Positions 1 through 64,000 of a DNA stretch of 64,000 bases are shown here, in pieces. The stretch is taken from the sequence record OR352955.1; one strand, 5' to 3'. The notes under the pieces were generated by a model. That model searched no databases. It worked only from the letters and a program-made list of their open reading frames with translations, and was not told the DNA's origin. Positions within the stretch are counted from its first letter, which is position 1, and every line of letters starts with the position of its first letter. The stretch comes from Escherichia phage AV125. A program made the position numbers and the translations under genes.

Positions 1-772
1 CTTGTTGCTTAAGGTCATAGTTAGGATCACTAGGTTTCATGTTAACACCTTCTTGTAAAAAGAAAATAACTTTAGGGAATACAGGTGTTACATGATCTTT
101 GCCTAGACCGTTACTATGCACTTTAAGATAGTTAGCTGTGATCATTCTGCCAAAAACAGAGGTATCCAGACCCATACTGATTGTAATAAAAGGAGATTGT
201 CCATTTACACTCATTAAAGTATTAACCTGATACAAGAGAGTTTGCATCGCATCATATACATCTTGTTCGGTCATTTCCAGGGCTTCTTTCCTTGCATAAC
301 AGCCGTAGCGACGTTTGGTTATCTCCATGTTTTTAAGGAAACTAGCTTCAACATAAGGACTAAGACCTTTATCAATGTGCGCACACGTTTGACCTCCATA
401 CTGACTGGAGGCAACAGCTTGAATGATTTGAGTTAGCACTGTAGTAGCTACCCCAATAGATTTTGGTTTTTCTATCTGTGCGGCTCCGATCTTAAAACCA
501 TTCTCTAACATATCTTGATAATTAACAAGACAACAGTTTGTAAGAGGAGAGAGTAGATAATCCAAGTCGTGAATATGTCCAAAACCTTCTGTATGCCATT
601 CTGACAAGTTTTTTGGCAGTATCTGTGTCATTGCCATATGTTTGCTTAAAATCCCCGCCAAGAGATCCCTGTGCGTGTTAACGAGGTGGGAAGGTTTGTT
701 TGCATTCTCTCTAGTGTATGTTTCTGAAGTGCGATCTAAAAAAGAAAAAACATCTTGGTACAAATCTTTCAT
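1..772 (-). CDS. nrdD: anaerobic ribonucleoside-triphosphate reductase (class III RNR) NrdD, N-terminal part; gene continues beyond window start
   Basis: Own translation from ATG 772..770: MKDLYQDVFSFLDRTSETYTRENANKPSHLVNTHRDLLAGILSKH...TNCCLVNYQDMLENGFKIGAAQIEKPKSIGVATT...SQYGGQTCAHIDKGLSPYV; closely resembles NrdD N-terminus as remembered from T4; frame open to position 1. Confidence 0.75.
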   Translation of the reverse strand, partial: MKDLYQDVFSFLDRTSETYTRENANKPSHLVNTHRDLLAGILSKHMAMTQILPKNLSEWHTEGFGHIHDLDYLLSPLTNCCLVNYQDMLENGFKIGAAQIEKPKSIGVATTVLTQIIQAVASSQYGGQTCAHIDKGLSPYVEASFLKNMEITKRRYGCYARKEALEMTEQDVYDAMQTLLYQVNTLMSVNGQSPFITISMGLDTSVFGRMITANYLKVHSNGLGKDHVTPVFPKVIFFLQEGVNMKPSDPNYDLKQQ

Positions 773-843
773 TATTAATCCTTATTTTGTGAGTAGAACT
801 ATTATTCTACCTCTTCCAACCGAAAAAAGCTTTGAGGAAAATC

Positions 844-864
844 AAAAAAGGCGCAAAGTGCGCC
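844..864 (-). terminator. intrinsic terminator (hairpin GGCGCA-aag-TGCGCC plus T-run on minus strand)
   Basis: Perfect 6-bp stem at 850-855/859-864, flanked by A6 on plus strand (T6 on minus); lies between 449-aa gene and nrdD. Confidence 0.6.
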
Positions 865-872
865 TTTAAGTT

Positions 873-2222
873 TTATTGTTTGGAGAGGAATTGTCTTCCC
901 ATGATCTTACCGTTCTTTACAGCGGTCCCATCATGTCCATTATAATCCCAAGTTCCATCGATATTACGCAAGAAGCTATCACGAACAGTGTAGGCTTTAC
1001 CGTTCTCTACTTTACTTTCTTCCACAATGATCGCCATAACAAGCTTATTTTCAATTTCGGTAGTAACCGATTCTTTGATACCCTCTGTAACTTCACGATC
1101 ATATTGGATATAAACTCGCTCCTCAGTCACTTGCACGTCTACCACATTTTTAAATGTGTAGGTCTGTTGTGTAGTGTAGAGGACACGAACGACACTCTTC
1201 TTACCTACTGGCGGCTTCTGACGACGTTTGCGGTAACGTGGAGACGGGTTAAGTTTAATATAGCCTACAATATCTGATCCATCTCCAGAGTGGCTCCAAT
1301 AAAGTGTCTCTGCCAACAAACCTTTTCCTTGGTCCCCATTTCGAAAAAGAACATCAACAGGACCATCACAAGGGCGTTTACCTCCAATGTGGGCTTGGTA
1401 TTTTGCTGTTCTTGGGAGAACAAAATATTCTTCAATCTGCCATTCACTATCGTATTTCTCCCATTCAAAGTGGTTGGCTTTGCATACTTCTAAAACACCA
1501 TTTTTGTAACGGACTTGAACAAAGTCCTCACAAGGTTGAATACCTGTATTAGGAATATAGGTAGGCTCTGTGTCTTCTGGTTCAAAAGTCTCTTTTTGTT
1601 GTTCCACATCTTCCACTTTTCTTACATGTTTAGTATAAAACATATCTTTAAACTCCTGGGCTTCAACCTCAACTGCAAATTCATGTTCTCTGACAGCCGG
1701 AGGCACAAGGCTTCCACACTCAAGATGTAGAGCATCCAGACCTGCCATTTTATCGTAAAAGATAACTTTTCGATACTTCTTACCGTCTTCTGGAATAGCA
1801 GGGTCTACTCGTTTAAGACGGGAAGCATCGCTTTTAGTCCAAAAACTCTTCCCTGTTGTATTATTGAAAGTAGTAATCATTTCTCCAATTTCTTCTTCAG
1901 AAAGGTTACTAGTGTCTGTGTAAACATCTTCAATTTTTAGCATTTTAGTTTTCTTAAAAATTAAATCTAGCATTGCATCTCCTGTAAAACGTAGTTCATT
2001 ATCTCCTACTGTCGGCTCTCCAGTAAATTCATCGGTCCCGACTGTGTGACAGATGTATGGAAAATTTGTGCAACCGTGTAAAAGAGCATATTGTCCTGTA
2101 AGTTTAGGATCTGTCTCTTTAGTCCAACCATATGCAATCTCAATAGCTTTGCAAAGCCTATCGAACAAGCCCCGATTGTTTGCCGCTGTTACCAAATCTT
2201 GCTTATGTGCATATACATTCAT
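873..2222 (-). CDS. hypothetical protein (449 aa)
   Basis: Long ORF, start overlaps upstream stop (ATGA); no motif recognised. Confidence 0.7.
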   Translation of the reverse strand: MNVYAHKQDLVTAANNRGLFDRLCKAIEIAYGWTKETDPKLTGQYALLHGCTNFPYICHTVGTDEFTGEPTVGDNELRFTGDAMLDLIFKKTKMLKIEDVYTDTSNLSEEEIGEMITTFNNTTGKSFWTKSDASRLKRVDPAIPEDGKKYRKVIFYDKMAGLDALHLECGSLVPPAVREHEFAVEVEAQEFKDMFYTKHVRKVEDVEQQKETFEPEDTEPTYIPNTGIQPCEDFVQVRYKNGVLEVCKANHFEWEKYDSEWQIEEYFVLPRTAKYQAHIGGKRPCDGPVDVLFRNGDQGKGLLAETLYWSHSGDGSDIVGYIKLNPSPRYRKRRQKPPVGKKSVVRVLYTTQQTYTFKNVVDVQVTEERVYIQYDREVTEGIKESVTTEIENKLVMAIIVEESKVENGKAYTVRDSFLRNIDGTWDYNGHDGTAVKNGKIMGRQFLSKQ

Positions 2223-2773
2223 AATAACCCTCCTCGTTTTATTGCAATAGATGCCCTAGGCTCTGCGATACCAGTGGCGTATAAATATGGATGACCTTGT
2301 GGAGAAGTTCTCATCCCAAACGAACCTAATTCTAACCCATACATATCTTCCACGTCAAGACCAATATCTGTCTCTATGATTTGAGTTTGAACTTTGTAAT
2401 ACGTCCAAAAGAAATAGCGCATAGTTTCGGCATATTCTTTGACGGACGCTCCTGGATAAAACTCAATAATTTCCAACTTTAAGAAAATGTTAAAATGAGC
2501 ATCATCCAACTCTTCTTCTGTTCGGTAGCAAGGTGTTAGAGCCATATAAGGATGATCTGTTGAAAATTCGAACCCATCTTTCTCCATCTGGAGGAAAGAC
2601 TGCTCTGCACTGGCTACGTAGAACTTACCATTAGGATGCCCCAAGGGGCGATCCTCTTTACCTTCTGGTAATGTATATGCAAGGATATCCGCATCTACAA
2701 GATAAGGGACTTCCAACATCTCCGCAAATCGCCCGTAGTAATCAATAGCTTGAGCAATAACAGCTACGTTCAT
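2219..2773 (-). CDS. hypothetical protein (184 aa)
   Basis: ORF with ATGA overlap to neighbours; function not recognised. Confidence 0.6.
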   Translation of the reverse strand: MNVAVIAQAIDYYGRFAEMLEVPYLVDADILAYTLPEGKEDRPLGHPNGKFYVASAEQSFLQMEKDGFEFSTDHPYMALTPCYRTEEELDDAHFNIFLKLEIIEFYPGASVKEYAETMRYFFWTYYKVQTQIIETDIGLDVEDMYGLELGSFGMRTSPQGHPYLYATGIAEPRASIAIKRGGLL

Positions 2774-3021
2774 GATCTTCCTCCTGTGCGGAAAGCGCGT
2801 TTAGTAATGTTGGACATAATGATTAAATCTTGTAAAGTCATATCTGGGAACTGTTGTTCTAAAACTCCCTCAACAGCCCCTATAATATCTGATAATTCCA
2901 CAAGTTGCATTATTTTGCAATCCTGTTCAACAGCATCAAAAAGTTCTTCTACTTCCTCTTTAATCTTTTCTATGCTGCCATAAGGTTGTTTCTTAATGTC
3001 TGTTATGTGATACCCCGCCAT
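2770..3021 (-). CDS. MazG-like nucleoside triphosphate pyrophosphohydrolase (small)
   Basis: 83 aa; acidic EExxE-type helix IEKIKEEVEELFDAVEQD typical of MazG/dimeric dUTPase-like house-cleaning enzymes. Confidence 0.55.
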   Translation of the reverse strand: MAGYHITDIKKQPYGSIEKIKEEVEELFDAVEQDCKIMQLVELSDIIGAVEGVLEQQFPDMTLQDLIIMSNITKRAFRTGGRS

Positions 3022-4614
3022 TTAACGATCCTCTCTGATTTGATTAATCTTACGAGCAAGGGCAGCTATAAGCTTATCTTCTTCAGATACAGGAGCCGTG
3101 CTCTTACCTAAACGATGCATGTCTAAAATCTCTTGAACAGTCCGGTTCCATTGCAGACATTTAATACAACGTGTATGTGCAACATACAGAAGATTTCGTT
3201 CTGATTCTTCAAGACCTACCCACTCACCCTTCTTATCATAATTAGAAGGGAAGTCATTTGCAACAATAACCTGATCCCATTCCAAACCTTTTGATTTGTG
3301 GGCTGTAGTTAAAGTAACTTTAGCCGTTGGAGAGTTACGGTGCATACGTAAAGTGTATGCAATATTATTAGCTTTACCAGAAACAACAATGTTTAAAAGT
3401 CGTTTTGCATCAGGATCTGATTCTGCACACTCTACAAATTCTTCCCAAGAAGTGTAAGGTAGAACTGTCTCATGCTTAACTTTGTCCAAATCACCTCTAC
3501 GTAAAGCATTAACACTATCAACCATAGAAATGAAATCTTTGGTATCTACGTTAATAATAATCTCTTCTCCGTTAGCGATTCGATCCATAGCTTCGAGCAA
3601 CAGGGTCAAATTCTTACGGAAAATAATGGTGTAAGGTTTACTATAATCTACCACATCAGAATGAAAACTTCCAGTGACAGTATCATAACCTTTGCCTACC
3701 AGCGGATGCTTCAGAGGTGAGCGATCAGAAAGGATCGCATTAGCAATGTCCGCAACTTTAGGACCAAAGCGAAAACAAGCTGTCAGAGGCAACTCAACTC
3801 CATATGTAGCCGTTTGCTTCATCATGTTCTGGCTTCCACGGAACTGATAAATACTCTGAAATTCATCACCCACAACAACAATACGTTTAGCCGATTTAGC
3901 ATTGCGAAGGATAGACAGGAATGCAGGGTTAACATCCTGGAATTCATCTCCAAAAATAATATCGTATCCTAAATCTTCTTTACTCAATTCGAAGAGTTTC
4001 ACATAGGTGTCATGAGTCATAATGGTTTCTGATTTAGGATCAATACGCTCACGCCAAAGTTGCTTCGCATATTTAACAACTTCGTTAATAAGTTTTTGTT
4101 CGTTGATGTTCTTACGTTTAAGATCTGACATATGCACTTTAGGAAAATGTTTATGTCCAATATGTTCATCGTCAGAAAACTCATATTTAGCTAAAGTTTG
4201 TTTTACCATTAACCCGATCATTGCACGAGTCAGTAGCACTTTACCATTCTTATCAATCAAGTTCTGAATCTTGAATTTTTTGGCAATCTCACTACCAGTT
4301 CCAGCTACGTTAACATATTGACCTTCTGGACGAGACAATTTGTGTCGAAGGTTTTGTGGAAGACGCTGGTAACAGATTGAATGTAGCGTTCGGCACATAA
4401 CATTAGGCGGCATTTTACGTCGAGCTTCCTCTGCCATACTTTTGTTAAACGCCAAGTATAGAATACTATCATTTGTGCCATTAGCCAACATATACAGTGT
4501 TGACGTTTTACCTGATCCAGATTTAGCTTGAATTGTAACGAAACGATTTTCTTGATACCCACTTTCAATAGCGTATTGTTCGTCGGTAGGTGTAAAACTC
4601 AATTGTGTAGACAC
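3022..4614 (-). CDS. UvrD-like superfamily 1 DNA helicase
   Basis: 530 aa; Walker A AKSGSGKTS near N-terminus after TDEQ; Walker B DEFQD; C-terminal TAHKSKGLEWDQV motif. Confidence 0.75.
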   Translation of the reverse strand: MSTQLSFTPTDEQYAIESGYQENRFVTIQAKSGSGKTSTLYMLANGTNDSILYLAFNKSMAEEARRKMPPNVMCRTLHSICYQRLPQNLRHKLSRPEGQYVNVAGTGSEIAKKFKIQNLIDKNGKVLLTRAMIGLMVKQTLAKYEFSDDEHIGHKHFPKVHMSDLKRKNINEQKLINEVVKYAKQLWRERIDPKSETIMTHDTYVKLFELSKEDLGYDIIFGDEFQDVNPAFLSILRNAKSAKRIVVVGDEFQSIYQFRGSQNMMKQTATYGVELPLTACFRFGPKVADIANAILSDRSPLKHPLVGKGYDTVTGSFHSDVVDYSKPYTIIFRKNLTLLLEAMDRIANGEEIIINVDTKDFISMVDSVNALRRGDLDKVKHETVLPYTSWEEFVECAESDPDAKRLLNIVVSGKANNIAYTLRMHRNSPTAKVTLTTAHKSKGLEWDQVIVANDFPSNYDKKGEWVGLEESERNLLYVAHTRCIKCLQWNRTVQEILDMHRLGKSTAPVSEEDKLIAALARKINQIREDR

Positions 4615-4628
4615 GTATTTCTCCTCTC

Positions 4629-5144
4629 TTAATAAAAACTCTTGACAATCCTCATCATTTCCTTAGCTCTGCTGGCGTAAGGTTCTTTTAGATTAGGTGG
4701 CAAATGTGCATTAATGTATCCCATTTGTTTTTCCCATGTCCACTTATCTTTAAATCTTGGCATGGTGTCTCCTGCTAAACTGTTTTCTTTTCGTGTTTGA
4801 ATAATCCAATTACATGGAAAATGCACACCACCTTTACGGAAGGGAATATAATGTCCCAATGTGAATGCCTTATTGTTCTTTAAACGTCCAGCTAAATTAA
4901 GATTAACAATAAGACTACGAAACACGTAGTATTGATAAAGATTGTCAACAGTATATACAGAGTAGTATGCTCTAAGTGCATTATCTCGACTAAGATTACC
5001 AACATCCAAACTGCACCAGTTTAAATTACTTGGATCGTAGTTGTGATTATCAATCCATTCTTCTCTTTCCTCAAATTCTGCATTAACAGCAGACTGCCCT
5101 GCTGTAGATACAAAAAGAGAATTTGCATCAAAGAACATACTCAC
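4629..5144 (-). CDS. hypothetical protein (171 aa)
   Basis: ORF track; compact spacing to neighbours. Confidence 0.55.
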   Translation of the reverse strand: MSMFFDANSLFVSTAGQSAVNAEFEEREEWIDNHNYDPSNLNWCSLDVGNLSRDNALRAYYSVYTVDNLYQYYVFRSLIVNLNLAGRLKNNKAFTLGHYIPFRKGGVHFPCNWIIQTRKENSLAGDTMPRFKDKWTWEKQMGYINAHLPPNLKEPYASRAKEMMRIVKSFY

Positions 5145-5151
5145 TCCCCCT

Positions 5152-5505
5152 TTAGTTTACATCGTTTAGAGCATTACCAATCTTTAAGATAATAACGTCG
5201 TTAAGAGCTTCTTCTCCATTAAGGCCAGAGAAAGCAGGAGTAACGAAAGTTACCATATAATAATGGTCTTCTTGTAGGATTGCGATAACGCCGTCTAGTT
5301 TAACATCTCCTGTGAAACGAAAAACTTTCAACTTTTGTTCTAAAGGAAGATCTCCTTCGACATTTAAAACCATATCTCCGACACCAAACTTTTCTGCCCC
5401 GATGTAGATGTAAGTTTGGTCCTCTTTTTTATGGTAATACAATGTTGCTTGTTTGTCTTGTAGTGTTGTGATACCAAACACATCTACATCAATAATATTT
5501 TTCAA
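5152..5505 (-). CDS. hypothetical protein (117 aa, TTG start)
   Basis: Track ORF 5152..5562 shortened to TTG at 5505 preceded by GGAGGAG; start overlaps upstream TGA stop. Confidence 0.45.
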   Translation of the reverse strand: MKNIIDVDVFGITTLQDKQATLYYHKKEDQTYIYIGAEKFGVGDMVLNVEGDLPLEQKLKVFRFTGDVKLDGVIAILQEDHYYMVTFVTPAFSGLNGEEALNDVIILKIGNALNDVN

Positions 5506-5870
5506 AAATTCTCCTCCCAAATCCAATAATTGTCTACATAAGTAGGATGCCTTTTGTCCCACTCTTTTCTAGCCCAGACCACGGCTGCTACCAATACATC
5601 TCCATGACAAGGTTGAGGGGAGCAGAAGCAAACTAAGTCTTTCCCTTCTAACTCTAATAAATCTTCAAGAGTGATCTTACCACAACGAATTTGCTCCCAC
5701 AACCACTCTTTATACCTTTGTATAGTTGATCCTCGTGGTTCATCATCTTTTAACTTAAAAGGGTTTGCAAACTTAGAGGCTTTTAATCCCATGTGTGGCA
5801 TTGCTCTACCAATATAAACAGCACCTTCTGGGATTGTTTTGCCTAAATGGTAAAAGTTTAATACCTTCAT
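5502..5870 (-). CDS. DUF4326-family protein
   Basis: 122 aa; N-terminal PEGAVYIGRA...NPF pattern as remembered for DUF4326. Confidence 0.5.
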   Translation of the reverse strand: MKVLNFYHLGKTIPEGAVYIGRAMPHMGLKASKFANPFKLKDDEPRGSTIQRYKEWLWEQIRCGKITLEDLLELEGKDLVCFCSPQPCHGDVLVAAVVWARKEWDKRHPTYVDNYWIWEENF

Positions 5871-5871
5871 A

Positions 5872-6231
5872 TTAACCTAAACACATACGTGCGATCAGAC
5901 CCTGGATGAGTTTATCTGCTTCTTCCCGATCATAGTCGGTATCTTCTATACCACCATCTTCGTCACGATAAACTTTACCTTCCAGGTACCCAGCATCGAT
6001 CAAACCAATAATCAAATCGAACTGCCAGCAAGAGTTACCGAAAGGGCGTTTTCCACTGAAACTATCTTCTTCCCAAAGTGTAGAGAGCAGTCGTCTGAAA
6101 TATTCACGCACAGTAACAGTGCCAAGATCATCGTCTTCAAAAACAACATCTAAAGCATCTGGTTCAGCTTTCTCTACAACAGGCACATAACGTTGACCAT
6201 TAATAACAACATCTACGATTGTTTCTCTCAT
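5872..6231 (-). CDS. hypothetical protein (119 aa)
   Basis: ORF track. Confidence 0.55.
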   Translation of the reverse strand: MRETIVDVVINGQRYVPVVEKAEPDALDVVFEDDDLGTVTVREYFRRLLSTLWEEDSFSGKRPFGNSCWQFDLIIGLIDAGYLEGKVYRDEDGGIEDTDYDREEADKLIQGLIARMCLG

Positions 6232-6590
6232 TTTTCCTCCTTTTTGTATTCAATGAACATATCTGCATAGTAAGCTTTACGTTCTTCAAATTTAGCAGGG
6301 TTTACCACAATGAACAACACCTTTCTATTGTCTTGTGGTTCTTTGACTGTAATATATAAATCTTTTGTGCAATAGAAACCTGTGGCTTTGTAAGCGTCAC
6401 CCCAATTATCCACTCCACGATCTATACGATCAAACTTGCAGTTATACTTTTTATCATCCACCTGGTAGACAGCTTCACCACCATACCAAGTGAAGAATTG
6501 GCTACCTTCCACCCCAATCTTGAAACCATCACGGGCGGCTGTAGCATTGGTGGCAATCATCAACATCAGGACACAAAGTAGCCTTTTCAT
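6228..6590 (-). CDS. predicted secreted/periplasmic protein (signal peptide)
   Basis: N-terminus MKRLLCVLMLMIATNATAA is signal-peptide-like; ATGA overlap with downstream gene. Confidence 0.55.
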   Translation of the reverse strand: MKRLLCVLMLMIATNATAARDGFKIGVEGSQFFTWYGGEAVYQVDDKKYNCKFDRIDRGVDNWGDAYKATGFYCTKDLYITVKEPQDNRKVLFIVVNPAKFEERKAYYADMFIEYKKEEK

Positions 6591-6896
6591 TTAGAATTCC
6601 TCTTCAGTCTTCTGTCGGTTTTTGAAGAATACTACGTCATATACCTCTCCGTAACCATCATTTACACAGAACATAATAAAACGATCATCTTCTGCTGTTG
6701 GTGCGCGATGTTCAAGTTCAAAACTTTCAATAAAACCTCGTGAATTTACGTAGTAGATTTCATCCTCACCAGAGAACATCCAATCCCTGTCTATCAGATA
6801 GAAAGCTAAACTCACAGGCAACAACTCATCCTTCACAGAATCATTGTACAGCATGTGGGCTGCAACTGCCAAGCTTAAAGTCGGATTATACAACAT
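6591..6896 (-). CDS. hypothetical protein, paralog of 6896..7123
   Basis: 101 aa; shares FIMxFVNxGxGExxxVVFxK motif with adjacent ORF. Confidence 0.5.
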   Translation of the reverse strand: MLYNPTLSLAVAAHMLYNDSVKDELLPVSLAFYLIDRDWMFSGEDEIYYVNSRGFIESFELEHRAPTAEDDRFIMFCVNDGYGEVYDVVFFKNRQKTEEEF

Positions 6897-7123
6897 TACA
6901 CCTCCTCGTCAGACTCATCTGCTTTAGAGAATACAACATTAAACGTTTCACCGCAACCATTATTTACGAAATACATGATAAAGTTTTCATCTTCGTCTAC
7001 AGGGTCACGGTATTCCAGTTCGTAGCTATACAGAGAACTATCGCTTGTGGCTCCCTGCGGATACCAGAAATAGATCTCATCGAAAGATTTAACCCACTTC
7101 AAACCTGTACGATCCTCAAACAC
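6896..7123 (-). CDS. hypothetical protein, paralog of 6591..6896 (GTG start)
   Basis: 75 aa; FIMYFVNNGCGETFNVVFSK motif. Confidence 0.4.
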   Translation of the reverse strand: MFEDRTGLKWVKSFDEIYFWYPQGATSDSSLYSYELEYRDPVDEDENFIMYFVNNGCGETFNVVFSKADESDEEV

Positions 7124-7204
7124 TAATGAGGAAGGATTGTCAGCATCTTTGACAGCTTCTTCATAATCCTAGTGGAACTTGACTGCTGTTGATAATGTGC
7201 TCAT

Positions 7205-7378
7205 TATGCCTCCTCGTAATGTTTGCAAACAACGTGTCTCCACGTCTTCTTATAATGTTCTCGCTTCGTCATAGCTTCTTGATAAGAGGGAATACGCTGT
7301 AACAGAAGTCTCCATTCACAGTCTACGCCCATACGTCCGTACAAAGCATAACGAACATTGTTTTTCTTGTCTTGCATA
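7205..7378 (-). CDS. small hypothetical protein (57 aa)
   Basis: Own translation MQDKKNNVRYALYGRMGVDCEWRLLLQRIPSYQEAMTKREHYKKTWRHVVCKHYEEA; GGAGGGAG precedes ATG. Confidence 0.35.
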
Positions 7379-7396
7379 CTCCCTCCGATCAGTTAA

Positions 7397-7594
7397 TTAA
7401 ACTTTTTCCCAAGTACCAAAAGCACAGGAAGGGTAGATTCCAACTTGAGGGTTTCCGTTATCATCTTTGAAAGTAAAACTGTTGTTGTCTTTATCAAGAA
7501 CTGTAGAATAAATCTTACCAACAGTAACGCAGTTGGAAGCTTGACCCAGTTCAGTGAGAGTAAGACATTTCATTTTCTGTTTCTTTGTAGCCAT
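7397..7594 (-). CDS. hypothetical protein (65 aa)
   Basis: ORF track; preceded by promoter-like element. Confidence 0.45.
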   Translation of the reverse strand: MATKKQKMKCLTLTELGQASNCVTVGKIYSTVLDKDNNSFTFKDDNGNPQVGIYPSCAFGTWEKV

Positions 7595-7624
7595 TTATAA
7601 AATCTCCTTAGTAAGTGAATCTTT

Positions 7625-7654
7625 ATTCTACACAAAGAGCTTTGCACATGTCAA
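7625..7654 (-). promoter_or_regulatory. sigma70-type promoter (minus strand)
   Basis: rc reads TTGACA (7654-7649) - 18 nt - TAGAAT (7630-7625) upstream of 7594 start. Confidence 0.4.
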
Positions 7655-7676
7655 GTAACTCTTTGTCAGATTAGTC

Positions 7677-7946
7677 TTAATGATTGGTGATGTTGATGAC
7701 AATCTTAGTTTCAACCTTAGCCCAACAGGAGTCTGCTTCATTAAAACGACTATTCACAATGTATTCTCCTGCACGAGAACCTGTTAAGCACACTGCACCT
7801 GTATCTGTAGCCAAATAGTATTCCCGTTCTTGTTCATCTACTTCTGCAATGTAATAGTAGAAAACAGACATAGGTTCAATTTCAGATAAACGGTATAACT
7901 TTGGAACAGGGGATTTCTCGATAAACTCAACAGAAGTTTTACTCAT
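7677..7946 (-). CDS. hypothetical protein (89 aa)
   Basis: ORF track. Confidence 0.5.
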   Translation of the reverse strand: MSKTSVEFIEKSPVPKLYRLSEIEPMSVFYYYIAEVDEQEREYYLATDTGAVCLTGSRAGEYIVNSRFNEADSCWAKVETKIVINITNH

Positions 7947-8179
7947 TTGTTTTCTCCTAGATCTAAACTAATTAAGAAGTCACGAAGGATGATCATTTGT
8001 TCTGTAGACAATGATAATACACCTTCTCCATAAATATCACCAGACCATTCAGCAGTTAGATCTAGTGTACCAGTACCAGGAAACCAATCAACAGTGATCT
8101 GATTACCATTAGAGTCAGGTAGTATTTCACTGACTAACATAACACACTCTCCTATTATTGTTCTTGATCTTACGATCAT
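7943..8179 (-). CDS. hypothetical protein (78 aa)
   Basis: ORF track; ATGA overlap. Confidence 0.5.
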   Translation of the reverse strand: MIVRSRTIIGECVMLVSEILPDSNGNQITVDWFPGTGTLDLTAEWSGDIYGEGVLSLSTEQMIILRDFLISLDLGENK

Positions 8180-8255
8180 CTACCGATAAGAACAAGTACT
8201 TAAATCTCTGTTCTTCGAACATCTAACGATAGAGATTAATCTATTACATAATCTA

Positions 8256-8313
8256 TACTCGCTATCGCTCGACCCTTCGGGGTTAGGGTAGCATATTTTT
8301 TGAAAAAAGTCAA
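8256..8313. repeat. copy 1 of ~60-bp repeated intergenic element
   Basis: TACTCGCTATCGCTCG ... TTAGGGTAGCATATTTTTTGAAAAAAGTCAA; second copy at 42547-42607. Confidence 0.7.
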
Positions 8314-8316
8314 CAC

Positions 8317-8634
8317 TTATTTTTTGGTAAGTAGATAAATCAATTGTTCACCTGCTTCTGGTGCATATAGTGCTTTAGTATCGAAGTCAAAGAAGTGAGT
8401 GACTCCTGTTACTTTGGATGCATGAATAGATAATCGTGCAAGCTTAAGCAGATTATCCATTTCCGCAATCTTTGCACGAAATACTGCACGTGTAGCGTCA
8501 AAAGCTGCATGTGGCATGTATTTACGATTTAGACTACTACGTTTAAATTTACGATAATCTGCAATGATCCTGTTACGTTCTTTGTTCAAGTGCTTTACCA
8601 GTGCAGTATATACATGTGGTTCTTTGTTAGCCAT
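8317..8634 (-). CDS. hypothetical protein (105 aa)
   Basis: Track ORF 8317..8667 shortened to ATG 8634 preceded by AGAGGAGA. Confidence 0.5.
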   Translation of the reverse strand: MANKEPHVYTALVKHLNKERNRIIADYRKFKRSSLNRKYMPHAAFDATRAVFRAKIAEMDNLLKLARLSIHASKVTGVTHFFDFDTKALYAPEAGEQLIYLLTKK

Positions 8635-8839
8635 TGTTAATCTCCTCTTCATATGTTGGTAGTGCATGGTATGCGATCACAGGTGCCAAGTCAAAATAAA
8701 AATGACCATTGATAACAGCTATCGTGCCATTGCGTGTTTTGTTAACTTCACAGAATCCCTTCTTGCCGTTTGCCATGATTACAAGCCACTCTCCGATAGG
8801 AACATCCTCGGTACCAGATACTTTAATCCATCCACTCAC
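8627..8839 (-). CDS. hypothetical protein (70 aa)
   Basis: ORF track; ATGA overlap with upstream gene. Confidence 0.45.
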   Translation of the reverse strand: MSGWIKVSGTEDVPIGEWLVIMANGKKGFCEVNKTRNGTIAVINGHFYFDLAPVIAYHALPTYEEEINNG

Positions 8840-9096
8840 TTTACTTCCCCTTTGTAATCGGACACTATACCAGGTCTTACTTTTGCCTTAAGATGTTTCA
8901 ACTCTGCCATAGGAGTTGCCGCTTGTATAAGGTTAATAATTTCAACCTCGTAGATAGTATACTCATAACCCGCATACTTCCCGATGGAATGCAGGTATTT
9001 GATAGCATGTTCAGGTGAATCTGCTTCAACATACCCCAAATCTTTTGTAGTGCGGCCTTCACAGTCGCCTTCTGTAGTTACGTGATAAAGTGTCAT
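8836..9096 (-). CDS. hypothetical protein (86 aa)
   Basis: ORF track. Confidence 0.5.
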   Translation of the reverse strand: MTLYHVTTEGDCEGRTTKDLGYVEADSPEHAIKYLHSIGKYAGYEYTIYEVEIINLIQAATPMAELKHLKAKVRPGIVSDYKGEVK

Positions 9097-9242
9097 AAAA
9101 CCTCCTCATAGTAAGGTAAAGCCTTGATCAGTTGTTCTGAAGTGCCATTTTGCACCCACGTAACACCCTTGTCAAGAGAAACATACCTTTTCTTATTGAT
9201 AAATTTACGGAGACAACCAGTGAACTTGTTTTTGTAGATCAT
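9093..9242 (-). CDS. small hypothetical protein (49 aa)
   Basis: Own translation MIYKNKFTGCLRKFINKKRYVSLDKGVTWVQNGTSEQLIKALPYYEEVL; start and stop both overlap neighbours. Confidence 0.35.
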   Translation of the reverse strand: MIYKNKFTGCLRKFINKKRYVSLDKGVTWVQNGTSEQLIKALPYYEEVL

Positions 9243-9682
9243 TTCTTCTTTCCTTTCTTTAATTTGTTGTGACCTTTACCCTTATAAAGCTTGTGATTAC
9301 GAGCAGACGGGTTATTTTGGTTCTCCAGTCGGCTAACAGGTGTATTCCAAAGGTTTCCTGCTACAAAAGATGCTGCCACAAGTTCTTCCAGGTATACAAA
9401 ATCCAAAACAGGTATCTTTGTTTCCCTCATCTCGCGTTCTACATTAGACAACACGCCTTCTTCCTTACTGTCTTCTTTTTCAATTACAGACCAACCCTCT
9501 TCCTGCCAAGCTTCCCCTCTGAACCAAGTTTCCATGTTATAACCTTGTTCGTCGAGAATAACACCATCTCGCATCTCAAACCATTCGCCACCACAAAAAT
9601 GGCGGTGCTCAACACGTCTACCTTCCTTCATTGCTTCTTTAGCTTCGGGCCAAGTCAGTTTGATGTTTTGGATGTTTTGCAT
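9239..9682 (-). CDS. hypothetical protein (147 aa, lysine-rich C-terminus)
   Basis: ORF track; first gene of minus-strand block. Confidence 0.55.
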   Translation of the reverse strand: MQNIQNIKLTWPEAKEAMKEGRRVEHRHFCGGEWFEMRDGVILDEQGYNMETWFRGEAWQEEGWSVIEKEDSKEEGVLSNVEREMRETKIPVLDFVYLEELVAASFVAGNLWNTPVSRLENQNNPSARNHKLYKGKGHNKLKKGKKK

Positions 9683-9796
9683 TTGTTTTCTCCTTTTGTT
9701 TGGTAGGAGTTGATCTTAACAAGATTAAAAAGTATGTCAATACTTGATCTGAAATTATTTTCAGGTATCATGTATGAACATTAACAAGAGAGGTAG

Positions 9797-10090
9797 ATGA
9801 TGAACATTACTTTAGCAACTAAGAATATTTCTGAAACAATTAACGGTTTTGGTGTGATTGTAGCCTTGCACGGTAACAATGAGAAATGGTTGGCTTCTTT
9901 TGAAGAGGATCGTCAACACAACATTATTTTAGATGCCCCTATAAAAGTTATGCATATCGTTGGTGAAAGCAAAGTGCTCACTTCCTCCCGTTCAAAAGAA
10001 CAAATTACAAATGAATTAGTAAAACTGCTTGACAATGTTCTTAACATGTTTGATAATGCACCCATCGATACAAAACGTGTCTTAATGTGA
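9797..10090 (+). CDS. hypothetical protein (97 aa)
   Basis: GAGGTAGA before ATG; first gene of plus-strand block. Confidence 0.55.
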   Translation: MMNITLATKNISETINGFGVIVALHGNNEKWLASFEEDRQHNIILDAPIKVMHIVGESKVLTSSRSKEQITNELVKLLDNVLNMFDNAPIDTKRVLM

Positions 10091-10102
10091 GAGGAGAACA
10101 AA

Positions 10103-10390
10103 ATGTACTATTCACAAGACGAAGTAGCAAACATTAAACTGGCAGTGGGAGATCTTATTGTGTCACCTAACTACTATTGGGATAACACAGATTTGGTTGA
10201 AGTAGTAACCCATGTTGGAGTTGAAGGTATTGTGCTCTACACACTAGGTGGAGGTGTTGTTGGGGAAATGGAACGTTATACGACAACGAAGAAACTGGTA
10301 AGCTCTTATCACATGTTTTTACACCAAGGTTCGGAAGAGTATACAGCTTTCTTGTTGAAATTAGATGCAGATCGGGAGAAGGCACGATGA
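10103..10390 (+). CDS. hypothetical protein (95 aa)
   Basis: GGAGAACAAA-ATG. Confidence 0.55.
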   Translation: MYYSQDEVANIKLAVGDLIVSPNYYWDNTDLVEVVTHVGVEGIVLYTLGGGVVGEMERYTTTKKLVSSYHMFLHQGSEEYTAFLLKLDADREKAR

Positions 10391-10743
10391 AAATTGTACA
10401 CGATGAAATTCAAATAGAAGAAAGTGACCTGATGGATTTGGATGCAGCTTTGGGGAAGGTAATCTATGCAGGAATTAAAGCCTTCCGTGAGAAGGCAAAC
10501 AATAGCACGTTTGTCATGATCCCCACTAAACTGATGCGTGTTTTGTATCCAAATAGAAGTGCGCCGTATACAGATGAAGAAGAGGAGACAGGTAGAAGAG
10601 AGTGGTTAAATATTTTAGAAAAGATGGAGAATGCTTTTATTGATAGTGGTAATCCAGAAATCGTGTATGCTGAAGATCAAAGGAAGGCACGGTTAGAGGG
10701 CCGTCTTTTATTCGCTAGTTATTTTGATAATCTTTGGAGCTAA
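10387..10743 (+). CDS. hypothetical protein (118 aa)
   Basis: ATGA overlap with upstream gene. Confidence 0.55.
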   Translation: MKIVHDEIQIEESDLMDLDAALGKVIYAGIKAFREKANNSTFVMIPTKLMRVLYPNRSAPYTDEEEETGRREWLNILEKMENAFIDSGNPEIVYAEDQRKARLEGRLLFASYFDNLWS

Positions 10744-10745
10744 AT

Positions 10746-10922
10746 ATGTCTGAATTCTTCACAATGGCTTTCTTAGGGATCTATCTGATTATTAGTGCTG
10801 TTGGCTTAATCATGTCTCTAATAGAGGAAATGGGAATTAAGTGGAATTGTGCATTCGGTATAGCTCTTATGCTCACTCCAGTTTGGATCTACATTTGCAA
10901 ATCGGTTGAACTAATTGGTTAA
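10746..10922 (+). CDS. small membrane protein (58 aa)
   Basis: Hydrophobic segments; start moved to ATG 10746 just after upstream stop. Confidence 0.4.
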   Translation: MSEFFTMAFLGIYLIISAVGLIMSLIEEMGIKWNCAFGIALMLTPVWIYICKSVELIG

Positions 10923-10932
10923 TGGAGGTAAT

Positions 10933-11271
10933 ATGTTTAGTAAAGAAATGAGAGAGGTGATCGCTACTCTGGTAGTTGATCATGGTGTTGAAGTTGAGCG
11001 TCACGTTTGGAAAGACGAGCCTCCTTTCTTTGATTTGGCATCACGGGCTAAAAGTCACATGTATCTCCTTGAAGATGATAAGGATTTTATTCTGCGTATG
11101 CGTTATGATCGAGAGTTTAGAATTCCTCTTGACACAGATCCTGATGATGTAGTATTGTGGTTGGCAGAGCATTTCGCATTTAACGCTCTACATGGAAGAA
11201 GTTTTGGTAATGAACGTTGGGATACCATTTGTCGTAAACATAATATTGAACCAGAATACGGGAGTATGTAA
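10933..11271 (+). CDS. hypothetical protein (112 aa)
   Basis: Track ORF 10915 (TTG) shortened to ATG 10933 after GGAGGT. Confidence 0.5.
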   Translation: MFSKEMREVIATLVVDHGVEVERHVWKDEPPFFDLASRAKSHMYLLEDDKDFILRMRYDREFRIPLDTDPDDVVLWLAEHFAFNALHGRSFGNERWDTICRKHNIEPEYGSM

Positions 11272-11522
11272 TGTTAAGTATCAAACCTAAAATGATTACT
11301 GAAGATCAAAAAGATTACATTTATAAATGTGGTCGGGTGTGGAAAGAATACACTAAAGGTAATGAAGTTATTGTAGTTACGGAACATGCTATTTCTTTAT
11401 CAGATCTTTTTGGTGATTATTTGCAAGTCATTAAAATTGGTATTGACAGAGGTTTGGTGCAGGTGTTAACATTATCCCAAGTTGAAGCAGAACACTTAGA
11501 CAAAATCATTGTCGAGTTCTAA
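11271..11522 (+). CDS. hypothetical protein (83 aa)
   Basis: TAATG overlap with upstream gene. Confidence 0.5.
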   Translation: MLSIKPKMITEDQKDYIYKCGRVWKEYTKGNEVIVVTEHAISLSDLFGDYLQVIKIGIDRGLVQVLTLSQVEAEHLDKIIVEF

Positions 11523-11710
11523 GAGGAGAAAGAATATGATCTCTTTAGAATCAATAGCTTTTAAGAAGGGGGTATACCGCAGGGTTCAAGTTTGGTATGT
11601 TTAATAAAGTAAATCCATATTGTCCAATGACACACAAAAAGGAATTCGAAGAATGGGAAGATGGATTTTCTAAAGGCTATCAGGCAAAAGGTTGGTTGTA
11701 AGGAGAGAAT

Positions 11711-11875
11711 ATGATTTTAAACTTCATCATCAACTTGTGTTTGACATTGGGGTTACTCTGTGCAATAGTATCCCCTTTGGTTGGTGAATATTGTTCTGAA
11801 CTGGCGATGTTTATAGTTCTTGGTGCGGCTATTGCTAATATGTTTGTCGCTGCGATTTGTATGTTGTGGGAATAG
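11711..11875 (+). CDS. small hydrophobic membrane peptide (54 aa)
   Basis: Own translation MILNFIINLCLTLGLLCAIVSPLVGEYCSELAMFIVLGAAIANMFVAAICMLWE after AGGAGAGA. Confidence 0.35.
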   Translation: MILNFIINLCLTLGLLCAIVSPLVGEYCSELAMFIVLGAAIANMFVAAICMLWE

Positions 11876-11886
11876 GAGGGAAGTTT

Positions 11887-12243
11887 ATGAAAAAACTAAT
11901 CTTAGCCACATTGCTGGCTACCGTAAGCTTCACCACTTACGCTCAAAAATTTGTAGCAGTTAAAACAGATATTGGTAAAGATGTTGTGATCACAGGCAAC
12001 AAGTTTTACTATACACCTGGGAATGGTGTTCTAGAAGAGTGTAAAGATGTTGAGGCATATACGGGAAAAGAAGATAACACGGAACGTCCTTTTTATTCGA
12101 TTATAGCTACTTGCAAAAATGAAATAGTAGCTATTAAACAATACAAAGATGCCCCTGGAGGAGAATACTTATTAGTCAAGAATATTAAGAGTGAAAAAAC
12201 TGCAAAGTTTACAGTAATTATTTTAAAAGGAGAAACGTTCTGA
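11887..12243 (+). CDS. predicted secreted protein (118 aa)
   Basis: Start ATG 11887 gives signal-peptide-like MKKLILATLLATVSFTTYAQ. Confidence 0.5.
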   Translation: MKKLILATLLATVSFTTYAQKFVAVKTDIGKDVVITGNKFYYTPGNGVLEECKDVEAYTGKEDNTERPFYSIIATCKNEIVAIKQYKDAPGGEYLLVKNIKSEKTAKFTVIILKGETF

Positions 12244-13382
12244 TGAAATACACTATTTTTGGAGATGTAGCTGTTGTAAATAAGGAATATGGCGTTGAAG
12301 CTAATAAACTTCCTGCTGGAGTTTGGGTTGTCAACTGCGATCCGCACGGTAACTACTCTTTAGTGCGTGGTGAAAGTTTCTCTCTTCCGAACACTCTTTA
12401 TGGGGAAACTAAAGATCGCGCCGCACATGTTATTAAAACATTTGCTCGTCGTAGTAAAGAAGGTAAAAATACTGGGGTGTTACTGACAGGGACAAAAGGC
12501 AGTGGTAAGACGATGTTAGCTAAACTAATTAGCATGTCTCTAATGTCCACAGAAGGTTTAGGTATTCCAACCATTTTGGTTACACAGCCTTACACAGATG
12601 CTGGCTTCTTAGAATTTATGAGTAAAATTACAGATCGTGCTGTTGTTTTATTTGACGAATTTGATAAAGTGTACGCTAAGAAAGAAGATCAGGAAGCACT
12701 GTTGACCTTGTTGGATGGAACAGGAAGTGGGAATAAACTTTACATCCTCACTAAAAATAGTGGTTATATCTCGGAATATTTTGTAAACCGTCCTAGTCGT
12801 ATCTACTACAGTTTCAATTACGATAAACTGTCTAGTGAAACTATGTTAGATTACTTGGATAAGAACTTGGTAAATAAAAAGCACGTAGATAACTTCCAAC
12901 GTTTATGGGATGTTAGCACAGAGTTGTCTTTCGATGTTATTCAAGGCATTGTAGAAGAATTGAATTTCTATCCAAAAATGACTTTTAAAGAATGTCTTGA
13001 AATGATGGGTATTTCTTTAGGGAACGATGCTAAATGGAATGTGGCTTCTATCGTAGCTAATGGCAAAACCTTGAAGGTGAATTGGATCAATAACTGGCAC
13101 GACTTCACCCCTACTAAGTTTTTGTCGGGTGCTTGTTCCCTGAACATCTATCTACAAAGTTTGAAAGATGATGAAGTGGAAGCAATGGAAACCAACAGTT
13201 ATGTTATCCTGGATGAAGATGGTGATCCACATATTGATCTATGTGCAACGGCTGATGGTCTAACTTGTGATCTGATTGAAGGTGGTAAGATTCTGGTTAT
13301 GAGCACTACACCAGGAAACACTTTGCGAGTGGTGCTGGAGCCTGTAACACAACGTTCCACTACACTTGGTAGCGTGTTCTAA
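12243..13382 (+). CDS. AAA-family ATPase
   Basis: 379 aa; Walker A GTKGSGKT, Walker B VVLFDEFD. Confidence 0.7.
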   Translation: MKYTIFGDVAVVNKEYGVEANKLPAGVWVVNCDPHGNYSLVRGESFSLPNTLYGETKDRAAHVIKTFARRSKEGKNTGVLLTGTKGSGKTMLAKLISMSLMSTEGLGIPTILVTQPYTDAGFLEFMSKITDRAVVLFDEFDKVYAKKEDQEALLTLLDGTGSGNKLYILTKNSGYISEYFVNRPSRIYYSFNYDKLSSETMLDYLDKNLVNKKHVDNFQRLWDVSTELSFDVIQGIVEELNFYPKMTFKECLEMMGISLGNDAKWNVASIVANGKTLKVNWINNWHDFTPTKFLSGACSLNIYLQSLKDDEVEAMETNSYVILDEDGDPHIDLCATADGLTCDLIEGGKILVMSTTPGNTLRVVLEPVTQRSTTLGSVF

Positions 13383-13387
13383 TAAAG

Positions 13388-13412
13388 ATGCCCCGCAAGG
13401 GGCATTTGTTAT
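13388..13412 (+). terminator. intrinsic terminator
   Basis: ATGCCCC-gcaa-GGGGCAT hairpin then TTGTT. Confidence 0.55.
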
Positions 13413-13470
13413 GGAGGGATTTTAGTTATTCTTTTGTTGTAGGCTCGCACTAATAGCTAAAGGGGGAGGT

Positions 13471-14931
13471 GTGCCAAAAATAGTCACTTGGGAACAATAT
13501 AAAACAGATATAAAACAAGCTTATCAAGGTAAGTCTTGGACTGTTGTAGATTATATTGAGCCGTGGAACGGCAATAAAACTAAACTTAGATGCATCTGTG
13601 CTCTGCATGGAGAATGGAAAACAACAAGCATAAATACCGCTAAACTAGGGAGGGGTTGTCCAGAATGCGGTAGGGAGATTATAAGTAAAGCAGTATCTAT
13701 AAACAAATCAAAAACCTGGGAGCAATATAAAGAAGAAGTGCAAACCACTTACAATCAGGCAGGTAAGTTTTGGACTGTTACAGGATGGCACGGAGAATGG
13801 AAAGGATGGAATACTAAACTGGTTTGTTGTTGTGCTTTACATGGGGAGTGGAGGTCTACTTCTATATCTTCTGCGAAAAACGGGAGTGGATGCAGGAAGT
13901 GTATGGGAGAAGCAAACAGAGAAAGAACATCGATTGCATGGGAGAAACATAAAGAAGAAGTAGAAGAAGCTTATAAAGAAAAACCCTGGATTGTTAGAGG
14001 CTATGTGGAACCGTGGAACGGTTCCCGCACTAAGTTGATTTGTGAGTGTAAGGTTCATGGTCAATGGTGCACTACCACTGTAAACAGTGCTAAACAAGGG
14101 ACTGGATGCTACAGTTGTCAAAGAGAAATGACGAAACAAAGGAATACAATGGAGGATAAACAACATGTTGAAGATTTTATAAAAGCTTGTCCTGATAATG
14201 TAGAGCGTAAATATTATCGTAGCGATAGAGTAGATAGATTAGGTCGTCAGGTTTACTGGATTGTAGAATGTCCTATATGTGCAGAGGATGATTATTGTAA
14301 AGAAGGCTTATGCGATAATAAATTTGAGATGAAGATGAGTCATTTGAAAAGGGGTGGCCTTCCTTGCCGTTGTTCTAAATATTATCATTACACTCCTGAA
14401 CAATGGGCCTACCGTATGACCAAAGCTTGCCAGGAACGAGGGGATCAATTTATAGGATTCATTGATAAGGTAAGCAATAACAGCAAGTTTAAATATCTAT
14501 GTAGGGAGCATGGAGAGCAAACGATCACACCTACCGATTATCTCAATGGGAAAGGTTGTCCAGGCTGTAAGAACAGAAATATGCAAGAATTTTACATCAA
14601 TATTATTCTTGATGAGTACGGAGAAGACACGGGAGCTTACAAGTTGGGGATTGCAAAGGACAGTGATATCAGGATCAAAGGGCAGAATGCAAACAACAAT
14701 TACTCTATGCGCCGTATAGCATTGTTCGATCTGCCGTCCTACCAAGCTTGCAGGGCGTTAGAGAGTAAGCTAAAGTCTAAGACTGATCAGATTCTACCGT
14801 CTATTGGCTGTGTAGAACGCTTGCACATGAAAGATGGTCATAGTGAAACCTTCCTGCGCGAGGATTTGGCTATCGTCTTAAGTGCTATCAACCAAGCAGG
14901 TGGAATAATGAGAGAGGAGGAAACATGTTAG
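13471..14931 (+). CDS. zinc-ribbon tandem-repeat protein
   Basis: 486 aa; four N-terminal repeats of ~75 aa each with EPWNG..TKL..C.LHGEW..TS....AK.G.GC..C; cysteine-rich C-terminal half. Confidence 0.6.
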   Translation: MPKIVTWEQYKTDIKQAYQGKSWTVVDYIEPWNGNKTKLRCICALHGEWKTTSINTAKLGRGCPECGREIISKAVSINKSKTWEQYKEEVQTTYNQAGKFWTVTGWHGEWKGWNTKLVCCCALHGEWRSTSISSAKNGSGCRKCMGEANRERTSIAWEKHKEEVEEAYKEKPWIVRGYVEPWNGSRTKLICECKVHGQWCTTTVNSAKQGTGCYSCQREMTKQRNTMEDKQHVEDFIKACPDNVERKYYRSDRVDRLGRQVYWIVECPICAEDDYCKEGLCDNKFEMKMSHLKRGGLPCRCSKYYHYTPEQWAYRMTKACQERGDQFIGFIDKVSNNSKFKYLCREHGEQTITPTDYLNGKGCPGCKNRNMQEFYINIILDEYGEDTGAYKLGIAKDSDIRIKGQNANNNYSMRRIALFDLPSYQACRALESKLKSKTDQILPSIGCVERLHMKDGHSETFLREDLAIVLSAINQAGGIMREEETC

Positions 14932-15290
14932 TTGACGTTCAAATTATGCGCAACGAAAGAATGGACTTCTTTGAAGCAGTAGAGAAACATCTGATCAGAT
15001 GGGACTATGAATTTGTTCCTGCTGGATGTGGACCAGTAGAGCATTTAGCGGAAGACGACGATGTATACATGATCATTCGTCAAGTGTACCAGACAGACCA
15101 GTGTGAAGAAACTCCCGAACTGATTTTGTTTGAGTGTAAAGATCTTGCAAAATATTTTGACTATGGCGGAAAAGAGGGTCATAATCTCTCCAGATACAAT
15201 AAACGTCTACTTATCTTAGACTACATGCGGAACAACAAACACAAACTCATCGACGCAGACGCAGTTTATGGCTACTGGTGGATGGACTAA
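14925..15290 (+). CDS. hypothetical protein (121 aa)
   Basis: GGAGGAAAC-ATG; overlaps upstream stop. Confidence 0.55.
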   Translation: MLVDVQIMRNERMDFFEAVEKHLIRWDYEFVPAGCGPVEHLAEDDDVYMIIRQVYQTDQCEETPELILFECKDLAKYFDYGGKEGHNLSRYNKRLLILDYMRNNKHKLIDADAVYGYWWMD

Positions 15291-15303
15291 CAAAGGAGAA
15301 ACT

Positions 15304-15483
15304 ATGGCACGTTTAGCAGATCATGAAATCTTTAAACCTATTCTGAACCACTATGATGAACTTAAAGCAGTGTTGGATTGTTATAGAGAGGATGAAGAAC
15401 GTTTGGAAGTCAATCTTAAGATAGTTCTGATGAAAGCTTTTCAAGACGGGCAAGCTAAAGTTTTAGAAGGCATGAAAAAATGA
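15304..15483 (+). CDS. hypothetical protein (59 aa)
   Basis: Track ORF 15268 shortened to ATG 15304 after AAGGAG. Confidence 0.4.
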   Translation: MARLADHEIFKPILNHYDELKAVLDCYREDEERLEVNLKIVLMKAFQDGQAKVLEGMKK

Positions 15484-16022
15484 GAATAACTGATGAATAT
15501 GTATTCTTCTTTTCACATAAAGATGTGTTTAGTAATTGGTATATTGCACCCTTTACAGAAACTGAACCAGGTTACAATGAGACTTTCTGTTGTGTTGAGC
15601 AATATATGATGTGGCGTAAGGCTTTGCTGTTCAAGGATCATGCGATTGCAGCAGCTATCCTTGATCACTCAACTATACGTGACAACGAGAGGAAACAAGC
15701 ATACTACAAACGTATGGGTCGAGCGGTATCTGGTTTTAATAATGATATGTGGGAAGAGAACCGTGAGCGTATTGTTATGCGAGGCTTATGCTTGAAATAT
15801 GTACAGAATCCAGATTTGTATGCAGACTTACACCTTTACCAATACAAAACGTTTGTTGAAGCAAGTCCTTACGATAAGGTTTACGGTATTGGAATGGGAA
15901 TGTATGAACCAGGGGTGCTAAACCCTGCTACCTGGAAAGGGCAGAATCTTTTAGGCAAATATCATAATAAACTGATCGAAATACTTTTCCCAGACAAAAT
16001 ACCGCAAAGACGATATTTGTGA
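15480..16022 (+). CDS. NADAR-family (YbiA-like) protein, putative ADP-ribose/N-glycoside hydrolase
   Basis: 180 aa; FFFS..SNW...PF...EQYMMWRKALLF.D....VMRGLCLKYVQNP.L...L..T....LVEASPYDKVYGIG pattern matches NADAR/YbiA fold as remembered. Confidence 0.6.
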   Translation: MRITDEYVFFFSHKDVFSNWYIAPFTETEPGYNETFCCVEQYMMWRKALLFKDHAIAAAILDHSTIRDNERKQAYYKRMGRAVSGFNNDMWEENRERIVMRGLCLKYVQNPDLYADLHLYQYKTFVEASPYDKVYGIGMGMYEPGVLNPATWKGQNLLGKYHNKLIEILFPDKIPQRRYL

Positions 16023-16265
16023 TATTTTAACTTTTTTCATTTTTAGAACAAAGGTGTCACTTTGTAGCACAGAAATAAGGCTCCTACAGCACCGTAGAGA
16101 GCCTGTTATTTTGTCCTATACAAACCCTTGTCTTTTTCAGTTTGCATCACTAAGATTCGATCTGAGTGGGTTCCTGAAGGTTTACCAATAAGATTAAAGG
16201 TTATATCAAATTCCCACTATCTTTTATCTCAAAAATCCCTCAAATTATTTAAACTTTTTAAGAAT

Positions 16266-16450
16266 TTACAAAAGTGAAAGTTGAAAACCAAAATTTAAAG
16301 TTTAGGAAAATTATCTTAAAATGTCAGATACAAAACAAAACTCAAAAGTCAAGGAAAATTTTAAAAATTTTGCGCGCCCACAGTATTTAAAGTTTTTTTG
16401 CTTTTACAAAAATGAAAGTACAAAAGCAAAATTTAAAGTTTACAAAAATT
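16266..16450. repeat. AT-rich direct repeats (iteron-like), 2 full copies of ~48 bp plus partial copy
   Basis: TTTACAAAAgTGAAAGT...CAAAATTTAAAGTTTAggAAAATT at 16266-16313 and 16403-16450; partial AAAGTCAAGGAAAATTTT at 16346-16364. Confidence 0.6.
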
Positions 16451-16465
16451 TTTATGCAGGTGAAA

Positions 16466-16580
16466 ATGAGAAGAGTTCTCATATGGAAATGCAAATGATA
16501 ATGATTCGCATTTAAGTTTATAAATGAGATTGATTCTTATTTAATAAGGTAAATGACAATCATTCTCATTTAGAGAATGA
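16466..16580. promoter_or_regulatory. cluster of operator-like inverted repeats built on half-site ATGAGAA/TTCTCAT
   Basis: ATGAGAA-gag-TTCTCAT (16466-16482); 27-bp near-palindrome AAATGCAAATGATAATGATTCGCATTT (16487-16513); CATTCTC-attta-GAGAATG (16561-16579). Confidence 0.5.
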
Positions 16581-16799
16581 CGCGCAGGGGCGGTGTTTGT
16601 CTCGCGCTCCCGTGTCCCCTCGCCATGTAATAAGAATAACAGATCCAGCCAGGAAAGCAAGCGATTATTTTATCTTTACATTTCTTTACAAATATATAGC
16701 ACCCAGCCTACCGGCGATCAACCTTCCAACCAGTGCCCCCTGGTATGTTAGCCCCGCCTTTACGCCGTGGGGTGGCGCTTCCTCTTCTGTATGTAAAAC

Positions 16800-16828
16800 A
16801 GTATAAGCCCGATCCCTGGGCTTGTCAA
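16800..16828 (-). promoter_or_regulatory. sigma70-type promoter on minus strand, no obvious downstream ORF
   Basis: rc reads TTGACA (16828-16823) - 17 nt - TATACT (16805-16800); reads leftward into GC-rich segment. Confidence 0.45.
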
Positions 16829-16830
16829 GA

Positions 16831-17097
16831 TTATTTTTTGTTTTCTTGCCAGGATAGGACACCTAACCAAAAATACATATCGCCCCGCGCCCCTGGTGGT
16901 ATCTTGCTTTCCCCGCCGCCACTGCAAGCCCATAGATAACCATTTGCGAACGTATCAAAATGATCTATCTCTTCCACCTTATGATCGCCCAGGTTGAGAA
17001 CGGTTTCAACCTTTAAGCCCGTTGCGCTTGCTACCTGGTGCACCGTGCCGCCTTGCCAGCCCAATGAGTGCATAAGGTGTAATGTAGTATTTGTCAT
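16831..17097 (-). CDS. small hypothetical protein (88 aa) inside a GC-rich insert, antisense to flanking genes
   Basis: ORF track; GC-rich codons (GGC, GCG, CAG) unlike surrounding AT-rich genes. Confidence 0.4.
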   Translation of the reverse strand: MTNTTLHLMHSLGWQGGTVHQVASATGLKVETVLNLGDHKVEEIDHFDTFANGYLWACSGGGESKIPPGARGDMYFWLGVLSWQENKK

Positions 17098-17205
17098 GAT
17101 ATCGCCCTTTCTTTGTTGTGCGCCCTGGTTGGCGCGGTAGAAAGATAATAGCCCTTTTCTTTATATATAGCAAGCAAAAAGAAAATAAAAAAGATTGAAA
17201 AATGG

Positions 17206-17263
17206 TTGACGTTAACCAGGCGGCGGCGTAGTATTCATCTTGTAGGGCGGCAATGGTGCCGCT
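17206..17263 (+). promoter_or_regulatory. early promoter + leader stem-loop cassette 1
   Basis: TTGACG 17206; -10 TAGTAT 17229; hairpin GCGGCA-atgg-TGCCGC 17246-17263. Confidence 0.55.
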
Positions 17264-17283
17264 CACTATTTGGAGTTAAGATC

Positions 17284-17481
17284 ATGGCAACATTGCACAT
17301 TGTGGCGAAAGCTGGACAAATCAACGTAGTGGTAAACGGTTTTACTGAGTTCAGTCACCCCCAGGATGATCATGAAACGGTTTTATCTTTCATTGATTCC
17401 CTGTTAGAAATGGGAGTCATTACAGAAGACCAGCACGCTACAAAATGCAAGCGCGTTAATCAAATTGCAGGAATAGAATAA
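17284..17481 (+). CDS. small early protein (65 aa)
   Basis: Start moved to ATG 17284 after GGAG; track start 17206 is TTG of -35 box. Confidence 0.5.
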   Translation: MATLHIVAKAGQINVVVNGFTEFSHPQDDHETVLSFIDSLLEMGVITEDQHATKCKRVNQIAGIE

Positions 17482-17487
17482 AAAGTA

Positions 17488-17547
17488 TTGACAACAAACA
17501 ACAACCTGATAAGATGTATCACATAGGGCGGCGGAATGGTCCACCGC
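17488..17547 (+). promoter_or_regulatory. early promoter + leader stem-loop cassette 2
   Basis: TTGACA 17488; TAAGAT 17510; hairpin GGCGGCGGA-atgg-TCCACCGC. Confidence 0.55.
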
Positions 17548-17572
17548 TCACAACAGAAGAGAGATTATCATC

Positions 17573-17845
17573 ATGGCATCATATAGCGCAACAATGATCG
17601 TAGCTGGCACCACTGGTAAACCTATGCGCGGTGGCGGATCTTTCGCTAATATCAATATTGACGGGCGTTTATCCCTGGACGCAGCGATCACCGTGGCGCG
17701 GGAAACATTTAAGAAAGAATGTAAATTCAATAAACAAGATTATCTCGGTTTTGCTATTGAAAAAACCGCGCGCTTTGTTGATTATAAAAGCCCGAAAATG
17801 GTTGACACTACATTAAAAGCGCAAGATGTAGCGTTTTTGTTTTAA
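17573..17845 (+). CDS. small early protein (90 aa)
   Basis: ORF track; AGAGAGA upstream. Confidence 0.5.
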   Translation: MASYSATMIVAGTTGKPMRGGGSFANINIDGRLSLDAAITVARETFKKECKFNKQDYLGFAIEKTARFVDYKSPKMVDTTLKAQDVAFLF

Positions 17846-17848
17846 GGC

Positions 17849-17904
17849 TTGACATTAACGAATAATTTGTTAATATGTTACATAAAGCGGGAATAGTTCC
17901 CGCT
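17849..17904 (+). promoter_or_regulatory. early promoter + leader stem-loop cassette 3
   Basis: TTGACA 17849; TAATAT 17871; hairpin GCGGGAA-tag-TTCCCGC. Confidence 0.55.
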
Positions 17905-17921
17905 ATTTGTAAGGTGGTAGA

Positions 17922-18179
17922 ATGTTTTACATCAAATTAAAAGGTCACGTGATCGCGTTCAAAGATAACGCTTTTTACAGATTAGCAAAATATGCGTTAA
18001 TACATCCCCACTATGTTTATATAAGGGGGCGTGATGAAATAAATATCTTTGATCAAACAACATGCGAGAACATCGAGATCCGCAAGGTTGGCGTACGTGA
18101 TTATCGTACATCTTTCTACCCTTGCAAGGATTCAGCAAGTCTTTTTAAAGTATGCCAATTGTTGAAAAAAGGTGGTTAA
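17922..18179 (+). CDS. small early protein (85 aa)
   Basis: ORF track. Confidence 0.5.
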   Translation: MFYIKLKGHVIAFKDNAFYRLAKYALIHPHYVYIRGRDEINIFDQTTCENIEIRKVGVRDYRTSFYPCKDSASLFKVCQLLKKGG

Positions 18180-18180
18180 T

Positions 18181-18738
18181 ATGGGCCGCGAATATGTGAT
18201 CCAGTCTTGGGTAAAACATGAAGCAGATGATCCGCGCATCATTCCCGATCATCTTATCGATGAATCCACGGGATATAGTGGTGAGCAAATAGGTAACAGA
18301 TTAGCACGTAGTAACGGCAACGTAAAAGCGCGTTATGTGCGCCCTGGCTGGCTGGCAAATGGTAACGCTGATTTATCCAGTGCGGAAGATGCGAGCGACG
18401 GCGCGAAAGATAATCCTTTGTACAAAGTTGATCCAGCTTTTCGTGTCCTGGATGAATACCCCAGCAAGATAGCGGCGCTCGATCAGGCCCTGGAAAGTAA
18501 GCGCATCACCTGGACCGCTTACAACATGGCAAAAAACGTACTTGATAGTAAATTGATTCAAGCTGAAAGAAAATTAGCCAAAATTGCAGCCATAGCCCAG
18601 GAGGAAGACGAGGAGACAACGGAAGAGGAAGAGTACGAAGAGATCCCGCCGTTGTTGTGTGTTGATGCTTTTCCTGATTATCAGCCGACAGAGGAAGAAA
18701 AAAGGATCGCACTAGAAAACTTTGAAAATAGTCTTTGA
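18181..18738 (+). CDS. hypothetical protein (185 aa), acidic C-terminal tail
   Basis: Track ORF 18172 (GTG) shortened to ATG 18181 after AAGGTGG. Confidence 0.5.
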   Translation: MGREYVIQSWVKHEADDPRIIPDHLIDESTGYSGEQIGNRLARSNGNVKARYVRPGWLANGNADLSSAEDASDGAKDNPLYKVDPAFRVLDEYPSKIAALDQALESKRITWTAYNMAKNVLDSKLIQAERKLAKIAAIAQEEDEETTEEEEYEEIPPLLCVDAFPDYQPTEEEKRIALENFENSL

Positions 18739-18791
18739 CATATCGCCGCCACTGGCATAATATTTACCACGTAGGGCGGCAATGGTGCCGC
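18735..18791 (+). promoter_or_regulatory. early promoter + leader stem-loop cassette 4
   Basis: TTGACA 18735; TAATAT 18758; hairpin GGGCGGCAATGGTGCCGC. Confidence 0.55.
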
Positions 18792-18820
18792 TCATAGTGA
18801 AATTATGCAAGAGGCTTACA

Positions 18821-18916
18821 ATGATTAATAAAGAAAATAGCTTGACGGTTGGAACGATTAACGCTATCATTCTAGCCGTTCCATTTTGGGTTGTAGTAGC
18901 GGCTATTATTTTCTAA
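18821..18916 (+). CDS. tiny hydrophobic peptide (31 aa)
   Basis: Own translation MINKENSLTVGTINAIILAVPFWVVVAAIIF after cassette 4. Confidence 0.3.
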   Translation: MINKENSLTVGTINAIILAVPFWVVVAAIIF

Positions 18917-18924
18917 AAATATTC

Positions 18925-18985
18925 TTGACAACGTTTTTTAATCTGATAAGATGTATCACATAGGGCGGCGGAATACTTCCCCGCC
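18925..18985 (+). promoter_or_regulatory. early promoter + leader stem-loop cassette 5
   Basis: TTGACA 18925; TAAGAT 18947; hairpin GGCGGCGGAATACTTCCCCGCC. Confidence 0.55.
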
Positions 18986-19006
18986 AAAACAAAAAAGGGT
19001 AACACA

Positions 19007-19369
19007 ATGAGCAAGCAAATCAATACTATCATGTTTAATCTGGTATCTTTCCGCGATGATATGAAAAATTTACCACGTGAAACGGTTGATATTCATGTTT
19101 CAGCTTATCGCGCCCTTATTGACATGTTACCGCTAAAACGTGATCAACATGCCGCTAATATGATGCTTAATGCTATGCTTAAAAAGATGATTCAAACGGA
19201 TCTTACTCTGGCGTATGAGTATCAAGGGCGCTTATATGCGACTTACAACAAAGCGGTACCTGGTCTGGGAAGTACCGAAGAGTTGCACGGCTTAAACCTG
19301 GATCAAAACACTTGGGATAGTATGCGCCGCGTTATGGTATGGGCCGAAAGCGGTAAAATTTACGAATAA
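19007..19369 (+). CDS. small early protein (120 aa)
   Basis: ORF track. Confidence 0.55.
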   Translation: MSKQINTIMFNLVSFRDDMKNLPRETVDIHVSAYRALIDMLPLKRDQHAANMMLNAMLKKMIQTDLTLAYEYQGRLYATYNKAVPGLGSTEELHGLNLDQNTWDSMRRVMVWAESGKIYE

Positions 19370-19375
19370 AAACGG

Positions 19376-19435
19376 TTGACACTGTTTAAAATGCTGGTAT
19401 AGTTTATCACATAGGGCGGGAAGTGGTTTCCCGCC
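19376..19435 (+). promoter_or_regulatory. early promoter + leader stem-loop cassette 6
   Basis: TTGACA 19376; TATAGT 19398; hairpin GGCGGGAA-gtggt-TTCCCGCC. Confidence 0.55.
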
Positions 19436-19457
19436 AACAATGAAAAAGGTTATCATC

Positions 19458-19823
19458 ATGGCTATTAATATTAATGTTTCCGCTTATGCTACCCTGGCTA
19501 ACACGGCTAAAATTGAATTATCCAGCATTGAGGCGGTGCATATTAGCGCCCGTCGCTGGTTTCAACAGTCCTACGGTAACACGTATTTTTCTTTAATGGT
19601 TGACGTTGAGATCGGCGGTAAACTGATCGAGGTGGTTAACGTTCCGTTTCAATATGGCTATGGTGATCATTTTGATACCGTCGCCCTGGAAGAATTTAGC
19701 AAGGTTATCAACCTTGAGGGCAAGGAATTTTCACGCGGCGCGTATCTTTCCCGTTTTTGCCGTGACAATGGGATCACTGTATACAGTCATGCAAGCGATG
19801 TTAAACGTAAAAAAGATCTATAA
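19458..19823 (+). CDS. small early protein (121 aa)
   Basis: Start moved to ATG 19458, the conserved atcatcATGgc context shared with other cassettes. Confidence 0.5.
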   Translation: MAININVSAYATLANTAKIELSSIEAVHISARRWFQQSYGNTYFSLMVDVEIGGKLIEVVNVPFQYGYGDHFDTVALEEFSKVINLEGKEFSRGAYLSRFCRDNGITVYSHASDVKRKKDL

Positions 19824-19829
19824 AAAGCA

Positions 19830-19888
19830 TTGACAGCACGAATAAAAAGAGTAAACTGTATTACATAGAGAGCGGGAACACTTCCCGC
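19830..19888 (+). promoter_or_regulatory. early promoter + leader stem-loop cassette 7
   Basis: TTGACA 19830; TAAACT 19852; hairpin GCGGGAA-cac-TTCCCGC. Confidence 0.55.
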
Positions 19889-19912
19889 CTCACTGAAAAA
19901 GAGAGAAAAATC

Positions 19913-20152
19913 ATGGCTAAATCTAAAATGTACAACGGTCACAAAAACAAAACTCATTGGAATGTAAGCCTGTGGATTAATAACGATGAGGGATTGTATC
20001 GGTTTGCATTGGGATTGATCAATGAGTGCGGTAATAAAGATCAGGCGGCTGATTTAATGTGCTACCGTTTGAAACAGGATGGAATCACTACAACGCCAGA
20101 CGGCTTTAAGTATAGTAAAACTGCAATCCGCGCCGCTATGGTTGGAATGTAA
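19913..20152 (+). CDS. small early protein (79 aa)
   Basis: ORF track. Confidence 0.5.
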   Translation: MAKSKMYNGHKNKTHWNVSLWINNDEGLYRFALGLINECGNKDQAADLMCYRLKQDGITTTPDGFKYSKTAIRAAMVGM

Positions 20153-20161
20153 TAAAAACAG

Positions 20162-20221
20162 TTGACAACGTTTAAAATTAGTGTAAGATGTATCACATAG
20201 GGCGGGAAGTGGTTTCCCGCC
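20162..20221 (+). promoter_or_regulatory. early promoter + leader stem-loop cassette 8
   Basis: TTGACA 20162; TAAGAT 20184; hairpin GGCGGGAAGTGGTTTCCCGCC. Confidence 0.55.
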
Positions 20222-20243
20222 AACAACAGAGAGATTAAAGATT

Positions 20244-20471
20244 ATGGCTATCAATATTGTTCGTGTATCCGGCACCGTTGGCAGTTCCCAGGTTGTAGCA
20301 GTTGTAACAAACAAAAAGATTAATGATGTATGTGAGATCTTGAATAAGTGGGCTATTGCTAATTTTGGGGAATATGCAAGCGTTGAGTACATCGAATCCT
20401 GCCAGGTGCCGACCATCAGCCTAACCGATCTCAACGTTGATCGCCTGTTATGCCTGGATGAATTAATCTGA
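20244..20471 (+). CDS. small early protein (75 aa)
   Basis: ORF track. Confidence 0.5.
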   Translation: MAINIVRVSGTVGSSQVVAVVTNKKINDVCEILNKWAIANFGEYASVEYIESCQVPTISLTDLNVDRLLCLDELI

Positions 20472-20480
20472 AAAAGATTG

Positions 20481-20536
20481 TTGACACGGGAAAGAAAAAG
20501 AGTAAACTGTATTACGTAGGGCGGCAATAGTGCCGC
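20481..20536 (+). promoter_or_regulatory. early promoter + leader stem-loop cassette 9
   Basis: TTGACA 20481; TAAACT 20503; hairpin GGCGGCA-atag-TGCCGC. Confidence 0.55.
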
Positions 20537-20561
20537 TCACAACAGAAGAGAGATTATCACG

Positions 20562-20777
20562 ATGGCTAATATCCGTACACTGTTAAAAAATGCAAGTCAA
20601 GTTTTATTTTCAGATGACGAGTATTTCAACAAAGACATTACAGGCGTGAAAAATTTAAAAGACGTGAAGGATGTTATCGGTATCCGTGGATCTTTACGTA
20701 AAGGTGATATATACGGTAACAAGGTGCAATATAAACTGTCAAAAGATTATGATTTTACTTTGACAATTATTTCATAA
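20562..20777 (+). CDS. small early protein (71 aa)
   Basis: ORF track. Confidence 0.5.
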   Translation: MANIRTLLKNASQVLFSDDEYFNKDITGVKNLKDVKDVIGIRGSLRKGDIYGNKVQYKLSKDYDFTLTIIS

Positions 20778-20783
20778 AACCGC

Positions 20784-20845
20784 TTGCAATCTTAATAAAA
20801 TAAAGTAAACTGTATTACATCAAGGCGGCGGAATGGTCCACCGCC
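20784..20845 (+). promoter_or_regulatory. early promoter + leader stem-loop cassette 10
   Basis: TTGCAA 20784; TAAACT 20806; hairpin GGCGGCGGAATGGTCCACCGCC. Confidence 0.5.
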
Positions 20846-20869
20846 TAACAAAGAGAAGAGGAAAATATT

Positions 20870-21037
20870 ATGATCACTTTCGCTACCCGTGAAGCCGCTC
20901 GCAACGTTGCCCGTAAAGTTAACGCCGCCAACCTGGGCGCTACACTTAAAGCCCCGGTAAAAGATGCATCAGGCGCGTGGATCTTCCCTGGTCTGCGTCA
21001 CGCTGATAAGCTAGGCACTTTAAGCCTTAAAAAATAA
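20870..21037 (+). CDS. small early protein (55 aa)
   Basis: Own translation MITFATREAARNVARKVNAANLGATLKAPVKDASGAWIFPGLRHADKLGTLSLKK; not in ORF track (below 60 aa). Confidence 0.4.
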   Translation: MITFATREAARNVARKVNAANLGATLKAPVKDASGAWIFPGLRHADKLGTLSLKK

Positions 21038-21040
21038 TCG

Positions 21041-21078
21041 TTGACTTTTCGTTATAGCGCCTTATAATGGGCGCTATA
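21041..21078 (+). promoter_or_regulatory. early promoter cassette 11, variant in which the stem-loop encloses the -10 box
   Basis: TTGACT 21041; TATAAT 21063 lies in loop of TAGCGCC...GGCGCTA hairpin. Confidence 0.45.
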
Positions 21079-21111
21079 GAGAAGAGAAACCACTACTAAC
21101 AAGGAAACATC

Positions 21112-21333
21112 ATGATCACTTTCGCTATTGTCGCCGTTGTCGCTGGTCAGGTTTACGTAAACGAGACATTTACTACAGAAGACAAGGCCGCAGGAGATAT
21201 AACCGCCGTTTACAACGAGTGCAAGGCAGTAGAAAGGATGTTAGCGCCTTGTATGCTAATGAGTGAACGCCAGGACGGGATAACAGTATTTACTAACATT
21301 GAAACAGGGTACCAAATGGTAGTAACAAAATAA
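21112..21333 (+). CDS. small early protein (73 aa)
   Basis: ORF track; N-terminus MITFA shared with 20870 ORF. Confidence 0.5.
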   Translation: MITFAIVAVVAGQVYVNETFTTEDKAAGDITAVYNECKAVERMLAPCMLMSERQDGITVFTNIETGYQMVVTK

Positions 21334-21336
21334 AGC

Positions 21337-21393
21337 TTGACACGGATTTAATTTTCAGTAAACTGTTACACGTAGGGCGGGAATAGTTCCCGC
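21337..21393 (+). promoter_or_regulatory. early promoter + leader stem-loop cassette 12
   Basis: TTGACA 21337; TAAACT 21359; hairpin GCGGGAATAGTTCCCGC. Confidence 0.55.
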
Positions 21394-21412
21394 TCAAAAA
21401 GAGAGAAAGACC

Positions 21413-21766
21413 ATGAAAGCACAAAATGCAATTAAAGAGTACATCCTTGCCGCTATCGATTTTAATGATTACGGTATTACAACCGAAAAAGAGAAGATCG
21501 CGGAATTGATGCGCCGTTTTAATTCCGAGTACTGGTACCCTGATAACCAATCACGTTTTAATTATAGTATTGTTAAAGCACTTGCATCATGGTTACAAGG
21601 TTTGCCATCAGATATCAATATCGCTTTCGAATATTGGGAAATTGATCGCCTGTTAACATCCTGGGGATACATTAAAGAGAATAGCCGCGATGATAAAATC
21701 CAACGAGAAAGGGAAAATTATTGGCTTTATATTGCAGGCGTGATCCTTGCTTGCTCTTATGAATGA
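21413..21766 (+). CDS. small early protein (117 aa)
   Basis: ORF track. Confidence 0.55.
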   Translation: MKAQNAIKEYILAAIDFNDYGITTEKEKIAELMRRFNSEYWYPDNQSRFNYSIVKALASWLQGLPSDINIAFEYWEIDRLLTSWGYIKENSRDDKIQRERENYWLYIAGVILACSYE

Positions 21767-21772
21767 TAAACC

Positions 21773-21826
21773 TTGACAATTTTACAAAACAGTTTAAATT
21801 AACAATATAGCGGCAATGGTGCCGCT
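21773..21826 (+). promoter_or_regulatory. early promoter + leader stem-loop cassette 13
   Basis: TTGACA 21773; TAAATT near 21795; hairpin GCGGCAATGGTGCCGC. Confidence 0.5.
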
Positions 21827-21845
21827 CATATGAAGAGGAAACAAA

Positions 21846-21992
21846 ATGAATACATCTAATCGCGCAGAAAAAATTCAATCTTCCAAGATCCGCAAGGCCT
21901 GGAACGAGGAAGTGATCCGCAAAGGCGACAAGCGTAATAAAACAAAGCGCGGGAAGAGTGACAAATATAATTGGATGGATTTAGAGGATTAA
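21846..21992 (+). CDS. small basic protein (48 aa)
   Basis: Own translation MNTSNRAEKIQSSKIRKAWNEEVIRKGDKRNKTKRGKSDKYNWMDLED. Confidence 0.35.
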   Translation: MNTSNRAEKIQSSKIRKAWNEEVIRKGDKRNKTKRGKSDKYNWMDLED

Positions 21993-22000
21993 CATAACAA

Positions 22001-22026
22001 GGGCGCATCAAGCGCCCTTTCTTTTT
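22001..22026 (+). terminator. intrinsic terminator (copy 1 of a repeated terminator)
   Basis: GGGCGC-atcaa-GCGCCC then TTTCTTTTT; identical hairpin at 26912. Confidence 0.65.
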
Positions 22027-22047
22027 ACATGTAGAGGATAAACAAAA

Positions 22048-22233
22048 ATGACTTTAAACGAGCTTAAAACAGCCTACAACGCAACATTAAAAATAGCTGT
22101 GCGTTACCGTGATGCGTACGGTTTTATCGCGCAGGGCGTGATCCTGGGCTTTTCTGACGATGGTTTGATCTATGTTGATGCACATCACAACAAGGTTAAA
22201 CCGGAAAACGTTATCAATATAAAATATCTTTAA
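22048..22233 (+). CDS. small early protein (61 aa)
   Basis: ORF track. Confidence 0.45.
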   Translation: MTLNELKTAYNATLKIAVRYRDAYGFIAQGVILGFSDDGLIYVDAHHNKVKPENVINIKYL

Positions 22234-22239
22234 AAGTGG

Positions 22240-22298
22240 TTGACACCATAACCGGACCTGTTAAACTGTATTACATCAGGCGGGGAATAGTTCCCCAC
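22240..22298 (+). promoter_or_regulatory. early promoter + leader stem-loop cassette 14
   Basis: TTGACA 22240; TAAACT 22262; hairpin GGGGAA-tag-TTCCCC. Confidence 0.55.
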
Positions 22299-22318
22299 CA
22301 TACAAAAAGGTAAATATT

Positions 22319-22525
22319 ATGATCACCGCAAAACAAGAAAAAATCATTATCGACGTTGCAGCCGTTGCCGCTATTGCTATTATTGGATCTTATTATGATA
22401 CCCGTTTCCCGTCGGCTATGCATGAGATCGCCGCCGTTGCATCAGTTGGCGTGCTGTTTTACGTTGGTAAACGCTATTTATCACCAATGATTAACAAGCT
22501 GACACCGTGGAAAAATAAAGGTTGA
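22319..22525 (+). CDS. small membrane protein (68 aa)
   Basis: ORF track; hydrophobic IIIDVAAVAAIAIIGSYY. Confidence 0.5.
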   Translation: MITAKQEKIIIDVAAVAAIAIIGSYYDTRFPSAMHEIAAVASVGVLFYVGKRYLSPMINKLTPWKNKG

Positions 22526-22576
22526 TCCTGTTTTACATTGTGTTATAGTTATCGTGTAGGGCGGCAATGGTGCCGC
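22522..22576 (+). promoter_or_regulatory. early promoter + leader stem-loop cassette 15
   Basis: TTGATC 22522; TATAGT 22544; hairpin GGCGGCAATGGTGCCGC. Confidence 0.5.
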
Positions 22577-22596
22577 GCCCCTTTGAGGATGCAATC

Positions 22597-22881
22597 ATGA
22601 GTAAAGCTAACACCGTGCTAATGTTTTCCCTGATTAATGATCTCGCTTACTTGTCCAACATGACGCAGGAGGGTAACACATTAACGGCAACATTCACCAA
22701 TAAGCTTGACCGAGTGATCATCATCTCACTGAAAACAGTTAGTAAAGGCTTTTACTCGTTAGCTTATCATTGGATCACCGATACCGATGAGACAAGCCAG
22801 GACTATAGCGCCCCTTTTCCTGAATCAATGGCACGGGAGATCATCGCCGCCGTTGTAAATGATGGTTTGTTTACTGCATAA
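22597..22881 (+). CDS. small early protein (94 aa)
   Basis: Start moved to ATG 22597 after GAGGATG; track start 22567 lies in the hairpin loop. Confidence 0.5.
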   Translation: MSKANTVLMFSLINDLAYLSNMTQEGNTLTATFTNKLDRVIIISLKTVSKGFYSLAYHWITDTDETSQDYSAPFPESMAREIIAAVVNDGLFTA

Positions 22882-22898
22882 ATAATTTAGAAAAAGGC

Positions 22899-22955
22899 TT
22901 GCAATCATTTTGAGATAGTGTATATTTAATTCATAGGGCGGCGGGAATAGTTCCC
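22899..22955 (+). promoter_or_regulatory. early promoter + leader stem-loop cassette 16
   Basis: TTGCAA 22899; TATATT 22921; hairpin GGGAA-tag-TTCCC. Confidence 0.5.
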
Positions 22956-22978
22956 AAAGCAAATGAGAGGATTACACG

Positions 22979-23098
22979 ATGAGCAAGTACACAGTAGAAT
23001 ACACGGTAGAAAATCCGGCAGTATCCGAAGGTAAAAAGATGACATTTGCCATCAGTATAATCGCTTTCGTTGTCACTATCTTATCAATCATCTTATAA
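22979..23098 (+). CDS. tiny membrane peptide (39 aa)
   Basis: Own translation MSKYTVEYTVENPAVSEGKKMTFAISIIAFVVTILSIIL after GAGAGGA. Confidence 0.35.
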   Translation: MSKYTVEYTVENPAVSEGKKMTFAISIIAFVVTILSIIL

Positions 23099-23108
23099 GG
23101 TGCACACC

Positions 23109-23270
23109 ATGAAAATAGCAGACATTATCAAAGAGATCGCCCTTGCCGCTGGCGTTGAGGTCGAGGAAGTGATCGCGCTCAATCTTACAGAAAACGATCT
23201 GCGCAACTATGAAGCGGAAAGCGTGAAAGCAAGCGGCGCGGTCCTGGTATATGATCCGGCTAACAAGTAA
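23109..23270 (+). CDS. small early protein (53 aa)
   Basis: Start at ATG 23109; track start 23070 would lie inside the preceding peptide gene. Confidence 0.4.
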   Translation: MKIADIIKEIALAAGVEVEEVIALNLTENDLRNYEAESVKASGAVLVYDPANK

Positions 23271-23390
23271 GGGGATAACATGAATCCGAAAGATATGCAA
23301 GCATGGAAAGGGTACGACGATCTAAGCGCCTTGCGCAATAAGTCAAGCCGTAACCTTAGACGGTTGGAAGCAAAGAAAAAGAAAAAATAG

Positions 23391-23446
23391 TTTGACAAGT
23401 CCGCGTAGTCTGGTAATATGTATCTTGTAGGGCGGCAATGGTGCCG
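23391..23446 (+). promoter_or_regulatory. early promoter + leader stem-loop cassette 17
   Basis: TTGACA 23391; TAATAT 23413; hairpin GGGCGGCAATGGTGCCGC. Confidence 0.55.
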
Positions 23447-23468
23447 CTCACAAGAAGAGAGAAAAATC

Positions 23469-23753
23469 ATGAAAATCACAAAAAGCCTGACTAATTATGC
23501 AGCACGTCGCGGATTATGTTTAACTGTTGAAAACTTAGGGAAAGAAGACTTTTTGTGTTTTTGGGAGCTTGAAAATGATTGCGAGTGGATGTTTTCTTAT
23601 TCTATCTGCGAAGATCAAAACGGTTGTTTGTTAACTTGGCGCGGTAATATCTATTTACCGGAAGAAATTAAAGAAGAGTTACCAGGTACGATCATGACAG
23701 AGAGACAGCTTAAGGAAGTGATCAATTTTGTAGGGCAAAACATTAAAAAATAA
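23469..23753 (+). CDS. small early protein (94 aa), cysteine/tryptophan-rich
   Basis: Start moved to ATG 23469; track start 23418 lies in the hairpin loop. Confidence 0.5.
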   Translation: MKITKSLTNYAARRGLCLTVENLGKEDFLCFWELENDCEWMFSYSICEDQNGCLLTWRGNIYLPEEIKEELPGTIMTERQLKEVINFVGQNIKK

Positions 23754-23754
23754 T

Positions 23755-23816
23755 TTGACAACAGGCAAACAACGTAGTAAAGTTTATTACATAGAGCGGC
23801 GGAATGGTCCACCGCT
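23755..23816 (+). promoter_or_regulatory. early promoter + leader stem-loop cassette 18
   Basis: TTGACA 23755; TAAAGT 23778; hairpin GCGGCGGAATGGTCCACCGC. Confidence 0.55.
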
Positions 23817-23838
23817 CACAACAGAAGAGAAACAAATC

Positions 23839-24009
23839 ATGATCCCGACTATGTTTTATGTATCGCGCAAAGGTCACAATATTTTTTGGTCTGAAGATTT
23901 AAATGAAGCTATGACGTTTGCCCGTGATCGTGTTGCTATCGGTGGCGTTAACATCACCGTAACCGATGAAAATGGCATTGAATACTATAACGGCAACGAT
24001 GAAGAATAA
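23839..24009 (+). CDS. small early protein (56 aa)
   Basis: Start ATG 23839 (MIPTMFYVSRKGHNIFW...); track start 23755 lies in promoter. Confidence 0.45.
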   Translation: MIPTMFYVSRKGHNIFWSEDLNEAMTFARDRVAIGGVNITVTDENGIEYYNGNDEE

Positions 24010-24015
24010 TTAATG

Positions 24016-24038
24016 AGGCGGGGGAGTATTCCCCGCCG
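24016..24038 (+). promoter_or_regulatory. intercistronic leader stem-loop with no promoter upstream
   Basis: GGCGGGGGA-gtat-TCCCCGCC immediately before RBS of 24057 gene. Confidence 0.5.
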
Positions 24039-24056
24039 TCAATAAAGAGGTAAATC

Positions 24057-24326
24057 ATGAAAATATCATTGGACGTTGCAATCAAGGCCATCGAATCCGG
24101 TTACATCCTGGTAAAAGATGATAAGGCTAAAACCGTGCACCACGTTAACAAAGAAACAGGCGAAAGCATGATCACATATAAAGCCGCCTACTTTCTCCAA
24201 TCAGTAGCAGATCCGCGCGTACAACGCCAGGTTACAGCGGCTATTGCTAAAAAATTATGTGCTTTACAGGGTATAAGTTTTAACGAGATCGCCCCGTGTT
24301 TTGACTGGTCGAGCTTGAAAAAATAG
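24057..24326 (+). CDS. small early protein (89 aa)
   Basis: ORF track. Confidence 0.5.
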   Translation: MKISLDVAIKAIESGYILVKDDKAKTVHHVNKETGESMITYKAAYFLQSVADPRVQRQVTAAIAKKLCALQGISFNEIAPCFDWSSLKK

Positions 24327-24327
24327 T

Positions 24328-24389
24328 TTGACAACAATTATAAATCGGGTAGAATGTATTTCGTAGGGCGGGGCAATAAGGCAACGCCC
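24328..24389 (+). promoter_or_regulatory. early promoter + variant leader stem-loop cassette 19
   Basis: TTGACA 24328; TAGAAT 24350; hairpin GGGCG...CGCCC. Confidence 0.5.
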
Positions 24390-24407
24390 ATTAATGAGGG
24401 TAGAATC

Positions 24408-24512
24408 ATGTTAGAGAAAATTTTCACGGTTGTAATAGTGGGCCTGGCGTTATCGGTTGGAGGGGTTGCAACTATGGCTAACATGATCCTATCTTCCCAC
24501 GGTATCGGCTAA
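24408..24512 (+). CDS. tiny membrane peptide (34 aa)
   Basis: Own translation MLEKIFTVVIVGLALSVGGVATMANMILSSHGIG. Confidence 0.3.
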   Translation: MLEKIFTVVIVGLALSVGGVATMANMILSSHGIG

Positions 24513-24522
24513 GGTGAAACAA

Positions 24523-24738
24523 ATGATCACGAATAAGACAGGTAAAACGGAATTTTTACGCGGCTTGCAAGTTGGTAAACCTGAGATCTGGCATTGTACT
24601 AAATCCGCGCATAATGAAATGAAAGATTTTACCGCTACTTTACAACGTGTTAAAATATCTATCACACAGAAAAAAGCCTTGTTAGTAGTAGAAAACGAGA
24701 TCCCGCAAACTATTATTATTGTCGAGCGTACAGCATGA
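24523..24738 (+). CDS. small early protein (71 aa)
   Basis: Track ORF 24514 (GTG) shortened to ATG 24523 after AAGGTG. Confidence 0.45.
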   Translation: MITNKTGKTEFLRGLQVGKPEIWHCTKSAHNEMKDFTATLQRVKISITQKKALLVVENEIPQTIIIVERTA

Positions 24739-25121
24739 AAACAGAAATCATTATTGAAATCATCAACGGTTATAAAGAAGCCTTTATTTTTGCTGAATCA
24801 GCAAGGGATCATGAAGGTAATTTTATTGAAAACTTAGACGATTATGATTTTTCTCCTAGCGCGGACGAACGGATCGCCCAGGATGTAACAGCCTTTATTA
24901 ATGCTAATCTTGCCGCTATCTCTGAGGCAATGAGCGACGGCGCAACAGCCAACCAGATCGGGAATGATTTACATTTTACCCGTAACGGTCACGGCGTAGG
25001 CTTTTGGGATCGCCCTGAAATATACACCACTAACACGGCGAACCGCCTAACCAATGCAGCTAAGTTTATGCCGAACGTGTCGGCTTACATTGGTGAAGAT
25101 AATTTGATTTATATTGAATAA
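24735..25121 (+). CDS. small early protein (128 aa)
   Basis: ATGA overlap with upstream gene. Confidence 0.55.
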   Translation: MKTEIIIEIINGYKEAFIFAESARDHEGNFIENLDDYDFSPSADERIAQDVTAFINANLAAISEAMSDGATANQIGNDLHFTRNGHGVGFWDRPEIYTTNTANRLTNAAKFMPNVSAYIGEDNLIYIE

Positions 25122-25127
25122 AAAGTA

Positions 25128-25183
25128 TTGACACAGATCGCCAGTGTGCTAATATTTACCACGTAGGGCGGCAATGGTGCCGC
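25128..25183 (+). promoter_or_regulatory. early promoter + leader stem-loop cassette 20
   Basis: TTGACA 25128; TAATAT 25150; hairpin GGGCGGCAATGGTGCCGCC. Confidence 0.55.
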
Positions 25184-25202
25184 CGATAATGAGGAAAGTA
25201 AA

Positions 25203-25502
25203 ATGGAAACTATCGCTATTGTTACCGTAGAAAAACTGGTTGTTGGTGATGTATTCGCGTTAATGGTGCCTAACAGCAGCAAGCTGGGCGCTTATGAAGT
25301 AATGGATCATAAAAATGAATCATTTGGCGACGGTTGCACAATGGCGGTAAAATCTTTAAAGGATGGAATCATCCGCCAGGCTAACTGGCACAAAGGGAAT
25401 CAAGTCGGTTTAATATCAGCTAATTTCTTGCCAGAAGAGCAAACGTTAGACCAACTATCAGGCGGTAAGACGTTAGCCGAACTACTGGAAACAGCGATCT
25501 AA
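25203..25502 (+). CDS. small early protein (99 aa)
   Basis: ORF track. Confidence 0.55.
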   Translation: METIAIVTVEKLVVGDVFALMVPNSSKLGAYEVMDHKNESFGDGCTMAVKSLKDGIIRQANWHKGNQVGLISANFLPEEQTLDQLSGGKTLAELLETAI

Positions 25503-25510
25503 TCAACAAA

Positions 25511-25526
25511 GGGGCGGCAACGCCCC
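25511..25526 (+). promoter_or_regulatory. intercistronic GNRA-type stem-loop
   Basis: GGGGCG-gcaa-CGCCCC, no T-run; precedes RBS of 25547 gene. Confidence 0.45.
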
Positions 25527-25546
25527 ACATCAGAAAGGAAAAGATT

Positions 25547-25783
25547 ATGAGTATTGCAACAGTATTAAACGCCGTTAAAACCGCTGAATCATCCGGCTTG
25601 CATGTTGAGCTTATAGATCAACCAGGTGGCGATCTCCTTGTCCAGGTTTACCCGCCGAAAGTAGGGGATGATTATTATTGGGCTTATTCTGATACGTTCG
25701 AACAAGTAGACACGAAAGCGATCACGGCTTTTATTTTAAAAGCTATTGAAGAAAATAACTTTCATCATAACATCAATCAATAA
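25547..25783 (+). CDS. small early protein (78 aa)
   Basis: ORF track. Confidence 0.5.
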   Translation: MSIATVLNAVKTAESSGLHVELIDQPGGDLLVQVYPPKVGDDYYWAYSDTFEQVDTKAITAFILKAIEENNFHHNINQ

Positions 25784-25792
25784 ACCATAAGC

Positions 25793-25808
25793 GGGGCGGT
25801 AACGCCCC
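25793..25808 (+). promoter_or_regulatory. intercistronic GNRA-type stem-loop
   Basis: GGGGCG-gtaa-CGCCCC, no T-run; precedes 25838 gene. Confidence 0.45.
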
Positions 25809-25837
25809 ATTAAACGCAATAGGAAGAGGATAGACGC

Positions 25838-26128
25838 ATGAAAAAGATGATCGCAGTAGTTGCCCTGGTTGTTGGTATTAACGCGCCTGTACTGGCTAAT
25901 GAGTTGCCAGAATCCATCACGCTAACCGATATCAACGCAATAAACCGGATCGGCGTTAATTATCGCCTATGCCTTGCCGCTAAAACTTTCCAGGACGGCA
26001 CGACAGAATACCACGGATTCGAGGGTATCCGCTGCGGTGAGCTTGCACGCGACCTTAAGGAAGATCCAGACCTTGAGGCCATACCGATGACCGTAAACGG
26101 TAAAGCTTACGTAAACCGCCAACAATGA
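25838..26128 (+). CDS. predicted secreted protein (96 aa)
   Basis: Signal-peptide-like MKKMIAVVALVVGINAPVLA. Confidence 0.55.
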   Translation: MKKMIAVVALVVGINAPVLANELPESITLTDINAINRIGVNYRLCLAAKTFQDGTTEYHGFEGIRCGELARDLKEDPDLEAIPMTVNGKAYVNRQQ

Positions 26129-26259
26129 GAAAGGTAATCATCACAATGGGGATCATAGTAGCGACACTGGCGCTTATCCCCTTCATGGTTGAATATGTGC
26201 TGATCAGTGTTGTCCTGGTAGTCAGTGACCTATTGGAAACGGTTGGCAACTGGTTTTAA
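26125..26259 (+). CDS. tiny membrane peptide (44 aa)
   Basis: Own translation MRKVIITMGIIVATLALIPFMVEYVLISVVLVVSDLLETVGNWF; ATGA overlap. Confidence 0.35.
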   Translation: MRKVIITMGIIVATLALIPFMVEYVLISVVLVVSDLLETVGNWF

Positions 26260-26436
26260 AAATAAGAAAAACAGGACTTGTTTTTGTTCTGTTTTTTGTT
26301 ATACTTATTGAACGGGCGGCACCTGGAAGCAGGGGAAGATAATCACCGGAAGACCCCGCTATATATTGATAACTAACGCCTATCAAACAACAAAACATCA
26401 AAGGAATAAACTATCAAATCTTTACAATTCTACCTA

Positions 26437-26480
26437 TTGACACCGGATCACGCTTACACTATTATTTATCACGTAGGGCA
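26437..26480 (+). promoter_or_regulatory. early promoter with conserved leader start but no stem-loop (cassette 21)
   Basis: TTGACA 26437; TATTAT 26460; TATCACGTAGGGC leader. Confidence 0.5.
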
Positions 26481-26511
26481 AACAATTTTAAACGGTAAAC
26501 GAGGAATCACC

Positions 26512-26895
26512 ATGAGCAATATCATCAACCTGGCAGCGACTGTAAACGGTAAAGACTTTAACGGCGCTGTAGACCGTGATCCTATGTGGTGCTTGTCAGT
26601 GTTTAAAGGCGATCTGGTTGAAGTTAGAACAACCGAAGGTTATAGCGATGATTATAAATGCGAGATTCATTTACATAATTGGTACACGGGTAAAACTTAT
26701 GCGCTGAATCACGCGTTTATCGGGAAAATTGAATATCGCGAGATGATCGACGATGAAACGGGGCAAGATTTTAGCGAAAACGTTTATATTCGTTCCGAGA
26801 CATTAGCCGAACGTTTGATCGAGAAAATGAAAGCAAAAAATAAAATTAATTTATCTCATTGGATTGATATAACAAATGATCCGGCTTATCAGTAA
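26512..26895 (+). CDS. hypothetical protein (127 aa)
   Basis: Start moved to ATG 26512 after GAGGAA; track start 26437 is the TTG of the -35 box. Confidence 0.55.
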   Translation: MSNIINLAATVNGKDFNGAVDRDPMWCLSVFKGDLVEVRTTEGYSDDYKCEIHLHNWYTGKTYALNHAFIGKIEYREMIDDETGQDFSENVYIRSETLAERLIEKMKAKNKINLSHWIDITNDPAYQ

Positions 26896-26911
26896 ATAAC
26901 ATTTCATACCA

Positions 26912-26937
26912 GGGCGCATCAAGCGCCCTTTCTTTTT
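26912..26937 (+). terminator. intrinsic terminator (copy 2 of repeated terminator)
   Basis: GGGCGC-atcaa-GCGCCC then TTTCTTTTT, identical to 22001-22026. Confidence 0.65.
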
Positions 26938-26999
26938 GCCCGAATAATGTTGATAGCTTTCGCCTATGAAAAACCGACACAGAACAAAACTGAATAAAT

Positions 27000-27420
27000 C
27001 ACGGTATCGAGCTAATCGACCATTAAACGAATAACCATACATCCCAGGGCAACAGGCTGTTAGAGAGCTATTTAGAGCGGTTAAAATCGATCAACAACCA
27101 ACAACAAACCATCAAAAACACCCTTTTACCTCTTTTCTAGTGCAATGATAACCATTATCATCTATCATTGATTATCTATTCAATATAAGTGCATAACTAT
27201 AATGTTGATAATAGTTCGCAACAACTAACCAACAAACAACATAAAACAATAAGCAAACTAATCATAATCAAAGGAATAATAGCAAGATGACTGATAACGA
27301 CAAACAATCAAACCATGATGAATATTAAACAAGATAACGATAACACGACAAAACAACCAACTAACGAACAATAACAAACGAAACCATTAAAAGATCAACT
27401 ATTAGCAAAATAGTGTATAT
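27000..27420. other. noncoding A/C-rich tract, strongly G- and T-depleted on plus strand
   Basis: Long runs such as aaccaacaaacaacataaaacaataagcaaactaatcataatc; no ORF on either strand. Confidence 0.6.
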
Positions 27421-27505
27421 TGCCATAATAGTGACTGAATGAAATCATTACAAAACGAATCATTCCAAGGATCATCATTAGCACGCTACGCCGGACACGT
27501 AGCGA

Positions 27506-27633
27506 GCTAATAATAAGCCAACTACACCCCAACAATCATAACCATCGGTGATGGTTATTTCTTGTTACTGCGTAGCTTGCAATAATTGCAAGCGTAATGA
27601 CGCTTACACTTATTGCGCTGGCTTATTATTAGC
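27506..27633. repeat. 128-bp element bounded by perfect 15-bp inverted repeats, with nested palindromes
   Basis: GCTAATAATAAGCCA (27506-27520) vs TGGCTTATTATTAGC (27619-27633); inside: ATAACCATC-ggt-GATGGTTAT (27538-27558), TTGCAAT-a-ATTGCAA (27577-27591), AAGCGT-aatg-ACGCTT. Confidence 0.6.
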
Positions 27634-28091
27634 ATTATATGTAATTACTAAGATCATAACATTAGCGCAATAACAATAATCATTGTAATAGTTACAAGAT
27701 GAGATCATTAGCAAGATGAATAATTGCACGTAGCAACATGAGCGAATAGCGACAGGTTGCATAGTGTGCACATAGTGTATAAACATACAAGAAAATAAAG
27801 GCTAATCTTTTGGGGGCGAATACTATCGCTACGCGATATGTTGAGCACCTTCTCTTAAACGTAAATAAAATCAGAATAATCTTGATTTATTTTAGTTTTT
27901 ATGTTAATAAACGTTTAAATAATAATCATTCTCATATAAATAATAGTCTGCTTGTCATGAGCGGGATCAGTTGACAATGTTCCGTCATATGATGAAGTTG
28001 CCAAACCATTGATAAATAAGTGTTTGTGTGATTTATAATCAAGTGGCCCACCTTGTCGCTACGTTGGTATGAGCCTTGCATAAGTCATTGA

Positions 28092-28120
28092 ATACGAATG
28101 ATAATTATTCTCATTCGTAT
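28092..28120. promoter_or_regulatory. operator-like inverted repeat sharing the ATGAGAA/TTCTCAT half-site
   Basis: ATACGAATGA-taattattc-TCATTCGTAT; related AATCATTCTCAT at 27924-27935. Confidence 0.45.
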
Positions 28121-28456
28121 GATATTTGGGAATTGTCGCTGCGTGGACCTGACGGCCCGAAAATTCGCGTTAAGCACTTCTTACGTATGCGCCATGATTT
28201 TTGCCATATGATATTGATTCTATTAGATATTCTTGCCATGATTGCCATGAAACAGGGTGTCCCGAAATAATCTCTCCCCGTAGATATTTTGGGTTACTTT
28301 TTATACAAGAGTGGGGTGTCAAAAATAATCGGTATATATAGGATAATTGATAGGAATCCCCTATGATAATTCGATTGTAATTCCCTAAGATTGATCGTAT
28401 GATGTTGGTGATTGATGATTGCCATGAAAGATGGCTAACGATGAGAGGAGATTGTC

Positions 28457-28801
28457 ATGCAAGAGAGTAAAAATGTTCCGTTGAGTAGTTTACGTCTAAT
28501 GAAGTTTTACAAAGCTTGGCTTGCTGGTGAGGTAGAAGGTCACACAACGAGTGGTTTGTGCATATGTTTGATTAAGTATGTAGAGGGAACATACCCTGAT
28601 GAACTGTTACCTCGTCTACAACAAGAGATGAAATCACAGTTTATTGGTGCAGGATTGGATTACAATTTCCCGTTTAATGAAGGTGGTTATGAGGAATACA
28701 CCTTTGAACATAAAAAACATATTTGCCATAAAAACAAACATCGTATACAATGGGTGCTAGATAGAATTCAAGATTATGAAGGAGAGAAAGATGACAAATA
28801 G
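28457..28801 (+). CDS. paralog family A member 1 (114 aa)
   Basis: FYKAWL..GLC..L....EM..QF..AGLDYNFPFN...RIQWV.DRI family signature. Confidence 0.6.
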   Translation: MQESKNVPLSSLRLMKFYKAWLAGEVEGHTTSGLCICLIKYVEGTYPDELLPRLQQEMKSQFIGAGLDYNFPFNEGGYEEYTFEHKKHICHKNKHRIQWVLDRIQDYEGEKDDK

Positions 28802-29159
28802 TATTCCGTTGAGCAGTGCAACATTGCTTCGCTTCTATAAAGCATGGATTGCCAACTATCCTGCAATGAATCGCACAACGAGTGGCTTATGTGGTTGTCT
28901 GGTAGACTATGTAGATGATTTTGTTGGTGATACACCTAGAGAAGAAGATAGAAAATGGCGTGATCATTTGTTGGACCGTTTGAAATATGAAATGAGGAAA
29001 CAATTTACATGTGCAGGACTGGACTACAATCTTCCGTTCAATGCAGATTGCATGGATTACCTTTCAGAGTGTATAAACTTGGCGTGTCATACCAACACGT
29101 TACGTCTTCAGTGGGTGAAAGATCGGATTGAAGATGCAAATAATGCTTGCATTGAATAA
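28791..29159 (+). CDS. paralog family A member 2 (122 aa)
   Basis: Start ATG 28791 after AAGGAGAG; FYKAWI..GLCGCL..EMRKQF..AGLDYNLPFN..RLQWVKDRI. Confidence 0.6.
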   Translation: MTNSIPLSSATLLRFYKAWIANYPAMNRTTSGLCGCLVDYVDDFVGDTPREEDRKWRDHLLDRLKYEMRKQFTCAGLDYNLPFNADCMDYLSECINLACHTNTLRLQWVKDRIEDANNACIE

Positions 29160-29208
29160 AGATGTTTGTATAATGGATGACATAACAGATAGCCAATGAG
29201 GAGATGAA

Positions 29209-29418
29209 ATGAAGAATTTGAAAACTGTCACAATGTTCTTGACTGATCCTACACGTGTGCAAGCACTGGCTAAAGCCAGCCGTGTAGCTGTAGAATTCCA
29301 AAACTTTAAGCCGTCCGTTGTGACAGGCAGTGAAACGTGTGTTATCGATTTCATTAACGAATACTTCCGAGGGAATCCGGTTGGTCGTTACTTTATTAAG
29401 GGTCTGAAGGATGCATAA
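29209..29418 (+). CDS. hypothetical protein (69 aa)
   Basis: ORF track; GAGGAG upstream. Confidence 0.5.
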   Translation: MKNLKTVTMFLTDPTRVQALAKASRVAVEFQNFKPSVVTGSETCVIDFINEYFRGNPVGRYFIKGLKDA

Positions 29419-29641
29419 CATGAAACGCATGAAAATTCGTATTGAGAATGATGGTGGTTATAAAGGATTGGCACATGCAAAATTTCCACTTGTGTTGGAA
29501 GCTACTGTGGAATACAGTGGGCTTGCTCATGTGCGATTCTCGAAGATGATGGAAGTGCAGGAATGGTTTTGGGACGAGATAGATGCACGAGAAGGGGAAG
29601 ATTATGTTTTCTTTCCTCACGAATATGAAATTGTCTATTAA
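29411..29641 (+). CDS. hypothetical protein (76 aa)
   Basis: ORF track. Confidence 0.5.
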   Translation: MHNMKRMKIRIENDGGYKGLAHAKFPLVLEATVEYSGLAHVRFSKMMEVQEWFWDEIDAREGEDYVFFPHEYEIVY

Positions 29642-29653
29642 GGGTTGTGTGCA

Positions 29654-29893
29654 ATGATCACACCACAACAGAATGAAGCAGCAATGGATCTTCTCGATAG
29701 TTTGTATTTCGATAACTGGTACTCTGAATGTGAATGGATGAATATGCAAACTCTGAAAGAGAAGACAGAAGCGTTGATTACAGTAGATCAATTTCTTGCA
29801 GAGACGGAAAGAATGAATTATGATATGGCATCTCGCGCACGACGCGTTTCCATTTTCAATAAAATGTTAGCATTATGGGGAGGTAGAAAATGA
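29654..29893 (+). CDS. hypothetical protein (79 aa)
   Basis: Track ORF 29645 (TTG) shortened to ATG 29654. Confidence 0.45.
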   Translation: MITPQQNEAAMDLLDSLYFDNWYSECEWMNMQTLKEKTEALITVDQFLAETERMNYDMASRARRVSIFNKMLALWGGRK

Positions 29894-30351
29894 GACAACC
29901 ATCTATACTGGAAGCGCATGTGCAATGTGTTGTAGATTATGTCAAAGAACACTCAAGTTTATTAAATGTAACCTGTGCAGTGCAAAATGATGTAGGCATT
30001 GTCTGTGTGCAACATATCTTATCTGAAACTCGTTATGAAGTATTTCGTGCCACGTTGTTTGGATGTGATCGAGTGCATGTAAACTTCCTGGACTCCAATT
30101 ATCGTTATGCTTTAGAAAATATTGATGATTATCTTCCTTGCTCTCCGACAGGATATGTAATGGTAACAGCAAACGAAGTAACACCAAGCAACAGTGAACG
30201 GGAAGCTTTGTTACGGAAGAAAATACGCCAACTGAAAATGCTGATGGAAATGCAAGAAGAGATTGAAAAAGAACTGAAAGAAGATTTTGGTATGCTTCCA
30301 AAAGACGCTTTGAAATGGTATGATGAACTAGGAGGAGAGAGCAATGTTTAA
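29890..30351 (+). CDS. hypothetical protein (153 aa)
   Basis: ATGA overlap; GGAGGTAG upstream. Confidence 0.55.
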   Translation: MRQPSILEAHVQCVVDYVKEHSSLLNVTCAVQNDVGIVCVQHILSETRYEVFRATLFGCDRVHVNFLDSNYRYALENIDDYLPCSPTGYVMVTANEVTPSNSEREALLRKKIRQLKMLMEMQEEIEKELKEDFGMLPKDALKWYDELGGESNV

Positions 30352-30802
30352 AGAAGGTCATGTCTACCGTTTCCAGGATGAGGATTATATGCGACTATAT
30401 TCTACCTTTGATAACAGTATTGCGGCTATCATTGGAGAGAATTTTTTCGAGGTGTTGAGCACTGATGCAAATGGTAATATCTTGTCAATGGTTGTAATAG
30501 GTATGAGAGATGGTATTATCACTGCTGGTGATGGGGATCGTTACATAATCAATTCTGCTCATATAGATTATTTTGTTGACGGTGGTGTTCGTGGTGGTCG
30601 TGGAAAACCCCAAGAAGAACCTGTTGATACAACAAAAGAAGAGTGGTATGTTGTAATGACTGATGACACCTGTATTTCTGGATTTGAAAGTTATGAAGAA
30701 GCTTTGAAAGAAGCAGCAGAGCATAAAATGGCTAATCCTACAGAAGAGGTTGAAGTTTATAAACGTATGGTTGTTGCTACCATCGGTGTATCTTTTGTTT
30801 AA
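30344..30802 (+). CDS. paralog family B member 1 (152 aa)
   Basis: N-terminus MFKEGHVYRF; family MFK.G.VY.F...E...F; C-terminal EVYKRMVVATIGVSF. Confidence 0.55.
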   Translation: MFKEGHVYRFQDEDYMRLYSTFDNSIAAIIGENFFEVLSTDANGNILSMVVIGMRDGIITAGDGDRYIINSAHIDYFVDGGVRGGRGKPQEEPVDTTKEEWYVVMTDDTCISGFESYEEALKEAAEHKMANPTEEVEVYKRMVVATIGVSFV

Positions 30803-30814
30803 AAGGGGAATGTT

Positions 30815-31600
30815 ATGTTTAAAGTAGGTTTTGTTTATAATTTCAAATCGGAAGATACCAAAAAGAATTTTGGTAAAGCTAGTATTGGTAACGCTTTCTT
30901 TGTAGGTTGCATTCAAGATAGCAAGTTTAAAGTTTTGGATGTTGATTTTCTTGGTTCTGTATCTAAGGTGAAGGTATTAGACACAAATAAAATCATCGAA
31001 GCTGGTTCTGGGCTTTTCCCTGAAGGTTATAAGCTTGTAAGTTGTATGGATTATACTCGTTTTGAAGAACATACTCCTGAAGATTATGAAGATTCTCCTA
31101 CAGGAGGCTGTGTCTTTGTAGAAGGTGGTGTCTATAAGTTTGCAAGTGAACAAGATCGTAAGCTTTTCGCCAATTATATTGACGGCGGACAAACGACAAA
31201 CAATGTAAACCGAAAAATTTCCGATCTTATTGGCGATGATCCTTTCGTGATCACAAAGATGGTTGGACAAGATGTAACAGCAATCCGTAGGCTTGTATGT
31301 AATACAAATCATGTAGCAGGTGAAGGCTGGTTCAAGGAAGCTTGTGCGCTGCTAATCAAAAGCGATAACCCTTATTTTAAAAATATTAAAGATGTTGTTG
31401 AGCCTAAACAAGAGGAATCCGCAGCGAATTTTAAACACTATGCTATTGTTAAAGGTATGAATGTCCAACTGGTGTCACATTCTTACGAAGAGATCGCCAC
31501 AGAAGCAAAAAAGATGAAAGAAGAATACCCAATTTCTACTGTTGAGATCTATGAGCGTATTGGTGTTGTTAGTATTGAGCCTACTGCGGTAATAAAATAA
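30815..31600 (+). CDS. paralog family B member 2 (261 aa)
   Basis: MFKVGFVYNFKSED; C-terminal EIYERIGVVSIEPT resembles member 1. Confidence 0.6.
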   Translation: MFKVGFVYNFKSEDTKKNFGKASIGNAFFVGCIQDSKFKVLDVDFLGSVSKVKVLDTNKIIEAGSGLFPEGYKLVSCMDYTRFEEHTPEDYEDSPTGGCVFVEGGVYKFASEQDRKLFANYIDGGQTTNNVNRKISDLIGDDPFVITKMVGQDVTAIRRLVCNTNHVAGEGWFKEACALLIKSDNPYFKNIKDVVEPKQEESAANFKHYAIVKGMNVQLVSHSYEEIATEAKKMKEEYPISTVEIYERIGVVSIEPTAVIK

Positions 31601-31609
31601 GGAGCTATT

Positions 31610-32047
31610 ATGTTCAAAGCTAATGCTGTTTACTGTTTCAAAAGCAAAGCTGCATGTGAAGCTTTCTCTACAATCTCTGATGAAAATTTCAAAATGGCAG
31701 CTTTGATTGAAGGGTCTTGTTTCCGCGTCGAAGATGTTAGTGAATCAGGATCTGTTTGCTCGTTGACTTTATTGGACAGCGGAGATATTATTGAAGCTGG
31801 ACAGTATCCGTTCAGAAGTTGGGAGATATTGTTAGCTCGTGGAGAGCGTAACTTTTTTATGTGCGTGTCTGCGGGGGAAGTTGTGAAAGAAACTAAGGAT
31901 GTTTCTGTTTACAATTCTGAATTTATAAGTTATAGTGAGTATCAACATCTGGAAGGCATTGTTGGTCACTTGTTATCTCTGATTGACATTGAATGTGACT
32001 TGCCTGAATCATTGAAAGAAGAGTTGAAAGCATTAGATCTGCTGTAA
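31610..32047 (+). CDS. paralog family B member 3 (145 aa)
   Basis: MFKANAVYCFKSKA. Confidence 0.55.
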   Translation: MFKANAVYCFKSKAACEAFSTISDENFKMAALIEGSCFRVEDVSESGSVCSLTLLDSGDIIEAGQYPFRSWEILLARGERNFFMCVSAGEVVKETKDVSVYNSEFISYSEYQHLEGIVGHLLSLIDIECDLPESLKEELKALDLL

Positions 32048-32074
32048 TGTTCCGCACAACGAAAGGAGAATAAA

Positions 32075-32374
32075 ATGAATCTGACCGAACAGTTACGCCG
32101 TATTGCAAAAGAAGCTTCCTTCAACTTCCCTGTTGAAGAAGTGATCGAGACATGTTTTGCTGAAGCACGAGCGGGAAACTCTTCAAGAAATTTCACGCCA
32201 TCTGATTTTGGTCTGGATAATTCCCCTACCCACCCAGGGGAGATCTACAATCAGGTGAAGTGGATGGATGAAGCAGTAGCAATTCTTCGTGAGCGTGGGC
32301 TTATTGTTTATAAAGAAATGGATCTGAACGGGGCATACGAGTGGATCACTATTGATTGGTCGGAGGTGAAATAA
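32075..32374 (+). CDS. hypothetical protein (99 aa)
   Basis: AAAGGAGAA upstream. Confidence 0.55.
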   Translation: MNLTEQLRRIAKEASFNFPVEEVIETCFAEARAGNSSRNFTPSDFGLDNSPTHPGEIYNQVKWMDEAVAILRERGLIVYKEMDLNGAYEWITIDWSEVK

Positions 32375-32583
32375 TGGTTACTATCACATTGACAGTTACA
32401 CAAGAGCAAGCAGAAGAATTACGTGATGCAGTGGCATACATGGGACGCTCTTATTATATGCCTTATAAATCACAAGATGTTTTTGCTACAGCCATTGAGA
32501 AAGCTTTAAACAAATATCGAGAAACTCATGCCGTTCCTAAAGTATCGGCGGAAGAGTTTGGCACTTGGCACGAAGTTCACTGA
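32374..32583 (+). CDS. hypothetical protein (69 aa)
   Basis: Start ATG 32374 after GGAGGTG; TAATG overlap. Confidence 0.45.
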   Translation: MVTITLTVTQEQAEELRDAVAYMGRSYYMPYKSQDVFATAIEKALNKYRETHAVPKVSAEEFGTWHEVH

Positions 32584-32593
32584 GGAGGTTTCG

Positions 32594-32827
32594 ATGAAAG
32601 GTAACAAGATGAAAGTTAATCAAGTGCCGAGCGCATACACTTTGTGGCTTGCGCGAGCGTTACACCAGACGATCAAAAACCCTAAGAAGCCAATGAAGAG
32701 CGGGAAGAAGTTTATGTCTAAGGGCAAAACAACCTTTGGCTTCACTCGTATGTCTGTTAAGATGAAAAGACTGGGGTACAAGCCAAACTACGCTCGTTAC
32801 CCTTCTGAATACAACTGGTTTGACTAA
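32594..32827 (+). CDS. small basic protein (77 aa)
   Basis: Start ATG 32594 after GAGGAGG; lysine/arginine-rich. Confidence 0.45.
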   Translation: MKGNKMKVNQVPSAYTLWLARALHQTIKNPKKPMKSGKKFMSKGKTTFGFTRMSVKMKRLGYKPNYARYPSEYNWFD

Positions 32828-32840
32828 AAGGAGGAAGATT

Positions 32841-33017
32841 ATGGCTACTTTTCAACAATTGAAAGATGTTTCACGTTTAGTAAGAAAAATCCGAGAAGCA
32901 GACGCTGCTGTGCGGAATGCATTAACGCCAGCAGAGCGTGAAGATCTTGAAGAGGAGGTTAAAACAGCCGAGAATGCTTTTGCTGTGTATCTTTCAACAC
33001 TGTACACAGGGGGTTAA
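32841..33017 (+). CDS. hypothetical protein (58 aa)
   Basis: Start ATG 32841 after AAAGGAGGAAG. Confidence 0.4.
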   Translation: MATFQQLKDVSRLVRKIREADAAVRNALTPAEREDLEEEVKTAENAFAVYLSTLYTGG

Positions 33018-33332
33018 ATGTCAGAAGAACTTAAAGAATTTTATCAAGCCTATCATAATTGGCTGTTAGCTGGTGCTCCAGATAATAATCCTTTCTGGCA
33101 CGATAAAGGTTTGTGCAGTTGCCTCTATCTTTGGTCTGGTGGTTATGATGACCTAAATTATGAAATGCAAATGCAATTTCGAGAAGCAGGATTGTCTGAA
33201 GAATACCCGTTTGATGACGGAGACTGGTTTAAATATGATTTTGCACAAAGAAACGGGCTATTGCATTTGAATGCTGCCCGTATAAGATGGGTAAAAGATC
33301 ATGCTACACAGGAGGATGTGCAATGCCAATAG
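33018..33332 (+). CDS. paralog family A member 3 (104 aa)
   Basis: FYQAYHNWLLAGAPDNNPF..GLCSCL..EMQMQF..AGL..PF....RIRWVKDH. Confidence 0.6.
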   Translation: MSEELKEFYQAYHNWLLAGAPDNNPFWHDKGLCSCLYLWSGGYDDLNYEMQMQFREAGLSEEYPFDDGDWFKYDFAQRNGLLHLNAARIRWVKDHATQEDVQCQ

Positions 33333-33523
33333 TGTTTAGTTTCTTGGTAATTGTTATGGTTGTTCTTTTCGCGGCATGGCTTTGGGATTTTGACCCAGGA
33401 GCAGCGCAGCAAAGAGCTACAGACTGGAAAGAACAATGTATTGTGCTCAAACATGAACGAAATGCAGAGAAATTTCTTGACCTGGAGTGTGATCGCCTTG
33501 TAAGATACAAGCAAGACAAATAA
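33323..33523 (+). CDS. small membrane-anchored protein (66 aa)
   Basis: Start ATG 33323; MPIVFSFLVIVMVVLFAAWLW transmembrane helix. Confidence 0.45.
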   Translation: MPIVFSFLVIVMVVLFAAWLWDFDPGAAQQRATDWKEQCIVLKHERNAEKFLDLECDRLVRYKQDK

Positions 33524-33537
33524 CCTTGAGGTGCAAA

Positions 33538-33726
33538 ATGGTAATTGAGATTAAACTTGAGTATGCTGGCGCTGTTGCTCTGATCGCACAAATGCTTGGA
33601 GCAAAGATTGAAGAAGTGTATATCAACGCTTGGAGCGTAGAGATTGATGTTCCTATGGACAACATTGCTAATCGCTTGCTGGTGGCAGAGTGTGAACGCA
33701 CCAACATAATCTACAAAGGAGCATAA
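33538..33726 (+). CDS. hypothetical protein (62 aa)
   Basis: Start ATG 33538 after GAGGTG. Confidence 0.4.
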   Translation: MVIEIKLEYAGAVALIAQMLGAKIEEVYINAWSVEIDVPMDNIANRLLVAECERTNIIYKGA

Positions 33727-33727
33727 T

Positions 33728-33949
33728 ATGAAAATTAGAGTTTGTGATGTATTGGGTTATGTTGGTTTTGAGAATGTTCAGATTCCTTTTGTTGTTGAAG
33801 CACATCTTGTTAGTGAGGATATGACAACATTCTTTGTTACGATAGAAGAAATGTCCAAAGTTGAGGGATGGGAGTGGTTTGAAGAAGATGTTTGGGAAGG
33901 TTGTGATTACGTATTCTTCTCTGATGAAGTGAATGTTCTTTCGGAGTAG
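33728..33949 (+). CDS. hypothetical protein (73 aa)
   Basis: ORF track; AAGGAG upstream. Confidence 0.5.
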   Translation: MKIRVCDVLGYVGFENVQIPFVVEAHLVSEDMTTFFVTIEEMSKVEGWEWFEEDVWEGCDYVFFSDEVNVLSE

Positions 33950-33951
33950 GT

Positions 33952-34158
33952 ATGTCTTGTTTTACAAAAGCAGTATCCATATGTAAGAAACAGTATGAAA
34001 GTGATTACGGAATATTTAATATTCCAGCGGATCATACAGAGTATTGTTCATGTGGTGGCAGAATGAAGAAAACAGTGATTTATGCGGATAATGGAGATGA
34101 ACTTGTTCCGGTTATTGTTTGCAAAGCTTGTCATTCTGTTAAAACATTAAAAGCGTAA
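33952..34158 (+). CDS. zinc-ribbon protein (68 aa)
   Basis: CSCGG...CKAC cysteine pairs. Confidence 0.45.
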   Translation: MSCFTKAVSICKKQYESDYGIFNIPADHTEYCSCGGRMKKTVIYADNGDELVPVIVCKACHSVKTLKA

Positions 34159-34253
34159 GGAGTCGGGACACCCGACGATTGGAGCTAAAAATTTTGCGTA
34201 CAACCCTTTTCGCCCAACAGGGGCGCGTCGGGTAAATAAAGAGGAGAGTTTAT

Positions 34254-34652
34254 ATGAAAAAGATCATCGTAGGTTTCTTGTTACTCATTGCATCACTTGG
34301 AACAGCAAATGCGTCTCAAGTTTATGAGTGTGTGTCAGATGTGGTTGTTAAAAATCTGAAAGGTGAAGTGATTTCTGGTCCTAAGAAAATGGCTTCTGTT
34401 GTCATTAATAAAGATAACTCCTTTATCCTTAAAAATTCAGGCGGTGCTTTGATGAGTGGCATTCTGCAATACACAGGAGAAAAAAGTAAAGATGGTAGTG
34501 CTATGTACGGTTCACAACAATTTATTGGCACTACTGAAGTTGTGATGATGCGCACAGAGTATCGAGACACTTTGGCTTGGTTTGCATTTCTAAAAAATGA
34601 TAAAACAATAACGAATGTTCTTACTCTAGAAGCTGATTGTACGCAACGATAA
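34254..34652 (+). CDS. predicted secreted protein (132 aa)
   Basis: Signal-peptide-like MKKIIVGFLLLIASLGTANA. Confidence 0.55.
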   Translation: MKKIIVGFLLLIASLGTANASQVYECVSDVVVKNLKGEVISGPKKMASVVINKDNSFILKNSGGALMSGILQYTGEKSKDGSAMYGSQQFIGTTEVVMMRTEYRDTLAWFAFLKNDKTITNVLTLEADCTQR

Positions 34653-34662
34653 GGGAGTATTT

Positions 34663-35109
34663 ATGACTAAAGTGCGACATTATGCTGTAAACTGCAATGA
34701 TGTTTGGCGTTTGTGTCCTGATGATCCGACAGAAGGCACATTTGTAAGATATGAGGATTATAAAGAGTTATCGGATGCTGTGATCGCATTGTTAACTGAT
34801 ATCCGTTCACGTTATCCAGGACAAGATTTCACTTGCCCTCACATCAAACTTCTTGCTTGTCTGGTAGAAGGTGAGAAAGAAGTGGAAGATGGCTTCAAGC
34901 GTGTAGAGTATCAAGGTGAAACTTTAGAGGTTCCTGAATTTGTTAATTATATTGCAACAGATTCGAGTGGCGAGCGTTATGGCTACAGCCATAAGCCAGA
35001 GATTCCTGATTGGATTCCCGCTTGGAGATATTCCGTTAGTACCGGAGACTATATCTTCCTTGGTGTAGGTAGTAGTAAGGATTGGCGTTTCTCTTTGACA
35101 GAGGTTTAA
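34663..35109 (+). CDS. hypothetical protein (148 aa)
   Basis: ORF track; AAGGGAG upstream. Confidence 0.55.
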   Translation: MTKVRHYAVNCNDVWRLCPDDPTEGTFVRYEDYKELSDAVIALLTDIRSRYPGQDFTCPHIKLLACLVEGEKEVEDGFKRVEYQGETLEVPEFVNYIATDSSGERYGYSHKPEIPDWIPAWRYSVSTGDYIFLGVGSSKDWRFSLTEV

Positions 35110-35113
35110 TAAT

Positions 35114-35377
35114 ATGGAAGAAACATTGCCAGCAGCATATCGTTTGAATGATGAGCGTATTTGGGAGTGGACCGACGTTTCTTGTTTTTACCCTGAAATA
35201 GTTCAATATTGGCGAGCGAAAGGGTGTGTTGTAGTTATCAACCCTTGTGGACCAGTAGATGAAGATTGCTTGTATCTCGATGGGAAGTGGCACAGTTATT
35301 GTCGCTGGGCTTTTGAGTGGATGTGTAAAGAAGATCTCCCAGAGGGTTGGGAGTATCCAAAAGCAAATAGGAGATAA
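35114..35377 (+). CDS. hypothetical protein (87 aa)
   Basis: ORF track. Confidence 0.5.
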   Translation: MEETLPAAYRLNDERIWEWTDVSCFYPEIVQYWRAKGCVVVINPCGPVDEDCLYLDGKWHSYCRWAFEWMCKEDLPEGWEYPKANRR

Positions 35378-35378
35378 T

Positions 35379-35741
35379 ATGTCTAAAGATTTTGTTGAAG
35401 TATTTGTCAAAGATGAAGAAACTGGTTTAGGCACGGGTTTCATTTGTGAAGAAACTTTTAAGCGTGAACAAGAAAAAGCTATTCTTATGCACCGCTATGA
35501 TCATGCATTAGAACAATGGAAAAATGCAGAACAAAAATGCAAAAACCTTTATGCAGAAAATAGAAAACTACAAGATCAAATGGAGTTGTTAGCTATCAGT
35601 TTACGATCTCTCATTTTGGCTGTAGAAGACGGTTTTAAAAATCCAGATGGTTTTCCTGTGAGCGATATTGAACATGATTTGTATCTTGCTCGTGGTGCTT
35701 ACTTTTATGTTAAACAGAAGTCTGTAGAAGGAGAGAAGTGA
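35379..35741 (+). CDS. hypothetical protein (120 aa), predicted coiled coil
   Basis: Track ORF 35259 shortened to ATG 35379 after TAGGAGA, removing overlap with 35114 gene. Confidence 0.5.
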   Translation: MSKDFVEVFVKDEETGLGTGFICEETFKREQEKAILMHRYDHALEQWKNAEQKCKNLYAENRKLQDQMELLAISLRSLILAVEDGFKNPDGFPVSDIEHDLYLARGAYFYVKQKSVEGEK

Positions 35742-35938
35742 TGGAAGAAAAACTGGAACGTATTATCGAGTTAGCCATGTCTATTGGCTACGACGATTGT
35801 TTTCTCCAAACTATTGGAGAAACACAGAACGATTACGACTCTTGGGTGAAAGAGTTGGAAGAACTCAAAACTTCCTTGATTGCTGACTTTGCTGAAGCAG
35901 AGGATAAAGCGGATCGTTACAACTATCTGTGTCGATAA
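35738..35938 (+). CDS. hypothetical protein (66 aa)
   Basis: ATGA overlap. Confidence 0.45.
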   Translation: MMEEKLERIIELAMSIGYDDCFLQTIGETQNDYDSWVKELEELKTSLIADFAEAEDKADRYNYLCR

Positions 35939-35941
35939 ACC

Positions 35942-35969
35942 TTGACATTTCTTTTATGTATGGTATACA
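35942..35969 (+). promoter_or_regulatory. sigma70-type promoter
   Basis: TTGACA 35942 - 16 nt - TATACA 35964. Confidence 0.4.
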
Positions 35970-36000
35970 TACATTATCAACGTGAGCAAGGTGGTGTAAT

Positions 36001-36273
36001 ATGAATAAAGATCGGTTTCTTTCTTTAGTCGCGGAAGCGCCTTTTGATGTTCTTGGGGTGAGATTATGGAAAGACAGAAACTATGGGTTAGATGTTCAAA
36101 CATATTCTCTTTGGTTGGTTGGGGAGCACAGCTTAGATGAAAGCTTGTGCATGGGTAGGGATTCTCGTTCCCTTTGTTTAAAGTTTAGAAGCTTAGAACG
36201 CGCAAACAAAGAGCAAGAAAAACTAACGAGGTGGCTAAATGAAAACAAGCGCAGGGTTGATGGAGTTTTATAA
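36001..36273 (+). CDS. hypothetical protein (90 aa)
   Basis: ORF track; AAGGTGG upstream. Confidence 0.5.
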   Translation: MNKDRFLSLVAEAPFDVLGVRLWKDRNYGLDVQTYSLWLVGEHSLDESLCMGRDSRSLCLKFRSLERANKEQEKLTRWLNENKRRVDGVL

Positions 36274-36565
36274 AATTTATCTAGCATGGATTGATGTTGG
36301 TGCTCCTGATGGTAAACCTTTTCGGCGGGATTGTGGTTTGTGTGCCAACTTGTTCGATTATGTGCACAGAGGTAATTACAATCCCCTTATAACAACCTTG
36401 TCAGATGAAATGCACGCACAGTTTTACCACAAAGGGTTGAGTCAAGAATTACCCTTCAATGAGAACTACGATGCATATGTCTTAGAATCAGATGCAGGGG
36501 TATGTCACCTGAACGTGGACAGGATTAATTGGGTAAGAGATCGTATTGCAGAGGAGGATGAATAA
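36239..36565 (+). CDS. paralog family A member 4 (108 aa)
   Basis: FYKIYLAWIDVGAPDGKPF..GLCANL..EMHAQF..GL..PFN...CHLNVDRINWVRDRI. Confidence 0.55.
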   Translation: MKTSAGLMEFYKIYLAWIDVGAPDGKPFRRDCGLCANLFDYVHRGNYNPLITTLSDEMHAQFYHKGLSQELPFNENYDAYVLESDAGVCHLNVDRINWVRDRIAEEDE

Positions 36566-36792
36566 TGTCGGATTATAACTGGTATGAACTTGAAGCTGTT
36601 TGTCAGTTTTATGATTCAATAGTTCTGCGTGATCCAATCTGTCAAGAATTAAGTCGCCGTGCAAGTGCATTGGCAATCCGTGTTAAAATAAACGGTTGGA
36701 ACGCAGATTTGGAAAAAGAGTTGGCATTTCTCTTAGAAAACACGCGGGTCTTCCGCAAAGTGTTCCCTGAATGGTTTGAGATGGAGGAATAA
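36565..36792 (+). CDS. hypothetical protein (75 aa)
   Basis: ORF track. Confidence 0.5.
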   Translation: MSDYNWYELEAVCQFYDSIVLRDPICQELSRRASALAIRVKINGWNADLEKELAFLLENTRVFRKVFPEWFEMEE

Positions 36793-36794
36793 CC

Positions 36795-37010
36795 ATGTGG
36801 ATTGTCCGTCTTAAATATGATGGTCCAGGTTCTTGGGTGCATAATGTTTGTGGTTGCGATTCCGAAGAAGCAGCACACAAAGCAGGAAGAGCAGTAAGTG
36901 CCTTCTATAATGACAAACCTCTTTGTTTAGAGATGGCAGGTGTGGTGAGCATGAGTATGTTTGAATACTACTCCTATGATATTAAAAAACATGAAGGAGA
37001 GTGGAAATGA
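36795..37010 (+). CDS. hypothetical protein (71 aa)
   Basis: ORF track; GGAGGAATAACC upstream. Confidence 0.5.
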   Translation: MWIVRLKYDGPGSWVHNVCGCDSEEAAHKAGRAVSAFYNDKPLCLEMAGVVSMSMFEYYSYDIKKHEGEWK

Positions 37011-37327
37011 GCGAAGAACTATTAACATTTTACCGCACGTATTTGGCATGGTTGGAAGCTGGTGCTCCTGAAGGTGAACCGTTCACCCGTTGCACAGGTT
37101 TGTGCTCTAACCTCTATGATTTTTACGATATGGGGGAAAGCGAACGATACGAACCTGTACTGGATGAAATGCATGAGCAGTTCTACCGCAAAGATTTGGT
37201 TATGGTATTGCCTTTCAACAGTAATTTTGGAAAGTACACCTTAGAAGCGGAAAAAAGCCGCTGTCATTTGAATGTGGATCGTGTGAACTGGGTAAAAGAA
37301 CGTGTAGCAGAAGAAATAATTGGTTGA
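37007..37327 (+). CDS. paralog family A member 5 (106 aa)
   Basis: Start ATG 37007 (ATGA overlap); FYRTYLAWLEAGAPEGEPF..GLCSNL..EMHEQF..PFN..CHLNVDRVNWVKERV. Confidence 0.6.
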   Translation: MSEELLTFYRTYLAWLEAGAPEGEPFTRCTGLCSNLYDFYDMGESERYEPVLDEMHEQFYRKDLVMVLPFNSNFGKYTLEAEKSRCHLNVDRVNWVKERVAEEIIG

Positions 37328-37381
37328 CAGAAGGATCTGTCTTTGTCATAATCATCTCATCGAAACAGAGAGGAGAAAATC

Positions 37382-37795
37382 ATGAAAAAATTTATTTGCA
37401 CCCGTTCCACTAACAGTGATATCCTTGTAGGTAAGGTTATCAAAGGAGAACTCTTCCATGCAAATGGTAAGAAATATATCCTGCTGAAAGATTCTTTCAA
37501 CGGGGAATATCCGCGCTGCACTTTCTTTAATTACAACACTCCATTTGCTTTAGAAGGAGATGCTTGGGAATGGGCTGAACTCAATCCTTGTTGTGAAGAA
37601 GAAGAATCTATGTTCTTAGGTTTAAACGTTTACCGTGTAGATTACACCATGTGCGGAGCGGAACATTCTGTTCGCGTAGAAGCCGAATCCAAACTACAAG
37701 CACCTTTCAAGGCAGGATTGACTTTGGGTCATTGTTTGGCAAACATTGAAGATGTTGTGATCCAAAGAGTTGTTTTAGAGAAAGAGGCTATTTGA
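37382..37795 (+). CDS. hypothetical protein (137 aa)
   Basis: ORF track; GAGAGGAG upstream. Confidence 0.55.
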   Translation: MKKFICTRSTNSDILVGKVIKGELFHANGKKYILLKDSFNGEYPRCTFFNYNTPFALEGDAWEWAELNPCCEEEESMFLGLNVYRVDYTMCGAEHSVRVEAESKLQAPFKAGLTLGHCLANIEDVVIQRVVLEKEAI

Positions 37796-37849
37796 CAGAA
37801 GACGGTACAATATTTAAAATATAAAGATTAACCACAAAAGGAGAGAAAC

Positions 37850-38149
37850 ATGCAAGTTGAAGACCTGATCAAGATTCTGAATAAAGCCAAAGAGAAGGGT
37901 GCTATCAAAGACTGGAAACGTGAAACAAGTGAAGACCTATCTCACTGTTGCCGAGAATTTTACATCGAAGGTATTGCTGACGATCATTATATTATCGAAT
38001 GGTATATCAACTTAATGACTCTTAAGCACGGTTCGTTTGAGGTTTGGTTTGATGATATTGATGTAAATGGTTTTCATCCTGGCTATAAAATCGCTATGCA
38101 GTTATCTTATCGTAGAGAAGTTGTAGCACATTTGGGTTTACATAACTAA
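37850..38149 (+). CDS. hypothetical protein (99 aa)
   Basis: ORF track. Confidence 0.55.
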   Translation: MQVEDLIKILNKAKEKGAIKDWKRETSEDLSHCCREFYIEGIADDHYIIEWYINLMTLKHGSFEVWFDDIDVNGFHPGYKIAMQLSYRREVVAHLGLHN

Positions 38150-38159
38150 GGAGAAAAGA

Positions 38160-38483
38160 ATGCAAGCAGTTGTTAACGAAGCTATTATGAACTTATCCTT
38201 TTTGTTAGCTGGTTTAGGAGGTGTTCTCATAGGTTTGGCTCTTATCTGGTGTATTCGTCGATTAATCGGGTACCGACAAAAAGGTGTTTCATGTTTTGTA
38301 TCTTACAATTTTACAACTGCTTACAGCAATGAGGTTGGATCTGGCAATGCTCAAGCATTTTTACCAACATATCCTCCTACGGTGGAAGATATTCGAAACT
38401 TGGAAGTAGAACTTATGGGACTAAGTGATAACTATACATCTCTAGTTATTCAAAATATTTTTCGACTAAAACAGGAGGCGTGA
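38160..38483 (+). CDS. membrane protein (107 aa)
   Basis: Hydrophobic LSFLLAGLGGVLIGLALIWCI. Confidence 0.5.
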   Translation: MQAVVNEAIMNLSFLLAGLGGVLIGLALIWCIRRLIGYRQKGVSCFVSYNFTTAYSNEVGSGNAQAFLPTYPPTVEDIRNLEVELMGLSDNYTSLVIQNIFRLKQEA

Positions 38484-38696
38484 ATGAAGGTACATTACCC
38501 TCATCCCTTTGATCCTAAAAACAAAGCCGTAATTCTTCGTCAGTGGCAACGGGTTTGTCGTACTAAATGTCCAATCAATAGCCCACACAATGTAGACAAG
38601 GACTATCTTGGGACATTTGTTGAATACACTTACATAGACAAAAACAAGCGTAAACAACATGTCGAGGAATACTGCTTAAGAGTAGAATGGCTGTAA
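38484..38696 (+). CDS. hypothetical protein (70 aa)
   Basis: ORF track. Confidence 0.5.
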   Translation: MKVHYPHPFDPKNKAVILRQWQRVCRTKCPINSPHNVDKDYLGTFVEYTYIDKNKRKQHVEEYCLRVEWL

Positions 38697-38708
38697 ATAA
38701 TAAATACC

Positions 38709-38737
38709 TTGACAAGTGTTTATTCGTTTTGTAAAGT
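38709..38737 (+). promoter_or_regulatory. sigma70-type promoter
   Basis: TTGACA 38709 - 17 nt - TAAAGT 38732. Confidence 0.4.
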
Positions 38738-38766
38738 GAGGATACAGCAATGGTTTAGGAGTGGTT

Positions 38767-39438
38767 ATGAAAAAGTTTGTTGTTTACAGTCGTCTTTCTA
38801 AACAGAAAAAAGGTGAGGCACAATATGGTATGGAGAGCCAAGAGAACGATATCCGTTACTTCTTAGACTCTGTGCCTGATGCGGAAGTTATTGGTCAATT
38901 TTCTGAATACTATTCGGGTAAGGGCGATTGGAAGCAACGTAAGGAACTGGTTAAAGCGGTTGAAATGTGTAAAGCTACCGGAGCAACTTTATTGGTAGCT
39001 AAAGTTGACCGCTTGGGTCGTAACAACGCCTCCGTAGCAACTCTTCTAGAAATGATCGATGTTAAGATAGCCATCATGCCAGACGCAGATAAAATGGTTA
39101 TACAGCTTCTGTCTGTTCTGGCTGAACAAGAAGTTAGAGGTATTGCTGATCGTATTAAAAAGGGTCTTGCTGTAGCAAAAAGCAAAGGTGTTTTATTAGG
39201 CAGTGCTAATCCTAAAACTGCCGCTGCACGTAGAAAAGGAAAAATGGAATACAACTCTGTTAAAGCAGACGCTTTTGCAGAGACATTCCGTGAACGTTTG
39301 GAGATCCTTAGAGATTTAAATACACCTTACAAAACTATTGCTGAAAAATTCAATAGTAAGAAAATAGCAACAGCACGTGGTGGTAAATGGGATGCTAAAA
39401 CTGTTTCTCGTTTGTGTGCCAGACTGAACATTAAATAG
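38767..39438 (+). CDS. serine recombinase (resolvase/invertase family)
   Basis: 223 aa; N-terminal VVYSRLSKQKK (catalytic Ser context), LLVAKVDRLGRN and QLLSVLAEQEVRGIADRIKKGLAVAKSKGVLLG match resolvase catalytic-domain motifs as remembered. Confidence 0.7.
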   Translation: MKKFVVYSRLSKQKKGEAQYGMESQENDIRYFLDSVPDAEVIGQFSEYYSGKGDWKQRKELVKAVEMCKATGATLLVAKVDRLGRNNASVATLLEMIDVKIAIMPDADKMVIQLLSVLAEQEVRGIADRIKKGLAVAKSKGVLLGSANPKTAAARRKGKMEYNSVKADAFAETFRERLEILRDLNTPYKTIAEKFNSKKIATARGGKWDAKTVSRLCARLNIK

Positions 39439-39446
39439 GAGAGGAT

Positions 39447-39869
39447 ATGAAACAAGAAAATGAATCTGTAGATCACTTAATCATGCTGTCAGCCCTTTTT
39501 GCCGGATGGGACGTATTTTTTGAAAATTTGTTCAATTCTGCTACAGATGGTTCCGATTTTATGCGCCAGTTTAAACGACGAACTGTTGAGGACTATGCTT
39601 TCTATTCAGGTCGGATTGAAAAAGGTTACGAAGATACAAATACAACACTCACCATTAAAGTTTTAGATGTGATGTTTAGTGTTATAGATGCTATCGACGA
39701 AAGTCTTCCGATCCTAGACAATTGTAATACGAAAGCCTATGTTTACAAAATAGCTCGTGCTTATGTGTCTGCAAACAGTTGTCTTCTTTCCACCCAGATT
39801 GCCGTGAACAATCTTGCCAACTTGTTTGACGAAGGAGAAACTTTTTATGACAATCGATTTGAAGTGTAA
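39447..39869 (+). CDS. hypothetical protein (140 aa)
   Basis: ORF track. Confidence 0.5.
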   Translation: MKQENESVDHLIMLSALFAGWDVFFENLFNSATDGSDFMRQFKRRTVEDYAFYSGRIEKGYEDTNTTLTIKVLDVMFSVIDAIDESLPILDNCNTKAYVYKIARAYVSANSCLLSTQIAVNNLANLFDEGETFYDNRFEV

Positions 39870-40212
39870 GAGGATTCTTTTAGATTTCTATAATAATTGG
39901 TTAGAACACCTCCGTCTCTTTCCAAGAGAAAGTGGTTACGCTGATGTTGGCTTATGCCGAGGTCTGCGTATGTATATAAGTGATGAATTTCGGTCCGAGC
40001 ATTCTTTAGCATATTCTGTTTATGGTATGCAATTAGCCAGTTTTGAAAACGCTGGCTTAGATACAACTTTCCCATTTAACACAGCAAAATCTTTTGAGCA
40101 AGAGTGTAAGGAAAAACGTTGCATGTTTAATGAAAAACGTGTACAGTGGGTTAAGGATCGAGTTAAACAATTGGAACAAGAGTTGGATTTCTTTTATGAC
40201 GAGGCAGAATAA
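39847..40212 (+). CDS. paralog family A member 6 (121 aa)
   Basis: Start ATG 39847; FYNNWLEH..GLCRGL....AGLDTTFPFN..RVQWVKDRV. Confidence 0.55.
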   Translation: MTIDLKCKRILLDFYNNWLEHLRLFPRESGYADVGLCRGLRMYISDEFRSEHSLAYSVYGMQLASFENAGLDTTFPFNTAKSFEQECKEKRCMFNEKRVQWVKDRVKQLEQELDFFYDEAE

Positions 40213-40484
40213 TGGATAGACAAACCTTAAAAACAATGGCAGATGCTACTAATTCCCCGTACTTTGAAAAAGTAAGTAAATTGGTAGTTCAAGCCGCAGA
40301 GGAAGGATATTATAACATAAACATCCACAACCCAAATCTTATACTAGAAATGCCAAGCGATAAGAAGATACAAGAGAGTATCTGTGAAGGTATTGTTAGT
40401 TACTGGCGCGAGCGTGGGTGTGGTGCAAACATGGCTTTAGACAGTGCAAACATTGTAAGATATATAAATATTTCTTGGGGGTGA
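40212..40484 (+). CDS. hypothetical protein (90 aa)
   Basis: Overlapping start with upstream stop. Confidence 0.5.
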   Translation: MDRQTLKTMADATNSPYFEKVSKLVVQAAEEGYYNINIHNPNLILEMPSDKKIQESICEGIVSYWRERGCGANMALDSANIVRYINISWG

Positions 40485-40488
40485 TTTT

Positions 40489-41100
40489 ATGATTCAATGC
40501 ACTCATATCCAAATTACTTGGAGAGATGAACTTTACCATTTGGGACAATTTACTGTAGGGGAAACATACCCTGTCATTAAACATAATCCTAACATCGCAA
40601 ACTTTGACAGGATGGTTCTTGTTGAGGACGATCTAGGTCAAACTTATTCTTTAGATCTAAAATATCCGTTTTCTTACGGCTACGATTGGATCGTTACTTT
40701 TGAAGACGTGGAGGAAAATAAAGCAATGAACGAAAAAAATTCTTGGTATTATCGTTGTGAACTGCCGCCAGTAGGTGAAAAGGTTATCTTTGTTCCTGAT
40801 TTGGAAAGATATTCTTGGGACAGTTCTTATTCTGTTCCTAAAGAAGGCACCGAAGTTGAAGTTATTGCACATCGCACAACTTCACATGGTAACGATGTAG
40901 CAGTTGTTTTCTGGGATGATGAAGGCGCTGCTTGTGCAGGTGGCTTTGTTGCAGGTAATTTTGAACCCCTGCCAGATCCTTTGAAGGAGGCAATTTTAGG
41001 CGTAGCTTCTTTTGGACTCTCTTACACATCTGCACAAGAGATCGTAGAAGGTATTTTAAACGGTACCGTTCCAAACGAAATTTTTAAACAGATTAAATAG
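40489..41100 (+). CDS. hypothetical protein (203 aa)
   Basis: ORF track. Confidence 0.6.
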   Translation: MIQCTHIQITWRDELYHLGQFTVGETYPVIKHNPNIANFDRMVLVEDDLGQTYSLDLKYPFSYGYDWIVTFEDVEENKAMNEKNSWYYRCELPPVGEKVIFVPDLERYSWDSSYSVPKEGTEVEVIAHRTTSHGNDVAVVFWDDEGAACAGGFVAGNFEPLPDPLKEAILGVASFGLSYTSAQEIVEGILNGTVPNEIFKQIK

Positions 41101-41106
41101 TAGTTG

Positions 41107-41130
41107 CACCCCGTTCTGCGGGGTGTTATT
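41107..41130 (+). terminator. intrinsic terminator or attenuator
   Basis: CACCCCG-ttctg-CGGGGTG then TTATTGTAT. Confidence 0.45.
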
Positions 41131-41151
41131 GTATACGTAAAGGAGGCGCTA

Positions 41152-41511
41152 ATGTATTACACTGAAGACTACATATTGTATAACTTTTTTAAAGGCTGGT
41201 TGGAATGGGCGGAAAAAGCTCCTGTTGGAGATTGTGTTTTTCCTTGGGACTCTCGTCAAGGTTTGTGTCGTTGTTTGGAAGACTGGCTTATAACCACAAG
41301 CTACAATTCAGAGACTAAGAAATCTACATCAAAGAGACTAAAAATGTTATTTGAAGAAGATGGTTTAGATCCGATTTATCCTTTCGGTGCTGAAAGCTTC
41401 CACAATGGTCTTTTTCTTGGCACTCAACATTATGACAAAGATCGCGTAGATTGGGTAAAAGAAAAGGTAGCACAGTATGAATGGGGGCTAAGACTTATCA
41501 TCGTTGGTTAG
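41152..41511 (+). CDS. paralog family A member 7 (119 aa)
   Basis: Start ATG 41152 after AAGGAGG; FFKGWLEWAEKAPVGD..GLCRCL...DGLDPIYPFG..RVDWVKEKV. Confidence 0.55.
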   Translation: MYYTEDYILYNFFKGWLEWAEKAPVGDCVFPWDSRQGLCRCLEDWLITTSYNSETKKSTSKRLKMLFEEDGLDPIYPFGAESFHNGLFLGTQHYDKDRVDWVKEKVAQYEWGLRLIIVG

Positions 41512-41681
41512 AAAGTTATATTAAGAAATGTGAACTTGGTGTTCCAGGCTATACTTACGACACGGACGAGATCCTTGATGAAATGGAAGTTTGGTTTAAA
41601 GATCCTCGTGAACTATTGGAAAACATTCTAATGGCTTGGGATGGTACGGCACAAAGCATTGAAGGAGGTAGAAATGAGTAA
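41481..41681 (+). CDS. hypothetical protein (66 aa)
   Basis: ORF track; overlaps end of upstream gene in another frame. Confidence 0.4.
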   Translation: MGAKTYHRWLESYIKKCELGVPGYTYDTDEILDEMEVWFKDPRELLENILMAWDGTAQSIEGGRNE

Positions 41682-41808
41682 GAAATTGTTTAATATTCGT
41701 GAGAACCGTGATGGATCGTTCTCTGTAGTCAATGAGTTTAACGTTTCGGTTGGGACTTTTATTACTAAACGTCAAGCAGAACAAGTAAGAGATACTTTAA
41801 ACAAGTAA
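41674..41808 (+). CDS. small hypothetical protein (44 aa)
   Basis: Own translation MSKKLFNIRENRDGSFSVVNEFNVSVGTFITKRQAEQVRDTLNK after GGAGGTAG. Confidence 0.35.
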   Translation: MSKKLFNIRENRDGSFSVVNEFNVSVGTFITKRQAEQVRDTLNK

Positions 41809-41825
41809 ATTTTTAAGGGGGACTT

Positions 41826-42245
41826 ATGTTAGGTAAGATCAAAGCCTTTTTCAAACGTATTATCGAAGGAAGTCCAACAGAAGGTGCATTAGGAAGATCT
41901 CTAACAGGAGAACCGCTTGCCATAATTTCTATCAGTCGGTATGGTGGATATTCAATTAAACAAACACCTTTAGGTATAGAAGGTAGTATGCTTTCTTGGA
42001 CAATATCTCAAGTTGGTGATAATAGGCTTGCAGCTATAGCATTGCTTCGTGGGGAGTATGACTATTGTTTATCAGCACCTTGTAAAAAGCACCTCATAGA
42101 GCACATTAGAGACAGAGTAGAAAGAGAAGGCGGATACTTCTTCGAAACTAAGAGAAACAAACAAGGAACTCTTGACTTCACTAAGGTTTACTGGGACAAT
42201 CATACTCGTCAAACTGTTGAACAACTTCTGGAGGAAAGATGTTAA
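41826..42245 (+). CDS. hypothetical protein (139 aa)
   Basis: ORF track. Confidence 0.55.
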   Translation: MLGKIKAFFKRIIEGSPTEGALGRSLTGEPLAIISISRYGGYSIKQTPLGIEGSMLSWTISQVGDNRLAAIALLRGEYDYCLSAPCKKHLIEHIRDRVEREGGYFFETKRNKQGTLDFTKVYWDNHTRQTVEQLLEERC

Positions 42246-42448
42246 AAGCTTTTGCTATATACTCTACTGTAGGATTCTTTTATTGGATTATAGTTATTGT
42301 TGGATGTTGGTTAGGTTCTTGTGTTGTGATGGGAGAATGGTTAACATACAATGTATTTGAATGGGATGTAGTTTGTAGATCATTACTTGTTATATGGACT
42401 GTTATTGTTTGTTGGATAACTGTTAGTCTAACATTGGATCTATACTGA
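42239..42448 (+). CDS. membrane protein (69 aa)
   Basis: Two hydrophobic segments. Confidence 0.5.
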   Translation: MLKAFAIYSTVGFFYWIIVIVGCWLGSCVVMGEWLTYNVFEWDVVCRSLLVIWTVIVCWITVSLTLDLY

Positions 42449-42546
42449 TTAATAGATGGTAGATAGATGATCATAGTTTATCTACCTTCACTTACGTTTC
42501 ATACCTCACTATCGTGAGTAACATGAAACATTATTATATAGAAATC

Positions 42547-42607
42547 TACTACTCGCTATCGCTCGTAAACATATGTTTAGGGTACCATATTTTTTTGAAA
42601 AAGTCAA
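42547..42607. repeat. copy 2 of ~60-bp repeated intergenic element
   Basis: TACTCGCTATCGCTCG...TTAGGGTACCATATTTTTTTGAAAAAGTCAA; copy 1 at 8256-8313. Confidence 0.7.
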
Positions 42608-42741
42608 TGCTGATTCACCTATCAATTATCTGTTTAAGATAAGTCTTACCTATCAATCTAACTCTTAACTAGTATTGCACCTATAGTAAGACTATTCCTA
42701 TAGTTATTAACCCTCTTCTTCTGTAGAATGTAATTAGATCC

Positions 42742-42770
42742 TTGACAAACTCACAAAGCTTATGTTACAT
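42742..42770 (+). promoter_or_regulatory. sigma70-type promoter
   Basis: TTGACA 42742 - 17 nt - TTACAT 42765. Confidence 0.4.
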
Positions 42771-42808
42771 TGTGTCTCACAAGTGAATAATACCAAACAG
42801 GAGGAAGA

Positions 42809-43024
42809 ATGAGTTCCAATTTTCTATACAAAGCAAAAGATTCACGAGATGGAGAGAACCATTGGTGGTTGATCACAGCAGATGGTGTTATCATCCTACC
42901 GTGGGACGGAGAGACGAAAGTTCAAATACTAGAGAAAGTAAAAGGTGTTAGTTTTAATGTTAGTCATGATATAACAACTTTCAAAGCTTTTGCTATGAAT
43001 CCTAGTCTTGTTGCTGAATGGTAA
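42809..43024 (+). CDS. hypothetical protein (71 aa)
   Basis: ORF track; AGGAGGAAG upstream. Confidence 0.5.
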   Translation: MSSNFLYKAKDSRDGENHWWLITADGVIILPWDGETKVQILEKVKGVSFNVSHDITTFKAFAMNPSLVAEW

Positions 43025-43037
43025 TCCAGGAGAAGAT

Positions 43038-43256
43038 ATGACTAAAATGTATGCAGCCGTTGATAAGCTGGATGGGTCTGATTCTGTTTTTATTTTGAAT
43101 AAAATGGGTGTCTTAGTTTATGCCCGAACTTCTCAAAACATAGAGCACCAAGTGGAAGCAGCACAAATTTTAGAGCAAATAACCCCTCCATACCTATACT
43201 CAAATGTTGAGCGTTTTAACGATGCACTTGGTTTGACGTTAATAGCGGAATGGTAA
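43038..43256 (+). CDS. hypothetical protein (72 aa)
   Basis: Start ATG 43038 after CAGGAGAAG. Confidence 0.45.
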   Translation: MTKMYAAVDKLDGSDSVFILNKMGVLVYARTSQNIEHQVEAAQILEQITPPYLYSNVERFNDALGLTLIAEW

Positions 43257-43456
43257 TAATGGCGAAAATGTTGAAAATTGATAATGTCGTAACAATCACT
43301 ACGTCCATACCTTGTCCTCCTATGCCTTGCCCCTATTGTGGTGGTGCAGGATATGTTATGGCGGATGTAGGTCAAATTTACGAGTGTAACCCGTGCAAAA
43401 CCACAGGTTATATCCAAATAGAATCAGAGGAGAAACACTATGAGCCAAAACGCTAA
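43250..43456 (+). CDS. zinc-ribbon protein (68 aa)
   Basis: CPPMPCPYCGG....CNPCKTTG cysteine pairs; start uncertain. Confidence 0.4.
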   Translation: MVIMAKMLKIDNVVTITTSIPCPPMPCPYCGGAGYVMADVGQIYECNPCKTTGYIQIESEEKHYEPKR

Positions 43457-43889
43457 AGAAAAAGAAGTAATCACAGTAATCCGTCAGATGGAAGGTGCCG
43501 AAAACAATGCTTTTGTTACTAAGATTCTTCTTAATATCTTTGAAGATGTTATTTTAAACAATCCTGGTCATAAAGATTATCAGTATGATGTTATGATGGG
43601 TGCTTTGCTTGAGATTAACAAAAACACTTTTGCTGAATATGAGCAACACATGCTTTTACCAGAGGAAGATCAGGATTATTTGTTATCTGGTGCTTTAAGT
43701 GCACAAGAAAATTTCTACCACGTTCTTAATATGGCTTATGCAGATGAACTTGCTGTTTCCCTTGAAGAGCGTATTCAAATGGTTCGTGATGTGATGAATG
43801 AACAAATCCAAGAAGTTGAAGACTTGGTAGCAGAACCTTTAGCAGAAATTCGTGCAGCTATTGAAAAACAAAAAGGAACTCAATCATGA
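43440..43889 (+). CDS. hypothetical protein (149 aa)
   Basis: ORF track; GAGGAGAAAC upstream. Confidence 0.55.
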   Translation: MSQNAKEKEVITVIRQMEGAENNAFVTKILLNIFEDVILNNPGHKDYQYDVMMGALLEINKNTFAEYEQHMLLPEEDQDYLLSGALSAQENFYHVLNMAYADELAVSLEERIQMVRDVMNEQIQEVEDLVAEPLAEIRAAIEKQKGTQS

Positions 43890-44053
43890 TGCAAGTAGGT
43901 GATGTGGTTTGCCTTAAAGGTGCAAACAAACAAATGACAGTAATAGAAAGTTATGGTGAATCTTGTAAAGTAACTTGGTTCGATGAAAACGGGGAATTGC
44001 AACACGCCATATTCGATCAAAAAGCTTTGAGGAAGGTTGAAGAAAAAGAATGA
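43886..44053 (+). CDS. small hypothetical protein (55 aa)
   Basis: Own translation MMQVGDVVCLKGANKQMTVIESYGESCKVTWFDENGELQHAIFDQKALRKVEEKE; ATGA overlaps at both ends. Confidence 0.35.
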   Translation: MMQVGDVVCLKGANKQMTVIESYGESCKVTWFDENGELQHAIFDQKALRKVEEKE

Positions 44054-44313
44054 GCCATCCGTCAATATTTTTCTGTTTTGTAGATCTTGAAAACGAGTCT
44101 TTAATCGTTGATAGTGAGGGTTACTTCACTTATTGGGAATCCGAGCACGAAACTATAAGTGTAGTGAAAGAAATTATGCAAACCAATCCAAGCCTACCAG
44201 CGCATAAGTACGGTATTGCAAAAGTGTTTGTTACTAAAACAGAGTACACAAAAGAGCGAAGCACTTTGTACCATAATATTGAAGTGATTCACTATTTCAA
44301 AGATGTTATTTAG
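44050..44313 (+). CDS. hypothetical protein (87 aa)
   Basis: ORF track. Confidence 0.5.
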   Translation: MSHPSIFFCFVDLENESLIVDSEGYFTYWESEHETISVVKEIMQTNPSLPAHKYGIAKVFVTKTEYTKERSTLYHNIEVIHYFKDVI

Positions 44314-44321
44314 GAGGTTAT

Positions 44322-44930
44322 ATGGAAGAGAAGATTTGGGATGGTAAAGATCCTTTAGAAGTTGGACACGTAGCGCGTGTCAAAAAATCTACTACAGGTC
44401 CTGGTTTTTCTGGTTTGTATCATATACCAGAAGAAGGTCAGCACGTTACAATTTTGGCTCGTGACAAACAAAACGGAGCAACGCCTGTGTGGATTGTTCG
44501 TTGGTATGACAAAGATCTTAACATTTGCTTGTCACCTATTATGGCTCATTTGCTGGAAGCCCCTTGCTCTGAAGAAGCTCTAATTTTTGTTTCGGCTTTT
44601 CAGAAAGCCACAGGTTTAACATTAGATGCAAAAGATGTGCAAAAAGCATTTGACATTATTCAGGAAGACAACGATACTACATCTAACGACGAACTGGTTG
44701 AAGTTACAATCTTATCTTCAGCAGATATCCGAGAGATTGATAATTGTGATTTTCCAATCACATTTAAAATGTCGCAGAAAGACATGCAGTCATCTGGAAG
44801 TTGTTTTGGTATACCTCGTTGGTTTTTTGATTCTATCAAAAATTCTACTACAGAGGGATCAGACTATGATCAAGATGACGTGCTTTGGTTCTTAAAAAAC
44901 CGAGAGATTGTTCTCTCACCACTTAAATAA
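44322..44930 (+). CDS. hypothetical protein (202 aa)
   Basis: ORF track; TAGGAGG upstream. Confidence 0.6.
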   Translation: MEEKIWDGKDPLEVGHVARVKKSTTGPGFSGLYHIPEEGQHVTILARDKQNGATPVWIVRWYDKDLNICLSPIMAHLLEAPCSEEALIFVSAFQKATGLTLDAKDVQKAFDIIQEDNDTTSNDELVEVTILSSADIREIDNCDFPITFKMSQKDMQSSGSCFGIPRWFFDSIKNSTTEGSDYDQDDVLWFLKNREIVLSPLK

Positions 44931-44939
44931 GGAGAAATA

Positions 44940-45041
44940 ATGGTTTCATTTATCGTAGGTGTAGTTGTAGGCTATCTTATTAACAAATATCAAGACGTTA
45001 TCACGGCAAAAGTAAAAGACATTTTAGACTCATCTAAATAA
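44940..45041 (+). CDS. tiny membrane peptide (33 aa)
   Basis: Own translation MVSFIVGVVVGYLINKYQDVITAKVKDILDSSK after AAGGAGAAATA. Confidence 0.3.
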   Translation: MVSFIVGVVVGYLINKYQDVITAKVKDILDSSK

Positions 45042-45093
45042 TCTATCAAAGCTGCATCTTCAATAGGTGCAGCCTTTTAAAAGGAGATATGGC

Positions 45094-45267
45094 ATGACTA
45101 AACGCACTGATTTTAAATGTATGCATTGTGGGAAATCTTTTGGGGATCATCAAGCTCGCACATTCAACTGTCCACGTAAAGGTCGCGGAAATTTTAAAGG
45201 TTTTAATCCCGCACATGTTTATTCTCCAGATTACGATAAGCCAGAAGAAGAAAAATTTGTTATTTAA
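45094..45267 (+). CDS. small zinc-ribbon protein (57 aa)
   Basis: Start ATG 45094 after AAAGGAGAT; CMHCG...CPRKG. Confidence 0.4.
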   Translation: MTKRTDFKCMHCGKSFGDHQARTFNCPRKGRGNFKGFNPAHVYSPDYDKPEEEKFVI

Positions 45268-45279
45268 TAAGGAGGTCAT

Positions 45280-45561
45280 ATGGAACTCGTTCAAGAATTG
45301 TATAATGCTTTAGGAGCAAAAGGAAAAGATTGGCCCGAACATGCGCTTATTGCTATAAGAGACTCCGATGGTGAGATTAAGTTTTCAAGCGTAAGTAAAG
45401 AGCACATCGTAGAAACAAAACTGGGTATTTACATGCGTGGAACTTATTGCTTATTCAACACCAGAATGGTAGAAGCCCCTGTTATCGAGGATGGAACAAA
45501 AGATTGCCCCACAATCGTAACAAAATCTGAATATGAGAAGTTTTTCTACGCTAAGGCTTGA
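45280..45561 (+). CDS. hypothetical protein (93 aa)
   Basis: ORF track; TAAGGAGGT upstream. Confidence 0.55.
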   Translation: MELVQELYNALGAKGKDWPEHALIAIRDSDGEIKFSSVSKEHIVETKLGIYMRGTYCLFNTRMVEAPVIEDGTKDCPTIVTKSEYEKFFYAKA

Positions 45562-45605
45562 CACAGAAACAATACTATAGGATAGTGATCCTATCGTAGC
45601 AATAG

Positions 45606-45627
45606 AACCCGCTTCGGCGGGTTTTTT
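45606..45627 (+). terminator. intrinsic terminator
   Basis: AACCCGC-ttcg-GCGGGTT then TTTTTT. Confidence 0.7.
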
Positions 45628-45652
45628 CATATCTGTAGCAATAGGAGGTCGT

Positions 45653-45883
45653 GTGTTAAATAAAATCGAAGAAGGTTGTATGGCATTTTTGGTAGATAAC
45701 CCGTTTCCCTTTATGGTTAAGGTCCATGTAGGAGAGTATTTAGGTTATGACGAATGGGATTGTAGTATCAATAGTGAAATGCACCACTACCAACCAACAA
45801 TACTTAAGACGGATCAAATGGCGCGTATTACAGTAGAGGATGAATTGATCATTGAGTTATACGAGAGAGCACTACCCAAGTAA
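45653..45883 (+). CDS. hypothetical protein (76 aa, GTG start)
   Basis: ORF track; TAGGAGGT upstream; last plus-strand gene. Confidence 0.45.
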   Translation: MLNKIEEGCMAFLVDNPFPFMVKVHVGEYLGYDEWDCSINSEMHHYQPTILKTDQMARITVEDELIIELYERALPK

Positions 45884-45924
45884 GCTAGAACCCACCTAAA
45901 TCGAACAGAGACGCTCTAAAATAG

Positions 45925-45957
45925 AAAAGGCACCCACTTGGGTGCCTTTGTTTTATT
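45925..45957. terminator. bidirectional intrinsic terminator at convergence of plus and minus blocks
   Basis: GGCACCC-actt-GGGTGCC flanked by AAAA upstream and TTTGTTTTATT downstream. Confidence 0.65.
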
Positions 45958-46225
45958 CTTCGTTAGATTGCGTCTCAGACGCGTTAAATTCGGTTTCAGT
46001 ACAACTTGCTAGGTAACTTATATTTTGCATCACTACAACTACAGGTGTTTGAAGTTTATCTTCTAGCCCCGCAGCCACTTGAGCCAAGGCATTATCAATA
46101 TTTGATTTCCTAACGCCTGTTCCATGTCCTGTTGCCAAGTAAAGATTACCTTCCCCTTTTTGTGTAGCATTGGCAAAGTAGTAAACGTAATGTGCAAGGT
46201 AGTAATCACGGATTTCTTCAGTCAT
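45953..46225 (-). CDS. hypothetical protein (90 aa)
   Basis: ORF track; AGGAGA upstream on minus strand. Confidence 0.5.
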   Translation of the reverse strand: MTEEIRDYYLAHYVYYFANATQKGEGNLYLATGHGTGVRKSNIDNALAQVAAGLEDKLQTPVVVVMQNISYLASCTETEFNASETQSNEE

Positions 46226-46243
46226 TTTATTCTCCTAATAAGA

Positions 46244-46261
46244 AAGGGGCCGAAGCCCCTT
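46244..46261 (-). terminator. stem-loop (terminator/attenuator), copy 1 of repeated hairpin
   Basis: AAGGGGC-cgaa-GCCCCTT; identical at 58337-58354. Confidence 0.45.
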
Positions 46262-46268
46262 GAGTGGT

Positions 46269-47084
46269 TTATTTGTTTAAGTGGTCTTCGACCATTTTAA
46301 TGAAACCTTCATTGCTGAAGGCTGTTGCAGCTTTTTCTCGGTAAACAAAAACTCCACGATCTTCATAGAGAAGTGTTTCTTCGTAATTAACTCCAGGGTT
46401 AACTACAACCATTTTTGTACCCATACTAAGTGCAGGAAATAATTCCCAATTAAAATTGATAACTTGGTTTGAACATCCTACTACTACAACCAAATCTTGC
46501 ATGGTCAAAGTATCGAACAAGTGAGCCATATCTGCATACAAAGGTGCAGCCTCACCAAAAAATACAACATTAGGCTTCACCCAGTTATAATCATCTATGT
46601 TTATACTATTGTAACCAATATCTACCAGTGTTTTGTAATCTCCAGGATGCATACGGTAAACTACTTCAGGAAGATATCCGTGTACGTGAATAACAGAATC
46701 TCTGTCTACACCTGCTCGCTCTAGCAGATCATCAACGTTTGTTGTCAAGTTTACTATTTGGTTAGGATATTCCTTAAACCACTTTGCTATTTGAATATGT
46801 GCAGCATTAGGTTGTACATCTTTAAGCTCAACACGTCTTTTGTTATAAAATTCGTGTGTTTTGGCATACAAATCCATACCGTTCTCGTCTACACCACCGA
46901 CCACTGGAAGATCTGGAGATGTTCTAACACGATAACCTGCTTGGAAAGCTCCAATATCGCAGACCTCTTCTAAATCATATTCTTCCCATAAAGCACGACC
47001 ACTATCTGTGTCTGTTCTAAATGTTCGAATCCCACTGTCTGCACTTAAACCTGCACCGCTTACAAAAATCACTCGTCTTGGCAT
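46269..47084 (-). CDS. Sir2-like (sirtuin family) NAD-dependent protein
   Basis: 271 aa; N-terminal FVSGAGLSADSGIRTFR, central HG, FFGE match the sirtuin NAD-binding signature as remembered. Confidence 0.7.
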   Translation of the reverse strand: MPRRVIFVSGAGLSADSGIRTFRTDTDSGRALWEEYDLEEVCDIGAFQAGYRVRTSPDLPVVGGVDENGMDLYAKTHEFYNKRRVELKDVQPNAAHIQIAKWFKEYPNQIVNLTTNVDDLLERAGVDRDSVIHVHGYLPEVVYRMHPGDYKTLVDIGYNSINIDDYNWVKPNVVFFGEAAPLYADMAHLFDTLTMQDLVVVVGCSNQVINFNWELFPALSMGTKMVVVNPGVNYEETLLYEDRGVFVYREKAATAFSNEGFIKMVEDHLNK

Positions 47085-47554
47085 TCTTCCTCCTCAAATG
47101 GATCATAAGAATTGTACTCGTAAGTATCATCTTCTGAAAATTCTACTTCGAAATAAATATCAAACTCTGCAAACAGACGTAGGATGTTAGACATGCTGTA
47201 ATAATTATCGTAGGCAGATTCAGCTTCATAGTAAACATAAAGCCAATGGTTAGCCTTATCATCTTCCAAATATTTCCCGTCTGCATACGCATAGTCTGCA
47301 TATGCTTTACCTGCATCTTCCACAAGAGAACGATCAAGCAGAGTAGGAAATGGTTTCTCTTTTTCTTTTAGTTTGCTCACTAACCAATGTGCAATATCAT
47401 TCCATTCTGCATCCATACCACTAAAGCAACTTGCTTCTTCTCCAAAAGAAGCTTCTCCTAAATCGCCACTAATACGAATAACATTAGATGAATTATAGCC
47501 ACACGTTTCACAATCAGAGTAACTATTATGCACATTGACATTTACTTGAAACAT
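47069..47554 (-). CDS. highly acidic, aromatic-rich protein (161 aa)
   Basis: ORF track; C-terminus rich in D/E/Y/F. Confidence 0.5.
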   Translation of the reverse strand: MFQVNVNVHNSYSDCETCGYNSSNVIRISGDLGEASFGEEASCFSGMDAEWNDIAHWLVSKLKEKEKPFPTLLDRSLVEDAGKAYADYAYADGKYLEDDKANHWLYVYYEAESAYDNYYSMSNILRLFAEFDIYFEVEFSEDDTYEYNSYDPFEEEECQDE

Positions 47555-47574
47555 ATTCCCTCCTATAAAAGAAA

Positions 47575-47595
47575 AGCCCCCTGAAACAGGAGGCT
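47575..47595 (-). terminator. intrinsic terminator
   Basis: rc: AGCCTCCTG-ttt-CAGGGGGCT then TTTCTTTT. Confidence 0.5.
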
Positions 47596-47612
47596 TTGTT
47601 CAGATGTTGGCA

Positions 47613-48266
47613 CTATACCAGACTTTGTAGGTATTTGTCAAGGGCTTCTTGATCGCCTTGACAAACATAGCAACGGAAGTCTTGAGCCGAAGGTTGTTTA
47701 TTTTCATCCCAGTCCCAATAAACATTACCCTTATAACGTGAACCAGGAAACTCAAAAGAGGCTGTATGTGTAATGTATCCTGGGCCACCAGTGAAATCAC
47801 AGAATGAGAATTGGGGGTATGCCGCCTTTACTGCCTCAATAAACCAAGCTTTACGATCTAAAGCTTCATTGATGCTATACGCATGTCTCTCCATTTCTTC
47901 CCACGTTTTCCAGACACTTCTCTCATCAGGAGAAAAGACAAGCCATTCTGGAAGGTATAGAGTGTCATAGTAATCATCATATTCGATCTCGGAGGCGCAC
48001 GAAGCTGACTCCTCCAGTTTTGAGTAATCAAAAGCAGAATATACCCACCAACCATCTTCCAGTAACGCTTTGATAGGGACGAAGCCTTTATCAGCATATT
48101 GATCGAATTGTTTGACACGGTGGCTTGTGCAGTCTTCAAACTCACATTCTAAACGATATGCACCTTTTCGACGAGCCTCAAGACCGTGTGTACTGAAAAT
48201 AACAACACTTCCTTCACCATCATTACGATCTACTTGATAAGCAACCACTGGTTTTGAATTTGACAT
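47613..48266 (-). CDS. hypothetical protein (217 aa)
   Basis: ORF track; no motif recognised. Confidence 0.6.
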   Translation of the reverse strand: MSNSKPVVAYQVDRNDGEGSVVIFSTHGLEARRKGAYRLECEFEDCTSHRVKQFDQYADKGFVPIKALLEDGWWVYSAFDYSKLEESASCASEIEYDDYYDTLYLPEWLVFSPDERSVWKTWEEMERHAYSINEALDRKAWFIEAVKAAYPQFSFCDFTGGPGYITHTASFEFPGSRYKGNVYWDWDENKQPSAQDFRCYVCQGDQEALDKYLQSLV

Positions 48267-48949
48267 TATTTCTCCTTATCTAGAAGATTGTTAGACAAAA
48301 ACACTGCACGAGCAAAACCACGTGCGGTTAGTGATCTAAGTTGTTTTGTTTTTGCACTAGCTCCACCTAAGCTTTTCCAACCCCAGAAGCAGCCTATATG
48401 ATCTACTGGTTTCTTCACTGGTTGAACAAAACCATTGCCGTGCCAAATACAAGTTTTCTTTGTATACCCATCACGGGTAGGCATTTTAGGATGAAAGCTT
48501 CCTTCCTCTTCAAACAAATACCCACCATACTCATAAGGATCAAAGTAAAAATCGGGTTTACGCCATAAGGTTGAAAGTTTACCTACTGGGTTCTCAATCA
48601 TCCAAGGAACATTATATTTGTTACCCAAAGCTTCCACTACACGAATATTAGCTAAAGCTTCATCCAATTCCTCTGTGCTGCGTTCGTGTTTGCTACCACT
48701 ACCTGCTAACATAGTGCAAGGTGGAAATCCAAAAATAATATCGGGTTTAGGTATCCCATGATCTTCAGGGTTGAATGTAGAATCTATCCAGGTATTCACA
48801 TAGGTTATGTTTGGGTGCTCCATCCTAACCTCGTATTTACCGTGATCCCCTTCATCAGCGTTTACACAAAAACACTTGTGACCTGCTTCGGCATAACGTA
48901 ACACCATGATCCCAGATCCGTCAAACATAGACAAAACTGTTTTACTCAT
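48266..48949 (-). CDS. small DNA (cytosine-5)-methyltransferase-like protein
   Basis: Start ATG 48949; motif I SMFDGSG, motif IV FGFPPC, motif VI MIENPVG; short (227 aa), target-recognition region not evident. Confidence 0.55.
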   Translation of the reverse strand: MSKTVLSMFDGSGIMVLRYAEAGHKCFCVNADEGDHGKYEVRMEHPNITYVNTWIDSTFNPEDHGIPKPDIIFGFPPCTMLAGSGSKHERSTEELDEALANIRVVEALGNKYNVPWMIENPVGKLSTLWRKPDFYFDPYEYGGYLFEEEGSFHPKMPTRDGYTKKTCIWHGNGFVQPVKKPVDHIGCFWGWKSLGGASAKTKQLRSLTARGFARAVFLSNNLLDKEK

Positions 48950-49337
48950 TACCCCTCCATTCAAGACAAGCCATAACTTTACGCCAATCACTTTCTGTAA
49001 GAAAAATCTCGTTTGCTTTCTTCCACAAATCTAAATCGTGAAGGGTTGGAATACGATATGTTAGTTCACAGAATCTATGCTCTTCTTCTGTAATATAACC
49101 AAAATGCAGAGCCACATCGTGAAACCAACACCAACCATGCATCTCTCGAACAACATGGTCATGCTGAGACATTGTTTTATGCCGTAAACCTAACCAACAA
49201 GGAACAGATATTTTAGTAGTCTTTAATCTGTGATCAACAGTATTAGAGTATTCAATAATAGCTGTCAGTTTCAATCGTGCTTTTTCTAAATCCTCATGGG
49301 TCACTTTGAAATAACTTTCTGAAAGATATCCACACAT
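48942..49337 (-). CDS. hypothetical protein (131 aa), Cys/His/Trp-rich
   Basis: Start ATG 49337 after AAGGAGG; track start 49355 would overlap upstream gene. Confidence 0.5.
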   Translation of the reverse strand: MCGYLSESYFKVTHEDLEKARLKLTAIIEYSNTVDHRLKTTKISVPCWLGLRHKTMSQHDHVVREMHGWCWFHDVALHFGYITEEEHRFCELTYRIPTLHDLDLWKKANEIFLTESDWRKVMACLEWRGNE

Positions 49338-49338
49338 A

Positions 49339-50280
49339 TTAATAACCTCCTTCAAAAGGCTTAACTACATGTTGATTAGCTTTAAAACGTTCAACATAGT
49401 CATTTTCGCCCATGTTTTCATATAGCTTAGTAACAACATAAAAGTTTTCCCAAGCATATTCCCTAAACCAACCACTAGTGATGGATGTGCAGACTTTAGA
49501 TAAAGCCATTATAAAACTTTGCTTAGGGGTTGGACCTCCAATCTCTTCACCGAAAGGAATTTGTGAACGTTCCAAAGCCAAAACACACGCTTCTTCATAA
49601 ACACCTAACAGGCGCACATGTTTTGGTTGAGCAAAAAACTTTTCTTTGCTGGTCATAACTTCACTTCCATCTTTCATATAAGATTTATATGCTGGAGCAT
49701 CCATTAACGCGATTGCTTCATGGATAGAATCATGATCATAAACATACGGAACCTCGTCACCTTTAAAGAAGTCTTTACTTTTTACGTTTAAGTTCGGATG
49801 AGAGTAAGTGTATGTTTCTTTCTCACGCAACTCATAAATACTCTTAAGATTTTCTGGGATCTTTGCGCCCAGTGACCGCATGAAATGAATATCTTTCATA
49901 GTTTTAAAGAAATGAGGACTATCCTTTTTAAAACGATGACTCATTTTAAGAAGGTAGAGCACATCTAAAGGAGCAACAACATGTCCAGCGTAAGTTCGAC
50001 GAACATCATCAGAATCTTCACAATAACTAATCAAAGCTTCTGTGCTATCTCCTTGAGAAGCAATATCGTATTCCAAATGTGCACCAGTTATCATTTTGAC
50101 ATGGCCTTTGTTTCCTTTACGTTCTACAAGTTCAACAAACTCCTCTTGAGAGAACATTTTTGATAATTCTTCCCACTCTTGTTCTGTACACAGGTAATCT
50201 AAATCTACACAAGGGCGATACAAGTCTTTTCCCATGTCCATAGCATGAATTTGCAATGCACGGCTACCAATTAACACCAT
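49339..50280 (-). CDS. Pol-beta-superfamily nucleotidyltransferase-like protein
   Basis: 313 aa; N-terminal IGSRALQIHAMDMGKDLYRPCVDLDY fits hG[GS]x9-13DhD with downstream HLEYD acidic residue. Confidence 0.5.
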   Translation of the reverse strand: MVLIGSRALQIHAMDMGKDLYRPCVDLDYLCTEQEWEELSKMFSQEEFVELVERKGNKGHVKMITGAHLEYDIASQGDSTEALISYCEDSDDVRRTYAGHVVAPLDVLYLLKMSHRFKKDSPHFFKTMKDIHFMRSLGAKIPENLKSIYELREKETYTYSHPNLNVKSKDFFKGDEVPYVYDHDSIHEAIALMDAPAYKSYMKDGSEVMTSKEKFFAQPKHVRLLGVYEEACVLALERSQIPFGEEIGGPTPKQSFIMALSKVCTSITSGWFREYAWENFYVVTKLYENMGENDYVERFKANQHVVKPFEGGY

Positions 50281-50310
50281 AATATTTCTCCTCTATTGGT
50301 TGATAGGTTA

Positions 50311-50339
50311 AGTTTATCAAGCTTCCAGATTCCTGTCAA
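50311..50339 (-). promoter_or_regulatory. sigma70-type promoter (minus strand)
   Basis: rc reads TTGACA (50339-50334) - 17 nt - TAAACT (50316-50311). Confidence 0.45.
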
Positions 50340-50340
50340 T

Positions 50341-50362
50341 AAAAAACCCGCCGAAGCGGGTT
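50341..50362 (-). terminator. intrinsic terminator
   Basis: AACCCGC-cgaa-GCGGGTT with T-run on minus strand. Confidence 0.6.
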
Positions 50363-50370
50363 ATTATTTA

Positions 50371-50643
50371 CTAACACATTGAGGAAGAAGAGATCCAAAC
50401 ACCTCTTGTGGTTAAACCATTTTCATCCAACTCTACACCATAATCTTCACAAATGAAATCAATATAGTGATCTGCGGCTGGCGTTCCTGTAGGGTAATAA
50501 GTTTCTCCGTTACCGTAGTCACCTATCCAAGCTTGTTCCTGAAACTGTTCACAAAGTTCTTCAATTTCCTTACGAAACTTTCTTTGTGCTTGTTCCATCT
50601 CTTTAACTTTCTTTTTTATCAGCAGTTCGCCTTCAGACTCCAC
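50371..50643 (-). CDS. paralog family C member 1 (90 aa)
   Basis: C-terminus GVWISSSSMC. Confidence 0.5.
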   Translation of the reverse strand: MESEGELLIKKKVKEMEQAQRKFRKEIEELCEQFQEQAWIGDYGNGETYYPTGTPAADHYIDFICEDYGVELDENGLTTRGVWISSSSMC

Positions 50644-50652
50644 AATCTCTCC

Positions 50653-50871
50653 TTAACAGCTACTACTGTGCCAAACGCCTTGAGAATTAACGACGAAACC
50701 ATCATCACCTTCACCATAACAAGAAGAGGATTGCCAATCTTCAAAACAGATTGCGTCATCTTCTAAACTAAGACCAAAACCAGCATCTTCAGCTTCTTTT
50801 GTAAGTTCGTCCACTAAAGCCATAATAGCTTGGGCTTTTTCAGTTAATTCTTCAACATTACGATAACTCAT
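50653..50871 (-). CDS. paralog family C member 2 (72 aa)
   Basis: Start ATG 50871 (TAATG overlap); C-terminus GVWHSSSC. Confidence 0.45.
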   Translation of the reverse strand: MSYRNVEELTEKAQAIMALVDELTKEAEDAGFGLSLEDDAICFEDWQSSSCYGEGDDGFVVNSQGVWHSSSC

Positions 50872-51179
50872 TAGTATTTCTCCTCTGGTTGGAAAACGGA
50901 ACGACAGGCCCACATAGAAGCTTCTTTCAACTTAGTCTTTGCTATTGAAATTTGGTCAAGGCGGGTGGATATATTGGTAGACTCTTCCAAATCTTCACAA
51001 TCGTCCAGTTCAGCCCACAATTCAGACATTAGAGCATCAAAGATTAATCCTAATCGAACTTCAGCATCTTTAATAGCATTCACTTTACCAATTTTGTCAT
51101 CGGTATGCGGTTTATAACCTTTGATATCTTCGATTCCCACTTTACCTCCTATTAACAACTTAAAGAAGATGGATGCCAA
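50871..51179 (-). CDS. hypothetical protein (102 aa)
   Basis: ORF track. Confidence 0.5.
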   Translation of the reverse strand: MASIFFKLLIGGKVGIEDIKGYKPHTDDKIGKVNAIKDAEVRLGLIFDALMSELWAELDDCEDLEESTNISTRLDQISIAKTKLKEASMWACRSVFQPEEKY

Positions 51180-51349
51180 TTTGTTCCAGTGTTCTCATTT
51201 TCGTCTTCTGGATCATAATAACCACCCATCCCATATTCAGGGGAGAAACGGAAACCTTTACCAGTCTCATCTGCTAACTGCTCTGCTTCCGCTAAAGCCT
51301 CATAAGCTGCTTTTACGGCTTCTTCTACTGTTTTAAACTTGGTCGTCAT
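51152..51349 (-). CDS. paralog family C member 3 (65 aa)
   Basis: C-terminus NWHPSSLSC. Confidence 0.45.
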   Translation of the reverse strand: MTTKFKTVEEAVKAAYEALAEAEQLADETGKGFRFSPEYGMGGYYDPEDENENTGTNWHPSSLSC

Positions 51350-51623
51350 AAAATTTCTCCTCTCCTAAAGACATGTTGACATGAAATGCGCGGTATGTAA
51401 ATTCGTTGTCCGTTGTGTTAGAATAAAACTCAAATTGAACAACACCGTCTTGAGAAGACAAATACATGCCAATTTGAACTGTTCCTTCTGGTACCAGGTA
51501 AGCATACTCTGGACGTAGTGTTACATTGTAAAAATAAAGTTCCCCAACACCCATTTCATCCCAAGCTTCCCAAGCGGTAACGAAGTTACTTTCAAAACTT
51601 GTTACTGATCCGAACTCTGCCAT
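51333..51623 (-). CDS. hypothetical protein (96 aa)
   Basis: ORF track. Confidence 0.45.
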   Translation of the reverse strand: MAEFGSVTSFESNFVTAWEAWDEMGVGELYFYNVTLRPEYAYLVPEGTVQIGMYLSSQDGVVQFEFYSNTTDNEFTYRAFHVNMSLGEEKFYDDQV

Positions 51624-52114
51624 AAAACCTCCTCAATCTTGTAGTTTGACTCCATCTCCAACACATTTCCACGAACGTCTCTCCGAAGAAAGGCATAAGC
51701 TTTATTAGGTATTGTAGACTCATATTTAACCATATCTGGCACAGCAAAAGATACTACTACTCCTGCTGGGCTTCTGTCAAGAGCCTTATTAATATTTCTA
51801 AGGATATCGTTAGCCAAGATTTCTGCCAATTCTCCAAGAACAGTTTCTGTTATATCTTTATATCCCATTAAGTATTTGTTGATATCTTTCATCTCCGTAT
51901 TGTTCAGAGTATAGTCCAAAGGATAGAAATTCAAAGCGGAGTCACTTTTATGTGTCCACATGAAATGCACCCGATCCGAGCAGAATCGTAACCCTCTTTG
52001 AAGAATATCTTCTACAACAGGCAGAATTTCTTTTGTCACATCATTAACCATGTTGTAATCTAAGATTTCTGCCAAGTTTGTTCTTTGTTCACCACGTTTA
52101 CGTTTAGGAATCAC
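51602..52114 (-). CDS. hypothetical protein (170 aa)
   Basis: ORF track. Confidence 0.55.
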   Translation of the reverse strand: MIPKRKRGEQRTNLAEILDYNMVNDVTKEILPVVEDILQRGLRFCSDRVHFMWTHKSDSALNFYPLDYTLNNTEMKDINKYLMGYKDITETVLGELAEILANDILRNINKALDRSPAGVVVSFAVPDMVKYESTIPNKAYAFLRRDVRGNVLEMESNYKIEEVLWQSSDQ

Positions 52115-52685
52115 TTGTTATTGCCCTCATTACCAAAGGTCGTAGAAAATCGTAAATCTCTTGTTTTGTTTTCCCACGAATGTTTAAACAAGGAACATTA
52201 TTGGCTTTAGCTATCTTCCAAGCCGTAGCTGTTCCACCTTTTGCATCTCCATGTTTATCAGTATTAGCACAAGCCAACAAGAAACATGATGGAGCAGGAT
52301 TCTCCAAATCTCTACCTAACACTTGATGCACATTACGTTGGTGCAATTTTCTAGCACCCTGCTTAAGCTTTTCATAGGCTGGGTGAACATCTTTGATCCA
52401 TTGCACAGAGATAGCATAGTTCATTGTATCTGGTTTTGCAAGAACAATAACATCCCCTGGAATCTGATTACCTTTGAAATTTTCCCAAGGAACATAAATC
52501 TCCTTGTTAGTAGGATTTTCAGACTCTTGGACACCTGTTTCAAAAGCAGAATCACTACCCTCTGCCTTCCCAGACCTTAATTTAAACCCAAGGTTTGAAA
52601 GCCATTTCCCTATGCCTACCATCAAAGCCCACTCTTCTTCGGATATGTCTCTACTTCCAACTCCCGTATAGAACAGTTCTGCCAT
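52104..52685 (-). CDS. DprA/Smf-like Rossmann-fold protein
   Basis: Start ATG 52685; GVGSRDIS...LSNLGFKLRSGKAEGSDSAFETG resembles DprA GSR...SG.A.GiD core as remembered. Confidence 0.45.
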   Translation of the reverse strand: MAELFYTGVGSRDISEEEWALMVGIGKWLSNLGFKLRSGKAEGSDSAFETGVQESENPTNKEIYVPWENFKGNQIPGDVIVLAKPDTMNYAISVQWIKDVHPAYEKLKQGARKLHQRNVHQVLGRDLENPAPSCFLLACANTDKHGDAKGGTATAWKIAKANNVPCLNIRGKTKQEIYDFLRPLVMRAITSDS

Positions 52686-52692
52686 AATCACC

Positions 52693-53001
52693 TCAACAAG
52701 TAATTTCAAAAGGTGTATAGGGTTCCGTATTTCTCATGATCCAAGGACTGCTAGGATTGCTCGGATCATAAGGGCCAAAAGGTTTTATGGTAGGTTGTGT
52801 TTCTTTCTTCTGAATCTCTTCAAAAATACGACGAAGTTCAGAATATTCTTGATCCACCATAAGATTCGGTGCATCTGATTCTACAGCTTGCAGGTTATCT
52901 TCCTTAAGAACAATCTCACGAACAAGATTAACATCTTCTGTTTCTAAGATAACTTCTTTACGGATATTACCTACACTTTGAATAATTGTAATCTTATACA
53001 T
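52693..53001 (-). CDS. hypothetical protein (102 aa)
   Basis: ORF track. Confidence 0.5.
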   Translation of the reverse strand: MYKITIIQSVGNIRKEVILETEDVNLVREIVLKEDNLQAVESDAPNLMVDQEYSELRRIFEEIQKKETQPTIKPFGPYDPSNPSSPWIMRNTEPYTPFEITC

Positions 53002-53744
53002 TAATCCTCCTCAAGAGTTGAATAAAATTGAAGACCACCGTCCATATCGAAATAAGCAAATGTTAAGTTATTATTGAACACAGATCCAGTATCCATATAA
53101 ACACGATTCGCATTGATAATAGGTGTTTTTACATAAGAGTGTCCATGAAACACATAATCCACACCCATCACAACAGGAAGTTTCATTCCCTCTTTAGCAC
53201 AGTCTACCATATCTCTGTCCCACATAAGTGCTTCAGCAAAACGGTTTTCCTGTGTTTTTGTCATCTTCGAAATGTATTCTGGAATATCTGTTACAGGGAG
53301 ATATTCCAAAGAAGATGGATACCCACCATGAATAAACGCAAGTTTCATGCCTCTGTAGTTAACAATGAGAACAACAGGTAAATCTTCTGTCATCATTGCT
53401 AAGGCTGTAGCTCCTTCTTCACCACATTCTTCAAAGACCGTATATCCTCCATTTTGATACCAACACTCATAGTAGCTACGATCTCCTTCCAGCATACCTT
53501 TAATCATCATGTCTTCATGATTGCCACGAATAGCGTAGCGATTGTGTTTACGAGTAAATTCTAAAACACAACGAAAGTTTTGCTTTCCACGGTCAGTAAG
53601 ATCTCCTAGAGATACAACCACATCTGTATCTCGGATACCTAACTTTGCCTTTCCTTTTTCATACAAATTATAACAACCGTGTAGATCTCCAATTATAAAA
53701 AGATCTTGATCGCTTTTAACAGTAATTTCTCTGTGTATGATCAC
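53001..53744 (-). CDS. Ser/Thr protein phosphatase (calcineurin-like metallophosphoesterase)
   Basis: 247 aa; GDLHG, GDLTDRG, GNHE metallophosphatase motifs. Confidence 0.8.
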   Translation of the reverse strand: MIIHREITVKSDQDLFIIGDLHGCYNLYEKGKAKLGIRDTDVVVSLGDLTDRGKQNFRCVLEFTRKHNRYAIRGNHEDMMIKGMLEGDRSYYECWYQNGGYTVFEECGEEGATALAMMTEDLPVVLIVNYRGMKLAFIHGGYPSSLEYLPVTDIPEYISKMTKTQENRFAEALMWDRDMVDCAKEGMKLPVVMGVDYVFHGHSYVKTPIINANRVYMDTGSVFNNNLTFAYFDMDGGLQFYSTLEED

Positions 53745-54070
53745 TTATCCTCCTCAAAATCTAAGAAAATAAAAATATTCACCTTTCCTTCAATCTCTTG
53801 TTCTAAAACAAGATCGGCAAATTCTGCATAAGCTTTCTCTTCAACTTTTTCAATATGTTCTGCGGCATCTTTAAAAGGCGTATCCCCATCCACCTTTACT
53901 AATAAGAAAAGAGATCGCATTTCGACGTTTTTACTGTTACGAGGAAGGAAATCTACAGCTTCAACAATTCTCCAACCCAAATAGCCAGGGGTTTTATGAA
54001 TCTCCCCTAAATACTTTTCTAAGATTTTACGACCCTCGTCGATAAGGGCTTGTTCTGTAGTAATTTCCAT
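53741..54070 (-). CDS. hypothetical protein (109 aa)
   Basis: ATGA overlap. Confidence 0.5.
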   Translation of the reverse strand: MEITTEQALIDEGRKILEKYLGEIHKTPGYLGWRIVEAVDFLPRNSKNVEMRSLFLLVKVDGDTPFKDAAEHIEKVEEKAYAEFADLVLEQEIEGKVNIFIFLDFEEDK

Positions 54071-54080
54071 TCCTTCCTCC

Positions 54081-54653
54081 TCAAATTATTAACGAAACCG
54101 CATGACTAAATCTTGGTTCAGATATAACCTCTGCTACAGTCACATATGTATCGTGCAGCCAAAAAGATTCTACTCTACAAACACAAATACCGTTGATAAT
54201 GAAATCTACACAGGCTTTATTATTTTCGCACACTTGTTGACTATAAACAACCCCTAAAGAGTCATAAAGTGATCTCACTGTTGCTACCATTTCATCTGTT
54301 TCGTCTTCCTGTGAAACAAAGAAAACGAATACAGACAAGTTATTAGCGAAAGTATTGCTATTCTCTACTTCAACCGACTTACAAGGTAAAAAGGAGTAAT
54401 ATTTACCGTTAGGTATCAATTTCGCCTCAACCTGGTTAAGTATGCTTTGAGATGGTTTTGTTACATAAAAAAGATTTTCTGTTGGGTTTTCAACATTACT
54501 CCTTACTATGCAACGAGTGGGGTTCGAAGGATCAAAAACATGATCGAAATCGACACACACAGGTAAGTTAACAACTTTAAACTTTTTGCTAAGAATGCTT
54601 ACTGCTGTAAAAATCAAACCAGCATTTATTTTGCCAGTGAAAGTTGAACGCAT
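54081..54653 (-). CDS. hypothetical protein (190 aa)
   Basis: Start ATG 54653 after GAGGAG. Confidence 0.5.
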   Translation of the reverse strand: MRSTFTGKINAGLIFTAVSILSKKFKVVNLPVCVDFDHVFDPSNPTRCIVRSNVENPTENLFYVTKPSQSILNQVEAKLIPNGKYYSFLPCKSVEVENSNTFANNLSVFVFFVSQEDETDEMVATVRSLYDSLGVVYSQQVCENNKACVDFIINGICVCRVESFWLHDTYVTVAEVISEPRFSHAVSLII

Positions 54654-54667
54654 AACTACTCCTCGGA

Positions 54668-54862
54668 TCATTCTACCAAAGAGAATTCCGCCTCTTCCAG
54701 GTAGATTACAGACCTTGTTGCATGATATTTAACGCTCCAGAAATTACCTTCGCGCCGTAAAAGTATCTCATTCACATCAAGATTGCTTAGAAAAACCATA
54801 TAACTTAAAGCTTGTTGACGCGTTGAGAATTGTTTCTCTAAAAGTTCTTCTCCGCTCTGCAT
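54668..54862 (-). CDS. hypothetical protein (64 aa)
   Basis: ORF track; AAGGAGGG upstream. Confidence 0.45.
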   Translation of the reverse strand: MQSGEELLEKQFSTRQQALSYMVFLSNLDVNEILLRREGNFWSVKYHATRSVIYLEEAEFSLVE

Positions 54863-54907
54863 AATCCCTCCTTAAAATACTCCCTCCGAAAAGGGAGTAT
54901 AAGTATA

Positions 54908-55111
54908 TCACGTAGTTGTTATGTTGTCTTCTTGGATACTAGAATCCACTTCTGCAAACATATCTTCTGCACTGTAATTATTTCCAGTCCAGCGTGATAA
55001 AAGGATAGCACCAATCTCTTTTGCATGAGATTCGGACTCCGCATAAACGTTAGTCCCAGTGTCACCTTTTTTCTTTTCATGTGCATAAATGCAGTAATAA
55101 TTGTAAGCCAT
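54908..55111 (-). CDS. hypothetical protein (67 aa)
   Basis: ORF track. Confidence 0.45.
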   Translation of the reverse strand: MAYNYYCIYAHEKKKGDTGTNVYAESESHAKEIGAILLSRWTGNNYSAEDMFAEVDSSIQEDNITTT

Positions 55112-55347
55112 TAATCTTCCCAGTCATTGCCCTCGGTAGAGTGAACTAAAGCTCGCACGATACCACCGTAATCTACTGCCTGATTTGCAGCATGTTCGGC
55201 ATAAACTTCAATGGCTTTTTTGAAGAAAAGAGCAGTAGCTGCTTCAATATTATCCATTTCGCCATCTACGTCAGTAGAAAGTGAAAGGTTGAGGCTTTCA
55301 TCTACTTCATCAAAATCAATAGCCACTGTCATAATTAGTTTACCCAT
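55111..55347 (-). CDS. hypothetical acidic protein (78 aa)
   Basis: ORF track. Confidence 0.5.
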   Translation of the reverse strand: MGKLIMTVAIDFDEVDESLNLSLSTDVDGEMDNIEAATALFFKKAIEVYAEHAANQAVDYGGIVRALVHSTEGNDWED

Positions 55348-55359
55348 AGTTCACACTCC

Positions 55360-55869
55360 TTAAACAAAATAAAATGGTTGAGAGAGGCCCAAACGATTCT
55401 TTGGGTCGTATACATACCAAGCGTATGCTGTCTTATCTGTTCCACCTGCAACAAACGAAGGCCGTTCTGAAAGGACTATAAGGTTTGTTGGTGGATTCTT
55501 TTGATGGAACTCTCGTCGTTTCTTTGACTCCAAGAAGCCCAACCGAAGAAGATAAATACAAACATCTGCCTCTTTTAAGCTCTTTTCCAAGAACTCCATT
55601 GCTAACTTAAATGGAGGATTTGTGATTATAATGTCGGGACGATTTTCCCATTCATGACTAAAATAATCTTTACCTTCTTCAAGTTCGCAATATTCTGAAC
55701 CTTCAGGAAAATGGCGATAAATCGCTTCAGCTTCACCTCTGCAAGGTTCTGCAAAAACCCAACCTTCTTCCTTTAGATTTTTGAAATCTATAACACTAAA
55801 CAAACTATTGATTGCTTTTTGCGGTGTCGGATAATAATCGCTCGTTGGGCGATCATAATCTAATGCCAT
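55360..55869 (-). CDS. small DNA N6-adenine methyltransferase-like protein
   Basis: 169 aa; NPPF catalytic motif (IIITNPPFKLA); size fits short phage Dam-type proteins. Confidence 0.5.
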   Translation of the reverse strand: MALDYDRPTSDYYPTPQKAINSLFSVIDFKNLKEEGWVFAEPCRGEAEAIYRHFPEGSEYCELEEGKDYFSHEWENRPDIIITNPPFKLAMEFLEKSLKEADVCIYLLRLGFLESKKRREFHQKNPPTNLIVLSERPSFVAGGTDKTAYAWYVYDPKNRLGLSQPFYFV

Positions 55870-56287
55870 CTAAAATCTCCTCTTTTGTAATATTATCCAA
55901 CTCTTTAAAGGATGAAATCTCGTTTAATAATCCTATTTGATCAGCTTCTAGCGGATAAGTGTTTTTATCTGTTTTTCTAGACAGAATATCTTCAACAAAC
56001 TTATCAATAGCCAAAGAAGAATCATAAAATTTTAAAAGTTGGTAATCCATAGGAGATATTTTGTCATCTCTTAGAAATATTTCTAACATGTTTTCAGGAG
56101 TATCGTGGTTTAGTTTATGTTCACCAAAAATATTAACTTCGTAAACATCTTTGCCAAACCAACGTTTCTTCTTTTCAACAGTATAGGTTTTTGCCACCAG
56201 ACCATCTAAACAGTTTCTTGCCCTCTTACATGTTTGACGGTAAGAGTGGATAGCGCCTTCAACAAACTTAGCAGGAACTTGTAACAT
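55853..56287 (-). CDS. hypothetical protein (144 aa)
   Basis: ORF track. Confidence 0.5.
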   Translation of the reverse strand: MLQVPAKFVEGAIHSYRQTCKRARNCLDGLVAKTYTVEKKKRWFGKDVYEVNIFGEHKLNHDTPENMLEIFLRDDKISPMDYQLLKFYDSSLAIDKFVEDILSRKTDKNTYPLEADQIGLLNEISSFKELDNITKEEILDGIRL

Positions 56288-56311
56288 TATTAATCTCCTA
56301 TGTTTAAGAAA

Positions 56312-56327
56312 TGCCCCCGAAGGGGCA
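56312..56327 (-). terminator. intrinsic terminator
   Basis: TGCCCC-cgaa-GGGGCA downstream of 56333 stop. Confidence 0.5.
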
Positions 56328-56332
56328 GTTTG

Positions 56333-57025
56333 TTAAATAGCGGTTCCTTCGAAATCCGCCACATTTACGAGATTAATATTTTCAGATTTAGAAGTCAAGT
56401 TGTTTTCTGCAACAGATTTTTCTTCAGTATCCGCCTCGTTACCTGCCACGTTACGAGGTTCTTCTTCACCGTAGGGATTACCGAATTTCAAAAGATTGAT
56501 CAATTCTTCTTTGGAGAAGTTTTCTAAATCATCGTCTGTTAATTCAATAATCTCGTCTTGTTCTTCAATAAATGTTTCACCACCAGAAAAAGCATCTCGC
56601 TTTTTAGCTACTTCCATAGCTTGTTCTGGTGTTGCCCCTGCGTCAAGAGCAGCTAAAGCAAAGTCTGACCCACTTCCTACTGCATAATATTCTTCATCAA
56701 TCGGATATGCACGTGTTGGGTTGTTACCTTCGTGCAAGAAAATACGTCCGTCTGGATGAACAACAAGTGCAATAAACTCTTCATCTTCTTTATCTGGATC
56801 AGAGTGAATCATCAAACCAGGGACAGCATCACGTGCTGCTTCGCACTGTAGATTTTGTTCAAACCATTGAAAGAAAGAAAGCACGGAGGTCAGACGACCA
56901 GCACCACCTACAAGGTAATCTCCAATTTTTCGGACCTTTTTGAAATTAATAGAATCTACACGTCCACCAAAAGTTACCTTACCATCACTCAAAATCTTAT
57001 TTTTGGTTGCAATAATTGTCGTCAC
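56333..57025 (-). CDS. HslV-like Ntn-hydrolase peptidase with acidic C-terminal extension
   Basis: 230 aa, GTG start; N-terminal TTIIATKNK...GRVDSINFKKVRKIG..GGAGR and AVGSGSDFALAA parallel HslV as remembered. Confidence 0.65.
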   Translation of the reverse strand: MTTIIATKNKILSDGKVTFGGRVDSINFKKVRKIGDYLVGGAGRLTSVLSFFQWFEQNLQCEAARDAVPGLMIHSDPDKEDEEFIALVVHPDGRIFLHEGNNPTRAYPIDEEYYAVGSGSDFALAALDAGATPEQAMEVAKKRDAFSGGETFIEEQDEIIELTDDDLENFSKEELINLLKFGNPYGEEEPRNVAGNEADTEEKSVAENNLTSKSENINLVNVADFEGTAI

Positions 57026-57528
57026 TATTCTTCCTCCTCTGTTAATGTTTTAAGAACCGCTTTCCCGCCATTCACATATTTGCAGATGTATTCTATCGCA
57101 CGTAGTGTCTCTTTGTCAACAAAAATTTGATCAGACGTTGCGAGCGGGTTATTAAGAAGATCACTACAATCACGAACAAGCAGTGCTTTCTTATTAAACA
57201 AATTACTTAAGAACAGTAACTTCGCCTCTTCTTCTGTTATGTGCAGAAGACTGGGATCGGAGCCAGCTATTCCTATTATACAATCAAACAAGCTTTCTTT
57301 ACTATCAGAAAGTTCTTGAAAATGGTTTAAAAGCCAATCTTCTCCTAGACACCAACATTTAAACATTTCCAGTTTATCTCGGAGGGTCATATTCTCTAAA
57401 GTAAGAGCAATCTCTTTTTCAATATGGTTTACACAAATTTGACGAAATTCGTTAGGTTTTACGAGTCCCGTTTGATAGCACTCATCTATACCGCTTCTTC
57501 CGATAGCTATTGTTGCTACACCCATCAA
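57025..57528 (-). CDS. hypothetical protein (167 aa)
   Basis: ORF track. Confidence 0.55.
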   Translation of the reverse strand: MMGVATIAIGRSGIDECYQTGLVKPNEFRQICVNHIEKEIALTLENMTLRDKLEMFKCWCLGEDWLLNHFQELSDSKESLFDCIIGIAGSDPSLLHITEEEAKLLFLSNLFNKKALLVRDCSDLLNNPLATSDQIFVDKETLRAIEYICKYVNGGKAVLKTLTEEEE

Positions 57529-57560
57529 TCCTCCTTATAAATGGCTTCCCTGCCACATTA

Positions 57561-58319
57561 TTAAATAAACACTTCAGTAATCAGTTTAGACAAACGTCCA
57601 CGTTTATTATCGTCCGTTGTCAGTTCAACGTATCCAATAAAATCTACAATTGGTTCACGAACACCTTCTTCATTTTCTGGATATAAAAGTTCCAAAATTT
57701 GATGCAGACCATTGCTACGTTTTTTAATTGCATATGTCTGGCGAACATCGCCTAATACAATAACATGCGTATTAATACCTGCACGTTCAATAAGAAGTTT
57801 AAGTGTTTCTGTTGACATAAGTTGTGCTTCGTCAATAATGACGATTGTATTATCCAGGGTAGCCCCCAACAAATAGTTAGGAATATTCAATTCGATCTTA
57901 CCTGATCCAATATCGTTTTCCAATTTGTTGGCTGTCATGAATTGCTGGAAAATACGTTTTGTAGATTCATAGTGTGCTGCTAGTTTATCTGTTTTATCCC
58001 CAGACAAGAAACCAATCTGGTCATCTCCGACTTCAGTAGGGTTCTTGATAAAAAGTAGTTTACGGAAGTCTCCTGAACGAAGCATCTGCAAAGCTTTCCA
58101 TAAAGCAACAGAGGTTTTACCAGTCCCTGCCGGAGCATTTACAACAGTCAGATCATTCCAGATCATGCTTTGAACAATCTTATTTTGGTCCCCTTCAGGC
58201 ATAAATTCATCTAAACGGTAATCGTCATTACCTACCGCTTTTGCTGCATAACGGCTTTCAATCTTTGCTGAATTAGCCAGTTTCTGCCGTTGTGTTTTAG
58301 CTGCGGTTTTATTTCCCAT
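57561..58319 (-). CDS. phoH: PhoH-like ATPase
   Basis: Start ATG 58319 after AAGGAG (track start 58370 overlaps lysozyme gene); Walker A NAPAGTGKTS, Walker B IIDEAQ. Confidence 0.8.
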   Translation of the reverse strand: MGNKTAAKTQRQKLANSAKIESRYAAKAVGNDDYRLDEFMPEGDQNKIVQSMIWNDLTVVNAPAGTGKTSVALWKALQMLRSGDFRKLLFIKNPTEVGDDQIGFLSGDKTDKLAAHYESTKRIFQQFMTANKLENDIGSGKIELNIPNYLLGATLDNTIVIIDEAQLMSTETLKLLIERAGINTHVIVLGDVRQTYAIKKRSNGLHQILELLYPENEEGVREPIVDFIGYVELTTDDNKRGRLSKLITEVFI

Positions 58320-58336
58320 AGTAGCACTCCTTTTAG

Positions 58337-58354
58337 AAGGGGCCGAAGCCCCTT
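58337..58354 (-). terminator. stem-loop between lysozyme and phoH (copy 2 of repeated hairpin)
   Basis: AAGGGGC-cgaa-GCCCCTT identical to 46244-46261. Confidence 0.45.
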
Positions 58355-58356
58355 TA

Positions 58357-58857
58357 TTAGTTGTAAGCATCTAAAGTTCCAGAAGTCAGAACTTTAATTA
58401 CTCGTTCAGCACGGTTTGGCGTCTGGCTATACCATCGGCTTTTACGCATGTTTTTACCTGCTTGAGTATAATATGCATTGCTGATTAAAGTCAAGCTATT
58501 TTGAAACCCTTCAGCACCTTTTAACCCCAACTGGAAAACCATGTTGATTATTCCCAATTTACGAGTATCACTCACCTTATCATAGATTGGTGATAAGATA
58601 GCACTGTTTTTTATGTCTCTCTTCACTTTTGCAACATCGTCAGCAAAGATTTGACGGGCTTCTTTTTCTGTGATAACTCCATTAGTCTTACGACCAAGAA
58701 GATTATCTAAGATTTGAATAGCCTTTGCTTTATCTTTTATTTTAGTCAGAAGGTGTCCTATGCCGACTGTCCAATAACCAAGATGGTCTTGATAAACAGT
58801 AAGCTTCAGTCCTTCATCGACTCGTAGCATATCAAACTCATCTACTACTTTAGCCAT
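58357..58857 (-). CDS. T4-type lysozyme (endolysin, glycoside hydrolase family 24)
   Basis: 166 aa; MLRVDEGLKLTVYQDHLGYWTVGIGHLL...NGVITEKEA...SRWYSQTPNRAERVIKVLTSGTLDAYN aligns along its length with T4 lysozyme as remembered. Confidence 0.9.
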   Translation of the reverse strand: MAKVVDEFDMLRVDEGLKLTVYQDHLGYWTVGIGHLLTKIKDKAKAIQILDNLLGRKTNGVITEKEARQIFADDVAKVKRDIKNSAILSPIYDKVSDTRKLGIINMVFQLGLKGAEGFQNSLTLISNAYYTQAGKNMRKSRWYSQTPNRAERVIKVLTSGTLDAYN

Positions 58858-58864
58858 TTACTTC

Positions 58865-59014
58865 CTATTCGTCGTCTCCTACTCCGTGATCCAACTCGTT
58901 AAACAACAGATGTTCTGGAGAAGTTTCACGTTTTGGTTTCGTTTTCTTTATGTTGGACTTCAGCTCATTTGCCAAAGCACGAGAAAAGATCTTACGTTTC
59001 TGTTTACTTTTCAT
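58865..59014 (-). CDS. small hypothetical protein (49 aa)
   Basis: Own translation MKSKQKRKIFSRALANELKSNIKKTKPKRETSPEHLLFNELDHGVGDDE. Confidence 0.3.
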   Translation of the reverse strand: MKSKQKRKIFSRALANELKSNIKKTKPKRETSPEHLLFNELDHGVGDDE

Positions 59015-59019
59015 AATTG

Positions 59020-59280
59020 TTACTCCGCAATTTGAGCCATGAGATCACGCAGTTCGGTAAAACCGCCTACGTATGTTACCTCCCCGTTCACTTCAGACAA
59101 AATTTGTGGAAATGTGCGTGGAGGAACTCCGGTAAGATCAACAACTGTTTTAGTCATTGATTCTAAATCGTAGTCTTGGTCAAGACTTAAATATTCAAAC
59201 TGTTTATTGCGCATGGTTAATAGTTGTTTTGACATTTCGCAAAATTGACAGTTAGGTTTACCAAAAATTACAAATTCCAT
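59020..59280 (-). CDS. glutaredoxin-like protein
   Basis: 86 aa; CQFC active site near N-terminus, PQI..G...GGF motif. Confidence 0.7.
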   Translation of the reverse strand: MEFVIFGKPNCQFCEMSKQLLTMRNKQFEYLSLDQDYDLESMTKTVVDLTGVPPRTFPQILSEVNGEVTYVGGFTELRDLMAQIAE

Positions 59281-60122
59281 TACCTCTCCTTATTAAGTAA
59301 TACTGCTAAAGACCGTTCAATACCTTTATTTAAATCTGATTTTGTAAGATAGTGACTGGTTACTAGTTGTGACTTCACCGGACGTGCTGCTGGAGCATTA
59401 TAGGTTGAAGCTGATACCGCCGATATCTTAACAGGTTCTGGCATCTGTGTCAAGATCTTTTCCGCAAACTCCGCCCAAGAAATAAGATGGCTTCCTGCAA
59501 AATGGTAAGTCTTTACAGATCTTGACCAACCTGTTTTTAATACTTCAAAAATAGCTTCTGCTAAATCTGGGGCATATGTTGGACAAGAGAACTGATCTGC
59601 AACGATAGTAAAATCACGTTGTCCATCATTATAGCGAGACAACATAGTTTTTAGAAAGTTATTTCCAAATTCACTATATACAGACGCTGTTCGAATAATA
59701 TATGCGTTCGGGTTAACTCCTCGCACCATTTTTTCACCGAGTTCTTTCGTATACCCATAATTGTTTATCGGGTTAGGTGTAGTATCTTCAAAAATAGGAT
59801 GAGAATAATTAAAAATATAGTCTGTAGAAATATGCACAAAATCAATTTTAAGTTTGCTGCACACTGCCGCAATATTTGCAGGGCCATAGGCATTAACAGC
59901 CAAAGCAGTAGCAAAATCATGTTCTGCTTTATCTACAGCCGTATAAGCAGCGCAATTAATAACACCATCTACATAATCTTCAATAATAGCGTTTCGCACA
60001 GCTTCAAAATTTGTAATATCTACACGTTCTTTAGGATAAATTAAAGACACATTTGAAGGAGCCACTTTACGTAAAGCTTGTCCCAGTTGTCCATTACCAC
60101 CCAATACCAGATATGTTAGCAT
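59280..60122 (-). CDS. rmlD: dTDP-4-dehydrorhamnose reductase
   Basis: 280 aa; N-terminal LVLGGNGQLGQAL, Rossmann GxxGxxG; fourth gene of rml cluster. Confidence 0.75.
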   Translation of the reverse strand: MLTYLVLGGNGQLGQALRKVAPSNVSLIYPKERVDITNFEAVRNAIIEDYVDGVINCAAYTAVDKAEHDFATALAVNAYGPANIAAVCSKLKIDFVHISTDYIFNYSHPIFEDTTPNPINNYGYTKELGEKMVRGVNPNAYIIRTASVYSEFGNNFLKTMLSRYNDGQRDFTIVADQFSCPTYAPDLAEAIFEVLKTGWSRSVKTYHFAGSHLISWAEFAEKILTQMPEPVKISAVSASTYNAPAARPVKSQLVTSHYLTKSDLNKGIERSLAVLLNKER

Positions 60123-60682
60123 ACACCCTCGCTACGTAACTGTTGAAAAGACTTAGCCATTGCATCTTTTGTTGATAAGATAGGTTTAAAATCTTCGTCA
60201 AAAATCATATCGAAGCCCCAATCAATCCCTATATCAGGATCATCCCAACGTAAACTTTGTTCGCTGGAAGGGTCGTATGGAGTTGTGCATTTGTATTCGA
60301 AGATAGCATCCATACTCAACACTATAAAACCATGTGCCAAACCAGGTGGAAGCCAGAACTGTGTATGGTGTCGTGCACGAAGAACAACACCGTCCCAAGC
60401 ACCGTAAGTAGGACTATCTTTACGTAGGTCTACAGCGAAATCCAATACTTCCCCACTTACACAACGAACAAGCTTACCTTGCGGATTATTTGTTTGAAAG
60501 TGCATTCCTCGCAAAACACCGAAGTTTGATTTAGACATGTTATCTTGAACGAAAGTTTGTCTACCAATGATATCTTCATATTTTTGTTCATTATATGTTT
60601 CTAAAAAGAAACCACGGTCATCTTTATAAACGTCTGGTTTGATAATTACCGCACCTTCAATTTTTGTTTTTTCTACTTTCAT
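60116..60682 (-). CDS. rmlC: dTDP-4-dehydrorhamnose 3,5-epimerase
   Basis: Start ATG 60682 after GGAGGGAAA (MKVEKTKIEGAVIIKPDVYKDDRGFFLETYN); FVQDNMSKSNFGVLRGMHFQ motif. Confidence 0.8.
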   Translation of the reverse strand: MKVEKTKIEGAVIIKPDVYKDDRGFFLETYNEQKYEDIIGRQTFVQDNMSKSNFGVLRGMHFQTNNPQGKLVRCVSGEVLDFAVDLRKDSPTYGAWDGVVLRARHHTQFWLPPGLAHGFIVLSMDAIFEYKCTTPYDPSSEQSLRWDDPDIGIDWGFDMIFDEDFKPILSTKDAMAKSFQQLRSEGVC

Positions 60683-60758
60683 TTTCCCTCCGCTAATTTG
60701 AGTAGGTATTGCCCGTACTCTGTTTTCTTCAGTGAGTTTCCATGGTAGACCAAAGTCT

Positions 60759-61556
60759 CTAAAGAAATCCACCCTTTTTGAAAGCAATTTCTTCCAGGCA
60801 CGCAATCTTCAATCCTTGACAGTTCTCAATAGTCTGCACGAATTGACCAGCTTCCATCAGACTGGCGTGTGTTCCTGTGTCAAGCCAAGTAAATCCTCGT
60901 CCGAGAACTTCTACTTGTAACTTCCTGTCTTCGAGGTAGCTGCGATTGATATCGGTGATCTCCAGTTCTCCACGCGCGGAAGGGGTTACTTCTAATGCAC
61001 GTTGAATAACAGAGTTATCATAGAAATATAAACCTGTGACAGCATAATCTGATTTAGGATTTTCAGGTTTCTCTTCAATAGAAATAACTTGACGATTACT
61101 CCCAAATTCAACCACACCGAATCGTTCAGGATCTTTCACCAAACACCCGAAGATACAAGCTCCGCCCCAAACATCTACCATCTCACTAGCGTTAATCAGT
61201 AGTTTACCAAAGCTTTGTCCGAAGAATAGGTTGTCACCTAAAATAAGAGCAACAGAGTCTTCTCCGATAAAATCTTTACCGATGATGAAAGCGTCCGCAA
61301 GACCTCGTGGCTCGGATTGGATTGCGTAAGTGAGTTTTATCCCAAACATAGACCCATCTCCAAGAAGATGCTCAAAGTCTTCCTGATCGCCTGGTGTGGT
61401 GATGATTAAGATATCCTTAATGTCAGCCAACATCAATACCGATAAGGGGTAGTAGATCATGGGTTTGTCATACACAGGGAGCAATTGCTTGCTCACACTG
61501 CGTGTTACCGGATGAAGGCGGGTTCCACTTCCTCCCGCCAAAATAATACCTTTCAT
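60759..61556 (-). CDS. rmlA: glucose-1-phosphate thymidylyltransferase
   Basis: 265 aa; [36 protein letters not shown]...GELEITD nearly collinear with E. coli RmlA as remembered. Confidence 0.9.
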
Positions 61557-61564
61557 AACCCTCC

Positions 61565-62557
61565 TTAAATCTTCTTACTCCACCATTGAGGGTTGTTTAA
61601 GTACCATTCAATCGTTGAGTAGAGATCTTGTTCAAATGTAGAGTTTGCACTCCAACCCAGTTCAGACTCTATTTTAGAAGGATTGATTTCATAACGCAAG
61701 TCATGTCCTTTACGATCTTCAACAAAAGTTATCAAGTTGGAAGAAGGGTAGGTTCCTGCTTCTGGATGTACAGCATCCATGTAGTCACAAACCATATAGA
61801 TGATCTCCATATTGGTTTTGGGATTACGTGTTCCAACATTATACGTTTGACCTGGTTCTCCACCTGTTGCCACTTGAAGAATAGCTCGCGCATGATCCTC
61901 AACAAAAAGCCAGTCTCGCACCTGATCGCCTTTACCATACACCGGAATCTCTTTATTCGTCAAGATACTTGTGATGATTTTTGGGATCAGCTTTTCTGGA
62001 TGTTGATAAGGTCCAAAGTTATTGGAGCAGTTGGTTATCACAACAGGTAAACCGTAGGTACGGTACCAAGCTTTCACAAGATGGTCAGATGCTGCCTTAG
62101 ACGCACTGTACGGGCTTGAAGGGGCATAAGCTGTCTCTTCGGTAAAGGGAACGCCAGAGTCTGCCATATCGCCGTACACTTCGTCTGTGGAGACATGTAC
62201 GAACATCTTAAGTTTATTTTTTGGGAGGAGCCTTGCAGCTTCCAATAAATTGTATGTACCAATAATATTGGAGTCGATGAAAACTCGTGGATTCTTGATA
62301 GAATTATCCACATGACTCTCTGCCGCTAAGTGAATGATGAAATCGGGATTGCACTCTACTACTAAACTTTTGACCTGGGTTTCGTTTGCCAAATCTGTTA
62401 TGCTTAGTTTAACGTGAGTGATATCGCCTACATTCTCAATATCTGCTGCATAGCCCATCTTATCAACGACAAAAACTTCGTTATTGGGATCTTGACAAAG
62501 AGAGCGCACCACGGCACTCCCAATAAAACCAAGACCACCTGTTACCAGATAGCGCAT
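61565..62557 (-). CDS. rmlB: dTDP-glucose 4,6-dehydratase
   Basis: 330 aa; [33 protein letters not shown] (YxxxK). Confidence 0.85.
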
Positions 62558-62566
62558 CAGTTCTCC

Positions 62567-62893
62567 TTACCAGACATGTTGAGAAATAATAGTTTCCGTT
62601 TTAATGTTATATTTTTCAAGTAGCTTTGCATAGGCTTCTTTTGCATTCTCATTCAATTGCTCAAGATCTACAGCTATGCTTCCTTCTCCGCCTTCTAAAT
62701 CAAGGCCATATATGCAATAAGACTCATCCGCATCGTAGAAAGGAGAGATGCGGCTTAAGTCAAGACCTTCTTGTAAGAACCAGTTAAAATCTCCGTCAAA
62801 TTCTTCTTCAATTCTAGGATCTTCTCCTACAGCCTCTTCCCACTTATTTAAAGGTGCACCCTGTAACATACGCCATTCGATATCAATACCCAT
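62567..62893 (-). CDS. hypothetical acidic protein (108 aa)
   Basis: ORF track. Confidence 0.5.
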   Translation of the reverse strand: MGIDIEWRMLQGAPLNKWEEAVGEDPRIEEEFDGDFNWFLQEGLDLSRISPFYDADESYCIYGLDLEGGEGSIAVDLEQLNENAKEAYAKLLEKYNIKTETIISQHVW

Positions 62894-63047
62894 TTTTCAT
62901 CTCCTCCTCTTCTTGAGCAGCTTTAATAATTGCTTCATAAATATCGTAAGCAATGCCTCCACAACATCTAGCTTCGAAAGCTATTGCTTCTGCAATGTGA
63001 TCTGTTAATTCTCGTGGAATGCGAACATACTCTTTTTCACTCTCCAT
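62883..63047 (-). CDS. small hypothetical protein (54 aa)
   Basis: Own translation MESEKEYVRIPRELTDHIAEAIAFEARCCGGIAYDIYEAIIKAAQEEEEMKNGY after GGAGG. Confidence 0.35.
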   Translation of the reverse strand: MESEKEYVRIPRELTDHIAEAIAFEARCCGGIAYDIYEAIIKAAQEEEEMKNGY

Positions 63048-63189
63048 CTTCTACCTCCAACCCTTCTTTTTCAAAGACTACTACTCGTCCCTCACCATGA
63101 CAATTCAGGCAAGGAAATGTTACCATAATTTCCACTTCCATCTGTCCCGTCCCACCGCACACAGGACAAAAAATAAGTTTTTCAGCCAC
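63037..63189 (-). CDS. small zinc-ribbon protein (50 aa, GTG start)
   Basis: Own translation (V)AEKLIFCPVCGGTGQMEVEIMVTFPCLNCHGEGRVVVFEKEGLEVEDGE after GGAGGAATA; CxxC...CxxC. Confidence 0.35.
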   Translation of the reverse strand: MAEKLIFCPVCGGTGQMEVEIMVTFPCLNCHGEGRVVVFEKEGLEVEDGE

Positions 63190-63398
63190 TATTCCTCCTT
63201 AATTATTTCAAATTTGGCAACACCATTTACAATAATATGACCACAAGACATAACTCCTAGCCAAGGATCGCCGTTTTTCTTCAGGCGTTTACCGAATACA
63301 TCACAAAAACCATTCTTCATTTCAGAGGCTTCATAAGAAACCCCTTTATCAAAAACGTCTTTGAATGTGTCGATTATACCAACACATTTCAAAATCAT
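63189..63398 (-). CDS. hypothetical protein (69 aa)
   Basis: ORF track; stop overlaps downstream start. Confidence 0.45.
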   Translation of the reverse strand: MILKCVGIIDTFKDVFDKGVSYEASEMKNGFCDVFGKRLKKNGDPWLGVMSCGHIIVNGVAKFEIIKEE

Positions 63399-64000
63399 TC
63401 GAAGTCAAGCTCCTCATCATCAGAGAGATCTTTGTTAGCTGAATTCAATTTGTAGTTAGTTAACTGAATCTCTTGGGCTGCTGACTGAATCAAATCAGGA
63501 TTCAACCATTTTTCCATCCAAGCTAAAGGGCTATGTTTAGGTGCTTTAAACTTGGCTTTCATTTTCAATCGACGATAAATAGGAGCAGCATTGAAATAAA
63601 CCCACTGTTTAGACAATTCGGCGTTAAGACCTACAATAAAACGACCTTCACTAAACAGGTAGTCACACCACTGTTCCTCTTGTTCAACAACAGTGTCAAG
63701 AATCAAAGTCAACTCTTCAATGTTGTCTTCGTAAATTTTACGCCAAATTGGGTCATGCATCAATGCATCAATTACAGCATAATCCATCTTAACATGCAAG
63801 ATTTCATCTAGCATAATTTTCTGGATCAGTTTACAAGCTCCAACAAACAGTTGTTGTTCTGCCATAGCAAAAGTAGCAGAGAAGGAGGATATAAACTGAA
63901 TACCTTCTAACCCAATCAGGGCTACCATCCCTTTAAGAATCAGCAGTCGAAGTTCATCGTTAGCTTCAATCAATCCTAGAGCATACTTATGACCAGCTTC
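63395..64000 (-). CDS. nrdB: ribonucleotide reductase small subunit (class I RNR beta), C-terminal part; gene continues beyond window end
   Basis: Frame open to 64000 (track start 63973 is an internal TTG); LEGIQFISSFSATFAMAE...DYLFSEGRFIVGLN...NYKLNS...DDEELDFE parallels NrdB C-terminal half as remembered. Confidence 0.75.
   Translation of the reverse strand, partial: EAGHKYALGLIEANDELRLLILKGMVALIGLEGIQFISSFSATFAMAEQQLFVGACKLIQKIMLDEILHVKMDYAVIDALMHDPIWRKIYEDNIEELTLILDTVVEQEEQWCDYLFSEGRFIVGLNAELSKQWVYFNAAPIYRRLKMKAKFKAPKHSPLAWMEKWLNPDLIQSAAQEIQLTNYKLNSANKDLSDDEELDFE

Follow-up and report, generated by a model that had tools for sequence, protein, structure and literature searches.

A predicted promoter-plus-leader-hairpin cassette occurring three times per genome in phAPEC8/phi92-like coliphages

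Why would a phage genome keep two copies of a short element in the same orientation, within blocks of genes that are transcribed in opposite directions? We addressed this question in a stretch of 64,000 nucleotides from Escherichia phage AV125 (OR352955.1), referred to here as the window, in which such a repeat had been proposed from the letters alone. The repeat is present, with copies at 8256-8313 and 42550-42607 that share one orientation and lie about 34 kb apart, and the original prediction had located the second copy correctly apart from a trivial offset of its start (42547 in place of 42550). Aligned without gaps, the copies are identical at 45 of 58 positions, or at 44 of 47 once an 11-nt spacer is left out, and their similarity extends a few bases leftward to AATCTA (8250 and 42544) and ends past GTCAA. 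The 16-mer TACTCGCTATCGCTCG occurs exactly twice in the window, at 8256 and 42550; with up to three mismatches allowed, shuffled sequence gave a mean of 0.15 matches and none of 100 shuffles reached two. The second shared block, TTAGGGTASCATATTTTTTGAAAAA (25 nt), likewise occurs twice, at equal offset, against 0.00 in shuffles. The claim of oppositely transcribed surroundings also holds, both in the window and in annotated relatives: genes run on the minus strand to ~9.7 kb, on the plus strand from 9.8 to ~45.7 kb and on the minus strand thereafter, placing copy 1 among minus-strand genes at 8.3 kb and copy 2 among plus-strand genes at 42.6 kb.

The window phage belongs to Phapecoctavirus (phAPEC8/ESCO13-like, subfamily Stephanstirmvirinae) and is 99-100% identical to many records. 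With a 76-nt query around copy 1, more than 60 Phapecoctavirus records each gave two matching places, and diverged copies (76-83% identity) were found in Justusliebigvirus and in Klebsiella, Citrobacter and Salmonella phages of the subfamily, for a total of 208 places in 133 records. Because both copies persist in these Phapecoctavirus genomes and other Stephanstirmvirinae have diverged versions of them, similarity at chance level, the doubt that had been attached to the repeat, is excluded.

Promoter anatomy on the minus strand

On the minus strand both copies follow a single layout, namely TTGACT, 17 bp, TG-n-TACCCT-A(A), 10-16 variable nucleotides and the box CGAGCG(N1-2)AGCGAG. In copy 1 the putative -35 hexamer TTGACT (8308-8313) is followed by a 17-bp spacer ending in TGC (8291-8307, with the TG of an extended -10 at 8292-8293), the -10 hexamer TACCCT (8285-8290) and a variable region, AACCCCGAAGGGT (8272-8284), which contains a weak dyad and a predicted start at about 8278 (G) or at 8277. 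Copy 2 repeats this order on the same strand, with TTGACT at 42602-42607, a 17-bp spacer ending in TGG, again supplying the TG, at 42585-42601, TACCCT at 42579-42584 and a palindromic variable region, AAACATATGTTTA, at 42566-42578, in which transcription is predicted to begin at about 42572 (A). The start sites are predictions from spacing rules.

We compared 37 distinct cassette sequences from several genera, with extra variants contributed by pattern scans of IMG/VR and metagenomes. The -35 is TTGACT in 27 of the 37, TTGACA in one and TTTACT in nine, all nine of the copy-2 type; the TTGACT of both window copies agrees with the TTGACA consensus at five of six positions. The spacer measures 17 bp in 36 variants and 18 bp in one, its sequence takes 29 different forms, and ATG(C/G)TACCCTA, which includes the whole -10 hexamer, is invariant. 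In the window copies the extended -10 reads TGCTACCCT and TGGTACCCT, with TG one base upstream of the hexamer. TACCCT matches TATAAT at three of six positions, T-12, A-11 and T-7, which are the three most important ones, and a pyrimidine-purine step lies 6-7 nt past the -10 in nearly all variants. Fixed hexamers, fixed spacing, a free spacer sequence and the TG are together characteristic of a sigma-70 extended -10 promoter, and we regard this predicted promoter part of the cassette as well supported.

That TTGACT-17-TACCCT might act as a promoter on the minus strand had been proposed before, and this reading is supported; the accompanying label of a weak promoter understates it, having overlooked the invariant TG and the constant 17-bp spacing. 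A simple promoter scan of the window listed neither site, because the -10 keeps only three consensus positions. The 11-nt spacer between the shared blocks is variable, as had been described, and straddles the predicted start site. A dyad within it, with ACC..GGT / AAC..GTT covariation, is real in copy-1 types and in copy 2 of Phapecoctavirus. It is weak, however (0 to -4 kcal/mol, with the copy 1 hairpin at -4 kcal/mol), and not universal, being missing from Justusliebigvirus copy 2 and from a third copy described below. Given this low energy, the paralogues that have no dyad and a predicted start that splits it, a conserved hairpin in the variable spacer was rejected.

Covariation of the leader hairpin

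The block TACTCGCTATCGCTCG, which had been recognized as shared by both copies, proved to be more than a mere word: its reverse complement corresponds to a conserved leader hairpin located just downstream of the predicted start. The box CGAGCG(N1-2)AGCGAG folds through C-G, G.A, A.G, G-C and C-G pairs around a G-N-A or G-N-N-A loop, with GAUA, GAA, GCA, GAAA, GGGA and GUAA among the observed loops and GAAU as the one exception, and RNAalifold recovered this fold unprompted in copy-1 leaders. The closing pair, followed through 21 distinct sequences of three paralogues, is C-G in 13, A-U in seven and unpaired in one, and the switch between C-G and A-U arose separately within copies 1, 2 and 3. 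Its covariation score is 0.27, compared with 0.135 +/- 0.027 in shuffles (none of 500 reaches it) and at most 0.145 for slid partners. Farther out in the stem, U.G wobbles appear on the promoter-sense strand only. Of seven sense-strand sequences, six have the box hairpin as their minimum-energy fold (-3.7 to -7.9 kcal/mol), and the complementary strand folds more poorly. Overall, its energies range from -1.9 to -7.9 kcal/mol and just one sequence beats all of its shuffles, so that the case for the hairpin is one of covariation and not of energy.

In the window both copies carry the same box, CGAGCGATAGCGAG, on the minus strand. In copy 1 (8258-8271) it would form the hairpin CGAGC / GAUA / GCGAG with tandem G.A pairs; the closing pair is broken here (T.T), and an alternative pairing with ~8205-8225 is predicted. 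In copy 2 (42552-42565) flanking pairs UUUA/UAG(U) extend the stem, and the box hairpin is the minimum-energy fold at -5.0 kcal/mol, versus -1.8 for the opposite strand. Rfam searches at gathering score returned no match in the window and in the chromosomal islands described below, a tRNA scan found none, and a permissive Rfam search around both copies gave noise alone (E >= 1.5).

Past the box, the remaining predicted 5' leader of copy 1 (8141-8257, minus strand) reaches an AGGAG ribosome site and the ATG at 8140 of a first gene (7943-8140, minus strand) encoding 65 amino acids (PHROG 25113, no assigned function). A comparable arrangement, with AGGAG and the start codon ATG of a gene for a small membrane protein ~95 nt past copy 1, recurs in other genera and in at least five lineages. 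The leaders of these copy-1 orthologues form a hairpin with compensatory changes and many U.G pairs on the sense strand, a pattern that gives independent support to the minus strand as the RNA strand. Immediately upstream of copy 1 stands a conserved gene for a basic protein of ~100 amino acids, represented in the window by a ~105-aa product (8317-8634, minus strand, PHROG 14778) whose gene ends 3 nt before the -35; its homologue sits directly upstream of copy 1 in four lineages. Read-through from an upstream promoter could equally yield the compensatory pattern of the copy-1 leader. The basic protein is modelled as a long helical hairpin (pLDDT 77), for which a search against PDB gave a best E of at least 0.7, with DksA2 at rank 22 (E 2.5). 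It was set aside as a candidate factor, as a helical hairpin has no significant fold match here and an E of 2.5 to DksA2 is no evidence.

The strand assignment has a counterpart in which the plus strand does the work, as a terminator or structured RNA made of a hairpin and a T run. Spacer hairpins are slightly more stable on that strand, with a UUCG loop in copy 1, a terminator scan lists 8272-8289 followed by AGCATATTTT, and copy 2 lies inside a plus-strand transcription unit. However, the T run comes 12 nt past the stem and is not conserved, the spacer hairpin is lacking in several paralogues, and copy 1 and most orthologues sit in minus-strand units. The box, too, folds at only -0.6 and -1.8 kcal/mol on the plus strand, where its U.G pairs become C.A mismatches. 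A working plus strand therefore appears hardly credible. A rho-independent terminator was rejected for either strand, since the minus strand has no U run after either hairpin and the T run of the plus strand is both distant and unconserved.

Positions in phage genomes and in chromosomal islands

A genome-wide search for further copies raised the count from the two noted in the window to three per genome. The third copy, which lies outside the window, was found by a variant profile search in ETEC-TG, a close relative of the window phage (65904-65972, plus strand, E 5e-8), and three cassettes are likewise present in VEcB (Justusliebigvirus), in PD06 and in two IMG/VR genomes. In the complete genomes of ETEC-TG and VEcB the leader box occurs exactly three times, each time behind a cassette promoter, and nowhere else. 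Copy 1 is located 1.4 kb inside a leftward block of replication and nucleotide-metabolism genes and copy 3 in a divergent region that heads the tRNA and virion block; both are oriented with the genes, and in ETEC-TG and VEcB both are co-directional with the genes downstream. FKP3-like loci have the same PRPP synthetase gene after them and on this ground were assigned as orthologues of copy 3. The searchable literature on Stephanstirmvirinae phages yielded no promoter, transcript, start-site or binding study, and the cassette motif strings had no relevant occurrence in papers. By its sequence, the cassette is a previously undescribed, conserved promoter-plus-leader-hairpin unit of phAPEC8/phi92-like coliphages, with three per genome.

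Copy 2 differs in its setting. It lies in the plus-strand early block, ~3 kb before the end of the block, and is oriented against the genes, a position and orientation kept in at least five lineages. Downstream of it there is no co-directional gene, and two hairpins are found instead. Hairpin 1 (42496-42529; GTTTCAT...ATGAAAC, inner CTCAC-GATA-GTGAG) has equivalents in other genera and in the islands, of the form TTTCATG-N5-CATGAAA / TTCCATG-N5-CATGGAA, in which one pair covaries. Hairpin 2 (42458-42486; GGTAGATA...TATCTACC) is annotated in phage ASO2A as a plus-strand rho-independent terminator, and the plus strand may use both hairpins as terminators of early transcripts. For the copy-2 transcript, hairpin 2 would provide the end of, or a structure within, a predicted RNA of ~90-135 nt. 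Beyond it the sequence is antisense to a plus-strand gene, and no canonical minus-strand terminator was found over several kb after copy 2. We infer one of two outputs for copy 2, a short structured RNA or transcription in opposition to the early genes. The alignment of copy-2 RNAs across genera was too poor for a consensus fold and recovered the box pairs alone. Upstream of the -35 stand two ACCTATCAAT repeats 31 bp apart (42617-42657), the proximal of which falls within a block, AT(T/C)(G/A)AT(A/C)GG, that is kept upstream of the copy-2 cassettes of other genera. The small ORF over copy 2 (phAPEC8_0059 / ASO2A_058) is probably no gene, as the copy 1 repeat has no such ORF.

Direct repeats 34 kb apart could also mark a site of recombination or mobility, be it the target of a serine recombinase, that of a homing endonuclease or a hotspot of module exchange. 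The window does encode a serine recombinase (38761-39438; Resolvase domain, E 5e-18), genomes of this kind often carry HNH endonuclease genes, and the genes flanking copy 1 vary between genera. Yet the order, orientation and spacing of the copies are constant in every record inspected, in which deletion or inversion isomers were not seen, the conserved blocks have no dyad-symmetric core, and the recombinase gene occupies a different block in VEcB and is hence linked to no copy. Moreover, two hexamers at fixed spacing together with a covarying hairpin form the pattern of a transcription signal. We consider a recombination or mobility site extremely improbable, and two functions named in the original prediction, recombination hotspot and homing-endonuclease target, find no support in this invariant arrangement. 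A third, the module boundary, applies loosely, in that flanking genes change between genera while the cassette stays, and not otherwise. The fourth, a regulatory site for a phage factor, is a plausible candidate.

The cassette is also found outside the phages. A stringent scan for the cassette pattern covered one genome per species, and the full cassette was detected in large chromosomal contigs of Scandinavium, Buttiauxella and one further bacterium, as well as in an IMG/VR contig with a P4-like integrase. These four island loci are satellite-like integrative elements with a common gene order: an integrase and the cassette are followed by a stretch of 0.8-1.5 kb that has few ORFs and contains direct repeats, then by two uncharacterized ORFs, genes for endonuclease VII and a DUF5906 protein, and finally a resolvase or a restriction-modification system. 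The cassette is oriented with the genes of the element and heads the operon. Between two of the islands the DUF5906 proteins are 50% identical, which makes the cassette an old part of the island family. No proteins are common to islands and phage, and a profile of the island leader built without the cassette core gave weak matches (E 0.05-3.5), always to the first hairpin past phage copy 2 and on the right strand. All other matches of the scan came from phage sequence that had been binned with bacterial assemblies, except for one at a tRNA promoter that was due to chance. Neither the phage cassette nor the island leader had any similarity in 5,426 complete E. coli genomes, and a host origin was rejected accordingly. 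The pattern TACCCTA-N8-17-CGAGCG-N1-3-GCGAG also has matches in pelagiphage contigs of the HTVC023P type, where a pair of them lies divergently upstream of terminase. A reversed-pattern control produced 34 chance stretches, mostly in G+C-rich contigs, and beyond the specified bases the pelagiphage matches have an A before GCGAG as their one common feature; by this control the pelagiphage TACCCTA...CGAGCGNAGCGAG occurrence appears indistinguishable from chance, and it was left out of the argument.

The ORF-poor, direct-repeat DNA that the island cassette precedes, next to a DUF5906 gene, would suit a DNA-level replication signal, namely an R-loop origin or a single-strand initiation hairpin like T4 oriF/oriG or the T7 primary origin. 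Few copies per genome, small hairpins that form best in one strand, and very A+T-rich tracts after copy 3 in ETEC-TG and VEcB would suit it as well. However, neither window copy is followed by an A+T-rich unwinding tract, the leader, ribosome site and gene after copy 1 are conventional, and there is no tie between the cassette and the replication proteins of the phage. Cumulative GC skew turns solely where gene direction turns and, because it tracks gene direction, is uninformative on an origin. We therefore judge a role in replication to be very unlikely.

The main rival to a regulated promoter class is that the cassettes are plain constitutive host promoters whose hairpin protects the 5' end of the RNA, with neither phage factor nor timing, and with copy 2 as a leftover or a source of interference. 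The promoter anatomy would be identical, and this phage habitually places a 5' stem-loop after a promoter: the window holds ~20 other near-consensus early promoters, each with a 5' hairpin directly after it. A stabilizer, however, depends on structure rather than sequence, whereas here neither CGAGCG..AGCGAG nor TACCCTAA varies among genera, the three paralogues and the islands, the last of these despite flanks that are unrelated to the phage. An unchanging non-consensus -10 is unusual for a constitutive promoter, and the position and orientation of copy 2, held in so many lineages, speak against a mere leftover. On balance, constitutive promoters with a stabilizing hairpin seem unlikely.

Proposed mechanism and comparison with known systems

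We favour, as the likely explanation, that the cassettes represent a class of minus-strand promoters with leaders that serve co-regulated transcription units and probably depend on a factor; transcription from these sites, its exact start and timing and the existence of the factor are our reading of their anatomy, conservation, covariation, copy number and positions. Host RNA polymerase with sigma-70 would bind TTGACT, the 17-bp spacer and TGnTACCCT and begin transcription ~7 nt past the -10, at ~8278 in copy 1 and ~42572 in copy 2, and the first ~25 nt of the RNA would include the small hairpin (CGAGC / G-N(N)-A loop / GCGAG). Copy 1 would drive the leftward DNA-metabolism and replication block and copy 3 the tRNA and virion block, whereas copy 2 would fire against the early genes into its two hairpins, with a short structured non-coding or antisense RNA, or opposition to early transcription, as the output. 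One trans-acting factor, probably made by the phage, might time or extend transcription at all three cassettes. Such a factor is suggested by the invariant non-consensus -10 TACCCTAA and by the conservation of the hairpin at the level of sequence, which, extending over three paralogues, several genera and unrelated islands, points to a factor that reads TACCCTAA and/or the hairpin. The cassette ahead of the island operon would fit a class of promoters open to copying as a way of tracking the phage programme.

A more far-reaching version, which we hold to be doubtful as a whole, treats the suboptimal extended -10 and the tandem-G.A hairpin with its G-N-A loop as a control module that can be moved between genomes. 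Either a factor of Stephanstirmvirinae or the hairpin itself, acting as RNA or non-template DNA on RNA polymerase, would activate or antiterminate the replication and virion operons and the early-antisense RNA, and enterobacterial integrative elements would have copied the module, coupling their own operon to infection in a form of satellite-helper promoter mimicry.

The phAPEC8/phi92-like phages are widely isolated and are candidates for therapy. The cassettes offer three precise candidate control points in these phages, two of them where the largest operons begin and one directed against the early genes, and the 13-14-nt hairpin could serve to capture a factor that recognizes it. The occurrence of the cassette in otherwise unrelated islands could be exploited in a search for satellites of this phage group or for elements that sense infection by it.

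Among known systems, extended -10 (TGn) sigma-70 promoters with a 5'-terminal stem-loop resemble the cassette in the -35, the 17-bp spacer, the TG and T-12/A-11/T-7, and in a hairpin a few nt from the predicted 5' end, a layout shared by the early promoters of the window. The cassette departs from them in a -10 fixed as TACCCT(AA), in a hairpin conserved in sequence as well as shape, and in its three occurrences per genome at fixed places, one of them with no downstream gene. T4-type PeSL (promoter-early stem-loop) cassettes are present in many copies, have their stem-loop upstream of the early promoter, where it acts as a terminator, and border novel ORFs in plastic regions. They too are short conserved promoter-plus-hairpin units, repeated in a large lytic phage, whose flanking genes vary; assignment to this type was rejected, as three copies, a downstream hairpin and fixed positions are found here instead.

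The lambda nut (boxA/boxB) and HK022 put sites are signals in leader RNA for processive antitermination, and boxB is a 5-bp Watson-Crick stem with a GNRA-like pentaloop that is bound by the arginine-rich N protein. The likeness lies in few copies per genome just past the promoters of long operons and in a small hairpin of conserved sequence with a GNRA-like loop. In contrast to nut, the cassette has no boxA-like CGCTCTT(T)A, and the 10-16 nt before its box are variable; in contrast to boxB, its stem contains tandem G.A pairs and its loop is a G-N-A or G-N-N-A of 3-4 nt and not a pentaloop. A lambda-type nut site was rejected, as no boxA lies next to the hairpin, and an antiterminator that binds the hairpin is possible by analogy.

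RfaH reads G5 and T6 of its ops element base-specifically and requires GGCGGTAGnnTG in the non-template strand (PMC5995543). The cassette core GC-G(NN)A-GC is shaped like the ops hairpin (C3:G8 stem, loop G4-A7), and both occur in the non-template strand, within leaders of long operons that move horizontally. The cassette loop, however, has AT, TA, AA, GG or a single base at G5/T6, and T11-G12 are missing. An RfaH ops site was rejected, since the window box AGCGATAGCGAG replaces G1, G5 and T11, and T6 is absent from most orthologues. If the hairpin is a signal for antitermination or recruitment, it would add a new type alongside nut, put and ops; if it is a stabilizer alone, the cassettes would form an ordinary, previously unannotated promoter class.

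The island copies recall satellite phage P4, whose late promoters are switched on by the Ogr protein of P2 and are thus satellite promoters activated by a helper. Here a helper role of the phage, an activator and induction of the islands would be hypothetical, and the islands reside in Scandinavium, Buttiauxella and other contigs and not in complete E. coli genomes. The likeness is that one promoter type is used by a phage and by integrase-bearing chromosomal elements with which it shares no protein.

Flanks of the two cassette copies in the window

At copy 1 of the cassette (window 8256-8313), the predicted promoter and its leader box follow closely on a conserved minus-strand gene for a basic protein, PHROG 14778 (8317-8634), which ends 3 nt ahead of the -35 element. 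Homologues of this protein occupy the equivalent place in four lineages. AlphaFold models it as two long antiparallel helices forming a hairpin, with a small C-terminal part, and a search for structural matches to the model returned none that was significant. Within 8200-8271 (minus strand), the copy-1 leader box can pair almost fully with a segment some 45-65 nt downstream of it, through UCGAGCG/UGUUCGA and UAGCGA/UCGUUA. In other genera, a conserved UUCGUUC that is otherwise part of the leader hairpin can pair with GAGCGAA. Such pairings may constitute an alternative-structure switch.

Just upstream of the promoter of copy 2 (42550-42607), we found two exact ACCTATCAAT repeats (42617-42626 and 42648-42657) spaced 31 bp apart, the proximal of which lies within a block that is kept upstream of the copy-2 cassettes of other genera. 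Some records also annotate a plus-strand small ORF of 39-42 aa over this copy (42514-42642; phAPEC8_0059, ASO2A_058), which consists mostly of cassette sequence and is probably not a gene.

A third copy and the early block

A third copy lies outside the window, on the plus strand, at 65904-65972 of the closely related genome ETEC-TG (OR786310; L017:15904-15972) and at L047:47266-47337 of the Justusliebigvirus genome VEcB. It stands at the head of the tRNA and virion block, and within roughly 100-250 nt downstream of it we observed extremely A+T-rich tracts together with a second sigma-70-like promoter.

The window also holds about 20 copies of a second repeat, distinct from the cassette, on the plus strand between 17200 and 26470. 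Each begins with a tract rich in A, followed by TTGACA and, after a spacer of 16-17 bp, by TAAGAT, TAAACT or TAATAT; GTATCACATAGGGCGG comes next, and then a hairpin rich in G+C, such as GGCGGCAATGGTGCCGC. These repeats resemble early promoters close to the consensus that are each equipped with a 5' stem-loop, and there appears to be one such putative promoter for each small early gene. Separately, the early block of this strictly lytic-looking phage includes a plus-strand gene for a small serine recombinase (38761-39438; Resolvase N-terminal domain, E 5e-18), which VEcB carries in another block.

Cassette-like sequences in other records

Four entries labeled Campylobacter phage B15, Acinetobacter phage vB_AbaM_ABPW7, Pseudomonas phage PsgM04F and Dompiswa phage TSP7_1 are at least 99% identical to E. 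coli Phapecoctavirus in the cassette region, and Phapecoctavirus DNA is present in the bacterial bins 'Proteobacteria bacterium OH_PFB_59' and 'Lysobacteraceae bacterium JHOS43'; the host labels or binning of these records are doubtful.

In contigs of HTVC023P-type pelagiphages, the pattern TACCCTA-N10-CGAGCG(A/G/C)AGCGAG occurs as a divergent pair, with the terminase gene on one side and a block of leftward genes on the other (L050:2033-2161, and some 25 IMG/VR loci like it, L051-L091). Within this family, the base that varies is the middle one of the loop. Homology to the cassette is unproven, because chance matches to this pattern were common in a reversed-pattern control.

The cassette also heads an operon in related integrative elements of bacterial chromosomes (L070:4711-4770, plus strand; L127:5343-5390, L131:2952-2999 and L128:7350-7395, minus strand), whose hosts include Scandinavium and Buttiauxella. 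Their genes run from an integrase through a long ORF-poor leader with repeats to endonuclease VII, a DUF5906 protein, and a resolvase or Eco29kI restriction-modification. The elements are possible satellites of the phage group to which the window belongs.

Follow-up and report, generated by a model that had tools for sequence, protein, structure and literature searches.

A probable homing endonuclease gene with five CapR-type zinc modules in a phAPEC8-like Phapecoctavirus

The window, a 64,000-nucleotide stretch of Escherichia phage AV125 (OR352955.1), carries an open reading frame (ORF) whose product contains tandem cysteine-containing repeats, which raises the question of what kind of protein this is and what its gene does in the phage. 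A preliminary description, made from the sequence, had proposed four zinc-ribbon repeats followed by a cysteine-rich C-terminal domain. The window belongs to the genome of a phAPEC8-like Escherichia coli myovirus of the genus Phapecoctavirus, and the 4.5-kb stretch around the gene is 99.8 to 99.9% identical to more than 12 deposited Phapecoctavirus genomes, including ESCO13, ESCO37, Schickermooser, and nieznany. We confirmed the ORF at 13471-14931 on the + strand, where it encodes 486 amino acids. Its start codon is GTG, preceded by a strong Shine-Dalgarno sequence, AAGGGGGAGG. The RefSeq annotation of ESCO13 uses the identical start, places the ribosome-binding site identically, and names the product "endonuclease". 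ORFs on the opposite strand inside the gene are short (52 to 109 aa). The features discussed below are collected in Table 1.

Table 1. Features of the endonuclease gene and its surroundings, with positions in the window
Feature	Position	Strand	Basis and details
AAA-ATPase gene, upstream neighbor	12243-13382		PF00004
GC-rich hairpin ATGCCCCGCAAGGGGCAT, terminator-like	13388-13405	+	Terminator scan; just 3' of the upstream AAA-ATPase stop codon
5' untranslated leader of the endonuclease gene	13408-13470	+	Sequence read; AAGGGGGAGG 4 nt before GTG
Zinc module R1 (aa 1-77)	13471-13701	+	C41-x-C43-x2-H46 ... C63-x2-C66; CapR E 7.2e-6, 26.5 bits (above cutoff); z 26-31 to R2 and R3
Zinc module R2 (aa 78-152)	13702-13926	+	C119-C120-C121-x2-H124 ... 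C141-x2-C144; CapR E 1.5e-4, 22.3 bits (just under cutoff); z 23-26 to R1 and R3
Zinc module R3 (aa 153-226)	13927-14148	+	C191-x-C193-x2-H196 ... C213-x2-C216; CapR E 1e-4, 22.9 bits (just under cutoff); C193, C213, and C216 invariant in 18 relatives
Zinc module R4 (aa 227-305)	14149-14385	+	Canonical CapR pattern C267-x2-C270 ... C299-x-C301; best CapR stretch, E 1.3e-10, 41.7 bits; C267, C270, C299, and C301 invariant in the 18-member family alignment
Zinc module R5 (aa 306-370)	14386-14580	+	C344-x2-H347 ... C363-x2-C366; CapR E 1.5e-9, 38.3 bits (above cutoff); C344, H347, C363, and C366 invariant in the 18-member alignment
Nuclease domain (aa 371-486)	14581-14928	+	Predicted GIY-YIG superfamily, T5orf172-like
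Right cassette edge	14916-14931	+	Last endonuclease codons GAG GAG GAA ACA TGT TAG
121-aa ORF, downstream neighbor	14925-15290		

Five CapR-type zinc modules

To examine the repeats, we divided the protein according to its evident period and aligned the segments with one another by the Smith-Waterman method, with 300 shuffles as the null. Comparisons among R1, R2, and R3 scored 186 to 219, against 28 to 31 ± 6 for shuffled sequences (z of 23 to 31), and none of the 300 shuffles reached the observed scores. The repeats of R1 to R3, with a period of ~75 aa, are thus far beyond chance, and in this respect alignment statistics bear out the preliminary description. Its count of four tandem copies stands in part: three copies are close, and a fourth exists but is distant (R5; pairwise z of 4.7 to 10.4, and found at an E value of 1.5e-5 by an HMM built from R1 to R3) and is separated from R3 by R4. 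R4 has no pairwise similarity to the other modules, and its kinship is visible only through the Pfam HMM. The consensus quoted for all repeats (W.V..Y.EPWNG...) is present in R1 and R3, partly in R2, and absent from the other modules. The close repeats occupy aa 1 to 226 rather than the N-terminal ~300 aa. At the DNA level, repeat identity is only 72 to 75% over about 65 to 85 nt; therefore, we reject a recent DNA-level duplication and regard the module expansion as old. A tblastn search of the window for paralogs returned only the gene's own internal repeats.

The family, which had not been recognized, is already catalogued. Against the Pfam CapR family (PF21817), the whole protein scores 99.3 bits (cutoff, 24.2; E value of 1.4e-28) over five stretches, and it matches PHROG 681, "endonuclease", at an E value of 8.8e-84 over its full length (residues 5 to 483 against profile positions 3 to 544 of 576). 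Each of the five modules matches PF21817 when scanned singly, which brings the actual number of related zinc modules to five. Two pairs of candidate zinc ligands ~20 to 30 aa apart, as expected for CapR, are present: R4 has the exact CxxC ... CxC arrangement, and the variants are CxC-xx-H ... CxxC in R1 to R3 and C-xx-H ... CxxC in R5. The candidate ligands of R1 to R5 are invariant or nearly so among 18 relatives, and R3 is the sole member of the close R1 to R3 set that is found in every family member.

CapR is a zinc-finger DNA-binding protein in which exchange of the conserved cysteine pairs for serine abolishes DNA binding (Netter et al. 2021, PMC8096241), and CxxC ... CxC is the motif that was mutated. 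According to one proposal, repeated CapR, DUF723, or DUF4397 modules cooperate in recognizing the target (PMC10448857). Multivalent nucleic-acid binding by the repeated zinc modules, as first suggested for this protein, would agree with this CapR literature (PMC8096241, PMC10448857).

We modeled the full, metal-free protein with AlphaFold2, using an 18-sequence family alignment as input. The mean pLDDT was 83.8, with values of 57 to 73 in R1 and mostly 83 to 95 from R2 on (R2, 83 to 89; R3, 86 to 93). In the predicted structure, R1 to R3 and R5 each run from a helix through three strands to a final short helix. The first ligands of R1 to R3 fall where strand 2 ends and in the turn that leads into strand 3, and the CxxC pair lies at the N terminus of a helix (H64-80, H142-152, and H214-225). 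This ligand arrangement is probably that of a treble clef, which makes "zinc ribbon" probably the wrong fold label for R1 to R3. The relatives also show weak matches that agree with this arrangement, to DUF4379 (named "probable treble clef zinc finger") and to DUF723. A search of the family profile against PDB sequences gave only ribosomal protein bL31 (E value of 0.014), and none of the solved structures is related in sequence to the zinc modules.

The same alpha-beta3-alpha order could suggest a different ligand, in which the repeats would act as dsRBD-like domains that together bind double-stranded RNA. A Foldseek search with the full model lists the tandem-dsRBD proteins TARBP2, Loqs, R2D2, NF90, and DRB4 (E values of 1e-3 to 0.2), and there is a weak Pfam DSRM_2 match (E value of 0.068). 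However, neither the fold nor the profile comparison with dsRBDs gave a significant match, and we regard this already disfavored explanation as extremely improbable.

A predicted GIY-YIG nuclease domain

What had been described as a cysteine-rich C-terminal domain actually comprises modules 4 and 5 together with a nuclease domain of 116 aa, which directly follows R5 and which the earlier reading overlooked entirely. The domain has three cysteines, none in a zinc-binding pattern, and one of them (C427) is invariant in the 18-member alignment. Modeled with an alignment of 21 relatives gathered by profile search, it gave a pLDDT of 92.9, a pTM of 0.86, and a b-b-a-b-a...a topology. The predicted structure contains the three-stranded antiparallel sheet flanked by helices, in b-b-a-b-a order, that defines the GIY-YIG fold. 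The Pfam T5orf172 (PF10544) score of the domain is 13.7 to 13.9 bits (E values of 0.08 to 0.09), which is below the cutoff of 20. Among the domain relatives, the top two families are T5orf172, matched in 14 of 21 (best E value, 1.1e-4), and MUG113 (PF13455), matched in 10 of 21 (best E value, 3.3e-5), and one relative carries the NCBI name "GIY-YIG nuclease family protein". A search of the nuclease-domain profile against PDB sequences gave nothing meaningful, and no NCBIfam family matches the full protein or the nuclease-domain relatives. On the evidence of the predicted fold, we class the domain as a T5orf172-like nuclease of the GIY-YIG superfamily, short of formal T5orf172 membership as Pfam defines it. 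A known enzyme family is therefore matched after all, through the GIY-YIG nuclease fold and through homology to the ICP1 protein Gp165, a homing endonuclease already in the literature and annotated "putative homing endonuclease" (BLASTP E value of 2e-30, 29% identity over aa 182 to 479, spanning R4, R5, and the nuclease domain).

Next, we considered which residues might be catalytic. Y375, K391, G393, R401, Q405, E431, D455, G456, E459, and T460 are invariant in the 18-member alignment; in the 21-sequence alignment, all of these remain invariant except Y375 and Q405, which are nearly so. We propose Y375, K391/G393, R401, Q405, and E431 as catalytic residues, together with the conserved D455-G456..E459-T460. 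Judged by spacing and secondary structure, with no significant alignment between the two proteins, these would correspond to residues of I-TevI as follows: Y375 to Y6, K391-x-G393 to Y17-x-G19, R401 to R27, Q405 to H31, and E431 to E75. Y375 lies in strand 1 and K391-L-G393 in strand 2 of the model, R401 follows the glycine by eight residues as R27 follows G19, and E431 lies in the helix after strand 3. An hhalign comparison of the domain profile with I-TevI (E value of 0.25; I-TevI sequence 100% identical to T4 records) paired only KLGIAKDSDIR with YVGSAKDFEKR, the motif that would be expected to align, and this pairing places R401 on the catalytic R27. The motif departs from I-TevI in that the second GIY-YIG tyrosine is lysine and the histidine equivalent is glutamine, and no clear equivalent of the C-terminal asparagine N90 was found in the nuclease domain. 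Given these motif departures, nuclease activity is not readable from the sequence.

One alternative explanation is that the protein, like CapR of PLE, is a domesticated DNA-binding regulator, with modules that bind a promoter to repress or tune phage transcription and a nuclease domain that is inactive or vestigial. CapR is itself a repressor, derived from ICP1 homing endonuclease genes (HEGs) with a T5orf172-like C-terminal domain (PMC8096241); I-TevI also represses its own gene (PMC10448857); and the T5orf172 score is sub-threshold here. However, CapR is without a nuclease domain, whereas the domain here is complete and confidently folded in the predicted structure, and its motif residues are invariant across relatives down to about 17 to 35% identity. 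The genomic site, described below, bears on this explanation as well.

An intergenic site with several alleles

The endonuclease gene is free-standing: it is intergenic and has its own ribosome-binding site. An AAA-ATPase gene lies upstream and a 121-aa ORF downstream, with a NADAR-domain gene farther downstream. Within 11500 to 17000, there was no Rfam match to an intron or other RNA family at an E value of ≤1, and no sigma-70-like promoter was found upstream of the gene on the + strand. We compared the interval from the ATPase gene to the 121-aa ORF in four Phapecoctavirus genomes (the window, ukendt, phiWec181, and phiWec190). All four share the ATPase stop codon, the hairpin ATGCCCCGCAAGGGGCAT, and, at the 121-aa ORF, the GGAGGAAA-ATG start region. 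The window allele encodes 486 aa, with three N-terminal modules of the R1 to R3 type, and occurs in about 22 of 70 related records. The ukendt allele encodes 402 aa (33% identity to the window protein), with two N-terminal modules, and the phiWec181 allele encodes 337 aa (68% identity), with one. In phiWec190, the one empty site found, a 45-nt spacer separates the ATPase gene from the 121-aa ORF, and there is no endonuclease gene.

The edges of the variable segment can be placed closely. Sequence similarity between the loci collapses a few bases past the hairpin, which is kept in all three alleles and in the empty site and forms the left boundary of the variable cassette. The 5' leader varies among the alleles and is missing from the empty site, so it is part of the mobile cassette. 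On the right, the final endonuclease codons hold both the GGAGGAAA Shine-Dalgarno sequence and the ATG (14925) of the downstream ORF, and GGAGGAAA-ATG is also present in the phiWec190 empty site and at the 3' ends of both other alleles. The acidic C-terminal tail is conserved because the last codons of each allele serve as the Shine-Dalgarno sequence of the downstream ORF. Relative to phiWec190, identity is 63 to 86% in the left flank and 91 to 100% in the right flank, a step that fits the published placing of nuclease genes at genetic-exchange boundaries. The locus adds one more case of such genes where phage-genome identity changes.

The window and phiWec181 alleles are 45% identical in R3, 52% in R4, 71% in R5, and 89% in the nuclease domain. 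By this sequence comparison, the putative DNA-binding end is the variable end of the protein, and the nuclease domain is its most conserved part. For the regulator explanation, the tight coupling of the gene's 3' end to the ribosome-binding site of the next ORF is a point in favor. Against it, the nuclease domain is better conserved (89%) than the R3 and R4 modules (45 to 52%), and the gene is present, absent, or replaced by another allele at one intergenic site, as is typical of selfish genes; we consider a regulator very unlikely. Presence, absence, and replacement of this kind at a single intergenic site are the classic signature of a free-standing HEG.

A homing endonuclease gene and its known relatives

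Taken together, these results make it likely that the gene is a free-standing HEG of a phAPEC8-like Phapecoctavirus, with zinc and DNA binding, cleavage, and homing as its putative properties. The protein is made up of five CapR-type modules (aa 1 to 370), arranged as "beads on a string", and, after a very short linker, a T5orf172-type nuclease domain of the GIY-YIG superfamily (aa 371 to 486). In a mixed infection, the zinc modules would act in concert to recognize an extended DNA site in a related phage genome without the gene or with a different allele, the target presumably lying at or near the junction of the ATPase gene and the 121-aa ORF. The tethered nuclease domain would then cut near the recognized site. 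Recombinational repair would take the HEG-bearing genome as template and copy the ~1.5-kb cassette (about 13408 to 14915), along with adjacent markers, into the cut genome.

The kind of gene is already known and catalogued, and the design has been published for phage nucleases. Most T5orf172 HEGs carry CapR, DUF723, or DUF4397 zinc fingers (DUF4397 is the spelling used in most places of PMC10448857 and is presumably Pfam DUF4379), often several and as "beads on a string" (Barth et al. 2023, PMC10448857). Intragenic repeats undergo recombination, and shuffling of domains occurs (PMC10448857). Nuclease activity of a T5orf172 domain, dependent on a conserved glutamate, has been shown for Odn (PMC10448857), and related coliphages, including the Phapecoctavirus Mt1B1_P17, carry T5orf172 HEG-type genes (PMC10448857). 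The 486-aa protein fits this description point by point, save for its sub-threshold T5orf172 score. The supplements of Barth et al. 2023 make no mention of phAPEC8-like phages, and the main text names Inny, Muut, and Mt1B1_P17. The family is very large, and multi-module architecture is common in it: tblastn found relatives in 419 phage records, chiefly of Vibrio, Escherichia, Klebsiella, and Aeromonas phages, and an exhaustive phmmer search of 1.84 billion cluster representatives found 9,023 proteins at an E value of ≤1e-3 (1,858 at ≤1e-10), some with up to 9 matched stretches and lengths of >1,000 aa.

A T5orf172-type nuclease need not serve homing. In ICP1, Odn is such a nuclease re-targeted against PLE, and Odn-like proteins have been suggested for Inny, Muut, and Mt1B1_P17, which are related coliphages (PMC10448857). 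By analogy, the protein studied here could be a conflict nuclease that benefits the phage by cutting its competitors (satellites, plasmids, or unrelated phages in the same cell) and does not further its own spread. However, Odn-like proteins bind DNA through RepA_N domains taken over from their targets, whereas the 486-aa protein has CapR modules only, and the allelic series with an empty site at one position is the signature of an HEG. We therefore think such a role unlikely and favor homing.

For annotation, these results put a CapR-zinc-finger/GIY-YIG (T5orf172-like) homing endonuclease in place of a "hypothetical protein", and beyond that they have little significance in themselves. Somewhat speculatively, the Phapecoctavirus locus might represent a naturally occurring allelic series built on one HEG scaffold, in which one, two, or three N-terminal modules precede a constant core of module 4, module 5, and nuclease, with an empty site alongside. 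If each extra module lengthens or shifts the recognized site, the series would offer a ready means to decipher the structure of CapR-type modules and their DNA-recognition code, and alleles that differ in module number while keeping a near-identical nuclease domain could aid the study of how such modules specify a target. If it is real, the series could also reveal HEG alleles displacing each other at a single site.

The protein differs from the better-known GIY-YIG enzymes. Compared with I-TevI and the T4 Seg proteins, the domain order is reversed, the nuclease being C-terminal here, and a row of zinc modules takes the place of a zinc-finger linker and helix-turn-helix; the similarity to I-TevI in sequence is not significant (E value of 0.25), and the second motif tyrosine and His31 are lysine and glutamine, respectively. 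Slx1 and HIGLE are related at the level of fold only (13% identity) and are eukaryotic repair enzymes with RING/PHD partners. CapR of PLE, a Vibrio cholerae phage satellite, has the same PF21817 zinc-finger domain, with the CxxC ... CxC pattern also seen in R4, but it is a single-domain repressor without a nuclease, in contrast to five modules and a nuclease here. Odn of ICP1 likewise joins a T5orf172-type nuclease to a sequence-specific DNA-binding domain, but that DNA-binding domain is RepA_N, and Odn targets the origin of a satellite and does not act as a homing element. The closest likeness is to Gp165 and the other CapR/T5orf172 HEGs of ICP1, in which several N-terminal CapR-type modules are followed by a C-terminal T5orf172-like nuclease. 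Like the protein studied here, Gp165 is sub-threshold for Pfam T5orf172 (18 bits), and the ICP1 HEGs are free-standing genes in lytic myoviruses, as is this one. Unlike them, the present gene belongs to an E. coli Phapecoctavirus lineage and encodes five modules, three of which are a lineage-specific expansion of one module type.

Junction with the downstream gene

We examined how the cassette meets the 121-aa ORF directly downstream, in the window and at the empty site of phiWec190, which lacks the homing endonuclease gene (HEG). The stop codon of the endonuclease gene overlaps the start of this ORF (ATG at position 14925), whose Shine-Dalgarno sequence, GGAGGAAA, is made by the last endonuclease codons, E482 to E484 (GAG GAG GAA). 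The same Shine-Dalgarno sequence and ATG are present at the HEG-less site and likewise at the 3' ends of the other alleles. Because these elements are common to the empty site and the allele 3' ends, the cassette leaves translation of the downstream gene intact.

Features flanking the endonuclease gene
Feature	Coordinates	Strand	Remarks
AAA-type ATPase gene, 379 aa	12243-13382		upstream of endonuclease; PF00004, E 8.7e-7
GC-rich hairpin ATGCCCCGCAAGGGGCAT	13388-13405		directly 3' of ATPase stop codon
Right edge of cassette	14916-14931	+	endonuclease stop codon/next-ORF start overlap
NADAR-domain ORF, 180 aa	15480-16022		PF08719, E 3.4e-35

Flanking sequences and composition

The left (12483-13407) and right (14925-15800) flanks were compared with those of phiWec190 and phiWec181. 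Identity to these two phages was 63-86% on the left, in the ATPase gene, versus 91-100% on the right, from the 121-aa ORF onward. Phage ukendt matched the window at 95-100% in both flanks alike. By these identities, the endonuclease gene lies at a boundary of mosaic exchange. The hairpin was kept in all four loci compared, and a terminator scan flagged its minus strand only.

Public records label the ATPase gene product variously as an ATPase, an FtsH-like protease, or a replicative helicase; for the NADAR-domain ORF, annotations in some records are YbiA-like N-glycosidase and "GTP cyclohydrolase II." In the window as a whole (1-64000), the GC skew reverses its sign near 10 and 46 kb and dips near 16-18 and 26-28 kb, a pattern probably due to transcription-direction switches between gene blocks.

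Copy number and a possibly fused relative

The endonuclease gene (13471-14931) is the sole copy in the 64-kb window, where no second place matched it. In some Stephanstirmvirinae (the "inny," VivaForever, and PD06 records), there are up to three separate matching places per genome, which by sequence match we take to be several paralogous HEGs. Additionally, the metagenomic protein P0002 (669 aa) carries two complete zinc-module and nuclease-domain units head-to-tail in a single ORF. This arrangement may represent two tandem HEGs read through as one, or the units may be truly fused.

Follow-up and report, generated by a model that had tools for sequence, protein, structure and literature searches.

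The 64,000-nucleotide stretch of DNA from Escherichia phage AV125 (OR352955.1), hereafter called the window, contains a gene that the original prediction had read as a phage-encoded NADAR-family protein and as a plausible counter to ADP-ribosylating defence systems. We asked whether the gene does encode such a protein and what the protein could do for the phage. The gene is the following feature:

15480..16022, + strand: NADAR gene, 180 aa plus TGA stop, from the ORF call, with an ATG start

The coordinates correspond to an exact ORF. The window is 99.6-99.9% identical to the ~150-kb genomes of the genus Phapecoctavirus (phAPEC8-like phages, Stephanstirmvirinae), which bears out the phage origin, and the gene is present in all of the ~70 Phapecoctavirus records (70 as compared to 64 for the flanking ATPase gene), with one copy per genome. 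Throughout these records the product is deposited either as 'hypothetical protein' or as 'GTP cyclohydrolase II'. The gene is genuinely protein-coding and evolves under purifying selection, with a dN/dS of 0.13 in comparison to two diverged Phapecoctavirus alleles (dS ~0.5).

The predicted protein matches the Pfam NADAR model PF08719 (DUF1768) at E=3.4e-35, with 122.1 bits (gathering cutoff 35.1). The match covers residues 11-161 of 180 and profile positions 3-154 of 163, and no domain besides NADAR was found in a Pfam scan of the protein at E<=1. TIGR02464 (114.9 bits, cutoff 73.7) and PHROG 1017 (E=3.8e-51) are matched as well. The solved NADAR structure 8BAU is matched at E=1.2e-12 by the single sequence and at 4e-35 by the family profile; the same profile matches YbiA far more weakly (1.5e-16) and fails to detect the DarG1 structure 8BAT at E<=10. 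The AlphaFold2 model (mean pLDDT 95.5, pTM 0.89) is predicted to have the alpha+beta fold of the NADAR proteins, i.e. a helical core flanked by small beta-hairpins, and in a Foldseek search with this model the sole significant PDB matches were 8BAU (TM 0.79, probability 1.00) and E. coli YbiA 2B3W (TM 0.69). Domain content, fold and binding residues (see below) confirm that the protein is a member of the NADAR superfamily, as had been claimed. It is not a member of the NCBIfam family NF053876, 'NADAR family anti-phage protein' (DS32), where its score of 15 bits is below the cutoff of 240. No DarG-type model was matched in PADLOC; the sole match was PDC-M42C, a component of a candidate system, which is uninformative on function because it is a generic NADAR model that also matches YbiA.

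The next question is whether the active site is preserved. Ten ligand-binding or catalytic residues have been described in PnNADAR, the protein of Phytophthora nicotianae (E43, K50, K75, R79, Y84, W89, R93, E125, D130 and W133; PMC11543638). In the alignment their equivalents in the window protein are E40, K47, K77, R81, F86, W91, R95, E127, D132 and Y135, i.e. eight of the ten are identical and the other two (F86 and Y135) replace one aromatic residue with another. The diverged Phapecoctavirus alleles carry the same residue at each of the ten positions. The residue numbering was cross-checked against the published E36 and K43 of the T4 protein and against the His that this protein has at the Glu position. 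Conservation was calculated from an alignment of 78 homologous sequences, in which E40, K47, W91, E127 and D132 are invariant. The residues fall into three segments:

15597..15620, + strand: E40 to K47, motif VEQYMMWRK (E40 at 15597-15599, K47 at 15618-15620)
15708..15764, + strand: codons of K77 to R95 (K77, R81, F86, W91, R95), putative pyrophosphate and adenine contacts, by PnNADAR mapping
15858..15886, + strand: E127 to G136, EASPYDKVYG, putative distal-ribose/catalytic motif, by PnNADAR mapping and the 78-sequence alignment

The pair E40/K47 corresponds to E43/K50 of PnNADAR, E88/K95 of E. coli C7 DarG1 and E36/K43 of AdfN^T4, and it is also invariant in the alignment with the characterised NADARs. 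Mutational evidence exists for the equivalent residues (PMC11543638; PMC11825919). In the second segment G80, like W91, is invariant among the homologs; conservation reaches at least 90% at K77 and R81. In the third, E127 is the equivalent of PnNADAR E125, D132 of D130 and Y135 of W133, and the invariant positions are E127, A128, S129, P130, D132 and G136. The alignment to active-site residues had been proposed as a check in the original prediction and it speaks in its favour: every position is kept or conservatively replaced, no catalytic residue is lost, and the active site appears to be intact.

The position of E127 is the one that discriminates between the NADAR families, being a Glu in the NADAR and YbiA types, an Asp in DarG1 and a His in the T4 type (PMC11543638). 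The window protein falls within the Glu-type, 'general NADAR' family; it is of neither the DarG1 nor the T4 gp30.3 type, and probably not of the YbiA type. The general NADARs (PnNADAR 8BAU, S. coelicolor SCO5665 and the E. coli sigma70-operon-linked NADAR; PMC11543638, PMC11125620, PMC12945103) provide, with 8BAU, the best structure and profile match (TM 0.79; E=4e-35) and have in common with it the E...K motif, the K/R phosphate clamp, the E-x4-D motif and the Glu at the discriminating position. Nevertheless, PnNADAR shares only about 28-33% identity with the window protein, and these general NADARs are cellular whereas the window protein is phage-borne. The closest 'bacterial' homolog, from Burkholderia, sits among phage-like genes and for this reason is not independent evidence on a cellular function.

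DarG1 (8BAT; the NADAR of E. coli C7) is of the same superfamily, and guanine-N2-ADP-ribose hydrolysis and DarT1 detoxification would be common to both proteins, but DarG1 has an Asp at the E127 position (D171 in E. coli C7), is extended at its N terminus and is encoded adjacent to DarT1 (PMC11543638; PMC11825919). The window protein has the Glu, no adjacent ART gene and no N-terminal extension, given that its domain begins at residue ~11 of 180. AdfN^T4 (gp30.3, the 'phage NADAR' family) is also a phage orphan, and its E36/K43 match E40/K47; it is reported to strip ADP-ribose from guanine and to counter DarTG1 (PMC11825919), and the window protein is predicted to act alike. The two are, on the other hand, only 18% identical, T4 has H123 opposite E127 and the T4 protein is without the D132/Y135 region. 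Features of the T4 type, i.e. the His in place of the Glu, a minimal core-only domain and clustering with gp30.3, were not found in the window protein, and those profiles that match it, PADLOC models included, give no match to gp30.3. The AdfN^T4 type and the window-type NADAR were acquired independently. E. coli YbiA (2B3W) has the NADAR fold and the Glu at the discriminating position but it is 30% identical to the window protein and carries A75 and P84 in place of K77 and F86. It hydrolyses G-ADPr and C-ADPr in vitro (PMC11125620; PMC12945103), is encoded in a LexA-controlled host operon and gives no protection from DarT1 in vivo (PMC11125620).

The function can be approached through AdfN^Bas60, whose sequence we identified through the BASEL genome records. 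It is bas60_0111 (QXV83846.1) of phage PaulScherrer and, according to PMC11825919, it also occurs in Bas61 and Bas62, these phages being members of Justusliebigvirus in the Stephanstirmvirinae. The BASEL paper lists Bas60-62 as phi92-like (now Justusliebigvirus) and Bas63 as a Felixounavirus. The window protein is 57% identical to bas60_0111 over 172 residues (E=9e-68), and the gene order is conserved: an AAA-ATPase gene (64% identity) is followed by a CapR/Zn-ribbon gene (35%), the NADAR gene and a long ORF-poor stretch. Both proteins are stand-alone, ~180-aa orphans at the same genomic position within the same subfamily, with a Glu-type active site in which Tyr replaces PnNADAR W133; the Y135 of the window protein is thus shared with a protein of reported activity. 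The differences concern 43% of the residues, the C-terminal tails, a 6-residue insertion (NNSITS) in the N-terminal hairpin of AdfN^Bas60, and its Y93 where the window protein carries F86. In Phapecoctavirus, moreover, the Zn-ribbon and NADAR genes are separated by two additional small ORFs, of 121 aa and 59 aa. No ART or toxin domain was detected in the immediate neighbours scanned, and the window NADAR appears to be an orphan without an adjacent DarT/ART toxin. Judged by similarity, synteny and copy number, the product of 15480-16022 can be regarded as the Phapecoctavirus ortholog of an experimentally validated AdfN, and it is predicted to be a DNA guanine-N2-ADP-ribosyl glycohydrolase.

Johannesman et al. 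(2025, Nat Commun; PMC11825919) report that AdfN^Bas60 neutralises the DarT1 toxin in E. coli and enables RB69, T5 and Bas25 to form plaques again on hosts with DarTG1, but does not affect DarTG2. It acts without other phage factors, whereas the full activity of AdfN^T4 requires the Tevenvirinae context. These authors place the Bas60 clade among the non-YbiA bacterial NADARs. AdfN^Bas60 was assayed by ectopic expression, the sections of the report that were covered describe no knockout in a native Stephanstirmvirinae phage, and DarT1 counteraction is demonstrated there for the Bas60, Bas32 and T4 proteins only. All four NADAR families include members that remove guanine-ADPr in vitro (PMC11125620; PMC12945103). 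This activity is no guarantee of protection in vivo, because E. coli YbiA and T4 gp30.3 were active in vitro but did not rescue cells from DarT1 (PMC11125620).

We consider it likely that the window NADAR is a catalytically competent, stand-alone ADP-ribosyl glycohydrolase that serves as an orphan antitoxin countering DarTG1. In this process a DarTG1 host would sense the infection by the virulent phAPEC8-like E. coli myovirus, and DarT1 would ADP-ribosylate guanine N2 in the phage DNA and so block replication. The phage NADAR would then bind the ADP-ribose. Its phosphates would be held by K47, K77 and R81, its distal ribose by E40, E127 and D132, and its adenine and the other ribose contacts would be made by F86 and W91. 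Hydrolysis of the N-glycosidic bond between ribose and guanine would leave unmodified DNA, and replication could resume. We infer from the homology that the window protein, at 57% identity, does the same as AdfN^Bas60, and action against DarTG1 would be its main role in natural infection. The support for the proposed counter-defence function comes mainly from this orthology to a protein that is reported to defeat DarTG1 (PMC11825919).

Against this assignment stand the 43% of residues in which the protein departs from AdfN^Bas60. In addition, the gene belongs to the core of the genus, although DarTG1, which is present in E. coli strains (PMC11125620), is sporadic there, and for this reason the main substrate may be broader or different. 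Other base-ADPr adducts, such as cytidine-ADPr or guanine-ADPr in RNA, could be the main substrates, in which case activity against DarTG1 would be a facet or a side activity; the adducts could be made by YarT/ScARP-like toxins, by undiscovered ART defences or by toxins delivered by competitors. To our knowledge no cytidine-targeting ART defence exists in E. coli, which counts against such a main substrate. The Glu at E127 and the grouping with the 'general NADAR' family (8BAU 4e-35, YbiA 1.5e-16, 8BAT none) point towards it, and so does the finding that the tested NADAR and YbiA members strip G-ADPr as well as C-ADPr, on DNA and RNA alike, while the DarG1 and T4-type enzymes strip G-ADPr only (PMC12945103). 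Activity against other ART defences is also proposed by the authors of PMC11825919, but the sole in vivo phenotype reported for the ortholog is the anti-DarTG1 one. On balance we find a main substrate of this kind unlikely. Since the protein is of the Glu type and not of the guanine-only DarG1 or T4 type, we tentatively suggest, with some doubt, that the Stephanstirmvirinae NADAR might be a broad eraser of guanine- and cytidine-ADPr on DNA and RNA, protecting against several ART defences or toxins. If true, this would account for a genus-core gene in the face of a sporadic DarTG1, and the defences or toxins countered could include ones undiscovered in enterobacteria.

Degradation of small soluble compounds derived from NAD+ or ADPr, be they signals of immunity (for example of the cADPR type) or toxic by-products (for example of RNA repair), instead of DNA adducts is what comparative genomics predicts for most phage NADARs (PMC9503650). 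The same study finds NADAR in 27% of myoviruses and in more than 48% of medium and jumbo phages, suggesting a general role, and the NADAR pocket of 8BAU does bind free ADP-ribose (PMC11543638). We regard this function as very unlikely for the window protein: the immediate neighbours scanned include no NAD+-salvage, SLOG, Macro or Nudix gene, the ortholog is reported to act on DarT1-modified DNA in vivo (PMC11825919), and cleavage of a signalling nucleotide by a NADAR was not found in the NADAR literature covered. A YbiA-type housekeeping N-glycosidase, which would rid the infected cell of reactive riboflavin intermediates or of similar damaged ribosyl metabolites, is highly improbable in our view. 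Its support consists of the above-cutoff score with TIGR02464 ('riboflavin biosynthesis intermediates N-glycosidase'), the YbiA match of the predicted fold (TM 0.69), the Glu that YbiA also carries, and the label 'putative YbiA-like N-glycosidase' that the BASEL annotators gave to the Bas60 ortholog. TIGR02464 is, however, a model at the domain level that responds to the fold these proteins have in common, identity to YbiA is only 30% and the profile is far nearer to PnNADAR, the Bas60 clade was placed outside YbiA (PMC11825919), and no riboflavin genes were found near the NADAR gene. We note that the TIGR02464 score is also a point against the anti-DarTG1 reading. As for GTP cyclohydrolase II (RibA), the name used in many Phapecoctavirus and Justusliebigvirus records, the product name itself is the sole support (OM386659, OR062526, MT496970), and it was probably transferred from RibA-NADAR fusions ('ribA/ribD-fused uncharacterized protein'). 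The domain content refutes it, with NADAR alone at E<=1 and fold matches to NADAR structures only; moreover, there is no room for a RibA domain as NADAR spans residues 11-161 of 180. We give this name practically no chance of being right.

The anti-DarTG1 assignment is most likely correct yet not new, since the idea of such a counter-defence was published in 2023-2025 and the function itself was demonstrated in 2025 for the counterpart in the sister genus (PMC11825919). The present analysis extends the 2025 AdfN discovery to a second genus. Its chief value is a correction of the annotation to NADAR ADP-ribosyl glycohydrolase, probable anti-DarTG1 factor (AdfN-like). Phages of the phAPEC8-like group are often isolated, and their therapeutic use against APEC, STEC and ESBL E. 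coli is under consideration. A probable DarTG1 counter-defence in these phages aids the prediction of their host range on DarTG1-positive strains. The 57%-identical natural pair is also useful for mapping the determinants of in vivo protection and of the base specificity of the Glu type.

Signals that could govern expression of the gene were read on either side of it:

15465..15483, + strand: translation-initiation context, by direct reading of the sequence
16078..16113, + strand: terminator-like hairpin followed by UUAUUUU, by RNA folding

A Shine-Dalgarno-like AGAAGG (15465-15470) lies 9 nt 5' of the ATG, which overlaps the TGA of the upstream 59-aa ORF (ATGA at 15480-15483). This ORF (15304-15483) is annotated in relatives and corresponds to phrog_22330. 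The overlap suggests translational coupling from the 59-aa ORF to the NADAR gene.

The NADAR gene is the final ORF of a + strand block. No tRNA or structured RNA was found by a tRNA scan and an Rfam scan at the gathering threshold, and the E-value mode of Rfam on 15950-17350 gave only a chance miRNA match on an inverted repeat. In the GC-rich part of the downstream gap the folding of the two strands is unremarkable (z -0.5 and -1.5), so a structured RNA is unsupported there. A host origin of the 50%-GC stretch was rejected, as none of 5,426 E. coli genomes contains a match to it. The hairpin at 16078-16104 begins ~55 nt past the NADAR stop and has a 10-bp stem with one bulge and a 6-nt loop. 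Its folding energy is -16.9 kcal/mol (z = -3.87), and none of 200 shuffled sequences folds equally well. It probably marks the 3' end of the transcription unit, although it is absent from the output of the consensus promoter/terminator scan. The counts of that scan were not used as evidence because they barely exceed the shuffled expectation (33 as compared to 25.5 for promoters and 12 as compared to 7.1 for terminators). The original prediction had placed the gene next to a control region. This holds only loosely. The gene adjoins a 1.26-kb ORF-poor stretch; the divergent promoter region of the + strand block lies ~5.5 kb upstream of it, near 9.7-10.06 kb. One promoter-like site with an 11/12 match is seen in the consensus scan at 10029-10057.

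The open reading frame at 15480..16022 (plus strand) runs from ATG to TGA and encodes 180 amino acids in the ORF listing. The Pfam NADAR profile (PF08719) matches its product at E=3.4e-35 and 122.1 bits (gathering cutoff 35.1), with residues 11-161 aligned to profile positions 3-154 of 163. TIGR02464, an NCBIfam model at the domain level, scores 114.9 bits (cutoff 73.7), PHROG 1017 ('unknown function') matches at E=3.8e-51, and the solved NADAR of Phytophthora nicotianae (PnNADAR, 8BAU) is found as a single-sequence match at E=1.2e-12. An AlphaFold2 model built from the 78-sequence family alignment A2 has a mean pLDDT of 95.5 and a pTM of 0.89. When this model was compared with 350,542 PDB chains, only 8BAU (TM 0.79) and E. 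coli YbiA (2B3W, TM 0.69) were significant, the third-ranked match having E=1.6. Because of these profile, sequence and fold matches the ORF is no chance reading frame; it encodes a NADAR protein that is complete and consists of this single domain. The original prediction of a NADAR-family gene at 15480-16022 was exact in its coordinates.

The ADP-ribose contacts in 8BAU are E43, K50, K75, R79, Y84, W89, R93, E125, D130 and W133; mutagenesis of the E. coli C7 DarG1 antitoxin showed that the residues corresponding to K50 and E125 are indispensable and that E43Q abolishes activity (Schuller et al. 2023, PMC11543638). The window protein, the 8BAU segment, AdfN^Bas60 (the NADAR of Escherichia phage PaulScherrer, Bas60), YbiA, T4 gp30.3 and four homologs were aligned and the positions were mapped by script, which gave E40, K47, K77, R81, F86, W91, R95, E127, D132 and Y135 as the window equivalents. 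Eight of the ten are identical to PnNADAR and two are aromatic-for-aromatic replacements (F86, Y135), so the loss of catalytic residues that had been named as evidence against the prediction is not seen. The experimentally active AdfN^Bas60 likewise has Tyr at window position 135. The mapping is self-checking, since it returns T4 E36 and K43, the residues mutated by Johannesman et al. (PMC11825919), and places T4 H123 at the Glu position, where T4-type phage NADARs have His (PMC11543638). A2 shows no variation at E40, K47, W91, E127 or D132, and conservation of at least 90% at K77 and R81.

The superfamily is divided into general NADARs, YbiA-type proteins, phage NADARs of the T4 type, which carry His, and DarG1 antitoxins, which carry Asp and are extended at the N-terminus (PMC11543638, PMC12945103). 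In contrast to the T4-type gp30.3 with its His and to DarG1 with its Asp and extension, the window protein has Glu127 at the discriminating position and lacks the extension. Its identity in the alignment is 18% with gp30.3 and 30% with YbiA. The window-family profile finds 8BAU at 4e-35 and YbiA at 1.5e-16, with no match to the DarG1 structure 8BAT at E<=10. Taken together, these features argue that the protein belongs to the general NADAR family. The nearest relatives without a phage label are stand-alone NADARs of ~158-162 aa from Burkholderia and Myxococcota (42-48% identity). The homolog of Burkholderia pseudomallei (contig positions 5001-5480, 42-43% identity) sits among phage-like genes, with a Gp3-like protein (PF18897), DUF7696 and many small hypotheticals at its flanks, which suggests that this 'bacterial' clade is partly prophage-borne. 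We note that NADAR domains appear on both the defence and the counter-defence sides, since the PADLOC model PDLC04643 (PDC-M42C), a candidate anti-phage system component, matches the window NADAR at E=3.6e-35 (YbiA: 9e-16); automated defence finders could mis-flag the gene.

The features surrounding the gene are as follows:
10029-10057, sigma-70-like site, 11/12 match in a consensus scan that was overall barely above shuffled expectation
12243-13382, plus strand, AAA-type ATPase (phrog_2376; weak Pfam AAA and STAND NTPase matches)
13471-14931, plus strand, CapR/Zn-ribbon protein of 486 aa with five CapR-homology repeats (PF21817, 99 bits)
15480-15483, plus strand, ATGA overlap of the NADAR ATG with the TGA of the preceding 59-aa ORF
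16078-16104, hairpin followed by UUAUUUU, ~55 nt 3' of the NADAR stop (RNA folding)

The NADAR gene is the final ORF of a plus-strand block that begins right after a strand switch near 9.7-10.0 kb, the block start being taken from the annotation of the near-identical ev052 record. The ATGA overlap and an AGAAGG read 9 nt upstream of the ATG suggest translational coupling to the 59-aa ORF within an operon. The hairpin (dG -16.9 kcal/mol, z = -3.87, equally stable shuffles 0/200) plus UUAUUUU is a plausible intrinsic terminator. In related records the ATPase is named 'FtsH-like protease' or 'ATPase or Zn metalloprotease', although the ATPase domain is the only one detected. The CapR/Zn-ribbon protein, whose gene varies from 999 to 1461 nt between Phapecoctavirus records, matches phrog_681 'endonuclease' and is likewise labelled 'endonuclease' in records; at Pfam E<=0.01 and PHROGs E<=0.001 it matched only CapR repeats and two 'endonuclease'-named PHROGs, with no nuclease catalytic domain. 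Two small ORFs of unknown function are also immediate neighbours. As no ART, Macro, Nudix or NAD-salvage domain was found in the neighbours scanned, the NADAR is an orphan and not half of a toxin-antitoxin pair.

That the gene is phage-encoded, as predicted, is borne out by the surrounding 1.5 kb, which shares 99.6-99.9% identity with Escherichia phages of ~150 kb from the phAPEC8-like genus Phapecoctavirus (Stephanstirmvirinae), among them vB_EcoM-Ro121lw, phAPEC8_ev052 and ESCO13. The window phage is thus a virulent myovirus of this genus. The NADAR gene is present in 70 records (69 full-length) and the flanking ATPase gene in 64; vB_EcoM_EP57 (OR544956, 130.7 kb) has just the 3' 43% of the NADAR gene. 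Each genome has a single copy, and in effect the gene is core to Phapecoctavirus. The most diverged alleles compared, tuntematon and nepoznato, share about 88-89% nucleotide identity with the window gene and all ten contact residues. Against them dS is 0.48-0.53 and dN 0.064-0.071; the resulting dN/dS of 0.13 clearly indicates purifying selection.

Johannesman et al. (2025, PMC11825919) detected a NADAR in BASEL phages Bas60-62, gave it the name AdfN^Bas60 (anti-DarT factor NADAR) and tested it. Its expression alone neutralises the toxicity of DarT1 in E. coli, in trans it brings RB69, T5 and Bas25 back to full titre on hosts with the DarT1-NADAR system DarTG1, and DarTG2, which modifies thymidine, is unaffected by it. 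These tests used ectopic expression, and the sections consulted describe no native-phage knockout. The paper assigns Bas60-62 (phi92-like per the BASEL paper) to Vequintavirinae; GenBank now classifies PaulScherrer in Justusliebigvirus (Stephanstirmvirinae), the sister genus of Phapecoctavirus. The AdfN^Bas60 gene was located there as bas60_0111 ('putative YbiA-like N-glycosidase'), and EmilieFrey and JohannJBalmer carry the same gene. The window protein is 57% identical to bas60_0111 over 172 residues (E=9e-68), i.e. 43% of residues differ, and both genomes have the order AAA-ATPase (64% identity), CapR/Zn-ribbon protein (35%), NADAR and a long ORF-poor stretch. Since they are single-copy, syntenic and mutually closest phage relatives, the two genes are orthologs.

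Given this relationship to a tested protein, the best-supported mechanism is the predicted removal of the DarT1 modification: the window protein would hydrolyse the ribose-N2-guanine bond in DarT1-modified phage DNA, which would lift the replication block imposed by DarTG1. By analogy with its syntenic, anti-DarTG1 counterpart, the original guess of a counter to ADP-ribosylating defence is well supported. DarTG1 occurs in E. coli, e.g. in C7 and ETEC O36:H5 (PMC11125620). In vitro activity does not always mean protection: one study saw no rescue of cells from DarT1 by either YbiA or gp30.3 (PMC11125620). The window NADAR and AdfN^Bas60 make a natural 57%-identity pair to dissect in vivo protectiveness.

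The most credible rival, which is compatible with the anti-DarTG1 explanation, is that the enzyme acts on a wider set of substrates. Those NADAR and YbiA members that have been assayed remove both cytidine-ADPr and guanine-ADPr from DNA and RNA, whereas the DarG1 and T4 types remove G-ADPr only (PMC12945103), and a broad range fits the core-gene status of the window NADAR against the sporadic distribution of DarTG1; a possible wider G/C and DNA/RNA specificity is the upside. A comparative-genomics study of 2022 proposed that the main task of phage NADARs is to degrade soluble signals derived from ADPr (PMC9503650); this finds no contextual support in the scanned neighbours, and we consider it improbable. 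A YbiA-like role as a riboflavin-intermediate glycosidase, with the domain-level TIGR02464 as its sole basis, is unlikely.

Among the matches listed (60 of the 70, mostly Phapecoctavirus) the gene is called 'hypothetical protein', 'COG3236' or 'GTP cyclohydrolase II', or is unannotated; in Justusliebigvirus records the names range from 'YbiA-like N-glycosidase' to 'DNA methyltransferase'. The label 'GTP cyclohydrolase II', found in many records, is wrong, NADAR being the only Pfam domain, and was probably carried over from proteins that fuse RibA with NADAR ('ribA/ribD-fused uncharacterized protein'). The anti-DarTG1 role of phage NADARs was already published in 2023-2025, the sister-genus ortholog included; the window gene is a new, currently mis-annotated, putative member of this known class.

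Directly 3' of the gene lies an ORF-poor stretch of 1.26 kb (16023-17283), best conserved at 16359-17253, followed by small ORFs:
16240-16550, AT-rich segment (24% GC) with direct repeats of 72 nt (x2) and 29 nt (x3)
16521-16572, 23-nt inverted repeat within the stretch
16831-17097, minus strand, 88-aa ORF (phrog_19316) in a ~50% GC part
17284-18740, plus strand, array of ORFs of 65-188 aa, all PHROGs of unknown function, mostly ~75-95 nt apart
17488-17515 and 17849-17876, promoter-like sites (both 10/12 with extended -10 TG) preceding two array ORFs

The stretch is 84.6% identical to Bas60 across 915 nt, whereas the flanking proteins are only 35-64% identical, i.e. it is more conserved between the genera than the surrounding genes. 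It is possibly an origin, a regulatory hub or an unannotated RNA; Rfam and tRNA scans found no family and no tRNA, fold z-scores showed no unusual stability, and no E. coli homolog was found. The 88-aa ORF is preceded by an RBS-like AAGGG, and a terminator-like hairpin lies at 16823-16805; no Pfam domain was detected in it. It occurs in 150 phage records, and some deposited records leave it unannotated. Its product is 97-100% identical between Phapecoctavirus and Justusliebigvirus, yet only 72% in Phapecoctavirus nepoznato, a pattern suggestive of either an exchanged module or very strong constraint. The layout of 17284-18740 looks like an early-gene or 'moron' array.
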